Source: Candidatus Lokiarchaeum ossiferum (GTDB taxonomy: Archaea; Asgardarchaeota; Lokiarchaeia; Sigyniarchaeales; Promethearchaeaceae). Taken from it: a stretch of DNA of 32,000 bases. The number at the start of each line of letters is the position of its first letter. The stretch's first letter is position 1. The translations under genes were made by a program, and so were the position numbers. Location of the stretch: contig CP104013.1 of NCBI GenBank assembly GCA_025839675.1, forward strand, positions 150,001 through 182,000, read 5' to 3'. The notes under the pieces were generated by a model. That model was not told the DNA's origin. It ran no database searches and was given only the letters and a program-made list of their open reading frames with translations. Of this stretch, positions 1-32,000 are shown piece by piece.

Positions 1-704
1 AAGTATTTGAATTCAGTTAAACGGGTTCCCATCGAATGTTGGTAATATGGCCCTGTTCCGATTAAAGTATCGGTTGCGGTTATATAATAATCATCGACAG
101 GCGTGCTACCTGCTGCATTCGATAGGATAACCGAACCAGAAAAACATAACAAAGAAACAAACGCGGCATATTTATAGTTTAATAAAAATTTAACATGGGT
201 CGCATTTAATGCAGTGGTACTATAGATCAATAATGGTGTGTTCGGATGAAGCGCTGCTAAGGGTTCATATAATTCTGCAATTTGGGTTTTCGTTTCGGCA
301 GAACAGAATCGATTCAATCGGTCGAAAGTGAAAACCACATCCTCAGCATCAAAATCCGAACCGTCATGGAATGTGACCCCTGTTTTTAATTCAACGGTGT
401 AGCTATACTTGGTCCCATTGATTGTACTTTCAGTCCCCCACACACCGAAGGCTTTAGCCAACTGTGGCTGGATAGCGAGGTTAGGATCGGTCAAATCATA
501 AGAGAAAAGCCCTTCGCAGACTTGATTGATGTGGGCGATTGAAGCGCTATCCCAGGCATATTGTGGGTCTAAATCCACAACGAGAGAAGAAGTCCCGTAT
601 ATCAACGGACGGGGCTTTAATTCTCGTTCACCAGCCACGAGAAAAGGACTAAAAAAACTTCCTAAGATTACCGCTAACATAGCAACTAGGTTTTTTTTTT
701 TCAC
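1..704 (-). CDS. ABC transporter substrate-binding protein, family 5 (peptide/nickel DppA/OppA type), N-terminal part; runs off the left edge
   Basis: Absent from the ORF track because it is truncated. My minus-strand translation from GTG 704 (or ATG 680) is open to position 1. It reads VKKKNLVAMLAVILGSFF...IYGTSSLVVDLDPQYAWDSASIAHINQVCEGLFSYDLTDPNLAIQPQLAKAF...YTVELKTGVTFHDGSDFDAEDVVFTFDRL. That is a hydrophobic anchor followed by the typical SBP_bac_5 N-terminal signature. Confidence 0.8.
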   Translation of the reverse strand, partial: MKKKNLVAMLAVILGSFFSPFLVAGERELKPRPLIYGTSSLVVDLDPQYAWDSASIAHINQVCEGLFSYDLTDPNLAIQPQLAKAFGVWGTESTINGTKYSYTVELKTGVTFHDGSDFDAEDVVFTFDRLNRFCSAETKTQIAELYEPLAALHPNTPLLIYSTTALNATHVKFLLNYKYAAFVSLLCFSGSVILSNAAGSTPVDDYYITATDTLIGTGPYYQHSMGTRLTEFKY

Positions 705-896
705 GTTTTTTCCCTTTTAGATTTAGAATTTATACAATGGATAATTATTTCCTCAGCTATTTGAAGATAGTGGAAAATATATCCGCCAATATTGCGCAGA
801 TTATTTTAATCATACTTTTTTTTCCTATTCCGACAGATGGGAAGTAATACCTTTTATTTTATTCTGGAACGAAGAATTAAAAAATGCAATGGTATC

Positions 897-924
897 CAAG
901 AAACCAGTCCAATTTTTTTAGTAT
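897..924 (+). promoter_or_regulatory. Copy 1 of a shared upstream motif CAAGAAACCAGTC-N-AATTTTTTT-GTAT (T-rich, TATA-like end)
   Basis: caagaaaccagtccaatttttttagtat matches 2213-2240 at about 26 of 28 positions. It lies about 180 nt upstream of the LRR gene ATG. Confidence 0.3.
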
Positions 925-1104
925 AAAAGAGATAACAAATTCTGAAATAATTGTAGAAACATAAATTCTTTTTTTCCAAGTAGTATGAAAGATCTTAATA
1001 ATAAGAAAGAACTAGTTTTAAAAATAAATTGAATGTGTTAATGAAAAAAGGGACTGAATTTACCTTATACAAATAAAAATCAACAATATTACTAGGATTT
1101 GAAA

Positions 1105-2034
1105 ATGAGCAATTTACGAAATCTATCTTTATCAAAAAAGAGTTTGAGAAAAATTGAGGGACTGAATATTTATACAGACTTGGTAACACTTGTTTTAAAT
1201 CACAATGAGATACAAAAAATTGAAGGTCTTGATAATTTAAGAAAAATAGAGATTCTTAAAATGAATGATAATCAAATCCATAAAATTGAAAATCTAAGTC
1301 ATTTAACCAATTTAAAAAACCTATCATTAAGTAGAAACTTAATTCAAAAAGTTGAAGGATTAGATAATTTATGTAATCTTCGTTCTTTGAATCTCAGTTA
1401 TAATGATATTTCTAAAATAGAAGGTTTAGATAAGAATTTTGAACTCCGACAATTGCGGATACGTGATAATATACATATTAGAAAAATTGAAGGTTTAGAT
1501 AATCTTAGATCTTTACAAGTATTAGACTTAGGAATAATAAATATAGTAAAAATTGAAGGATTATCTTATTTGCATTCATTAAAAGATTTAATTTTTACCT
1601 TACCAAAGAATTGTGAAGTTGATCTACAAATCGAAGGTTTTGAACACCTTATTTCAGCAAAAAATATCGATATTGATTATTATAAATTCCAAGAAGAATT
1701 TGTGGATTCAAAAACCATTGTATGTCTTTTAAGGTTTGCCTGTATTATTAAAACTCAAATAAAATTGGATGATTGGCAACGTATCTTAATGATTTTTCCG
1801 GGAAATTTTTGGATGTATAGCAATACCCATTCGATTGATCATGTAAATTGGTATTTAAATCAATGTCAACCACATCTGGAGAAATTTATCACAGATTTGA
1901 CTTCTGAACAAAATTATCATTCCATTTATAATGCTTCTAAGAAAAATTGGGATCTTTTTCTAACTCGAGTGAAATTATTTTTGAAAGAATCTCCCCAAAT
2001 CAAACCAATCTATGAAATAGATCCCAAACTATGA
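1105..2034 (+). CDS. Leucine-rich repeat protein, SDS22-like 22-residue repeats, plus an unassigned C-terminal domain
   Basis: At least 7 tandem 22-aa units with consensus NLxxLxLxxNxIxKIEGLDxLx, e.g. LVLNHNEIQKIEGLDNLR, LKMNDNQIHKIENLSHLT, LSLSRNLIQKVEGLDNLC, LNLSYNDISKIEGLD. The track start 1099 is TTG; the first ATG is at 1105. Confidence 0.8.
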   Translation: MSNLRNLSLSKKSLRKIEGLNIYTDLVTLVLNHNEIQKIEGLDNLRKIEILKMNDNQIHKIENLSHLTNLKNLSLSRNLIQKVEGLDNLCNLRSLNLSYNDISKIEGLDKNFELRQLRIRDNIHIRKIEGLDNLRSLQVLDLGIINIVKIEGLSYLHSLKDLIFTLPKNCEVDLQIEGFEHLISAKNIDIDYYKFQEEFVDSKTIVCLLRFACIIKTQIKLDDWQRILMIFPGNFWMYSNTHSIDHVNWYLNQCQPHLEKFITDLTSEQNYHSIYNASKKNWDLFLTRVKLFLKESPQIKPIYEIDPKL

Positions 2035-2071
2035 GTCATTCTAATATATTTTTGGGAATATTTAGTATTAA

Positions 2072-2132
2072 CATTTTAAATCATAATTGAAAGATGCATT
2101 GATGCATTTTAAACCATAATTGAAATAGTGCA
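2072..2132. repeat. Two direct copies of a 27-28 nt element (cattttaaaYcataattgaaa..gca), 33 bp apart, enclosing the palindrome atgcattgatgcat
   Basis: 2072-2098 cattttaaatcataattgaaagatgca versus 2105-2132 cattttaaaccataattgaaatagtgca, read directly from the sequence. Confidence 0.5.
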
Positions 2133-2212
2133 ATGGGAGGATCTATCAAGTATTTTTAATTAAATATTTTTGAGATATAGTCCTTGAAATCGATTAGACA
2201 TTCTAATTAAAT

Positions 2213-2240
2213 CAAGAAACCAGTCAAATTTTTTTTGTAT
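2213..2240 (+). promoter_or_regulatory. Copy 2 of the shared upstream motif; probable BRE/TATA region of the ITPase gene
   Basis: caagaaaccagtcaaattttttttgtat ends 18 nt before the ATG at 2258. That spacing fits a leaderless or short-leader archaeal promoter. Confidence 0.35.
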
Positions 2241-2257
2241 TCGGGATTGTAATCCTT

Positions 2258-2857
2258 ATGGGTACAAAAATCACTTTTGTTACAGGTAATAAGCATAAAT
2301 TTGAGGAAGTATCAAAATTATTGGAAACATCGGTGGAAGGGTATGAGGTGATCCAATCCACCAAAGAATTATCCGAATTACAAGCGGATTCCTTAGAAGA
2401 AGTGGCCAAATTCAAAGTGAATAGTGTTAAAACCGTCATCAAACCACCGTATTTTATTGAAGATGCGGGGTTTTTTGTTGATGATGTGTGTAAGGGTTTT
2501 CCAGGGGTGTATAGTTCCTATGTCATGAAAACCATTGGTTACGAGGGGATTCTGAAAATCTTAGGTTCGACTGATCAACGGAAGGCTCATTTTGAAAGTG
2601 TTATCGCCTATATTGATGAATATTATCAAATACGGTTTTTTAAGGGAATTAATGAGGGAGCCGTGGAACTGGAAGCCAGAGGAAAATCCGGTTTTGGCTT
2701 TGATCCCATCTTTATCTCGAAGGATACTCCAGATCGTACTTTTGCGGAATTAACCATGGAAGAAAAAAATGCGATCTCTCACCGGCGAAGAGCCATGATG
2801 AAACTGATCGAATTTCTAAATTCCAAAAAGAATAAGAGCCAATCAAGGTCAAATTAA
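2258..2857 (+). CDS. Non-canonical purine NTP pyrophosphatase (ITPase, HAM1/RdgB family)
   Basis: KITFVTGNKHKFEEV at the N-terminus, then FGFDPIF and AISHRRRA motifs. The length (199 aa) is typical of the family. Confidence 0.9.
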   Translation: MGTKITFVTGNKHKFEEVSKLLETSVEGYEVIQSTKELSELQADSLEEVAKFKVNSVKTVIKPPYFIEDAGFFVDDVCKGFPGVYSSYVMKTIGYEGILKILGSTDQRKAHFESVIAYIDEYYQIRFFKGINEGAVELEARGKSGFGFDPIFISKDTPDRTFAELTMEEKNAISHRRRAMMKLIEFLNSKKNKSQSRSN

Positions 2858-2898
2858 TAATTAAAAAAAACATTTCTATTGGATAGGGAAGATCTATC

Positions 2899-4014
2899 TT
2901 AATTTGGATGGGATAGGAGTTTTTTTTTCTTGGTATATTTAAAAATTAACACCATAACAGGGAAGAGAGCTATAGGAATAAAATTATACCCTTGGATGGT
3001 TTTGTTTCCATCTAATCCAAAAATTTCGATTATTCTCACCCCATCTTTTAAATCTGCTACATATATTAAATTGCCACATATTTCGACATCAAATGGTTCT
3101 CCACCATCCGAAAAATGTCCCAATTGTGTTGGGTTAGTTGGATCTGAAATATTCACTAAGTAAACTCCCTTTTCCATATCTGCAATATAGGCAATCCCAT
3201 TCTTCACTTGTAAATCACATGGATCTCCTTCTAAAGAATAATGACTGACATGTATTGGCTTGGAGTGGTTGTTAATATTGTATATATGAAGCCCTTTTTC
3301 TAAGGAATTATCGGTGAAATAGGCATACTCCTTTTCAACAAAAACACCGAAGTATCCGGGGGAACGATTCATTTTTGAAAGAGTATTTAAGTTGGATGGA
3401 AGGCTGGCATTTATAATTTCAAATCCAAATTCATAATCGGCTGAAAATACAGTTTGATTTTGGACAAACAAATTACTGGGTTTCCCACCACTCTGAAAAT
3501 GGACTATTTTGTTAGGGTGGTAAGGATCACTCACATTCACTATTTTAATACCCGCAGAAGATCCAGAAACGGTCCCATGATCACTGAGATAGGCTAATTC
3601 ATCTTCAACATAAACATCGATAATCGCTCCCGCATCGTGATAACTGCTAAGATATGTTGGAGCCATAGGGTCGCTAATATTATATATCCTTAACCCCCCA
3701 AATAAAATGGCAATAAAAGCCAAATCGTGTTTAACAAATATCCCATTGGCTTTTTTAGCGCCTGAATCTTGGAATAATTGCGTAGGATTTTCAGGATCAC
3801 TTACATTATACATCAGAAATCCATTGATATCATCAGCAATGTAGCTGATATTATTTTTCACAACAACATCGGTAACCATACCATTGGTTTCAATTAAACC
3901 AATCTCTTTCATAGGAAACCTCGTTCCGGAAGCTTTCGTAAAATTTCCGGGAAATATTCCACCCATCAGTAAGATAATACCAATGCAAATCAAAAATTTT
4001 GTTTTATATTTCAT
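2899..4014 (-). CDS. LVIVD-repeat beta-propeller surface protein with N-terminal signal/anchor and C-terminal TM helix
   Basis: Repeated units of the type YIADxxxGxxxxNVSDPxNPTQL, e.g. ISYIADDINGFLMYNVSDPENPTQL, GIKIVNVSDPYHPNKI, IAYIADMEKGVYLVNISDPTNPTQLG. The N-terminus is hydrophobic and the C-terminus reads IPIALFPVMVLIF followed by KKKK. ATG at 4014; the track start 4023 is GTG. Confidence 0.75.
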   Translation of the reverse strand: MKYKTKFLICIGIILLMGGIFPGNFTKASGTRFPMKEIGLIETNGMVTDVVVKNNISYIADDINGFLMYNVSDPENPTQLFQDSGAKKANGIFVKHDLAFIAILFGGLRIYNISDPMAPTYLSSYHDAGAIIDVYVEDELAYLSDHGTVSGSSAGIKIVNVSDPYHPNKIVHFQSGGKPSNLFVQNQTVFSADYEFGFEIINASLPSNLNTLSKMNRSPGYFGVFVEKEYAYFTDNSLEKGLHIYNINNHSKPIHVSHYSLEGDPCDLQVKNGIAYIADMEKGVYLVNISDPTNPTQLGHFSDGGEPFDVEICGNLIYVADLKDGVRIIEIFGLDGNKTIQGYNFIPIALFPVMVLIFKYTKKKKLLSHPN

Positions 4015-4033
4015 AATTATCACATTTTTTTTT

Positions 4034-4306
4034 TTAACACGGAGTTGTTATAGTTTTTTTCTCGGTCCATCCAAGCAATCGATTATTATTCTTGGCAATA
4101 ATCGTTTCAAATTTATATCTAAGCAATTTTGGTTTTTTAACCAAGAAGAAAATATTGCCCATAGAGAATATGGCAAAGCCAATCAAGCTGTATATCGTTG
4201 TATCAAGAGTTAATTTTAAGTATAAGAAATAAATCCACCTGAAAAATAGCATATCTAAATTGAGTAAGGATGATTCTTGATCAGTCATGAATCTCATGGA
4301 TTTCAC
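4034..4306 (-). CDS. Small hypothetical membrane protein (2 predicted TM helices), 10 bp upstream of the LVIVD gene
   Basis: ORF with hydrophobic segments (WIYFLYLKL, IYSLIGFAIFSMGNIFFLV). It is co-directional with and tightly spaced to the LVIVD gene. No recognisable family. Confidence 0.4.
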   Translation of the reverse strand: MKSMRFMTDQESSLLNLDMLFFRWIYFLYLKLTLDTTIYSLIGFAIFSMGNIFFLVKKPKLLRYKFETIIAKNNNRLLGWTEKKTITTPC

Positions 4307-4622
4307 TATTGTTAGTTGAGCTGATTTTAAACTTACAATAGTGTTGATGAATATAAATCATTTCAAGAAATAATAATTTTGAGTTCATTGGATTTGAACC
4401 CTGATCATGAACTAAGTACTCATAAACAATATTTTAGTTGTCTAATTATAATTTTTCAATTCATAATCAAAATTATTAGCTCATGAATTAATTATTTAGA
4501 AATTGAATTAGTCATAAAACCTCTATTTTTTATTGTTTTAGAGCAAAAATTGACGATTCAAAGGAATCATAAGAGAAAAAGAGAAAAAGATAGGGAAAAG
4601 GAAAAAAACCAGAAAAACAAGA

Positions 4623-5330
4623 TTAGTTTTCCTTTTGTCCCTTGGTAATAAGGAGCAAAAAGATGAAAAAGATCACCGAAAATAAGAAAAGCAAGACGGG
4701 GATCATAGGTGTTGAATTTCCTGCCCATAAATAGGCTAAAAATCCAAAAGGTACGGCAAATATGATTGTGATTATTATTAAGGCAACAATATTTACAGGT
4801 GTCTCTTTTAAATCAATGATCAAAGGAATAATAACCGTCAAAGTTAACACAGTGCACATTATTTTATACACTAAAATTATTGCTGCTGAAGGCGAATAGG
4901 TAAATATATGGAACGTTTCCGGAATTCGAAACCATGTCCAAAATTCTTTAGTTCCATTTGCCATAAAATTTAAACTTGTAAATGCAGGTAACACTGCAGA
5001 TAAAATAAAATTTAAAATTAAAGCAATAATTAGAACTAAGACCACATCATCTGCATCTTTATAGCCCTCACTTTTATCCTTTATTAATATATCTCGAAAG
5101 ACTGCAAATAGCCAAAGGCATACAAGAACCATAGATGCACCTGTTGCCCCAAAATCATACATCGCATTCTTTGTAACGATATACCATAGATAATTTCCGG
5201 GTAGTAAAGCGAAGATGTAGGCTAACGTCCCGTAATTATCTCCTCTTTTGAAGAGATCATAGACTAAAAATATCCCATAGATCAATCCAAACGTTATAAG
5301 TAGAATTATTTCAGTTGCTGCGAAACCCAT
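4623..5330 (-). CDS. Hypothetical polytopic membrane protein (about 6-7 TM helices)
   Basis: 235-aa ORF, ATG start, dominated by hydrophobic helices. No family motif recognised. Confidence 0.6.
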   Translation of the reverse strand: MGFAATEIILLITFGLIYGIFLVYDLFKRGDNYGTLAYIFALLPGNYLWYIVTKNAMYDFGATGASMVLVCLWLFAVFRDILIKDKSEGYKDADDVVLVLIIALILNFILSAVLPAFTSLNFMANGTKEFWTWFRIPETFHIFTYSPSAAIILVYKIMCTVLTLTVIIPLIIDLKETPVNIVALIIITIIFAVPFGFLAYLWAGNSTPMIPVLLFLFSVIFFIFLLLITKGQKEN

Positions 5331-5507
5331 AATTTGATCACTTAGTTTTTAGTATTTATCCTAATGTAATCATATTGGTTTGGAATTATAAATATTTTTT
5401 CCACCAGTTGTTGGCCAAATTACATGGAATATTAGAATTTCTAAATTTTGTCTTTTCAATTCAAAAGGAAAAAAGTTTATACATTCAATCACCTAAATAC
5501 ACTTGGT

Positions 5508-6014
5508 ATGGATTTGAAAAAAGAATTAATCGGGTTACGGATATTATTTGGGTCATATTTCTTGGAAACCCAAAAAACATGGGGAGAAAGTACCGTGAAA
5601 GCATTATTAAATCGGTTAGGGCAAAAACCCGCCGAGATTGTGGCCAACCAAATACTAGAAAAATATGATAAATCCTTGGATGATCCGTTTAAAATTCCTT
5701 CCGCAGCATTTTCGTTATTTGAAAACACAATTACAAAATTATTTAATTCTGAAGTTATTAGTCAAGAGACTTTAAGTGATCGGATCATCATTAAAATCAA
5801 AAATGAATGCACATTTCGCCAGACGATTAAAGGGAGAACAGAATTAGAATATGGGGGGACTTTATGTGAATTTACTGTGGGATATTTTGAAACTGCACTG
5901 AAAATGCTCACTGGATTAAATGTAGAATATCATATTGTAAAGAAAGAAACAACCGATGAATCTTGCGTCATAAATCTTGTTTTTTATAAGAAAACCGAAA
6001 ATCTTAAGGAGTAA
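5508..6014 (+). CDS. V4R-domain protein (4-vinyl-reductase fold, related to TRAPP Bet3-type subunits)
   Basis: The C-terminal pattern GGTLCEFTVGYFETALKMLTGLNVEYHIVKKETTDESCVINLVF fits the V4R signature C-x-F-x2-G-x10-G...E...C. The track start 5448 is TTG; the first ATG at 5508 gives MDLKKELIGLR. Confidence 0.6.
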   Translation: MDLKKELIGLRILFGSYFLETQKTWGESTVKALLNRLGQKPAEIVANQILEKYDKSLDDPFKIPSAAFSLFENTITKLFNSEVISQETLSDRIIIKIKNECTFRQTIKGRTELEYGGTLCEFTVGYFETALKMLTGLNVEYHIVKKETTDESCVINLVFYKKTENLKE

Positions 6015-6061
6015 TTTTCCCTTATTTCTATATTATTCTTTTCCGAAAAAGGAGATTCACT

Positions 6062-6994
6062 ATGTTACCGTATACTTTTTATGATTATCCCCGTGGGGAT
6101 ATCGATACCCTTACCAAATTTGCAATATTTGGTATCCCTTGGGATGCGAATTCAACTCATATGCAAGGATGTGCCCGCGCCGCCCCCTTAAAACTTCGGG
6201 AAATCACCTCTCATCTTGCCCGTATGACCGAAAAAGGACATAATATTGAAGAATTTGCTGCGGCGGATTTTGGGGATGTGAATATTTATCCTTCCTTGCC
6301 TGATAAATCACGATCCAATATCATAGAATTTGTCAAAGAGTTTTTACCTTGGAAAAGTGCCTCCCTCTTGCCAATTATGATTGGGGGTGATCATTATTGC
6401 ACCTATCCAGTTGTAAAAGCTCTTTCTGAAATATACGCGGAAAAATCCCAAGAGAAAATAGGAGTCATCATTTTTGATGCCCATCTTGATTACTATGATA
6501 AATGGTTGGATGTGGAAACGGATTTTCACTGTACGGTGACCAAAAGAATTACTGATTTGCCAAATATTGACCCCGAGCATGTGGCGGTAATTGGGATTCG
6601 GGATGCGGATATTCCAGAATATGAACTCGCCCGAACTGATGGCCTGTATTGGGTAAATGCCTATGAGTTATATCCCTACGATCAATTACAAAATCAAATT
6701 GAGAAGCTAATTACGTATTATAGGGCGAAAAACATAACCAAAATATACTTATCCATCGATATTGATGCATTAGATGGAGCTGTTGCTCCCGGAACAGGAT
6801 ATACTCTTCCTGGAGGTTTATCCTATCGGGATTTATGGCTATTCCTTCAGAAAATAATTCAGAATTTTACTCTCATTGGGATGGATTTAGTCGAAGTGGC
6901 GCCTGATATGGATCTCCCCTCAAAATTAACTCAAATTACTGCAGTAAAATTAATTACTGAAACGATGGCCTTTATTACTGAGAAAGAGGACTAA
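6062..6994 (+). CDS. speB: Agmatinase-like ureohydrolase (arginase/agmatinase family)
   Basis: Mn-binding motifs are present: IMIGGDHYCTYP, IFDAHLDYY, SIDIDALDGAVAPGTG, DLVEVAP. The stop lies 2 nt before the deoxyhypusine synthase start. Confidence 0.8.
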   Translation: MLPYTFYDYPRGDIDTLTKFAIFGIPWDANSTHMQGCARAAPLKLREITSHLARMTEKGHNIEEFAAADFGDVNIYPSLPDKSRSNIIEFVKEFLPWKSASLLPIMIGGDHYCTYPVVKALSEIYAEKSQEKIGVIIFDAHLDYYDKWLDVETDFHCTVTKRITDLPNIDPEHVAVIGIRDADIPEYELARTDGLYWVNAYELYPYDQLQNQIEKLITYYRAKNITKIYLSIDIDALDGAVAPGTGYTLPGGLSYRDLWLFLQKIIQNFTLIGMDLVEVAPDMDLPSKLTQITAVKLITETMAFITEKED

Positions 6995-6996
6995 AA

Positions 6997-7953
6997 ATGA
7001 AAGAAGCAAATGACAATTATCAAGGAAAAGCAGTAAAACAAGCCACTTTTCCTCCAAGTGCTGATATAGTTCAAATAGTAGAATCCTGGGATAATATGGG
7101 ATTTAATGCCAAACGATTAGCACGTGCTTGCAAGATTTATGAAAAAATGTGCCAAGATAAAGAATGTGTGAAATTCTTTGCTTTATCGGGAGCAATGGTA
7201 CCCGTGGGTATGCAAAAAGTTGTTTACGACTTTATAGATGAAGGTTTTATTGATGTATTGGTGACAACTGGAGCCAATCTAACCCATGATCTAGCTGAAG
7301 CCTTAGGAGATCACCACCTTCAAGGACACGCTACTGAAGATAAACAAACTGACGCTGCACTGCATGAAGATGAGTTAAACCGAATTTATGATGTGTATAT
7401 GCCCAATTCGATTTATGAAAATATGGAAGATTGGATTGGGACATGGAAACTAGATCCAAAATCTTCTTTAAAAGAAGCCATTTGGGAAGTTGGTAAGCAT
7501 TTACCCCAAGATAGTAAATCCGTCTTACGTATCTGCTATGATAAACAAATTCCAATCTATTGTCCAGCCTTTACTGATTCTGGTTTGGGCATGCAGCTTA
7601 TGTTCAAGTATCCTAATATCAATTTGAACCATTTTGAAGATTTAAATGAAATGATAAATAAAGCATGGGATACCAAAGTTCCTGGAGTCTTTATCTGTGG
7701 AGGAGGAGTGCCCAAGAATTTCATTTTCCAAGCCATGCAATTTTCACCCAATTCTGCGAAATTCGTTGTGCAAATCACAACTGATGCTCAAGTTTCGGCA
7801 GGAGGTTTGTCATCAGCTTCTTTAAGTGAAGCGGTTTCTTGGGGGAAAATTAATGCGAAAGGTGAATCTTCTCAAGTGCATTTGGATGCCACTATTGCAA
7901 TGCCGATTATTCTATCTTATCTAAAACAAAAAAAACTAGAAGGAACTTTGTAA
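6997..7953 (+). CDS. dys: Deoxyhypusine synthase (aIF5A modification)
   Basis: FALSGAMVPVGMQKVVYDFIDEGFIDVLVTTGANLTHDL and ICGGGVPKNFIFQ match the archaeal DHS pattern. Length 318 aa. Confidence 0.9.
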   Translation: MKEANDNYQGKAVKQATFPPSADIVQIVESWDNMGFNAKRLARACKIYEKMCQDKECVKFFALSGAMVPVGMQKVVYDFIDEGFIDVLVTTGANLTHDLAEALGDHHLQGHATEDKQTDAALHEDELNRIYDVYMPNSIYENMEDWIGTWKLDPKSSLKEAIWEVGKHLPQDSKSVLRICYDKQIPIYCPAFTDSGLGMQLMFKYPNINLNHFEDLNEMINKAWDTKVPGVFICGGGVPKNFIFQAMQFSPNSAKFVVQITTDAQVSAGGLSSASLSEAVSWGKINAKGESSQVHLDATIAMPIILSYLKQKKLEGTL

Positions 7954-7956
7954 ATT

Positions 7957-9129
7957 TTATTCCTTTGTCAAGATCACTTTTTTTTTATAAATTGCAGAAT
8001 CTTTTTGAACTTGTTTTTGAAGCATGTTAAAGGCATACGCTGAAGTTGAGAATGTTGTTGCATTAAATCGCTCCATAATTGCGGCTAATTCTTCATCGAA
8101 TATTCTGACATAGACCTTTATTGATGGATATTTTTGATTTAACCGGGTACATAAGTAAAGGGAATCAGAAAATTCCTCTTCTTCCTTCCATACAATGAAA
8201 ATTTGAGTTACTTCATTCAGATTAATGTGATCTTCAATAAAACGCAACCGATTAGCACTATCTGAAATTGCGTTAATGGCTGATTCTTCATCATACAAGT
8301 CGGAATCGATATGTTCATCCATGATGACTGTCGGACGACTCTGGTCTTTGCCTAAATACTCGGCAATTCGTTGGGATAAATTATCTCTTCCAAGAACCAA
8401 TGTTTTTCCTGTCTCTCCTTGAGACCATTCTTTGATTGAACTCATTGCCCATTTGGATGTCGAGAAAGAAAATGCGTTAATTGGTTCCTGAGCCAAGTAC
8501 TTATAGTAATAATCCCCAAACAATCGCACATATAGAGCACAATCTTTATTAATGTCTCTAATTTTATTACAAATCACAATTGAATCCCGTGCGTCATTTA
8601 TAGTGATAAATACTTCTTTGGCTTTTGAAATTGAGGCATCTATCAAAATTTCATCATCTGTTGCATCTCCAATTACTACCGGTGCGGAAGAATTTATGAG
8701 ATTTTCAACCTTATTATCTTCTCGTTCTATCAAAACGAAATTTTTATTATTCAATTGCAAATACTCAATAATTCTCTCCCCTAAATGAGTGGATCCGATT
8801 ACAATCGTATGGTTTCGCTGGTGTTTTGCTAGAATCTGGGAGGTAATTACTGGGTTATATTTTTTAAAGAGTGCTCCAAAAATGAATCCTAAAATAATTG
8901 TTTCTAATAGTACTGGCCAAACTAGATTATAAAGACCGGCCATATCCGAATGATTATTTGAATTGCGAATTCCAAAGGAAATAAGAAGAATATTTCCAAT
9001 TGCTTTATCATTTTCTACGAGGTAAAAAAAAATAAAACCCATCAACCAAAAACCAATGCATACCATAATAGGCCATTTGTTTTGTTTGATTTTTAATTTT
9101 AAATCAATTAAAAAAGTGTTTAAACTCAT
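7957..9129 (-). CDS. 2-TM membrane protein with two RCK/TrkA-N domains (K+ channel-like, no canonical selectivity filter seen)
   Basis: Two N-terminal hydrophobic helices, then a Rossmann motif HTIVIGSTHLGERIIEYL and a second one KTLVLGRDNLSQRIAEYL. No TVGYG-like filter between the helices (ISFGIRNSNNHSD instead). ATG at 9129; the track start 9192 is TTG. Confidence 0.7.
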   Translation of the reverse strand: MSLNTFLIDLKLKIKQNKWPIMVCIGFWLMGFIFFYLVENDKAIGNILLISFGIRNSNNHSDMAGLYNLVWPVLLETIILGFIFGALFKKYNPVITSQILAKHQRNHTIVIGSTHLGERIIEYLQLNNKNFVLIEREDNKVENLINSSAPVVIGDATDDEILIDASISKAKEVFITINDARDSIVICNKIRDINKDCALYVRLFGDYYYKYLAQEPINAFSFSTSKWAMSSIKEWSQGETGKTLVLGRDNLSQRIAEYLGKDQSRPTVIMDEHIDSDLYDEESAINAISDSANRLRFIEDHINLNEVTQIFIVWKEEEEFSDSLYLCTRLNQKYPSIKVYVRIFDEELAAIMERFNATTFSTSAYAFNMLQKQVQKDSAIYKKKVILTKE

Positions 9130-9239
9130 GCATAAATCTTGGGAGTTAATCCATATAAACACTACTTTTTCAATATATATTAAAAGAGACAAATACCTTT
9201 TTATTTGAGCCTAATAAGTGTACATTGGGAAATACCAGC

Positions 9240-11561
9240 ATGTTAATTGATCATATTTGGATTTGTAATCAATTCGGAATCAATTCAGATTGTTTTCAGA
9301 TATATCAAGAAAATACCGCAAGCTTCCTTAACGATCCAAAAATTTTAACCTCCCTAAAGAAGTGGCAAGCCTCCAAGTTTACACAAAACCATATTAGACT
9401 GAAATCCTCATCACTTAATCTTACCGAGGATGGTCCTATAAAAGAAACTTCCCTTTTCTTTTTTAGATACAGCTATTTATTCCAAGTTTTGAATACTTGT
9501 GTCCATTTTATTGCCCCTAAATTCAATTTGTCAAAAGATTATTGGGTTTATTATTATTGGACACACGATTATCAGAAAGAATTATTCCCAAATCTTAAAG
9601 AAACTTTCCCTTCGAATTTTAAAGGAAATGTAGTCATCGCAAAAGAAGATTTGTTTGGTGATCTGCTAAATGAAATACTAATGATTAATTTACGAGAAGA
9701 AAAAGGGATGTTTTATACTCCCCAGATTTTAAGTAATTTTTTTATGGAAATCCTAGTAAAAACTCAAATTTTCAGACAATCCCGAAAATTAATAGATCCA
9801 ACTTGTGGATCCGGAAGTATTCTTCTGCCCCTAATAAAAAAGATTATTAATACTACAGAGAATATCGAGCAAAAGAAAAATCACATTTTAAATATTTACG
9901 GGAACGATGAAAATCCCGTTGCAATTTTGGCTACTCTTGCTAACATAGTCAACCTACTATGTGAATATAATTTCTCTTCAGGATTTTATCAAAAAATGTG
10001 TCAGAATTTTTCTTGTCAAGATGTTTTTAAATTCCATAATTTATCAGAGAATCATGATTATAAACATCACTTTGATATAATTATCGGAAATCTTCCATGG
10101 AATGTGATAAACAACATCCAAAACCCTCAAATTAAGGAATTGATCATTTCAGTTGGAAAGGAATTTGATATTTTTATGACATGGAAGAATCAATCCAATT
10201 TAGAAATTGCAACTGTTCTATTCAAAATTTTACAGCATAATTTACTTACCGAAAATGGCCATATTGGTTTTTTACTTCCTGCTAGTTTATTAACTGCAAC
10301 GCAACATTCGAAATTCCGTCGATTTGAAGGATTGAAGAACTTGCACAGCTATCACATAATACCCGACTTCTTTCCAATACATTCGATGTATTTAATTGCT
10401 CAAAATGATCAAAATGCTTCTCGAAACGATGATTTTCAAATTATTACTGCAGAATACTATCATTTGTTTGAAGAATCAAATTCGTGGTCAAGAACTCGAA
10501 AAGAATGCTTGGAAGCATCTCATATTTCCTATCATCGTGGAAAACCTTTAGTCGGAAAGTATTATACTAAAAGCACGGAAGAATTTATTTTACCGATAAA
10601 GAAATCCGGATATTATTCTTCTGTAAAAAGAGGTATAGATATCACCCCTAGAAGGTTAATTTTTATCCAATCCACCAAATCCGTCAATGTTGCTTTTAAA
10701 AACCCTGAAACTCAAAAATTGGAGATTTTTCCTGATCTAGATCAAATGAAATCAACTCAGAGTTCACGATGGGATTTTACTCCGTATAAATCTTCCCAAA
10801 TTGACAGCAGTGATCTTCATTTGGTTGTTAAAAGTACTGACTTAATCCCCTTTGCTTTGAATAACTTTCACTATGCCTTTTTACCACTTAAAATCTATGA
10901 TGGACACTATATGTTAAAAAAAAATGAGGAGTTAGGTGCACATTCCCGTGACCATCTTAATCTACTTGAAGATATTTACAAAAAACACCGAAAACCTACT
11001 GCAAAAAATCAAACTTTGATGGATAGTCTAAATTATGGAAAAAAAATTCAAAATCCCGATATGATTGCTCCTATTAAGGTAGTTTATCCTGTTGGAGGCT
11101 CTTATTGTAAAGCAGCCATCATCAACCATCCAAATATAGTAATTGATGTTACATTTTATTATATTGCATGTAATGACAGGAATGAAGCATATTATTTGTT
11201 AGCATGGTTAAACTCTTCTCTTCTACAAAAAAATCTTCCCCGTGTTTGTACAATTGGGGCGAATGGGAGTATACGAGTCATTCATATGGCTCCCTGGATG
11301 TTTCCTCTTCCAAAGTTTAATTTTCAGCAAGAACAAATGAAAATTGTTGAATTATCGAAACAACTAGAAAATGTTTCCAGAAATGTTCTAATATCTAATA
11401 AGATTATTTCAAATCACTCTTTTCCTCATTTTACCAACAAGTTATTAAAAAAATCCCGAAGGAATGTCTATAAAATATTGAAAACAAGCTCAAAATATGT
11501 CGAAATAATTTCAAAAATTGATAATCTTTTTCTTTCTATGATAAAATTAAACGCAGAGTGA
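9240..11561 (+). CDS. Gamma-class N6-adenine DNA methyltransferase (Eco57I/TaqI-like) with a long C-terminal putative target-recognition region
   Basis: Motif X-like GMFYTPQILSNFFMEIL (about 9708-9760), motif I IDPTCGSGSILL (about 9795-9830), and motif IV FDIIIGNLPW (GNLPW at 10085-10099), which deviates from NPPW. ATG at 9240; the track start 9225 is TTG. Confidence 0.8.
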   Translation: MLIDHIWICNQFGINSDCFQIYQENTASFLNDPKILTSLKKWQASKFTQNHIRLKSSSLNLTEDGPIKETSLFFFRYSYLFQVLNTCVHFIAPKFNLSKDYWVYYYWTHDYQKELFPNLKETFPSNFKGNVVIAKEDLFGDLLNEILMINLREEKGMFYTPQILSNFFMEILVKTQIFRQSRKLIDPTCGSGSILLPLIKKIINTTENIEQKKNHILNIYGNDENPVAILATLANIVNLLCEYNFSSGFYQKMCQNFSCQDVFKFHNLSENHDYKHHFDIIIGNLPWNVINNIQNPQIKELIISVGKEFDIFMTWKNQSNLEIATVLFKILQHNLLTENGHIGFLLPASLLTATQHSKFRRFEGLKNLHSYHIIPDFFPIHSMYLIAQNDQNASRNDDFQIITAEYYHLFEESNSWSRTRKECLEASHISYHRGKPLVGKYYTKSTEEFILPIKKSGYYSSVKRGIDITPRRLIFIQSTKSVNVAFKNPETQKLEIFPDLDQMKSTQSSRWDFTPYKSSQIDSSDLHLVVKSTDLIPFALNNFHYAFLPLKIYDGHYMLKKNEELGAHSRDHLNLLEDIYKKHRKPTAKNQTLMDSLNYGKKIQNPDMIAPIKVVYPVGGSYCKAAIINHPNIVIDVTFYYIACNDRNEAYYLLAWLNSSLLQKNLPRVCTIGANGSIRVIHMAPWMFPLPKFNFQQEQMKIVELSKQLENVSRNVLISNKIISNHSFPHFTNKLLKKSRRNVYKILKTSSKYVEIISKIDNLFLSMIKLNAE

Positions 11562-11572
11562 AAAATATTCTT

Positions 11573-12670
11573 CTATTTATTAATATCAACTAATTGCATG
11601 ATAATCCAAAGGAGAGATTCTTCTATTCCATAATTTTTCTCAATTGAAACAATGCTAAATCCTGAATTCAGATTCAAATGATCAAAATGTATTAGATTAT
11701 AAATTTCCTCTGTTGTATAGTTATTAATTTTATCTGATTCATTAGCTAAGAGAATTATGGGTATTTTTTGTCTTTTTGGTTCATTTATTCTGTCAGAACA
11801 ATAATGATCAAAAACTTTTTGAAAATTTGAATGGAGTTTAGCGATTTCTTCACGGGGTGTTATAGGATCAAATACTGCTATTATAGCTATGGGCTTTTTG
11901 CAAACATCGAACCACATTTTGCAAGGAATCGTATCTAAATCATATGCCCAAAATTCAACTTGCTCTAAAAATTGTTTTAATATTAACTTTCCTGGGGTAA
12001 TTGAAGCTAAATCATCTGATTCTGTATATGTCGACGCATTTTTGAACATATCAACATACAATTTTTGATGATCTGTAGAAACATTATCAATTAATCTTTG
12101 TTTACCCGCTTTTTTATTACCAATAACAAGTATTCTTCCCAATTGAATAGAATTTAAATAACGTTCTAAGAATCTCGCACTGGATGAGATAGTATAATTA
12201 AGAAAATAGAGAAAATCTCGGATTTCTTCATCTTTTTTTTCTTTTTCGCTGTAAAATCCTTTGTAGAGATTTTCTTTTGTTTTAAATTTATCTGCAATTT
12301 GGAGCATAAACTCTTTTACTGAACTGAATTTTTGGTTAGAATTTAAGACAACTGTTAACATTACCGATTCTATGCTACCTCGGGCCCATTCAGATTCAAT
12401 CTCAAAAATATAGTTTCCTAAGGTCAATCCTTTCTCCACTATTCGATGTTCAAAAAATCCTTCGGGCAAGTTTAGATCAAGCAAATTGCAGACCAAGGTA
12501 TCGATATGCGATTTAACTTCGGGAGGACTGGCCAAAAAAACCACAGGTCCTCGATGGGTATCGAAGTGAGTTAAAATTATCTGGAAGGGATTATCAGAAG
12601 TCTCATAGATTTCTTCCGTAATTTTATTTTTATAAAAGGAAATTAAAGGCATATACAAAATATATTTCAC
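11573..12670 (-). CDS. Fusion protein: N-terminal longin-like domain plus C-terminal Arf-like small GTPase domain with degenerate catalytic motifs
   Basis: C-terminal half: G1 GNKKAGKQ (12098-12121) and [28 protein letters not shown]. The latter has the same 28-residue length and the same W-to-W spacing as Arf [13 protein letters not shown]...IFVVD, but lacks the GGQ. G4-like LLANESDK and an Arf-like tail [10 protein letters not shown] are also present. N-terminal half: [20 protein letters not shown] followed by a beta-beta-alpha-beta-beta-beta-alpha pattern. The GTG start at 12670 has AAGGTG upstream; an alternative ATG lies at 12652. Confidence 0.55.
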   Translation of the reverse strand: [365 protein letters not shown]

Positions 12671-12755
12671 TTGACACCTTATTTACCTTTTCTACTACAA
12701 TTCTATTTTTTTGAGGGAATGAATCACTTTTAAATTCTTAAATTGATATTTACCT

Positions 12756-14339
12756 ATGCAAATATTTCATGGGCCAATAATCACTTGCGATAAAGAAAAT
12801 CATGTATTCAAGTACCTTGTGGAAGATCAAGGCAAAATTATCTATGTTGGGGATGATCTTCCAAATGAATATGATCATCATGGAAAAATCATTGAACTGC
12901 AAGAAAAAGCTCTCCTTCCCTCTTTTGGGGATGGCCATATGCATTTTAGCAATTACGCACTGTTTGCTGGAACCTATTTTGATGTGAGAGAAGCGAAAAA
13001 TTTTGAAGATATCAAATCCCAAATTACAAAATTCATAACAAAGCATCCGAAAAAGAAAATAATAATCGCGTTTGGGGCCTCGAAACATAGTGTTGAAGAA
13101 AAAAGATTAATTCCTAGACAAGAACTTGATTCGGTTTGCCCCAAAATACCCTTAGTCATAGTATGCTATGATGGACATTCTGCGATTTGTAATTCTGTTA
13201 TGATGAATAAATTTCCTGAAAAGATCCAAAAACTTCGAGGATTCAACGCAGATCAAGGATATTTATTTAATGAAGCTTATTACGATGGTGTTGATTATGC
13301 CACCTCATTAATTTCGCCTATTACTCTCATAAACAGCATGATAAAAAGTTATGATATAATTGCAAAATATGGAGTTGGGATGATCCATGCAACAGAAGGT
13401 ATTGGGTTTCCTAATGATCTCGATGTAACTCTTGTAAGTCTTATTGCCAAAGCAAAAACGAAGAGAAATTCATTTCAATCTCGTATTTTCTTCCAAACAA
13501 TGGAAATTGAAAAAGTTTTGAAACGAAAATTGCCTCGAATTGGTGGATGTTTTGCAACAGCGTTAGATGGCTGTTTTGGTGCATGCGACGCCGCATTGCA
13601 TGAACCTTATTCCAACGATCTTGATAATAATGGAATTTTGTTTCAATCCGAAGATGAAGTTTATAATTTTGCTAAAAAAGCCAATCGCGCTGGATTGCAA
13701 ATTGAAATGCACGCTATAGGGGATGCAGCGGTAACTCGTGCAGTCAATGCCATTGAACAAGCGTTGGAAGATTTTCCTAGAGATGATCACCGCCATACAA
13801 TTATTCATGCCTGTTTAATTCGTCCTGAGGATATGGAAAAAATTGCCCGACTTGGGATCGGAATAACACTTCAACCAGGATTTTTAATTAGTCCGCTAGA
13901 ACCCATTGAATATCTAGAAGAAATTTTGGGTTCAAGAGTCAAATCTAGTTCCCCTCTCCGTAAGATCAAAGATGCAGGGATCCATCTTAGTGGAGGCTCT
14001 GATGCCCCAGTGACCCATCCTAATCCAATTGAAGGAATTTATGGGGCATGCAATCATCCTTATGATCCAAGTCAATCCCTAACTGTTCAAGAAGCTTTAC
14101 ATATGTATACTTCTGAAGTGGCTTGGACAACCTTTGATGATCACGATCGAGGTAGTTTAGAGCAAGGAAAAATTGCCGATTTGGTTATTTTGAATAAAAA
14201 TCCACTCAAGGTTAAACCGGCTAACTTACTTTCGTTAAAGGTGGAGCAACTCTATCTTTCTGGTCAAAAATACAAATCTGGGATGGGTATACCAAGTATG
14301 CTTTGGAATGGACTCATTGGAAAGAAACCTAAGACATAA
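12756..14339 (+). CDS. Metal-dependent amidohydrolase (Amidohydro_3 / YtcJ-like TIM-barrel hydrolase)
   Basis: LLPSFGDGHMHF (HxH), HAIGDAAV, HRHTIIHAC and GGSDAPV motifs in the expected order. Length 527 aa. Confidence 0.8.
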   Translation: MQIFHGPIITCDKENHVFKYLVEDQGKIIYVGDDLPNEYDHHGKIIELQEKALLPSFGDGHMHFSNYALFAGTYFDVREAKNFEDIKSQITKFITKHPKKKIIIAFGASKHSVEEKRLIPRQELDSVCPKIPLVIVCYDGHSAICNSVMMNKFPEKIQKLRGFNADQGYLFNEAYYDGVDYATSLISPITLINSMIKSYDIIAKYGVGMIHATEGIGFPNDLDVTLVSLIAKAKTKRNSFQSRIFFQTMEIEKVLKRKLPRIGGCFATALDGCFGACDAALHEPYSNDLDNNGILFQSEDEVYNFAKKANRAGLQIEMHAIGDAAVTRAVNAIEQALEDFPRDDHRHTIIHACLIRPEDMEKIARLGIGITLQPGFLISPLEPIEYLEEILGSRVKSSSPLRKIKDAGIHLSGGSDAPVTHPNPIEGIYGACNHPYDPSQSLTVQEALHMYTSEVAWTTFDDHDRGSLEQGKIADLVILNKNPLKVKPANLLSLKVEQLYLSGQKYKSGMGIPSMLWNGLIGKKPKT

Positions 14340-14479
14340 TTCGTTTTTTGTTAGTTTCTGTTGAAAACACTTTTTTCACAAGATTGCTTTTTTTTTTTCC
14401 TCATTTGTAGTGAAATAATCTATATACTGCTTTCTAGTGGCACAAGAAGATATTGGAAAAAAAAAGATAAATATTCGAA

Positions 14480-15823
14480 TTATTCCACTATGATTGAGGT
14501 CTCTTTTATTGTGTCTGATTCCATTGGTTCCGAAGCACCTTCAAATCTTTCAAAATCAATTTTATGCATTTGTCTTGTAAGAATGAAGATTGAAATTATT
14601 CCCATCGCAATGAATGCACATATTGTGAAAAGATTCCCAATTCCAAGATATATTCCTAATGGAGCCGCCAACATCATTCCAATTGGTGTGGCAATTGCAC
14701 TAAAAACTGAGTCTAATGAAAAGACTCTTCCTAGTTTGTCCTTAGGTACAGAAATTTGAATATAGGTCAAATAGAATGTATTGATGACTGGGATTGAAAA
14801 TAGAAGTATGAATCCTCCTAAGCTGATCAACCAAAATTGACCGAAAGGTGCTAAACCAACTAGAGCATACCCTCCAAATGCAATGTAGTGCCAGATAGAA
14901 AAGTGAAATCGTTTTCTTTTCCATGTTTTTTTTACCGACATAAGAATGGACCCACCTATTATTCCTGCTGTTATAAAAATGGAGACAATTGCGTAAGTAT
15001 TAGCATCTCCTCCATGATCATAAAGAATAAAATAAGTTGTCAGTACATTGATTGGGGTAATCAGCAAATTGTTAAAAATTGCAGTAGTTATTAAAACCCA
15101 CAATCCAGGTGTGTCTTTGATAGTTTGCATTCCTTCCTTGAAATCTTGAAAATACGATGATTTGGTATTTTTCTTTTCGATATTCGCTTCTTTAAGTAGA
15201 CTTGAGACTTTTTGAACTTTTGGAATCTTGATTATTAGAAGTGGGATGAAACCAATTATGAAAGTTATAATATCTAGCCACATTATCTGAAAAATTGAAT
15301 ATTTTGAGACTAATAGCGCTCCAATAAATGGGGATACCATTTGAACTAACGCTTGAAGTAAAGAATTAAGTCCATTTATTTGTGATAATTTTTCATCAGG
15401 TACCATCAAAGGAATAATTGTATTGACCGCGGGTCGTTGAAAAGCGCTCCCAATGTATCGAATCCCCATGAAAATAATAAAAGTCCAAATACTTGAAGAT
15501 AAGAATATTGCAAATAGGATTAATCCTAAAGTTACAAGTGCTTGATAAGCATCCGATAGGAAAATTATAACCTTTTTATTATAACGATCTGCTAATACTC
15601 CCGCTAATGCGCCAAAAAGTATATTTGGTAAAAACATAAAAAGCATCATTAAACTCATGTAAATTGGATTTGCAGATTGTTCAGTAATCCACCAAGATCC
15701 TGCAAATTGAACTACACTTGAACCGAAGAGAGAAATCAGTTGGCCAATCCAAAATATTAAATACATTTTGAAAGTTTTATTGTTTTTTTCAATTATTGGT
15801 TGATTTGAGTTTGTTTCTTCCAT
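14480..15823 (-). CDS. MFS transporter (DHA3/EntS-like efflux type), paralogue 1
   Basis: 12-TM-like hydropathy and GVLADRYNKKVIIFLSD between TM2 and TM3. Roughly 55-60% identical by eye to the adjacent paralogue. ATG 15823 gives MEETNSNQPIIEKNNKTFKMY, which parallels MEKQLTIEKNNKTFKMY. Confidence 0.85.
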   Translation of the reverse strand: MEETNSNQPIIEKNNKTFKMYLIFWIGQLISLFGSSVVQFAGSWWITEQSANPIYMSLMMLFMFLPNILFGALAGVLADRYNKKVIIFLSDAYQALVTLGLILFAIFLSSSIWTFIIFMGIRYIGSAFQRPAVNTIIPLMVPDEKLSQINGLNSLLQALVQMVSPFIGALLVSKYSIFQIMWLDIITFIIGFIPLLIIKIPKVQKVSSLLKEANIEKKNTKSSYFQDFKEGMQTIKDTPGLWVLITTAIFNNLLITPINVLTTYFILYDHGGDANTYAIVSIFITAGIIGGSILMSVKKTWKRKRFHFSIWHYIAFGGYALVGLAPFGQFWLISLGGFILLFSIPVINTFYLTYIQISVPKDKLGRVFSLDSVFSAIATPIGMMLAAPLGIYLGIGNLFTICAFIAMGIISIFILTRQMHKIDFERFEGASEPMESDTIKETSIIVE

Positions 15824-15880
15824 TTTTTTCACTTCATTTGAATTTATCAAAAAAAAAAATCCGAAGATATCATCAATAGA

Positions 15881-17215
15881 TTAAGCCACTTCTGTAATTA
15901 ATACTGGATCTGTTGTTTCTAAATTTTCTATGTGATCTTGTGCATCAATTGCATCAAATTGAACTTTTGAGTATTGTTTTGTGAGACTGAAAAGGGCTAA
16001 GATTCCAAATGCTATAATGCCACAGAGTGTGAACACCATGCTATTACCAATTAAATTAGCTAGTGGAGCTGCTCCAACCATTCCTATAGGAGTCGCCACT
16101 GTACTAAAGAAAGTGTCCATTGAAAATACTCTGCCTTGTTTTTCTTTGGGAACAATCACTTGCATGTAGGTAATGTAAAAGTTGTTTATCATGGGAATAC
16201 TTGCCATCATCAAAAATCCTCCTAAGGCAATCATCCAAAACGCCCCTCTTGGCGCTAAACCAATAATGATCAATCCCCCATATGTCAGAAAATGGAACAA
16301 GATATAACTTCGTCTGCGATTTTTCCATTTTTTCTTTATTGACATGAAGATTGATCCCCCGATTACACCGATTGTAATACATGCTCCAATAATAGAGTAT
16401 ATCAATGCCGATCCTCCATGATCATACAGAACAAAATAAGAAGCAAGAACATTGACCGGTGTTGCGGCGAGATTTGTAAAAAGTACGGAGATAATTAAAA
16501 TCCATAATCCCGGTGTTTCACTAATTCCTTTCAGCCCAATTTTAAAATCGGTGAAAAATGAAGACTTTATTTTGGTTTTCTTTTCTTCATTTTTAGCGGA
16601 AGAAGTTGCCATTTGATGAATATTTGGGAATGAAATGAATATTAAGGGGAGCATTGCGATTCCAAAAGAAATAATATCGATGATCATTATTTGCGAAATA
16701 GTGTAGTAGTTTAACAAGATTGCACCCACAAATGGTGATCCCATGGTTAAGAGTGCCTGCAATAATGAAGAGATTCCATTGATTTGTCCTATTTTATCAT
16801 CAGGTACGAGCATAGGAATAACAGTTTTTACAGCAGGTTGTTGAAATGCTTGTCCAACATAACGTATCGATAAGAAAACTATGAATAACCATAAATCATT
16901 AGTAATTGTTGCAGCAAAGATAATAATCGCTAAGGTAACTAGGGCTTGAAATGCATCGGAAAGAATAATGATTTTTTTACGGCTAAATTTGTCTGCCAAT
17001 ACACCAGCTATTGGTCCGATGATGAGTTGAGGAACGAACATAAGTAACATTAAAATGGACATGTAAAGAGGGTCTTGAGATTGTTCTGTTATCCACCATG
17101 TGCCAGCAAATTGAACGATTGATGATCCGAATAACGAGATACTTTGTCCAATAAAGAAAATGATATACATTTTAAAGGTTTTATTATTTTTTTCAATTGT
17201 GAGTTGTTTTTCCAT
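15881..17215 (-). CDS. MFS transporter (DHA3/EntS-like efflux type), paralogue 2
   Basis: GVLADKFSRKKIIILSD and colinear similarity with 14480-15823. ATG at 17215; the track start 17227 is TTG. Confidence 0.85.
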   Translation of the reverse strand: MEKQLTIEKNNKTFKMYIIFFIGQSISLFGSSIVQFAGTWWITEQSQDPLYMSILMLLMFVPQLIIGPIAGVLADKFSRKKIIILSDAFQALVTLAIIIFAATITNDLWLFIVFLSIRYVGQAFQQPAVKTVIPMLVPDDKIGQINGISSLLQALLTMGSPFVGAILLNYYTISQIMIIDIISFGIAMLPLIFISFPNIHQMATSSAKNEEKKTKIKSSFFTDFKIGLKGISETPGLWILIISVLFTNLAATPVNVLASYFVLYDHGGSALIYSIIGACITIGVIGGSIFMSIKKKWKNRRRSYILFHFLTYGGLIIIGLAPRGAFWMIALGGFLMMASIPMINNFYITYMQVIVPKEKQGRVFSMDTFFSTVATPIGMVGAAPLANLIGNSMVFTLCGIIAFGILALFSLTKQYSKVQFDAIDAQDHIENLETTDPVLITEVA

Positions 17216-17364
17216 ATCTATACTCAATCCTTTTATTTCGGCATAAGAATGGACTTTTTTTGCCTGAATATCACTAGTTTTCCAATTAACATTAAGGTGA
17301 GAAAAACGGGATATCCCTACAAAATAATTTTCGTATGCGAAATTTAAAGTATGATATAATTATG

Positions 17365-17417
17365 GTGTGTATCATATTTAAATATGTGTATTTTAGTGTG
17401 TATCAAAATATGTATTC
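17365..17417. promoter_or_regulatory. Direct repeats GTGTGTATCA...AAATATGT(G)TATT in the divergent MFS/CPBP intergenic region
   Basis: gtgtgtatca occurs at 17365-17374 and 17396-17405 (31 bp apart). Each is followed by aaatatgtgtatt or aaatatgtattc. The site lies between minus-strand start 17215 and plus-strand start 17557. Confidence 0.3.
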
Positions 17418-17556
17418 TTTGAGTAAAAAAAAAGTTACATTTCAAGAAGCCAAGGATTGACTTTTGTCTAAAAAAAATGAACCCCGAAGGTATTTCATTA
17501 CAAAAATTTAATTTGGTGATATACTTTTTTAAGTTTAACTATTTGGATGCCCCACT

Positions 17557-18294
17557 ATGGATAAAACCTCTCATTATAATCGACAAGCTGAAAAATATCT
17601 CAATACCCGCAATTTCGATTCAATAGATTTTCAACCCTTTAAGACTTTTAAATGGTTTCAATTGCTCCTCGCCCCTATCATTGTTTGGTTAATTTATCAA
17701 GGTCTTCTTTTTGGATTGAACTATTTCCTGGGAAAAAATCCGAATTTGTTTAATTATCTTGCCGGTTTGACTAATTTAATTGTATTTGGGGGATTTTTCT
17801 GGATTTTTGGTCTCCGTTCAAGAAAATTAGATCTACTCATAACAGGTATAAAACCAATTGAATTCGGATCAAAAAAGTGGATTATTTTGGCAATCTTGAG
17901 TGCAATCGTATTGTTAATTGTCCGCATTGTTCTGATGATTATTTTAATTGATCTTTTTCCTGGAATTAGTCCTCCATCTAGAACAAGTGCTGACCCTTCT
18001 CCATTTTTACTTGATTTCACAGTTACTGCTCTAATGGTTCCAATTGGGGAAGAATTATTCTTTCGTGCCTTTCTTTTTAAAGGTCTATGCCAGAAAACAC
18101 ACATATGGTTCGCTATTATTTTGAGTTCAATTTTTTTTGGAGTTGCACATTTTTCTATCCTACAAGGAATCTCTGCTTTTATTTTTGGAATCGTTGTCGC
18201 TTATTTTTATCATCGCTCAGAGTCAATTTACATTCCCATAATCATGCACATGATAAATAATGGGCTTTTGACTATATTACTCCACTTTTTTTAA
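17557..18294 (+). CDS. CPBP family intramembrane glutamic endopeptidase (CAAX protease/Abi), paralogue 1
   Basis: Motif 1 PIGEELFFRAFLF, motif 2 FFGVAHF, motif 3 HMINN. Confidence 0.85.
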   Translation: MDKTSHYNRQAEKYLNTRNFDSIDFQPFKTFKWFQLLLAPIIVWLIYQGLLFGLNYFLGKNPNLFNYLAGLTNLIVFGGFFWIFGLRSRKLDLLITGIKPIEFGSKKWIILAILSAIVLLIVRIVLMIILIDLFPGISPPSRTSADPSPFLLDFTVTALMVPIGEELFFRAFLFKGLCQKTHIWFAIILSSIFFGVAHFSILQGISAFIFGIVVAYFYHRSESIYIPIIMHMINNGLLTILLHFF

Positions 18295-18436
18295 ATGAAA
18301 TTACGAAAATGAATGTTTATTGGTGAACCAGTTGAAAAATATTTGTTCTATTTAGGAAGAGCATATTAAAATTAAGAGAAACCTATTCAACATAAAATGA
18401 ATTATTATTAAATAGTAGCAAATAAGGTGCATTCTT

Positions 18437-19198
18437 ATGATAAATAATGAAAATTTAAACCACCATAACATAGAAGAAATTAAAGAATCAGGTTTGAAAA
18501 CAAATGAAAAAGATGAAGAAGAAGGAATTTCTTGGGGAAAAATACTTCTAATTCCAATTTTGGCGTTTTTTCTCTATCACTTATTCAATTATATCTTTAC
18601 ATTGCTTATTCCAAATAATGAACCTTTACAAAGATTAGCCTTTGGATCCTCCAGTCTATTAGTTTTTGGAGGATATTTCTACTTTTTTGGTATTAGATCA
18701 TCGAAAAATGGGGCTCAAGAATTCGGATTGAGTCCTATCTCATTCGGTAATCCCAAATGGCTCTCTTATGGCTTTTTGATAATCTTAACTTACGTTATTT
18801 TTGGAATTTTAATAATGATGCCCTTTTCTCAATTTTGGAATATTCTTATTAACGAGAACGTATTTTCCAAAGAAAACTTGAGTATCCTATTCTGGATCGA
18901 ACTCCTTGTTATTGGGTTTATTGCTCCCATCAGTGAAGAATTTTTTTTCCGCGGGTTTGTTTATTCCAGCATTAGAAATAAGGTTGGTGTATCAAAAGGG
19001 GTTTTTTTAAGTGCCCTCATTTTTGGAATTGTGCATCTCAATTTATTACAAGGGTTTCTCGCTTTTTTAATAAGTATTCCTTTAGCATATTTATATGAGA
19101 AATCAAAATCGCTGTATGTCCCCATTTTTCTACATGTTTTGAGTAATGTGCTTATTCATCTTACTTCAGTAGTTTTCAAAGTCTATTGGGCAGCTTAA
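18437..19198 (+). CDS. CPBP family intramembrane glutamic endopeptidase (CAAX protease/Abi), paralogue 2
   Basis: PISEEFFFRGFVY, IFGIVHL and HVLSN motifs. An AAGGTG Shine-Dalgarno-like element lies 8 nt upstream of the ATG. Confidence 0.85.
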   Translation: MINNENLNHHNIEEIKESGLKTNEKDEEEGISWGKILLIPILAFFLYHLFNYIFTLLIPNNEPLQRLAFGSSSLLVFGGYFYFFGIRSSKNGAQEFGLSPISFGNPKWLSYGFLIILTYVIFGILIMMPFSQFWNILINENVFSKENLSILFWIELLVIGFIAPISEEFFFRGFVYSSIRNKVGVSKGVFLSALIFGIVHLNLLQGFLAFLISIPLAYLYEKSKSLYVPIFLHVLSNVLIHLTSVVFKVYWAA

Positions 19199-19327
19199 TC
19201 TGGTAAGGATCTAAACATTTTTTTCTTAAATCAAAAAAAATCTACTCATTGCGGGTTTTTGATAAATTTAGTAGAAGAAAATAGATGTAAAGAAATTCAT
19301 TTCATATTAAGTAAAAAAAAATGGAGA

Positions 19328-20602
19328 TTAAATTTTCCGTTCTTTTAGCTTCTTACGGCGAATAAGAAATGCGATGGAATTGACGATCACAAAAGTACCA
19401 ACTAGTAATCCTTTTAACCAAGTTTCTTCTGCCAAAAAGGATAGACCTAGTAAGGTCAATAAAATATTCGATATCGTTTCCTTGATAAATTCACCCTTTT
19501 CAATATTTTCGTCAATTTTTTCATCTATTATCTTATTCGTGTTGATTTCCTCTAAATATTGATCAATCAATACATCCAATTCTGCATTTTCTCCAAAATT
19601 TAACACTTTTTGGGGGTTTATAATCCAATCTTGACTCATTGCAGTGTTAATAAACGATTTTGACCTATTTGCAAAATATTCTTCACATTTTGGGAAAAAG
19701 GACGCCAGATCAAATTGTTCATCGTGAATTTCTTTCGTTAGAATGCAGCTGTTCCCAAATACATGTTTTCCTTCGAATAATTGAGGAAAATCGTAAAAAT
19801 ATTTGAACACATTGTTAAATTTCGTTGTGTAAAACGCTTGTTTTTCTTTTGCCCGAAAAATCGGAACTGTGGGGATGTACATTTCATCTTCATTGATTAC
19901 TGGTACTTTTGAATAATTGCGGCTCATTTGCAGCATTTCTTTTATTATCTTTCTTCCAATTTGAATAAGAGTATATGCTGTTTTATCGATTTTTTCTTCA
20001 GTTGTGAAGCATCGGAGAATTAATATATTATTTTCAATATACCCATCTAATTTATCTTTAAAAATATCAAATTTATGTTCTTCTTTTGCTTTTTTAGGGA
20101 TTGCAATCTTAAATCCCTTGAAGGTCGCTATTGGATTACAACTTGAGAAAAAGTGCGAGGCCCCATGGGCGGTAGGAAGTTTAAATAGCATATATACTTC
20201 ATTCTTTCCTTGGGGAATCTTATAGGATTTCCATTTAAATTCCAATTTTTTAGATTTCACCTTAATGGGCTTTGTTTTATTAATATAGAACACGTGGCTC
20301 CCATTTTCAATTGAGAACTTAATTTTCTTTTTCCACCGAAGTTGTTTTAATACACCTCCTAATTCTGGTATTTCAGGATTGATAGCATTTGATATCAAGT
20401 TAATACGAAACTTATATTCTAATCCTCTTAACACCAATAATCGGGTTAAGTTTAGTTTGGTGACAACTTTACCCGTCCGAAGAATTCGCAATACTTCTTT
20501 TTCTATTTTAACCCTTTTTTTCAGCTTAAGCGCTTTTTCTTTCTCATTTTGATCTTGATCAATTTCTTTTTGGGTTTTTTGATTATATGGGTTTTCAGTC
20601 AT
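19328..20602 (-). CDS. Hypothetical Lys-rich protein with a single C-terminal TM anchor
   Basis: Long ORF with C-terminal LLGLSFLAEETWLKGLLVGTFVIVNSIAFLIRRKK. No family motif recognised. ATG at 20602, GTG at 20611. Confidence 0.55.
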   Translation of the reverse strand: MTENPYNQKTQKEIDQDQNEKEKALKLKKRVKIEKEVLRILRTGKVVTKLNLTRLLVLRGLEYKFRINLISNAINPEIPELGGVLKQLRWKKKIKFSIENGSHVFYINKTKPIKVKSKKLEFKWKSYKIPQGKNEVYMLFKLPTAHGASHFFSSCNPIATFKGFKIAIPKKAKEEHKFDIFKDKLDGYIENNILILRCFTTEEKIDKTAYTLIQIGRKIIKEMLQMSRNYSKVPVINEDEMYIPTVPIFRAKEKQAFYTTKFNNVFKYFYDFPQLFEGKHVFGNSCILTKEIHDEQFDLASFFPKCEEYFANRSKSFINTAMSQDWIINPQKVLNFGENAELDVLIDQYLEEINTNKIIDEKIDENIEKGEFIKETISNILLTLLGLSFLAEETWLKGLLVGTFVIVNSIAFLIRRKKLKERKI

Positions 20603-20738
20603 AGTTTTCACAATTTTTTACAATACTAATAACTTTGTGAGCTGAAAATAAAAACCAATGGTTTGGGGAATGCAATTTAGAACTCTTACCTAGGTTAGAC
20701 TTAAGACCTTTTTATTAGTTTGATTCTAATGCTCTATT

Positions 20739-21215
20739 ATGAATAAAAAAAATATTAGAGAAACTAAAATTGAAGAACTTTTTTGTCAATGCGGTATGTT
20801 TTGTGGATTGTGCACTTCATATCTCTCTTATAAATATCAAATTCCCCGAAGAAGAGGAATTATAAGTTATTGTTTGGGGTGTCGCCCACGAGACAAACAA
20901 TGTTCATGGATTAAGAAAAAATGTGAATATCCACAAAAAAATGAAATTAAATATTGCTATGAATGTCCTAATTATCCGTGCAGTCTAATTGATAAAATTT
21001 GTGATGGATACAACTCTACTGGCAAATATAGATTTGATTTCAAGGAGAATCTGAAAATAATACAGAATTATGGTTATGAAAAAGCAATTTCTTATCTAAA
21101 AAAGGACCACAGCTGTGAAAAGTGTGGCGAAATTCTTTGTATTCATAATAATCTATGTTATAATTGTGACAAAGATACCTTAGCAACCATGAAAAATTAT
21201 AAAAATGATCAATAG
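20739..21215 (+). CDS. Cysteine-rich protein, DUF3795-like
   Basis: The Cys pattern CQCGMFCGLCTSY...CLGCRP...C...CYECPNYPC...CEKCG...C..C resembles the DUF3795 arrangement. This assignment is from memory, not a search. Confidence 0.5.
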   Translation: MNKKNIRETKIEELFCQCGMFCGLCTSYLSYKYQIPRRRGIISYCLGCRPRDKQCSWIKKKCEYPQKNEIKYCYECPNYPCSLIDKICDGYNSTGKYRFDFKENLKIIQNYGYEKAISYLKKDHSCEKCGEILCIHNNLCYNCDKDTLATMKNYKNDQ

Positions 21216-21355
21216 TTCAAACTTATTAGAGTGTGTATTTGTAACTTAGCTAAATTTTTCTGGGTTTAATCAAGTGATAAATCCATCATCTTCTTCCACA
21301 AGAACTTCTAGAAGATTTATCTCATTTTCAAATTAAGTTTGAGAAGAAATGAGAG

Positions 21356-21427
21356 TGCGCCATCCGGGAATTGAACCCGGGTCTCCAGGTTGGGAACCTG
21401 AAATGCTAACCGCTACACAAATGGCGC
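21356..21427 (-). tRNA. tRNA-Gly (anticodon CCC), no intron, CCA not encoded
   Basis: Minus strand: GCGCCAT-TT-GTGT-AGCGGTTA-GCAT-T-TCAGG-TTCCCAA-CCTGG-AGAC-CCGGG-TTCAATT-CCCGG-ATGGCGC-A. I folded the full cloverleaf by hand: 7-bp acceptor stem, 5-bp anticodon stem, 5-bp T stem with a TTCAATT loop. Confidence 0.95.
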
Positions 21428-21674
21428 ATTTTTCTTTATGATACAAGAATCAAGAAAAGTAAAGATATACATATTATTTAAGAACCATATTTTAAAAAAT
21501 TTCTGTTATGGATACTGCATCTTATTGGCTACCGTATAATTCAAATTACCTCAATAGTTTGTGCTGCCCCTTTTATTAGTTGTAGTGTTTTTTAAAAGGA
21601 ATTTCTCGATGCAAAATGACCAGAAAAAAAAAATCATTTTCAAACAGTCGGAGGAAAAAAACGATTTTTACTTA

Positions 21675-22565
21675 CTAAATATCTGGCTTAATTTCAAATC
21701 CACACTTGTTTAACATATCTCGAGAAATATTCCATAATTTCGATTGATACTCTTCATCTTGAGTCATTTTATGGGATTTTGCAATAGCGCATTTCTTAAA
21801 ATATTCTCCTGAAATATTGGATACTTCTGGAGATGTTGCAAGATAGACACCAGTTTGAGCCGCTTTGTTAACAGGGGTATATAGTGGCCCCGATAGTGCT
21901 GTAAAAAAGCGCACAAATCGTGAATCATTTGAAGTTGTCATATTTGTTTTTACATGGCCAGGATGGAATGCATTTACGGTTATGCCCGTTCCAGCCAATT
22001 TTTTAGCTAAGTCTTTTGTAAAAAGGACATTTGCAAATTTTGCTGACCCGTAGGCTTTTTGTGATGCATATTTTTTTTCAAACATCAAATCCTCAAAATG
22101 GACTGTAAAAAACCGGTGAATATCTGATGAAACATTGATTATTCGGGCGGGAGCACTCTTTTTTAGAGATTCCAGCAGAAGTATGGTCAAATAGAAGTGT
22201 CCAAGGTGGGCCACAGCAAAAATCATTTCAAATCCATCTACACTTGTAGTGCGTTTTTGCTTAAAAACTCCCGCGTTATTTATGAGCACATCTAAACGGG
22301 GATATTTTGCCAAAAATTGATCCACCATGGGTTTAATTGTTCTCAAATTTCCTAAATCGGCAATTAATAGGTCGATTTTTGAATTTCCCGATCGATTTTT
22401 AATTTCTTCTAAGGCTTTTTTTCCACGATCTTCATTGCGACAAATCATGACTACATGATGGCCACGTTTCGCGAGTTGGATGGCCATTTCCTTCCCAATT
22501 CCTGAATTCGCTCCTGTGATCATACAGATTTTTTCCTCCATAAATACTGGAATGAAGGATTGCAT
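21675..22565 (-). CDS. Short-chain dehydrogenase/reductase (classical SDR, retinol-dehydrogenase-like)
   Basis: ITGANSGIGKE cofactor motif, NNAG, and catalytic YGSAKFAN (YxxxK). An alternative ATG at 22541 gives MEEKICMITG. Confidence 0.9.
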   Translation of the reverse strand: MQSFIPVFMEEKICMITGANSGIGKEMAIQLAKRGHHVVMICRNEDRGKKALEEIKNRSGNSKIDLLIADLGNLRTIKPMVDQFLAKYPRLDVLINNAGVFKQKRTTSVDGFEMIFAVAHLGHFYLTILLLESLKKSAPARIINVSSDIHRFFTVHFEDLMFEKKYASQKAYGSAKFANVLFTKDLAKKLAGTGITVNAFHPGHVKTNMTTSNDSRFVRFFTALSGPLYTPVNKAAQTGVYLATSPEVSNISGEYFKKCAIAKSHKMTQDEEYQSKLWNISRDMLNKCGFEIKPDI

Positions 22566-22712
22566 TATAAGTTAGAGAAAAAGCTAAAAGATATCAACCA
22601 TGTCTTTACCATGTTGGGGTTCAGGAATAATATCTGGATGAATTTAATCTATATTTGTAAACTTGTGGGATCAAAAAGGGAAGATTGATTGATAATATTC
22701 AAATTCCACTCA

Positions 22713-22892
22713 TCAAAAGAGAATCGATTTGAAGTCTTTAATCATTCTTTCTTTAACCATCCTATCATACTGAAGTTTTATCAATTCGTACTTGTCCTGT
22801 GTCATTTCACCCCTGTCAAATTTTACTCGTGCTAGTTCGAGGAGTGAAGTAGGATTGATGGATATTTCGCAATTTTGATTTTGCATTATCAT
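22713..22892 (-). CDS. Small SHOCT-like protein (59 aa), below the ORF-track cutoff
   Basis: My translation: MIMQNQNCEISINPTSLLELARVKFDRGEMTQDKYELIKLQYDRMVKERMIKDFKSILF. The segment LELARVKFDRGEMTQDKYELIK fits the SHOCT-type pattern L..L...G.IT...Y...K. It also resembles the Y ORFs at 23459 and 29617. Confidence 0.4.
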   Translation of the reverse strand: MIMQNQNCEISINPTSLLELARVKFDRGEMTQDKYELIKLQYDRMVKERMIKDFKSILF

Positions 22893-23014
22893 AACAGTAA
22901 TTTGTTTTTGGTTATTTTTAAATGAATCTAATAATGTATACGATCGTTTTATAGTTGGATTTTGAGCATATCCTCACAATTGAACGAGAATTTAATACTT
23001 GATTAGATCGGTAG

Positions 23015-23317
23015 TTAAATTAATTTCGCAAACATGGCTAATTGTGGGATCTGGCTTAAAGCCGTATGTCCATGATGTGCCATATGCTCATATCCTTGTG
23101 CAAGTGACTCTAAAAAATTTAAACTAATTGAATTATACGCTGATGGTGGCACCGTCCGATATAAAAATCTGCCTAATGTTCGGATATCATGAGATGTCAT
23201 AGAAACTGGTAGCGATAAGTGGTCCAAATGGTGTGCTAGTTCGCTGGGAAAAGGAAGTTTTTGGGAAACCAAAGATCTCTGGATCGATGAGGATGCTTGT
23301 GGAGATAAAATCGCCAT
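23015..23317 (-). CDS. Hypothetical small protein X (100 aa), intact copy of a repeated family
   Basis: ATG-initiated ORF. It shares FLYRTVPPS.Y..IS..F and LS.IPQL..FA blocks, at identical spacing, with the ORF at 28534-28761. All nucleotide differences in the FLYRTVPPS block are at third codon positions. Confidence 0.55.
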   Translation of the reverse strand: MAILSPQASSSIQRSLVSQKLPFPSELAHHLDHLSLPVSMTSHDIRTLGRFLYRTVPPSAYNSISLNFLESLAQGYEHMAHHGHTALSQIPQLAMFAKLI

Positions 23318-23407
23318 AGATCTCTTTTGTAATGTAACTATATAATGGCAGAAAATTTTGATAGATCGCTCTTCATTTTTTTCAGTTGAGAATGAAATAT
23401 TCCAGCA

Positions 23408-23419
23408 GACTTAAAAGTC
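23408..23419. promoter_or_regulatory. Palindrome GACTT-AA-AAGTC in the X/Y divergent intergenic region (putative operator), followed by a TATA-like attaatgtaagg
   Basis: The palindrome is perfect. It is conserved identically at 29567-29578, with the same 39-40 nt distance to the downstream Y start codon. Confidence 0.35.
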
Positions 23420-23458
23420 ATTTTACATGTATTAATGTAAGGACAACGTGTCTAAGTT

Positions 23459-23623
23459 ATGAGTTCCTCAAAAAATAGTTTTGCTCTCGATGACTATCCC
23501 TTCGTGCTAAGTAATGCCCACTTACACTTTATGCAAGGAAAAATTAGCCAACATCAGTGGGTGCGTATTCGTGGGCTATGTGAAGCCAAGGTTAAGACGT
23601 CTTCTGCAAAAAAAAACTCCTAA
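23459..23623 (+). CDS. Small protein Y (54 aa), SHOCT-like, copy A; below the ORF-track cutoff
   Basis: MSSSKNSFALDDYPFVLSNAHLHFMQGKISQHQWVRIRGLCEAKVKTSSAKKNS is about 50% identical to the 51-aa ORF at 29617-29772, and the upstream DNA is colinear. Confidence 0.55.
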   Translation: MSSSKNSFALDDYPFVLSNAHLHFMQGKISQHQWVRIRGLCEAKVKTSSAKKNS

Positions 23624-23740
23624 AACAGCCATCTTTGTGATGTCTTCACTCTACAAAAATTTAGAGTGAAATCAGTATGTAGCTACAGAACAAAAACCAA
23701 GAATTTAAAAACTCTTTTCAAGAGCTAAGTATGATAAAAA

Positions 23741-24718
23741 ATGAAAGTGGACAAAAAAATCATCATCCCGGTTATAATGCTTTTTGTGCTCGGATCGGTT
23801 TATGGCGGTTCATTTTTCGGAATTCAATCCTATATAAATTCTCAACTTGAGAATCCAAGTGAAGAAAGTAGTATGGAACTTCTTGATTTTCAAATCATTT
23901 CCATGGGGGATACTTTCATTGAAGTTTTTATTGATGCTGCATTAACAGGTTCAACTGAAAACACTCCGGCCTTTGAGGTTGAAATCCGGAATTTTCAAAT
24001 CATTCAAAATGATCAGATTTTAGCGGAATATACTCCCCTTTCTTTTTTTAGCATCAATACTGGATCTTCACACTTCAGCTTCACATTAAATGTTACAATT
24101 GTGGATCAACAGAAATTATTTGATTCAATTCAATCCATTTTAAATAAAGAAAATATTTATATCAATTTTGAGGTTAAAGTCAAAGTCAAAGGAATAGCTG
24201 CCATTTATCCACCTTTCTTTATAAAAAAACAATTTTTTATCAATTCGACCAATCTTCTTGAATCTGGGAGCGAAGAAACATTCTATAATATCCAATTCAA
24301 TTCCATTGATTTTGATATCACCAATTTAAAATGTGCCTTCAATTTTACTATTAGTATCACTAATCCTGTGAATTTTTCCATCAATATTACCGGTTTCAAA
24401 GGGTATGTGGATTTTGATGATTTAGATGGGGCAGGATTCTTAATATCGTCTAAAAATGATGTATTTCTTTTGGATTTTGATTATAACTGGGAAACTGAGC
24501 CCTTCACTTTGTTACCTGCTCAAAATTCTTCAAAAAATATCCTTTTCTCCGAAGATATTCCCGATGTGATTACTTCTTCGCGGATTTCAGATGAGTATTT
24601 TGTTAAAGATCATCTGCTAGTGGATATTACAAACGGGGAAATTGGATTAGAAATTGCGGGTTATCCATTTACTTTTCCCTTTTCATTGGAGAATATTTAC
24701 ATTCCTTTAAATGTTTAA
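23741..24718 (+). CDS. Membrane-anchored protein with beta-sandwich repeats, tentatively LEA_2/WHy-like
   Basis: N-terminal TM helix IIIPVIMLFVLGSVYGGSFF. Two regions have an alternating beta pattern and NP-x-NF-type motifs (FNFTISITNPVNFSINITGFKGYV). The family call is tentative. Confidence 0.45.
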   Translation: MKVDKKIIIPVIMLFVLGSVYGGSFFGIQSYINSQLENPSEESSMELLDFQIISMGDTFIEVFIDAALTGSTENTPAFEVEIRNFQIIQNDQILAEYTPLSFFSINTGSSHFSFTLNVTIVDQQKLFDSIQSILNKENIYINFEVKVKVKGIAAIYPPFFIKKQFFINSTNLLESGSEETFYNIQFNSIDFDITNLKCAFNFTISITNPVNFSINITGFKGYVDFDDLDGAGFLISSKNDVFLLDFDYNWETEPFTLLPAQNSSKNILFSEDIPDVITSSRISDEYFVKDHLLVDITNGEIGLEIAGYPFTFPFSLENIYIPLNV

Positions 24719-24994
24719 TCCAAACTATGAATAAATCAATGTTATTCTGAATATAAAGGAATAATTGAAATACCCAATGACCTCTGAATTACTAATCATC
24801 AATAGAATTATTGATAATTAGGAAAAATATAAATTTAAAAGAGATTGAGCAAAATTTACGGGATCAGATTTGAATTGTCCTCATGAGATAGAAAATAAAA
24901 AAACTCTTAATAAAAACAAATGAATCATCTCTCCATTAGATAGAAGTTTTTCAAATTCTATGATATGGAAATTAGTAAATTAAATTTCTGTTAG

Positions 24995-27900
24995 TTAGGA
25001 TCCAAATTTTAGACTACGTCTTAACCCTCCGCTTGAAAATTTTTTGCTTTTTGCATTTTTAATTAAATGAATCATAACTCCCATCATGATAATGAAGAAG
25101 AAATTCATTGAATACCCTGGGATACTACCTAAAACATCTGCAAATGGATCTGTATCTTCTGATTGTGTCCCTCTAGGATTGGAGTTATCTGATGTTCCAC
25201 TTCCTGTTCCAGATACGGGGATTACAATTATTGTCATAGTTGCATAATCAGTATTGCCTTGTCCATCAGTTACCCATAAAGTAATTGTAAAAGTTCCTGA
25301 AGAACTATAGCTATGAGTAGGATTTTGTAACGTTGATGATGTCCCATCCCCAAAATCCCAAAAATAAGTAAAGGGTAAAAATTCTCCGATAGATGTACCA
25401 TAGAGAGAAAATTCTTCTAGGCGAAACACATCATTGCCACTTGAAGGGGTAAATGATACTTCAAGGACTTTAATTGGCCCACCATCTTCTATCGTCCACC
25501 CATATATGTAAGTTAGGATGTCATGTGCATTTCCTGCAATAGATTCGTGATAATTGGAATTTCCAGCATGAAATATCACATTTGATTGTAAAAATAATTC
25601 AGACCAGCCGAGGAGAAGCGCATCATAGTTTGTAGATGATAATGCCGCCTCTGCAAACATATTTTCCATGTTTGTAACCGATGAGACATCCCATTGACTA
25701 AGATCTTGATTGAAAACTGTTGCACCTTGGAACATCGAGCCCATTTGAGTAACGCTCGCTACATCCCAATTTTCAATTGGTTGATTAAAATTTTCTGCAC
25801 CCTGAAACATGTACCACATGGAAGTTACTTTTGAAACATTCCACAATCCAATCGGTTGATTAAAGGCTTTTGCTCTCGCAAATGTGGCATGCATCGTAAT
25901 AACATTGGAAACATCCCAACTCCCAATGTCTTGATTGAATGAATCTGTGTCTATAAACATATCCCATATGTTTGTAACGGATGAGACATCCCAAGAATCA
26001 ATTGATCCATTAAATGCGGTTGCCCCTCCAAACATTCGACCCATATTTGTTACTCTAGACACATTCCAATTATTCAAGGGTTGATCAAAAGATATAGCCC
26101 AGTAAAACATACTACTCATATCAGTGACTTTTGAGACATCCCAAGTATCAAGAGGTTGATTGAAAGCTGATGCCCCAGAAAACATGGAATTCATATTGGT
26201 GACTGACGAAACATTCCAATCATTTAAAGGTTGATCAAAGTTCTCAGCGCTATCGAACATCTTATTCATTTCAGTTACATGGGATACGTCCCATGAATTC
26301 AATGGTTGGTTGAATGCGAAAGCATGCTCAAACATGCATTCCATGTTTGTAATCTGTGATGTATCCCAATTATCTAAAGGTTGGTTGAAAGTTTGCGCCT
26401 CATAAAACATCCATCTTGTGGTGGTGACTTGCGAGATATTCCAAATATTTAGGAATTGATCGAAATTTAGAGCATTACTGAACATTCCGTGCATATTGTT
26501 GACATGAGACACATCCCAATTCCAAAGAGGCTGATTGAAAGCTGATGCCCCAGAAAACATGGAAAACATATTGGTAACTGAAGAGACATCCCAATTATTA
26601 ATATCTTGATTGAATGATATGGCATTTTCAAACATATGACTTAGATCTGTTATAGAAGAGACATCCCAATTATTGATATCTTGATTGAACGCTAATGCGC
26701 TGGAAAACACCCCACTCATGGTAATAATATTTGTGAGGTTCCAATTCCCTATGGGTTGGTCAAAAACTGATGCTCCACAAAACATTCCATCCAAGTGTTG
26801 AACATTCGAAACATCCCATTCTCCTATCGCTTGGTTAAAAGCTGAAGTTCCTGAAAACATAGATTGCATATCTAAGACGCACGAGACATTCCATCCTCCG
26901 ATCGGTTGATTGAAGGCAAGAGTATCTAAAAACATTCGATTCATTGTTGTTACTTTTGAAACATCCCAGTTCCCAATGGGTTGATTGAAAGAAGATGCCC
27001 CCTCAAACATTCTAGATGTGTCAGTCACTCTAGATATATTCCAATTTCCAATCTCTTGATCGAAAGTTTCAGCTCCACAAAATAGGCTATTCATTGTATT
27101 AACATTCGAAACATCCCAATTATTCAATGGTTGATTGTAGATGTTAATTCCATGGAACATTTCTGCCATATTTGTGACTGATGATACATCCCAGCTATTT
27201 ATGTTTTGATTAAAACTATAGGCATCAAAAAACATCCCCCCCATATTTGTTACTTTAGACACATTCCAAGTATCAAGGGGTTGGTTAAAACTTGTTGCCC
27301 AATGAAAAGTACCCCCCATATTCGTGACTGAAGACACATCCCATATTCCAATTGGTTGATTAAAACTCCATGCATGGGTGAATATACTGCCCATATCTAT
27401 CACAGAAGAGACATTCCAGACTTCAATTGGTTGATTGAAGTCAGTTGCCCATCCAAACATCATATTCATATCGGATACAGATGAAACATCCCATAAGTTG
27501 ATAGGTTGGTTAAAATCAGTCGCTAAATCCCATTCACCAGTAAAAAACATTTCCCTCATGGAAGTGATTTGGGCAACATCCCACGAATTCATATTTCCTA
27601 TTGTTCCTAGATTAAGACAACGATAAAATGTTCGTTCTAAACTAGTCGTACCCGCAAGATTTGGGGCATCAATTGCGGTAAGGATAAGATTTTCGCATCC
27701 TTCAAAATAATTTCCATTATTTCCAAATGCTATAGAACCCCATTGGCTAATTTCGCTTATCTTTAAACAATCTCCACTTCCTGCAAATCGCCATCCCTGG
27801 AGAATCCCGCTAATTTCAACTATATATATTCCACTCGAGGGATAAGTATGAGTTATTTCACTTTGATTCCAGGCGGTAATTGTATTATTTTCACCATCAC

Positions 27901-28162
27901 CCCAGGCAACCTCAAAAGAATAGGTTCCACTTGATTCCAAGGGCAATTTGATTTGATTATTTCCGGAAACTCCTTCCATCTCGGTATTCCATACTGACAC
28001 AAAAGTATTTGATCCATAGGATGATTTGATTTGTGTTGGTTCAGAATATTCATCCCTTAATTCTTCATTCAAGGGTGTTATGTCAACGGTTCCAAATATT
28101 CCGATACAGAGTAAACTTATCACCGCCAAGACTCCTCCGATATTCTTGTTGAGTTGTTTCAT
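24995..28162 (-). CDS. Large surface protein: signal/anchor, about 24 DUF285-type 26-residue repeats (BspA-like), PKD domain, Gly/Ser/Thr linker, C-terminal TM anchor
   Basis: N-terminal module FVSVWNTE...YSFEVAWGDGENNT. Repeats of the type FxGAxxFNQPIGNWDVSSVTNMxxMF. PKD signature FWDFGDGTSSTLQNPTHSYSSSGTFTITLWVTDGQGN. C-terminus FFFIIMMGVMIHLIKNAKSKK. Confidence 0.85.
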   Translation of the reverse strand: MKQLNKNIGGVLAVISLLCIGIFGTVDITPLNEELRDEYSEPTQIKSSYGSNTFVSVWNTEMEGVSGNNQIKLPLESSGTYSFEVAWGDGENNTITAWNQSEITHTYPSSGIYIVEISGILQGWRFAGSGDCLKISEISQWGSIAFGNNGNYFEGCENLILTAIDAPNLAGTTSLERTFYRCLNLGTIGNMNSWDVAQITSMREMFFTGEWDLATDFNQPINLWDVSSVSDMNMMFGWATDFNQPIEVWNVSSVIDMGSIFTHAWSFNQPIGIWDVSSVTNMGGTFHWATSFNQPLDTWNVSKVTNMGGMFFDAYSFNQNINSWDVSSVTNMAEMFHGINIYNQPLNNWDVSNVNTMNSLFCGAETFDQEIGNWNISRVTDTSRMFEGASSFNQPIGNWDVSKVTTMNRMFLDTLAFNQPIGGWNVSCVLDMQSMFSGTSAFNQAIGEWDVSNVQHLDGMFCGASVFDQPIGNWNLTNIITMSGVFSSALAFNQDINNWDVSSITDLSHMFENAISFNQDINNWDVSSVTNMFSMFSGASAFNQPLWNWDVSHVNNMHGMFSNALNFDQFLNIWNISQVTTTRWMFYEAQTFNQPLDNWDTSQITNMECMFEHAFAFNQPLNSWDVSHVTEMNKMFDSAENFDQPLNDWNVSSVTNMNSMFSGASAFNQPLDTWDVSKVTDMSSMFYWAISFDQPLNNWNVSRVTNMGRMFGGATAFNGSIDSWDVSSVTNIWDMFIDTDSFNQDIGSWDVSNVITMHATFARAKAFNQPIGLWNVSKVTSMWYMFQGAENFNQPIENWDVASVTQMGSMFQGATVFNQDLSQWDVSSVTNMENMFAEAALSSTNYDALLLGWSELFLQSNVIFHAGNSNYHESIAGNAHDILTYIYGWTIEDGGPIKVLEVSFTPSSGNDVFRLEEFSLYGTSIGEFLPFTYFWDFGDGTSSTLQNPTHSYSSSGTFTITLWVTDGQGNTDYATMTIIVIPVSGTGSGTSDNSNPRGTQSEDTDPFADVLGSIPGYSMNFFFIIMMGVMIHLIKNAKSKKFSSGGLRRSLKFGS
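25645..27550 (-). repeat. Coding tandem array with about 78-bp period (26-residue repeats) inside the surface-protein gene
   Basis: The recurring string gacatcccaa...ttgattgaa is visible about every 78 nt on the plus strand (reverse complement of FNQ..WDVS). Confidence 0.85.
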
Positions 28163-28454
28163 AATATATCTATCTGTTTGTTTTGTTTTATTACATTTTT
28201 TATTGAATTATGACACTAGTATCTTTATAATTTATAAAATGTTTCGAAGTCCGTTATGAATCTAATAGAGAATTTGATTGTTTTATTATTGATCTCATAA
28301 TCAAGTCAATTCATTTTCCTTTTTAACCAAGCTTTTACACTCACAATAGTCATTAGAGATAACAATGTATGCGAAGCAGACATTATATAGGTCTATCCAT
28401 TTATGGGAATTCTGAAAAGTACTGCTAAAAAATTACTGGGTGATTAAAAGAGGT

Positions 28455-28761
28455 ATGTCTCAATCATCCTCATTTATTCCAAGTCCTTCATTCTGCTATC
28501 CAAAAAATTTCTGTACTCCGTTTTCTCACTTCAGTGGAACTCATTCTCTCCAGCATAAACCTTCCTAAACCAATGCCTTCAAAAGAACGAAAATGCTTGA
28601 CCTTCTTATATCGAACTGTCCCCCCTTCAACTTATTCTGGCATCAGTATTCCCTTTTTTCACTCTTTCCCGAAGGAATGCTCATCCATTACGTCTCATTG
28701 CAAGATGTCATTAAGCAATATTCCACAATTGACCGCTTTCGCTCGCTTTTGCCCTAAATGA
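28455..28761 (+). pseudogene. X paralogue B1, inverted relative to X at 23015-23317; apparently frameshifted or N-terminally truncated
   Basis: The C-terminal 75 codons (track ORF 28534-28761, GTG start) align without gaps to X. An upstream ATG at 28455 opens a 37-codon ORF in another frame (MSQSSSFIPSPS...) matching the X N-terminus (SPQASSSIQRS). The catcctcat and ccaaaaa anchors are 4 nt further apart than in X, which implies a frameshift between about 28470 and 28500. Confidence 0.45.
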
Positions 28762-28805
28762 GTACCTAAACATTTAATAACATTTTAATCATACTTCTAT
28801 CCAAG

Positions 28806-29312
28806 ATGTCAAAAGATATTATGATTACCAATATCGAGGAAGGCCGAAAGGCAATTAATCTGGCATTAAACCATCTTAATACCAATATTATTAGCAAAAT
28901 TTATGGTCTCGAGCAGAAAAGCTTGTCTTTGGATCAATATAATGGGACTTTTCAGCAATATGCACGTTGGTTAGTTTGCCTTAACAATTTCATTAAATCA
29001 GGAGAATTATACGACCTCCAAAATTTCTTAGAAAAACCGAAGAAGCTGCGACATTACCGAAAACCTCCAACTGTAGAAGGTACCTCGAAAAAGATCAAAT
29101 ATTCCATCGAAATGCCTCCGGAAAAAATCACCGCTTTAAAAAATTCATTGATTACCGAACAAGAACGGATTAGAGATTTAATTACTTTGGTATTAGAAGC
29201 TCGAAAACGCGTTAATGAGCGAAAAGCAATTCGACTTAATATATTGATATCTATTGGAGCGGCATTAATGGCATTAGTGTCTCTTCTCTTCAGCTTAAAT
29301 GTTTTTCCATAG
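28806..29312 (+). CDS. Hypothetical tail-anchored protein (168 aa)
   Basis: ATG ORF with a helical soluble part and C-terminal LNILISIGAALMALVSLLFSL. No family recognised. Confidence 0.5.
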   Translation: MSKDIMITNIEEGRKAINLALNHLNTNIISKIYGLEQKSLSLDQYNGTFQQYARWLVCLNNFIKSGELYDLQNFLEKPKKLRHYRKPPTVEGTSKKIKYSIEMPPEKITALKNSLITEQERIRDLITLVLEARKRVNERKAIRLNILISIGAALMALVSLLFSLNVFP

Positions 29313-29374
29313 GGGAAAATTTTGTTTGGATTTCCTATTTTTTTCTTCCATAAATTAAAATGCAATAATTATCA

Positions 29375-29482
29375 AATGTCGGGCGAATCCCACATAATTC
29401 ATTAATCCGTTTGAAAATGGAAGAATATCTGAAATCAATGATGAGAGGGACCAATGATGATCCTTTAGAGATATGTCTCCAT
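29375..29482 (-). pseudogene. X fragment B2: decayed 5-prime part of an X gene still attached to its Y partner
   Basis: The start context ccatagatctctt is conserved with 23315-23327. The minus strand reads ATGGAGACATATCTCTAA (early stop). Downstream CTTCCATTTTCAAACGGATTA aligns with X CTTCCTTTTCCCAGCGAACTA. Similarity is lost near 29375. Confidence 0.45.
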
Positions 29483-29566
29483 AGATCTCTTATGTGATAA
29501 ATCTAAAGGAAGGCAGAAATTTTTGAAGAATTATTCTTCTTCATCTGGGAATCATATTCATCCTTA

Positions 29567-29578
29567 GACTTAAAAGTC
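29567..29578. promoter_or_regulatory. Second copy of the palindrome GACTTAAAAGTC (putative operator) upstream of Y copy B
   Basis: Identical 12-mer, embedded in a 17-nt identical block agacttaaaagtcattt shared with 23407-23423. Confidence 0.35.
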
Positions 29579-29616
29579 ATTTAAAATATATTACAGTAAG
29601 GACAATTGATTTGTTC

Positions 29617-29772
29617 ATGAATTCGTCAAAAAAAACTTTTAATATCAAAGATTATTCCCTCGTCCAAGAGAATGCCTATCTACATTATATAAAGGGTAAA
29701 ATATCTTTGGATCAATTATATCGTATTCGTAGGAAATGTTCTGCCAAAATTAAGTCTGACTCCAAGAATTAA
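29617..29772 (+). CDS. Small protein Y (51 aa), SHOCT-like, copy B; below the ORF-track cutoff
   Basis: MNSSKKTFNIKDYSLVQENAYLHYIKGKISLDQLYRIRRKCSAKIKSDSKN is colinear with Y copy A. Shared positions include M.SSK..F...DY..V..NA.LH...GKIS..Q...IR..C.AK.K. Confidence 0.55.
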   Translation: MNSSKKTFNIKDYSLVQENAYLHYIKGKISLDQLYRIRRKCSAKIKSDSKN

Positions 29773-30158
29773 CTTTTATATTTAATTCTCTTATTGACAG
29801 GGTCTGTACAAAATTAGGATCGAGTTTTTCCTGAATATATTTGGGCCCATCCTTCAATGTTATCAGATTTCATCAAAATATGATCTTTAATTTAAAGTAC
29901 GTGCAGAAAAGAATTTAGTGTTTACATTTTGGAATGTAGTTTCTAACTTTAGATACTAAATAAAAAATAAAAAATCTACAATTTCAAAATTCTACCCCGT
30001 AAAGATTAAGGAATGCTTTAGAAATTGCCCCAAAATGTAAATACGTATGAATTTTTAGATTAATACCGTGGAAAATTCTAATATTTGTTTAATACTTCTT
30101 TATATTAATGAAAAAAAATAATGGGAAAGAAGGAACTCGAATTCGCATTCCAACCTTG

Positions 30159-30557
30159 TTATCCTGATTTATCTCCTTTTCCTTGCATTTTTAATTCAAT
30201 ATGATTAATTCGGTTTTTTTTTGAAATAAGAAAAATTACTGCCCAAATTGAAAATGAACTGAATCCTATAATACTGTAAATATTAAACACTTCAATATTC
30301 ATCGTTGGAGTATCATTATCTTCTAAACTACTTTCTATAGGACTAGTCGTTGTATTTGAATTTTCGGTCGTAGTTGTTGTACTTGATGCCGTAGTTGTTG
30401 TACTTGATGTCGTAGTTGTTGAAGAGTTAATTTTTCCAACATCAATCGTAGATCTCCTACTTTCTCCTCCGATGTTACTTGCTTTTATATAATAGAAATA
30501 ATAATATCCAATAAGGACCTCCCAATCAGAATAAGTAAAGTTATACCTATCAACCAC
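30159..30557 (-). pseudogene. 3-prime remnant of a surface-protein gene: end of an FN3-like domain, Thr/Ser-rich stalk, C-terminal TM anchor
   Basis: YYYFYYIKASNIGGESRRS looks like the last strands of an FN3 domain. It is followed by TTTTSSTTTTASSTTTTTENSNTTTS and IIGFSSFSIWAVIFLISKKNR. There is no ATG and no signal peptide; the frame opens just after a stop and begins at GTG. Confidence 0.5.
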
Positions 30558-30574
30558 TGCAAGAAGGAAGTAAG

Positions 30575-30635
30575 AATCTTCAAATAATTCGCTTCGACAT
30601 CTACATTACATAAAGGGTAAAATATCTTCATAGGG
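30575..30635 (+). pseudogene. Remnant of a third Y copy (copy C)
   Basis: 30601-30628 ctacattacataaagggtaaaatatctt is 27/28 identical to 29680-29707 inside Y copy B (codons for YLHYIKGKIS). The flanks are only weakly similar and there is no start codon. Confidence 0.45.
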
Positions 30636-30741
30636 AATATGTAGAAAATGCAATTTTACTTTTTTGTAGATGAATTGACTTGAATTATCTTCGAAATGTA
30701 GAAAATAAAAGTAGCTATTGATTTGTATTTATTGATATTGA

Positions 30742-30990
30742 ATGAGTAGGGAAGTAAACCAAAACAAAACAAACCTCTTTTTATTAATAAAAAAGACAAA
30801 GCGATCAATACTAGTATCGATCACCATTAGTGTTTTATTAGTGGGAGGATCTCTACTTCTAATGCAGTTAAAGTGGCTTCCAAAAACAGTTGGAGGAATC
30901 CTTTTATTTACGGTTCTCTTTTTTTTTGTGAGATCTGTGTGGTTAGATTATTTATATCTACGAAGGTTAATTTTGATTGGATACGTCTAA
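30742..30990 (+). CDS. Small hypothetical 2-TM membrane protein (82 aa)
   Basis: ATG ORF with two hydrophobic helices (ILVSITISVLLVGGSLLLM, VGGILLFTVLFFFV). No family recognised. Confidence 0.4.
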   Translation: MSREVNQNKTNLFLLIKKTKRSILVSITISVLLVGGSLLLMQLKWLPKTVGGILLFTVLFFFVRSVWLDYLYLRRLILIGYV

Positions 30991-31116
30991 CAAAATGCCA
31001 AATGTCAGGAGATTGTTAAAAAATGTCCCTTACTACTCCCTTGAGTAGGCGCTCCCATCCATTCGCTCTTTGGATCCGATCTCTGGTTTCTTACCACCTT
31101 TTGGGATAAGATCCAA

Positions 31117-31398
31117 ATGCGCACCTCCAATCTCCCCTCATCTATCAAGCATCTATTTAATGATCGTGCTAATATCCCCCAAATTCACTCGATATATGTG
31201 AAATCATGTCTGGAATTAGCTAGGGACTATGCAAAGGGTCACACTCTCTCCCCGATTCTTCACGAACGTCTTCTACATGAAGGATCCGATCGGGAATATG
31301 ACATTATTGCTGCTGCCCGCCCCACCGACAAATTGATCCTTCCCTTTCTTCAATTACGAAATAAAATTGCGGTGAAAGATCATTCACTCTTGTTATAA
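31117..31398 (+). CDS. Hypothetical protein (93 aa), locally GC-richer than its surroundings
   Basis: Supported only by being an ATG-initiated ORF. No motif recognised; it could be non-coding. Confidence 0.3.
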   Translation: MRTSNLPSSIKHLFNDRANIPQIHSIYVKSCLELARDYAKGHTLSPILHERLLHEGSDREYDIIAAARPTDKLILPFLQLRNKIAVKDHSLLL

Positions 31399-31405
31399 AA
31401 GAAAG

Positions 31406-31436
31406 TTAAAAAATCTCCTTCAGGAAAAGAAGGATC
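31406..31436 (-). terminator. Hairpin plus T-run downstream of rps10
   Basis: Minus strand TCCTTC-TTTTCCT-GAAGGA followed by GATTTTTT, beginning about 13 nt after the rps10 stop. Confidence 0.4.
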
Positions 31437-31448
31437 TCGAACCGTGCT

Positions 31449-31754
31449 TTAAATTAATTCAATTTCTACTAAAACTTGTTCAGGGAACATAATTTTCATT
31501 ATCAAAACCATAGAACGTTCATCGGCATTAACATCAATCAAACGCTTATGGATTCTCATCTGATAGTGCTCCCACGTAGTTGTTCCCTCCCCACAAGGAC
31601 TTTTTTGGGTAGGGATGGTAAGTTTTTTGGTGGGAAGGGGGACGGGGCCATACATTTTGACACCGGTTTTGGTGACAACGCGTTTAATTTCACTGATAAC
31701 TTGGTTGAGGGCATCCATATCAACGGAGCTTAATCTGACTCGTGCTTTTTGCAT
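31449..31754 (-). CDS. rps10: 30S ribosomal protein S10 (uS10)
   Basis: MQKARVRLSS...GVKMYGPVPLPTKKLTIPTQKSPCGEGTTTWEHYQMRIHKRLIDVNADE matches archaeal uS10 throughout. Confidence 0.95.
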   Translation of the reverse strand: MQKARVRLSSVDMDALNQVISEIKRVVTKTGVKMYGPVPLPTKKLTIPTQKSPCGEGTTTWEHYQMRIHKRLIDVNADERSMVLIMKIMFPEQVLVEIELI

Positions 31755-31760
31755 AATAAT

Positions 31761-31913
31761 TCACTTTAGGTACGGAGTTATATCGTTTGGCTTCGGATCC
31801 GAATTTAGAGAACAATGAGGTATTAGCGCAGAAGGGAAAGGATTCGGATCTGCCCCACCAAACGTACTCACAATAGAAGGCTTAGGTCTATCGTCTGCAA
31901 CAGAGAATTTCAT
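31761..31913 (-). CDS. Possible 50-codon upstream ORF/leader preceding rps10 (low confidence; may be a structured 5-prime leader instead)
   Basis: MKFSVADDRPKPSIVSTFGGADPNPFPSALIPHCSLNSDPKPNDITPYLK. Its TGA stop is 6 nt before the rps10 ATG. The ATG lies about 34 nt downstream of a TATA-like element. Confidence 0.2.
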   Translation of the reverse strand: MKFSVADDRPKPSIVSTFGGADPNPFPSALIPHCSLNSDPKPNDITPYLK

Positions 31914-31944
31914 CCATTGCCAAACCACTGAGTTTTGAAATGTA

Positions 31945-31968
31945 GCATATATAAAAAATTTTTCGATA
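31945..31968 (-). promoter_or_regulatory. BRE/TATA-like promoter element for the rps10 transcript
   Basis: The minus strand reads CGAAAAATTTTTTATATATGCTAC, a purine-rich BRE-like stretch followed by TTTTTATATAT. Confidence 0.35.
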
Positions 31969-32000
31969 AAAGGGGGGAAAAAAGAGGGAAATCGGGGAGA

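Follow-up and report, generated by a model that had tools for sequence, protein, structure and literature searches.

A longin-Arf fusion protein of Candidatus Lokiarchaeum ossiferum with a putatively inactive G-domain

A protein of Candidatus Lokiarchaeum ossiferum joins an N-terminal longin domain to a C-terminal Arf-family G-domain that, by its motifs, appears to be catalytically dead. It is encoded in a window of 32,000 nucleotides, the whole stretch of DNA that we analyzed (contig CP104013.1, positions 150,001 to 182,000). As far as the motifs indicate, what is new is a strongly conserved branch with a dead G-domain, together with the assignment of its fused longin to the GAP type. The fusion architecture itself is known. 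In eukaryotes, the GAPs of nutrient sensing and trafficking (FLCN-FNIP, GATOR1, and C9orf72-SMCR8) have a longin that carries a GP motif and an arginine finger. Asgard longins with these motifs were reported in a 2025 survey, which raised the question of whether their target is ArfR or Rag (PMC12290439).

Longin-Arf or longin-GTPase fusions in Asgard archaea appear in Liu et al. (10.1101/2020.10.19.343400) as "longin fused to GTPase," in Tran et al. 2024 (PMC10933270) as the "L-G" architectures of MK-D1, and in Zhu et al. 2025 (PMC11914678) as AArf/ArfR with an N-terminal longin. The original prediction, made from this DNA alone, had implied that such a fusion was novel, which was an overstatement. 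The passages on these fusions in the three papers catalogue the architecture without functional work, and they mention neither a pseudo-GTPase branch nor GAP typing of the fused longin. The known fusions share the phylum and the order of parts (longin, helical connector, Arf-like G-domain) with the window protein. However, the clade of the window protein lacks four of the nucleotide motifs and adds an N-terminal extension and a switch I insertion.

Gene, start codon, and gene context

The gene is on the minus strand. The open reading frame at 11573 to 12670 has 365 amino acids (aa) counted from a GTG, and residue numbers throughout refer to this frame. Translation starts at the ATG of M7, as judged from the open reading frame listing and the orthologue starts; all orthologues begin MP... 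or MC... at the position of M7. The GTG at 12670 was rejected despite an AGGTG upstream of it, because the 6-codon extension contains in-frame stop codons in the closest orthologue (L008, 91% identical). Since the extension is not conserved, the coding sequence of the longin-Arf fusion protein is 11573 to 12652, stop included, and the protein has 359 aa. Both the 359-aa and the 365-aa forms are present among the NCBI entries. Two Lokiarchaeum genome assemblies carry an identical protein.

Residues 7 to 28 (12587 to 12652, minus strand) form an N-terminal extension with the pattern KNxIxEExY. It is predicted to be disordered (pLDDT of <40) and is clade specific; in the alignment, it is restricted to the window protein, P0001 to P0003, and P0005. 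The gene context is conserved in close relatives only, and no partner GTPase is encoded near the gene. The neighbor is a convergent N6-methylase gene, which is conserved. A link to a defence system was considered and dropped, because the protein has no PADLOC match, the two genes converge, and the synteny does not extend to L001.

The Arf-family G-domain and its nucleotide motifs

Profiles and Foldseek assigned residues 177 to 365 (11576 to 12142, minus strand) to an Arf-family G-domain with degenerate nucleotide motifs. In single-sequence Pfam, NCBIfam, and PDB searches, the window protein gave sub-threshold Arf matches only; its score against Pfam Arf (PF00025) was 16.4 bits (E, 0.0063), and the gathering score is 22.3. 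A profile of family members that excluded the clade of the window protein matched the G-domain end to end with 88 bits, and 52 of the 53 family members matched Pfam Arf, with a best E of 3.3e-48. With these two results, the Arf-family homology of the G-domain is, at the level of sequence, secure by transitivity through the family. The family profile matched Arl3, Arf1, and ArfR in the PDB at about 1e-41, and the 60 PDB profile matches listed were Arf, Arl, and Asgard ArfR chains plus one Sar1a. The best Foldseek matches were Arl8 (4.4e-8), GerdArfR1, HodArfR1, Arf4, Arf1, Sar1, and Arl3, with a probability of 1.00 and TM scores (target) of 0.6 to 0.75. The Arf-like nature of the C-terminal half, which the original prediction had read from the letters, is thus well founded.

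The Arf-type C-terminal helix starts at Y347-GIEESLLW355-I (11603 to 11632, minus strand). These residues, 347 to 356, aligned to Arf1 GDGLYEGLDWL, as had been proposed, and W355 is at least 90% conserved. The N-terminal amphipathic helix of Arf is missing directly before the G-domain, and a 148-residue longin and a long helix are found there instead. According to Zhu et al. (PMC11914678), AArfs of this kind are unlikely to act on membranes as Arf does. The region of switch I and β2 contains an insertion, which AF2 modeled as a low-confidence helix in place of the interswitch strand.

None of the Arf-family nucleotide motifs, namely, G1 GxxxxGK[ST], G3 DxxGQ, G4 NKxD, and G5 SAK/CAT, is matched by the window protein. 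The G1 P-loop reads G184-N-K-K-A-G-K190-Q191 (12098 to 12121, minus strand), so that Gln takes the place of the Mg-binding Ser/Thr and both Gly residues and the Lys are kept. G184, G189, and K190 are invariant across the 53-member family. At position 191, P0001 and P0003 also have Gln, and P0002 has retained Ser. In switch II (G3), DxxGQ is replaced by D244-L-D-T-I248 (11927 to 11941, minus strand), as aligned to Arf1 and to the family. The clade has DLDT[IFL] or DLDVF at this site, and the Gly and the Gln are missing from every clade member. The alignment places N310-E-S-D313 (11732 to 11743, minus strand), which is NETN in P0002 and P0003, on G4 NKxD. The G5 SAK is replaced by S342-I-E344 (11639 to 11647, minus strand) in the motif alignment. 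P0005 is an intermediate sister that has retained GKT and NKRD.

The altered motif states recur in four orthologues from independent assemblies and samples, with P0002 and P0005 retaining some of the canonical ones. The residues that have taken over, Q191, D246, E311, and E344, are in turn conserved within the clade. The dN/dS ratio is 0.023 for the longin, 0.063 for the G-domain, and 0.047 overall, and it is 0.05 and 0.03 for the neighboring genes. Both the longin and the G-domain are under strong purifying selection. Because orthologues share the motif states and dN/dS is low, the changes are not sequencing errors and the gene is not decaying. The G-domain also has the sequence features of a pseudo-GTPase: it keeps the G-fold, has lost the hydrolysis and binding motifs, and evolves under purifying selection.

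Most of the original reading of these motifs held. All the strings that it quoted are in the translation; the 28-residue W-containing string is residues 241 to 268, and the 20-residue N-terminal string starts at residue 30. The losses that it had described in the P-loop and in DxxGQ are real, its equivalence of DLDTI with Arf1 DVGGQ is right by the family alignment, and LLANESDK does contain N310-E-S-D313, a change that recurs in orthologues. It had also matched the 28-residue spacing from W to W with that of Arf1. The length is present, but the exact match is partly coincidental, with W241 lying two residues upstream of the position of Arf1 W66. The alignment places Y243-D244-L-D-T-I248 on Arf1 W66-D67-V-G-G-Q71; switch II is 2 residues shorter, and W253 restores the register.

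When clustered at 50% identity, fusions of this kind make up a family of 61 or more clusters. The survey of homologue motifs that the original prediction had asked for found canonical G1, G3, G4, and G5 in 44 of the 61 clusters and loss of DxxGQ in 17 of the 61 lineages, as placed by a neighbor-joining tree only. The family consensus is of the Arf type (GLDxAGKT, PTxG, DVGGQxxxRxxW, and an FxW tail), and NCBI/JGI names of family members are "ADP-ribosylation factor family" and "SAR1 family." The canonical members are homologous to the window protein end to end (phmmer E, 1e-38 to 1e-17; residues 30 to 360). By these alignments, the window protein belongs to a degenerate branch within a large and otherwise canonical family. 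A word-indexed large database yielded one fragment with the N-domain profile and 11 proteins with the two-domain profile, and a species-representative genome scan, which used close alignment, yielded one "uncultured archaeon" MAG. The G5 change from SAK to SIE, the conserved arginine at the position of an arginine finger (see below), and the canonical wider family had been overlooked in the first reading.

The longin domain and its GP and arginine motifs

The longin domain comprises residues 29 to 176 (12143 to 12586, minus strand). A profile that excluded the clade of the window protein matched it with 139 bits. The AF2 model was computed from a 53-sequence alignment and has a mean pLDDT of 83.7 and a pTM of 0.74, versus a pLDDT of only 55.7 in a run with 4 sequences. 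The pLDDT of the longin region is 93 to 98. In the model, the strands are residues 30 to 37, 41 to 48, 71 to 77, 82 to 92, and 100 to 110, and the helices are residues 54 to 65, 115 to 131, 135 to 140, and 149 to 175; the last one is a long connecting helix to the G-domain. The modeled order, β-β-α-β-β-β-α-α without an N-terminal helix, is that of a longin and sets the domain apart from a roadblock by the topology criterion in Tran et al. (PMC10933270). This confident model agrees with the longin topology that had been read from the sequence.

Sequence searches with this half found little. No Pfam family matched it, and a Pfam scan of 40 N-domains with E up to 10 gave no recurrent family, a single Afi1 match (0.023), and no match to NPR2 or Folliculin. 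The N-domain profile searched against PDB sequences returned mostly coiled-coil noise from the helical tail, with NPRL2 at an E of 1.4. The sole non-GTPase among the 50 Foldseek matches listed for the whole protein was 9o5d_D, from the KICSTOR-GATOR1-SAMTOR complex (E, 8.4e-5; 148 columns); the match is assigned neither to a subunit of the GATOR1 complex nor to one of the two domains of the window protein.

The β1-β2 loop carries, just before β2, the motif G41-P42 (12545 to 12550, minus strand), which is nearly invariant in the 40 N-domains. It corresponds to the GP motif that PMC12290439 defines for GAP-type longins; hhalign placed it on NPRL2 G20-P21, SMCR8 G68-P69, and FLCN G15-P16. The P values for the GP hairpin were 1.5e-4 for NPRL2, 2e-4 for SMCR8, and 0.017 for FLCN, with local probabilities of at most 52%. 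Shuffled sequences scored at most 17.5, versus 29, and the SNARE longin Sec22b gave a P of 0.13. The resemblance of the first hairpin to folliculin-type longins, which had been noticed by eye, thus stands above both controls. The β4-β5 loop carries W95-A96-R97-G98 (12377 to 12388, minus strand), and we regard its arginine as a candidate arginine finger. The R-G pair is at least 90% conserved in the family, and hhalign placed WARG on FLCN L-A-R164-G; the other arginine contexts compared were SMCR8 E-A-R147-G and NPRL2 S-R78-N.

The likeness to the eukaryotic GAP longins is limited to these short motifs. With both hallmarks present by position, the N-terminal half is, on motif grounds, a GAP-type longin of the FLCN/SMCR8/NPRL2 type. 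The DENN (or NPRL2-specific) module of such GAPs is absent; C-terminally, the window protein has an Arf-type G-domain. Of the 17 family members with degenerate motifs, 13 keep the GP...RG signature. Conservation of GP and RG extends to longins with non-GTPase fusion partners such as V4R, PAS, and Zn-ribbon domains and is thus independent of a fused GTPase.

We compared the longin with those of C9orf72-SMCR8(-WDR41), FLCN-FNIP, and GATOR1 NPRL2-NPRL3, which act on Arf1, RagC/D, and RagA/B, respectively. Common to all are the longin, the GP before β2, and an arginine after β4 in an [x]-A/S-R-G/N context. The eukaryotic GAP longins act on small GTPases of the Arf or Rag type, and for CSW the client is Arf itself. 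In these GAPs, a DENN (or NPRL2-specific) module follows the longin, and the proteins work as heterodimers in trans, whereas the window longin is fused to a GTPase fold and has no DENN module. The stand-alone "FLCN/SMCR8-type" GP-motif longins of Asgard archaea (PMC12290439) and the "NPRL2-like longin" asCOGs of Liu et al. share with it the phylum and the motif pair of GP and arginine finger, and they are probably the same family as the window longin. Longins of the window type are found both on their own and in fusions with PAS/two-component-type or V4R domains, and the same is described for the NPRL2-like longins (10.1101/2020.10.19.343400).

SR-alpha SRX with SR-beta, and MglB with MglA, are also pairs of a longin or roadblock bound to an Arf- or Ras-like GTPase, but they are separate polypeptides. 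MglB is a roadblock homodimer, unlike the window longin, and we know of no GP or arginine-finger motif in the SRX longin.

Proposed function and alternative readings

We tentatively favor a two-domain regulatory protein in which a GAP-type longin is joined to a pseudo-GTPase scaffold and the longin surface acts in trans. The protein would descend from a large Asgard longin-Arf family whose G-domain is probably a normal GTP switch. A Lokiarchaeum-centered clade has lost the G1 Ser/Thr, the switch II Gly and Gln, the Lys of NKxD, with its Asp also gone from some orthologues, and SAK. The G-domain would then be unable to hydrolyze GTP and so would be a pseudo-GTPase. Guanine nucleotide would probably be bound weakly or not at all, and the invariant GxxxxGK suggests that some phosphate contact may remain. 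Because the invariant Gly, Gly, and Lys of the P-loop and D244 could still allow nucleotide binding, "dead" may mean locked, not empty. On this reading, the protein would serve as a scaffold or a regulatory subunit that does not cycle. It would dimerize through the edge of the longin β-sheet, as FLCN-FNIP, NPRL2-NPRL3, and C9orf72-SMCR8 do, and it would offer the intact GP/Arg surface, which is predicted to be catalytic, to a partner Arf-type GTPase in trans. The most plausible partner would be an active longin-Arf or stand-alone ArfR paralogue.

Among pseudo-GTPases, CENP-M, the pG domains of p190RhoGAP, and the hydrolysis-dead GTPases of the Rnd/RhoH type keep the G-fold with G1 to G5 degraded and are retained by selection as scaffolds or locked modules. 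In contrast to these, the window protein joins its apparently dead G-domain to a type of domain whose normal role is to regulate live G-domains. No Asgard pseudo-GTPase was found in the literature searched.

A broader proposal, which we hold to be possible but doubtful, is that the longin-Arf family is a "Rosetta stone": the Arf-type GTPase would be the client of the Asgard longins with GP motif and arginine finger, and the window protein would be a "dead GTPase, live GAP" subunit in an asymmetric dimer with an active paralogue. If so, it would represent a prokaryotic forerunner of the GAP systems that link C9orf72-SMCR8 to Arf and FLCN/GATOR1 to Rag, and the asymmetric dimer would foreshadow the asymmetry of catalytic and scaffold subunits in FLCN-FNIP, NPRL2-NPRL3, and the Rag heterodimers. 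Widespread covalent fusion of a GAP-type longin to an Arf-type G-domain is direct genomic evidence for the Arf pairing, and the degenerate branch suggests that the GTPase half can be inactivated with the predicted catalytic motifs of the longin under stronger constraint. The repeated loss of DxxGQ, together with this constraint on the longin, suggests that a eukaryote-like regulatory asymmetry may already have evolved in Asgard archaea. More speculatively, longin-DENN modules may have arisen from intermediates that combined a longin with a degenerate α/β G-fold. L. ossiferum is cultured, so these predictions on a gene of its genome can be tested experimentally.

It is rather unlikely, in our judgment, that the protein is instead a nucleotide switch with altered chemistry. 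Such a switch would bind nucleotide through GxxxxGK and D244 and would time itself with the longin arginine finger acting in cis; the nucleotide might be Mg independent or, given NESD and NETN, not a guanine nucleotide. Variants of NKxD can shift base specificity, with D to N favoring xanthine nucleotides and the NxxE of YchF-type proteins favoring ATP. The degenerate clade, too, has the invariant Gly, Gly, and Lys of the P-loop; D244 is kept, and P0002 has the P-loop Ser. The conserved replacement residues suggest a selected pocket, not drift, and the pTM of the AF2 model suggests domain-domain packing. However, all four motifs that contact the base or Mg have changed together, and the Lys residues of NKxD and SAK, which pack against the guanine, have both become Glu. 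The low-confidence helix of the switch I and β2 insertion replaces the interswitch strand, and every clade member lacks the Gly and Gln of switch II, on which the GTP-dependent conformational change and catalysis rely.

Less probable still is a purely structural adaptor, in which a nucleotide-free G-fold and a longin platform would serve much as CENP-M or noncatalytic longin or roadblock scaffolds do, with GP and RG kept for folding or dimerization. The combined loss of the G1 Ser/Thr, G3, G4, and G5 fits such an adaptor, as does the conservation of GP and RG next to V4R, PAS, and Zn-ribbon partners; purifying selection indicates only that the protein is needed. However, PMC12290439 describes the GP motif as specific to GAP longins and absent from FNIP2, NPRL3, TRAPP subunits, and adaptins. 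The longin also has a lower dN/dS than the G-domain, which would be expected of the half that carries out the function, and an invariant P-loop GK is at odds with a completely empty pocket.

The G-domain could also be of the Rag/Gtr or SR-beta type, which would make the protein an inverted Rag or a fused analogue of SR-alpha (SRX) and SR-beta. Liu et al. call longin-GTPase fusions "Rag family" (10.1101/2020.10.19.343400). Rag/Gtr proteins likewise join a small GTPase to a platform of the roadblock/longin superfamily, with dimerization expected, and the Rag heterodimers are functionally asymmetric. Pfam Gtr1_RagA matches 26 of the 53 family members and SRPRB matches 43. However, Arf is the best match for 52 of the 53, and the best E values are 1.6e-10 for Gtr1_RagA and 5.1e-13 for SRPRB, versus the 3.3e-48 of Arf. 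The PDB profile matches listed, the best Foldseek matches to Arl8 and ArfR, the Arf-type consensus, and the database names point the same way. In Rag/Gtr, moreover, the G-domain comes first and the roadblock last, whereas the window protein has the reverse order, a longin platform, and an Arf-type G-domain. We consider this assignment very improbable.

That errors of sequencing or assembly account for the motif changes, or that the gene is a decaying pseudogene, might be suspected from the score of the window protein alone, which is below the Pfam Arf threshold, but this is refuted, with next to no probability left, by the motif states shared among orthologues of four independent assemblies and samples, by an intact 359-aa frame with an overall dN/dS equal to that of housekeeping neighbors, and by the identical protein in the two Lokiarchaeum assemblies.

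Domain composition of the longin-Arf protein

In the window protein, a GAP-type longin whose motifs are intact and under the tightest constraint is joined to an Arf-fold domain that has lost most of its own. The 365-amino-acid (aa) open reading frame (ORF) lies at 11573-12670 (-), and its sequence and motifs were all found where the original prediction had placed them. The GTG at 12670 has AGGTG 4 nt upstream, and this start is not conserved (12653-12727 (-) of the window). No obvious Shine-Dalgarno sequence precedes the conserved ATG at 12652, and NCBI carries both start annotations. The closest orthologue has stops among the codons equivalent to the stretch upstream of M7, and all orthologues start at the Met equivalent to M7. 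Therefore, the coding sequence is 11573-12652 (359 aa); residue numbers follow the 365-aa ORF. The first 22 residues (12587-12652 (-)) form an N-terminal extension that is predicted to be disordered (pLDDT <40), with a conserved KNxIxEExY. It is restricted to the degenerate clade and its sister P0005, and could be a docking peptide.

In the AF2 model, the N-terminal half has the elements of a longin in order, as had been proposed: β30-37, β41-48, α54-65, β71-77, β82-92, β100-110, α115-131, α135-140 and α149-175 (pLDDT 93 to 98). The N-terminal helix is absent, which in Tran et al. 2024 is the criterion for longin versus roadblock. This half of the window protein had no Pfam match, and no family recurred among 40 N-domains. 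In the alignment of 40 N-domains, F36, G41, P42, P49, D65, F73, N86, F89, R97, G98 and F139 are nearly invariant.

We used hhalign to compare the family with the longin regions of human NPRL2, SMCR8 and FLCN, each 100% identical to PDB chains. The matched regions were the first hairpins: residues 9 to 41 of NPRL2 (G20-P21; score 29.6, P 1.5e-4), 57 to 78 of SMCR8 (G68-P69; score 28.9, P 2e-4) and 5 to 20 of FLCN (G15-P16; score 18.0, P 0.017). With the SNARE longin Sec22b as a control, nothing aligned meaningfully (score 13.5, P 0.13), and shuffled targets, 30 each, gave no region, with maximum scores of 14.4 to 17.5. The predicted likeness of the first hairpin to folliculin-type longins is thus borne out. 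A separate local alignment (P 0.034) kept β3-β5 in register and placed the family W-A-R97-G on L-A-R164-G of FLCN. At the place corresponding to R97, SMCR8 has E-A-R147-G and NPRL2 has S-R78-N. FLCN R164, SMCR8 R147 and NPRL2 R78 are the published arginine fingers. Similarity to eukaryotic longins is limited to short stretches with hhalign probabilities of at most 52%, and a PDB profile search with the N-domain reached NPRL2 at E 1.4 only. With the whole protein as query, 9o5d_D, from a GATOR1-containing complex, was the sole non-GTPase among the Foldseek matches listed (E 8.4e-5, 148 columns).

According to PMC12290439, the GP motif is specific to GAP longins: C9orf72, SMCR8, FLCN and NPRL2 have it, and FNIP2, NPRL3, TRAPP subunits, adaptins and DENND proteins do not. 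There, the motif adjoins the arginine finger, and Asgard "FLCN/SMCR8-type" longins carry the pair as well. Judged by these sequence motifs, the N-terminal half belongs to the GAP-type longins of the FLCN/NPRL2 kind, with a predicted GAP function.

In A4, an alignment of proteins bearing the same GP/ARG longin type, this longin stands alone or is fused to V4R (11/46), PAS (6/46) or zinc-ribbon domains; P0045, P0053 and P0063 are among these proteins. It also occurs in proteins of ~470 to 700 aa, in which an Arf domain is followed by further sequence. V4R is related to TRAPPC3/Bet3. The V4R, PAS and zinc-ribbon fusions agree with the "NPRL2-like longin" fusions described by Liu et al.

The C-terminal half is a G-domain of the Arf family. 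The window protein alone scored 16.4 bits against Pfam Arf, under threshold. An exhaustive phmmer search with it matched 217 clusters at E <= 1e-3, and dozens of the matches are ~320-aa proteins aligned across residues 30 to 360. Pfam Arf matched 52 of 53 aligned two-domain members (best E 3.3e-48), and the family profile matched PDB structures of Arl3, Arl8, Arf1 and Asgard HodArfR1/GerdArfR1 at 1e-41 to 1e-36. A profile from members outside the window's clade scored the window G-domain at 88 bits, end to end. The AF2 model, from a 53-sequence alignment, had a mean pLDDT of 83.7 and a pTM of 0.74; its best Foldseek matches were Arl8, GerdArfR1, HodArfR1, Arf and Sar1. The Arf assignment made from sequence therefore stands. 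Two family members are publicly named [quoted passage not shown] and "GTPase SAR1 family protein."

A 28-residue W-to-W match to Arf1 had also been claimed. Its equivalence of DLDTI with DVGGQ holds, but the exact spacing is partly coincidental. The family alignment pairs Arf1 W66-DVGGQ71 with Y243-DLDTI248 and puts W241 two residues N-terminal of the Arf1 tryptophan; switch II is shorter by 2 residues, with the register back at W253.

Loss of the GTPase motifs

A survey of homologues, as the original prediction had proposed, found canonical G1 (GxxxxGK[ST]), G3 (DxxGQ), G4 (NKxD) and G5 (SA-x) in 44 of 61 two-domain clusters. Many of these have an Arf1-like GLDxAGKT, switch-I PT(L)G and DVGGQxxxRxxW. 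In the window's clade, the four motifs read GN[KQ][KY]AGK[QS], DLD[TV][IFL], NE[ST][DN] and SIE. The window protein forms this clade with P0001, P0002 and P0003, which come from independent metagenomes and have 91, 59 and 49% identity to it. P0005, at 41% identity, is a sister in an intermediate state: GKT and NKRD are still there, and DxxGQ is already lost. In the window protein, there is an insertion in the switch I/β2 region, and AF2 models the region as a low-confidence helix and not as the interswitch strand.

Against the 91% orthologue, dN/dS (Nei-Gojobori) came to 0.023 in the longin and 0.063 in the G-domain, compared with 0.050 and 0.030 for two metabolic genes nearby. Therefore, neither gene decay nor sequencing error explains the changes, and constraint is tighter on the longin than on the G-domain. 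With altered motif states recurring across P0001 to P0003, the motif losses are real, specific to this clade and selected.

DxxGQ is lost in 17 of the 61 clusters, often with G4/G5 (P0014, P0015, P0018, P0024, P0036, P0039, P0043, P0049, P0096, P0105, P0116, P0150 and the window's clade), and 13 of the 17 retain the longin GP...RG signature. On a neighbour-joining tree, which is rough and not a proper phylogeny, the losses occupy six or more separate branches. From this distribution, repeated catalytic loss in the fused GTPase seems to be a feature of the family.

Possible function and earlier accounts

We tentatively propose that the G-domain would be a pseudo-GTPase without hydrolytic activity, and that the protein would act as a regulatory or scaffold subunit that does not cycle. 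The protein may dimerise via the longin, like FLCN-FNIP, NPRL2-NPRL3 and C9orf72-SMCR8, and present its GP/Arg surface in trans to an active partner of Arf type. The P-loop Gly, Gly and Lys are invariant family-wide, the window's clade included, and the window G-domain still has GxxxxGK and the Walker-B Asp; otherwise, it lacks every residue class on which Mg coordination, guanine recognition and catalysis depend. That a nucleotide-binding switch persists, with altered chemistry and regulation in cis, is unlikely, and a purely structural adaptor with vestigial motifs is less probable still. The 53 members matched Gtr1_RagA (best 1.6e-10) and SRPRB (best 5.1e-13) more weakly than Arf, and a Rag- or SR-beta-type G-domain is very improbable. 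An artefact is negligible, with sequencing error and gene decay as causes of the motif changes ruled out by dN/dS.

The longin-Arf fusion had been described as not known to be characterised. It is already in Liu et al., Tran et al. 2024 and Zhu et al.; in Prometheoarchaeum MK-D1, Tran et al. 2024 found roadblock or longin domains joined to 26 of 74 small GTPases. Therefore, the architecture is catalogued, and in these accounts uncharacterised. PMC12290439 asks whether ArfR or Rag partners Asgard GP/arginine-finger longins. In their available parts, earlier accounts of the fusions neither type the fused longin as the GP/arginine-finger GAP kind nor use the fusion to settle that question, and they do not mention degenerate G-domains. 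The literature searched gave nothing pairing "pseudoGTPase" with Asgard. Two things look new: recognition of the fused longin as FLCN/NPRL2 GAP type, and the strongly conserved branch in Lokiarchaeum, which is predicted to be catalytically dead; the observation and structural interpretation in the original prediction were essentially correct. The fusion is relevant to how eukaryotic longin GAP systems arose, a currently open question; this and the host, probably the cultured Asgard archaeon L. ossiferum, add to its interest.

The locus and other genes in the window

The window has a G+C content of ~32% and archaeal markers such as deoxyhypusine synthase. The longin-Arf gene is monocistronic, and the stretch examined holds no paralogue of it. 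An amidohydrolase gene is divergent from it, at a gap of ~100 bp. A 778-aa N6-adenine methyltransferase gene (9225-11561 (+)) is convergent, 11 bp stop to stop, an arrangement retained in two orthologous loci (L008, L004) and absent in a third (L001). The methyltransferase contains regions like those of type IIG enzymes and of specificity subunits, and a nuclease domain is not obvious in it. PADLOC gave no match at the longin-Arf locus. The order amidohydrolase, longin-Arf, methyltransferase, TrkA-like, deoxyhypusine synthase, agmatinase is retained in the 91% orthologue, partly in the 59% orthologue and lost in the 49% orthologue; across these three loci, the gene has no conserved operon partner.

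Elsewhere in the window are a leucine-rich-repeat protein with six LRR_4 units (1099-2034 (+)) and an LVIVD-repeat protein (2899-4023 (-)); in L004, an LRR protein also adjoins the P0002 orthologue. Tandem MFS_3-type transporter paralogues lie at 14480-15850 (-) and 15881-17227 (-); in the orthologous contig L009, a flavodoxin-like gene separates the two MFS genes of that contig. Tandem paralogous genes at 17557-18294 (+) and 18437-19198 (+) encode Rce1-like (CAAX prenyl endopeptidase/CPBP family) intramembrane proteases. The gene at 24995-28162 (-) encodes a probable large surface protein of 1055 aa, in which 11 DUF285 repeats (1228 bits) are combined with a PKD domain at the C-terminus. The sole tRNA of the window is tRNA-Gly (CCC), at 21355-21427 (-).

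Follow-up and report, generated by a model that had tools for sequence, protein, structure and literature searches.

A local duplication of orphan-gene DNA around two divergent small genes in Candidatus Lokiarchaeum ossiferum

Do two small genes of Candidatus Lokiarchaeum ossiferum B35, which face away from each other and recur in part nearby, form a new two-gene regulatory system? The genes X (NEF87_000145) and Y (NEF87_000146), both exact matches to annotated proteins, are located in the window, which is the whole 32,000-nt stretch of DNA that was analysed. In the first-pass annotation they were described as a duplicated cassette around a palindromic operator, resembling an autoregulated two-component module of the regulator/effector or toxin-antitoxin-like kind. 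The duplication is genuine and ordinary, with approximately 0.4 kb of orphan-gene DNA having one extra copy nearby. The evidence shows no new two-gene system, and a new type of system is not revealed. The reading favoured here, with moderate confidence, is an old duplication of ~0.4 kb, in which X and Y are independent small proteins that have a promoter region in common and do not form an obligate module.

If this ordinary reading is true, its main value is for annotation. Ca. L. ossiferum gains two small genes that had been left unannotated (Y_B and X') along with a pseudogene stub, and two orphan families that are species- or genus-restricted are delimited. In addition, the region provides a candidate bidirectional promoter, in which BRE/TATA and start-site blocks are conserved, for an organism with an unmapped promoter architecture, and this candidate could aid the design of genetic tools for cultured Asgard archaea. 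The locus would be of greater importance only if Y proved to bind the conserved 17-mer discussed below.

Extent of the repeat

X is encoded by the minus strand and Y by the plus strand, and their start codons, facing away from each other, are 141 bp apart. This locus is referred to as copy A and the second occurrence as copy B. The genes and remnants of both copies are the following:

23015-23317, minus strand: X_A, 100-aa orphan ORF NEF87_000145, the exact annotated protein
23459-23623, plus strand: Y_A, 54-aa basic orphan protein NEF87_000146, the exact annotated protein
28456-28545, plus strand: possible out-of-frame remnant of the X N-terminus upstream of X' (weak evidence)
28534-28761, plus strand: X', paralogue of X codons 31-100, opposite in orientation to psi-X_B and 0.7 kb away from it
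28806-29312, plus strand: p168, tail-anchored 168-aa orphan protein, an ORF between X' and psi-X_B
29402-29482, minus strand: psi-X_B, dead stub matching X codons 1-26, interrupted by a stop (codon 6) and a frameshift
29483-29616, no strand: copy B intergenic region, 71% identical to 23318-23458 (z 11.6), with the same conserved blocks
29617-29772, plus strand: Y_B, 51-aa paralogue of Y, 51% identical to Y_A at the amino acid level over 49 aa

The two copies are colinear and in the same orientation, as first proposed, but the repeat is smaller and less complete than was claimed. Its revised extents are approximately 23240-23610 for copy A and 29402-29766 for copy B. Using BLASTN, 23281-23544 is aligned to 29448-29702 with 69% identity over 266 nt (E 6e-22). 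The repeat spans the first 26 codons of X, the 141 bp between the two genes (71%) and the first 49 codons of Y (51% at the amino acid level), and the Y frames of 54 and 51 aa indeed have the identity of about 50% reported earlier. Similarity had also been extended to ~40 nt beyond the Y stop codons, where the identity (29/80) is that of the background. The intergenic part is identical at 95 of 134 positions, and its global alignment score of 43 compares with -20.6 +/- 5.5 for shuffled sequences and with a maximum of -5 among 225 other segments of the window. Both copies contain an identical 13-mer, CCATAGATCTCTT, and the identical 17-nt block of the first-pass annotation, AGACTTAAAAGTCATTT (23407-23423 and 29566-29582). 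For an alignment of 266 columns at 69% identity, the P of such a 17-nt run is about 0.13, so that the run is unremarkable on its own.

The X gene that had been assigned to copy B is absent, and only the 26-codon remnant with its stop and frameshift is found there. This remnant is identical to X_A at 52 of 76 positions (68%), and its codon blocks 1-13 and 14-26 each have a z of about 4, a score reached by none of 956 control segments. For X codons 27-100, no similarity is observed in copy B (z -2.1 to 0.3). The duplicated piece consists of Y, the ~140-bp upstream region and the first ~26 codons of the divergent X, and the copies now differ at roughly one third of sites. An intact X-Y pair is present in copy A only, the X part of copy B being a dead stub.

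In strain B36, the locus orthologous to copy A is 82-88% identical, and the intergenic region of copy B is 100% identical. The sharp edges of the conserved block in the B36 comparison are an alignment artefact of a 100-nt indel beside the X stop codon. Also, a third, decayed copy of the intergenic region plus Y was considered upstream of X', and was rejected as non-significant (z 0.7-1.8).

Two small protein families

X and Y look like real, divergent small protein genes, judged by their substitution patterns. In B36 the orthologue of X is intact, unchanged in length and 79% identical at the amino acid level, and that of Y_A is an intact ORF of 54 aa. Between B35 and B36, the dN/dS is 0.36 for X (0.28 for codons 40-100 and 0.51 for codons 1-39) and 0.47 for Y, so neither value is near 1, in agreement with the first-pass description of both ORFs as genes. 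The annotated frames of X and Y have the lowest dN/dS among all six frames. Comparison of the paralogues resulted in a pN/pS of 0.34/0.81 for X and a pN of 0.30 with a pS of 0.65 for Y. X' matches X with 41% identity over 70 aa (tblastn, E 3e-13; z 8.2 at the DNA level), and in the stretch FLYRTVPPS six of the nine codons differ only synonymously. Between the strains, X' has three synonymous changes and one non-synonymous change (Fisher p 0.04). Translation of X' may start at the GTG at 28534 (75 aa) or at the ATG at 28573 (62 aa), which is equivalent to M40 of X. The conserved core of X_A comprises residues 40-100 (23015-23200) with the motifs FLYRTVPPS.Y..IS and IPQL..FA, and M40 is invariant in all four members of the family.

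These substitution patterns bear on a rival reading, in which neither ORF is a real gene and the conservation is that of a non-coding RNA or a mobile-element end. It would be consistent with the orphan status of both proteins, with the dead X stub that is still 68% identical to X_A, with the hairpins near the Y stop codons and with a piece of 33 nt from Y_B repeated at 30597-30628, at a deletion edge. The synonymous-only differences in FLYRTVPPS, the pN well below pS in both families and the lowest dN/dS in the annotated frame argue against it, and it is given a very small chance. The hairpin reported after Y in copy A is present on the plus strand at 23645-23670, 22 nt after the Y_A stop, with a stem of 9 bp where 8 had been stated. 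In B36 a hairpin of 8-9 bp, unconserved in sequence, likewise comes after the Y stop, and in copy B such a hairpin, AU-rich and with an 8-bp stem, overlaps the stop codon (29765-29789; fold analysis). The fold z-scores are weak (-2.5, -1.2 and +0.45). Against a non-coding RNA, the Rfam search gave tRNA-Gly only, and RNAalifold found no compensatory changes on either strand of the control region. Against a mobile-element end or an invertible switch, no terminal repeats flank the copies, and no integrase, transposase or invertase ORF is found in 21-32 kb.

Y had been thought to be missed by standard gene calling. This does not apply to Y_A, which is annotated as NEF87_000146, and does apply to the B36 orthologue of Y_A and to Y_B, which is unannotated in both strains and absent from the protein database. 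Neither X nor Y can be assigned to a characterised family, as was also concluded at first, since no match was obtained in Pfam, NCBIfam, PADLOC, PDB or the fold libraries (Foldseek PDB/BFVD). PDB sequence profiles gave no match for either protein, no HTH, wHTH or RHH domain was detected by HMM or fold search, and no toxin-like fold was found by fold search. When X, Y and a Y profile were used in word-indexed homologue searches, B35 and B36 proteins only were returned. Back-translated scans of genome, metagenome and viral contig collections gave no match, not even to Lokiarchaeum itself, and nothing was obtained when Y_B was compared with 50,697 phage records by tblastn. Y_B matches the PHROG family phrog_8740 over residues 6-51 (E 1.9e-4, 22 bits), whereas Y_A has no such match, and phrog_8740 itself is of unknown function. 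No expression or proteome data for NEF87_000145 and NEF87_000146 were found in the papers and supplements consulted. The neighbouring p168 is identical in B36 and has no family match in profile searches.

The AF2 model of X_A has five helices at low confidence (pLDDT 62.8). That of Y_A (pLDDT 80.6) is a two-helix hairpin with helices at residues 10-25 and 31-52. Y is thus predicted to be a small basic helical hairpin, a shape that is the sole structural lead on its function. Such hairpins are typical of oligomerising or nucleic-acid-binding mini-proteins. The SHOCT domain (Short C-terminal domain, PF09851) has the pattern L..L...G.I[ST]..E[FY]. Y may resemble it as a hairpin of ~40 residues with two helices around a G-x-I-S turn, modelled at Q26-G-K-I-S30, and the pattern is also present in p59, a neighbouring conserved 59-aa protein. 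At rank 12 of the BFVD search, Y is matched to a phage protein annotated as 'Short C-terminal domain' (TM 0.68, rmsd 0.9 over 39 columns), with a non-significant E of 0.6. The E-values of the fold searches are non-significant in this comparison, and any helical hairpin scores alike. Using hmmscan against Pfam at E<=10, nothing was obtained for Y_A, Y_B, the Y orthologue or p59. A relation of Y to the p59 family was rejected (hhalign probability 1.3%, non-significant). Also rejected was a link to the provirus of cultured B36 (Fylgjavirus), which maps to a different part of the genome (4.36 Mb) and has no relation to this region.

HMMER with an X profile against 1.84 billion representatives gave one real relative, P0004, and two other matches that are repeat junk. 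P0004, which begins at M40, is encoded by an X-family gene on contig L003 of a related metagenomic Lokiarchaeon. No Y is found beside this gene, indicating that the X-Y pair is not obligate. Y_B, in turn, persists without a live X. Further co-occurrence of X and Y, set beforehand as a test, is not seen in the two strains and the one related contig, in which X' and P0004 have no adjacent Y. Within the window and the few other loci read from the 6-Mb genome and its relatives, the proposed two-component cassette is reduced accordingly to a single intact X-Y pair, with the orthologous locus in B36 as its only other occurrence. X and Y would be species-restricted and independent, with a promoter region common to both at one locus.

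These distributions also weigh on the suggestion that X and Y form a toxin-antitoxin-like or defence module of two small proteins, to which almost no probability is assigned. In favour of such a module are two small genes side by side and a partly palindromic sequence close to the promoter, in a region among variable islands. Type II toxin-antitoxin pairs are co-directional operons, and the antitoxin has a recognisable DNA-binding fold. X and Y, in contrast, are divergent and not co-transcribed, and have no such fold. In addition, they have no PADLOC, Pfam or NCBIfam match, no match to a PHROG of known function and no toxin-like fold, and the two families occur separately in the two strains and the related contig, X being found without Y.

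The intergenic control region

Four elements of the intergenic region of copy A are considered here:

23338-23346, minus strand: TATA-like box of X_A, ATTATATAG, read from the sequence and centred 25 nt before the X ATG
23347-23361, no strand: conserved block GGCAGAAAATTTTGA, near-invariant in copy A, its B36 orthologue and copy B
23407-23423, plus strand: 17-nt block AGACTTAAAAGTCATTT, containing the imperfect inverted repeat GACTT-AA-AAGTC (23408-23419)
23437-23446, plus strand: conserved block GTAAGGACAA, about 22 nt downstream of TTAAAA, invariant in the three-way alignment except for one A/G change

The 17-nt block had been described as holding a perfect palindrome, GACTTAAAAGTC. Its reverse complement is GACTTTTAAGTC, and what is present is a pair of 5-bp arms, GACTT and AAGTC, around AA. 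This inverted repeat with its central mismatch occurs in both copies, and in 140 nt chance alone is expected to give repeats of 5 bp. Its similar distance from the Y ATG in the two copies was correctly noted, the repeat ending 39 nt upstream in copy A and 38 nt in copy B. In B36, the right arm is AAGTT, with a change of C to T, and the TTAAAAG is intact.

TTAAAA (23411-23416) is invariant in copy A, its B36 orthologue and copy B. Archaeal BRE/TATA elements precede the transcription start site by about 25 nt. In the window, p59 and a gene for a 325-aa protein have boxes of the TTTAAAA type about 30-38 nt ahead of their ATG codons. From its position and the comparison with these genes, the best reading of the 17-mer is as the BRE/TATA element (TTAAAA) of a Y promoter, and GTAAGGACAA would be the Y transcription start region. 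A second AT-rich stretch (23424-23436) could be the Y TATA in B35 and is poorly kept in B36. On the other side, the X TATA-like box is TTTTATAG in B36 and degenerate (TTTAGAT) in copy B. With the predicted X_A box only 25 nt before the ATG, a leaderless X mRNA would be expected.

The intergenic region would then be a compact bidirectional archaeal promoter, and the 'palindromic operator' would be mainly a core promoter element, whose flanks are probably self-complementary in part by chance. As in bidirectional BRE/TATA promoters of archaea, two opposed AT-rich boxes are present ~70 bp apart, one of them 25 nt before the X ATG and the other ~22 nt before a conserved block. When copy A, its B36 orthologue and copy B are compared, these two boxes are conserved best among the intergenic elements. 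The likeness is qualified in that the 17-mer is taken as a TATA element, rather than an operator, from its position only.

An autoregulated two-gene module would use the same sequence differently, with the product of X or Y, most plausibly the basic hairpin Y, binding GACTT-AA-AAGTC and controlling both genes. The divergent layout and the conserved 17-mer with its inverted repeat just upstream of Y are in line with it, as are the small size, basic charge and helical nature of Y, which are not specific. Between the copies, conservation of the intergenic region (71%) and of the dead X stub (68%) is no lower than that of the third codon positions of Y (55%; Fisher p 0.05), and this would allow for an additional cis-acting element, for instance an operator. 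Divergent pairs of an autoregulator and its target, of the LysR type in bacteria and of the Lrp/TrmB type in archaea, likewise consist of divergent genes around a short control region with an inverted repeat. However, in X and Y no HTH, wHTH or RHH and no other DNA-binding fold or domain is detectable, and the repeat has only 5+5 bp, is not kept as a repeat in B36, where one arm base is lost, and lies in a run that is non-significant by itself. The occurrence of X' and P0004 without Y and of Y_B without a live X also argues against this module, which is considered unlikely.

A more far-reaching version has been assigned a still lower probability and is thought quite improbable. In this version, a new Lokiarchaeum-specific regulatory pair, in which Y binds GACTT-N2-AAGTC and switches the X and Y promoters, duplicates and rearranges as a unit beside genes for DUF285 surface proteins, and the split of X_B is the trace of an inversion that uncoupled X. 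Its remaining probability comes from the 68-71% identity of the intergenic region and the dead stub, and from the position of all X-family genes found, each of which adjoins a DUF285 gene.

History of copy B

More than one origin is possible for the X stub of copy B. Copy B may once have been a complete X-Y cassette, in which an inversion of ~0.85 kb (roughly 28546-29400) split X_B. The inversion would have moved codons 31-102 of X_B (now X') and p168 to the other strand and left the 26-codon stub beside Y_B. The complementary coverage fits this history, the stub corresponding to X codons 1-26 and X' to codons 31-100, in opposite orientations and 0.7 kb apart. Also, undoing the inversion results in a gene of ~308 nt, where 303-309 nt is expected. 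However, the 90 nt upstream of X' (28456-28545) are weakly colinear with X codons 1-30 in a global alignment (z 2.45, equalled by 2 of 956 control segments), and the local match is CAATCATCCTCATTTATTCC against CAAGCATCCTCATCGATCC. With such a colinear similarity, X' would be an independent full-length copy with a broken frame. In addition, no inverted repeats are found at the predicted breakpoints (about 28540 and 29400), the orientation is identical in both strains, and a partial duplication ending inside X accounts for the stub equally well. The inversion is regarded as a possible but doubtful origin of the stub.

Extent of the duplicated unit

The X-Y cassette reflects a real local duplication of moderate age, in which a small orphan gene (Y) was copied with its promoter region and a fragment of its divergent neighbour (X); this part of the L. 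ossiferum genome is prone to rearrangement. The duplication gives no indication of a new kind of system. The features concerned are as follows.

22713-22892 (-): p59, 59-aa neighbour of X (10536-10712 in L001, a locus of sister strain B36; 11870-12046 in L003, a metagenome contig of a more distantly related Lokiarchaeon)
23015-23317 (-): X of copy A, 100 aa
23459-23623 (+): Y of copy A (Y_A), 54 aa
24995-28162 (-): DUF285/PKD gene, 1055 aa
28534-28761 (+): X', paralogue of X, divergent from the start of the 1055-aa gene; matches X codons 31-100 (E 3e-13, z 8.2)
28806-29312 (+): p168, 168-aa ORF
29402-29772: copy B, comprising an X stub (-), the intergenic region and Y_B (29617-29772, +, 51 aa)
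L003, 5718-8138: orthologous DUF285 gene, 806 aa
L003, 8526-8786: P0004, X relative, just after the 806-aa gene

The colinear homology reported in the first-pass annotation is real (BLASTN, 23281-23544 versus 29448-29702: 69% over 266 nt, E 6e-22), but it ends at X codon 26 and at the Y stops. In the 141-bp intergenic region, 95 of 134 positions are identical, with a global alignment score of 43; shuffles scored -20.6 +/- 5.5, and none of 225 other window segments scored above -5. Leftward, similarity runs through X codons 1-26 (52/76 identical; z ~4 per 13-codon block) and is then lost, while rightward it can be followed at the protein level up to Y residue 49, with 51% identity. These limits place the true unit at ~23240-23610 versus 29402-29766. 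The tails past the Y stop codons had also been described as homologous; no homology was found there, and the next 80 columns (29/80 identical) are at background. Copy B has no X gene: what had been taken for X there is a remnant interrupted by a stop at codon 6 and by a frameshift.

A 33-nt piece of Y_B (codons 19-30, CTATCTACATTAYATAAAGGGTAAAATATCTT) is repeated ~0.9 kb downstream with 32/33 positions identical (29674-29706 and 30597-30628; 6870-6902 and 10258-10291 in the B36 locus L005). The downstream repeat lies precisely at the right edge of a 2.45-kb deletion in B35 relative to B36, and no resemblance to Y was found on either side of it.

Coding status and relatives of X and Y

X and Y are identical to the annotated proteins NEF87_000145 and NEF87_000146 of Ca. 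Lokiarchaeum ossiferum B-35 (chromosome 6.03 Mb); Y_A is thus annotated, contrary to the expectation that standard gene calling would miss it. Both ORF lengths are exactly kept in the diverged B36 locus. In keeping with the initial reading of both ORFs as genes, dN/dS between B35 and B36 (0.36 in X, 0.47 in Y) is lower in the coding frame of each gene than in any of the other five frames. Between paralogues, pN and pS are 0.30 and 0.65 for Y_A versus Y_B, and 0.34 and 0.81 for X versus X', where six of the nine codons of the FLYRTVPPS motif differ, every difference being synonymous. These comparisons lead to the conclusion that X and Y code for protein, or did so until recently. The AlphaFold2 prediction for Y is a hairpin of two helices (residues 10-25 and 31-52, pLDDT 80.6), and for X it is five helices with low confidence (pLDDT 62.8).

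As in the first-pass annotation, neither protein could be assigned to a characterised family: X and Y had no match in Pfam (to E<=10), NCBIfam, PADLOC or PDB sequences, and fold searches returned nothing significant. The sole exception is a match of Y_B, not shared by Y_A, to the function-unknown family phrog_8740 (E 1.9e-4). When 1.84 billion representative proteins were scanned in full with HMMER, one further X relative emerged, P0004 (86 aa), with 54% identity over X residues 38-100. The first residue of P0004 corresponds to X Met40, an in-frame stop lies 11 codons before it, and Met40 is invariant in all four X-family members, which places the conserved core of X at residues 40-100. X' carries three synonymous changes and one non-synonymous change between B35 and B36 (Fisher p 0.04), tiny counts that suggest it is still under selection. 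No further Y relatives were found in any collection searched. As far as the data go, X and Y are new protein families limited to Lokiarchaeum.

Constant pairing of X and Y was not borne out. Across the window, the B36 loci and the L003 contig, the intact divergent pair is present only in copy A and its B36 orthologue; no Y-like sequence was found in the 18.8 kb examined of the 28.8-kb contig carrying P0004, no Y or intergenic homology was detected upstream of X', and Y_B lies beside a dead stub. This indicates that the pair is not an obligate module. A toxin-antitoxin module, as had been proposed, is not supported: X and Y are divergent, match no family or fold and are each found separately.

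Every X-family gene found sits near a DUF285 surface-protein gene, X of copy A being two genes from the 1055-aa gene; this proximity may be a coincidence inside one syntenic neighbourhood. Directly downstream of X, p59 is conserved in each of the three genomes, with aa identities of 92% and 68%. The Y hairpin with its G-K-I-S turn resembles the SHOCT pattern, a lead only, and a phage protein annotated SHOCT is among the non-significant BFVD structural matches to Y. A similar helix-turn pattern, FDRGEMTQDKY, is present in p59, which has no Pfam match. SHOCT membership of Y is not established, as the SHOCT Pfam HMM did not match Y and the hhalign profile comparison of p59 with Y was not significant.

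The region upstream of Y and the hairpins

When copy A, its B36 orthologue and copy B are aligned, the invariant blocks are CCATAGATCTCTT (X start codon and leader), GCAGAAAWTTTTGA, AGACTTAAAAGT and GTARGGACAA. ATTATATAG on the X strand (TTTTATAG in B36) has its centre 25 nt before the ATG, a spacing that, judged by position, fits a leaderless archaeal mRNA.

The 17-mer (23407-23423 and 29566-29582) had been called a palindromic operator. Its supposedly perfect palindrome GACTTAAAAGTC has the reverse complement GACTTTTAAGTC, leaving 5-bp arms around AA; the right arm is AAGTT in B36. For a 17-nt run of identity in a 266-column alignment at 69%, P is ~0.13. TTAAAA within the 17-mer, 45 nt before the Y ATG, is the only AT-rich Y element common to all three sequences; a second AT-rich stretch, closer to the ATG, is degenerate in the B36 sequence (ATATCGTACGTACTTATG). 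GTAAGGACAA, also conserved, starts ~22 nt downstream of TTAAAA, at the expected start-site position, and similar boxes, TTTAAAA, stand 30-38 nt ahead of the ATGs of neighbouring genes. In B36, TTAAAAG is unaffected by the change that disrupts the inverted repeat. By position and conservation, we therefore infer that the 17-mer is a putative BRE/TATA of Y rather than an operator. A regulator/operator pair was not demonstrated: no DNA-binding domain was detected in X or Y, and the short repeat is not preserved in B36. A true Y-operated switch is highly improbable. Between copies A and B, the intergenic region (71%) and the dead stub (68%) are about as conserved as Y second codon positions (73%) and more so than third positions (55%; p 0.05), so an additional cis function upstream of Y is possible.

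RNAalifold predicts a hairpin around the X start codon (GATCTATGG... paired with ...CATCGATC) in copy A (23290-23340, -), its orthologue and dead copy B (29455-29505, -). Its energy is -6.6 kcal/mol and it shows no covariation, the pairs being invariant or changed on one side.

The hairpin described in the copy A tail exists (23645-23670, 9 bp), without conservation of its sequence. Just past the Y stop, the B36 orthologue also has a hairpin, of 8-9 bp and unrelated in sequence, and in copy B one overlaps the stop. Perfect 8-bp hairpins number only 16 across the 32-kb window. The recurrence at the Y stop hints at a possible 3'-end element, which the fold z-scores (-2.5, -1.2 and +0.45) are too weak to carry further.

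History of copy B and its neighbourhood

Copy B has the same arrangement in B35 and B36, with 98-100% identity. It may be a partial duplication in which the end of the copied segment fell inside X. The complementary coverage of the stub (X codons 1-26) and X' (codons 31-100), which lie in opposite orientation with p168 between them, suggests instead a complete cassette later split by a ~0.85-kb inversion, but the putative breakpoints have no inverted repeats. Together with the shared arrangement, this gives no sign of a programmed inversion switch. Weak colinearity of 28456-28545 with X codons 1-30 (z 2.45; 2/956 controls) suggests that X' could also be an independent full-length copy with a frame-broken N-terminal part.

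The neighbourhood extends from tRNA-Gly and an SDR gene to rpS10, with DUF285/PKD surface-protein genes within. An orthologous locus is present in the second complete genome, CP163304 (6.27 Mb), which matches strain B36, and L003 is syntenic with the window, common genes being ~77% identical; insertions and deletions set the three apart. Strain B36 is reported to have 97.2% ANI to B35 genome-wide and a genome of 6.2 Mb (bioRxiv 10.64898/2026.02.13.705702). Copy A is unusually diverged between the strains (X 87.8%, intergenic region 81.6%, Y 82.4%). The SDR-p59-X-Y-325aa stretch (21355-24720 versus L001) is 81-88% identical, and the copy B stretch (28000-30597 versus L005) 98-100%. This mosaic suggests that recombination replaced alleles around copy A.

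B36 has a 4.4-kb insertion (L001 4122-8526) separating the DUF285 and 325-aa genes, where B35 has only 257 nt; it encodes a serpin, a DUF3592 protein, a 331-aa protein and an LVIVD-repeat protein. The 132-aa ORF at 30159-30557 (-) is what remains, at the C-terminal end, of an 861-aa DUF285/fibronectin-III surface protein, intact in B36 (L005 7353-9938, -); in B35 the 2.45-kb deletion took away ~700 N-terminal residues. Fragments of the rpS10 3' end (50-121 nt) are repeated inside variable islands of B36 and L003.

31439-31559, window: rpS10 3' end
1221-1341 and 11088-11137, L005: rpS10 3'-end fragments
4954-5074, L001: rpS10 3'-end fragment
9998-10055, L003: rpS10 3'-end fragment

These fragments look like att-site remnants of rpS10-targeting integrative elements; one in B36 adjoins ParB_N and PAPS-reductase genes.
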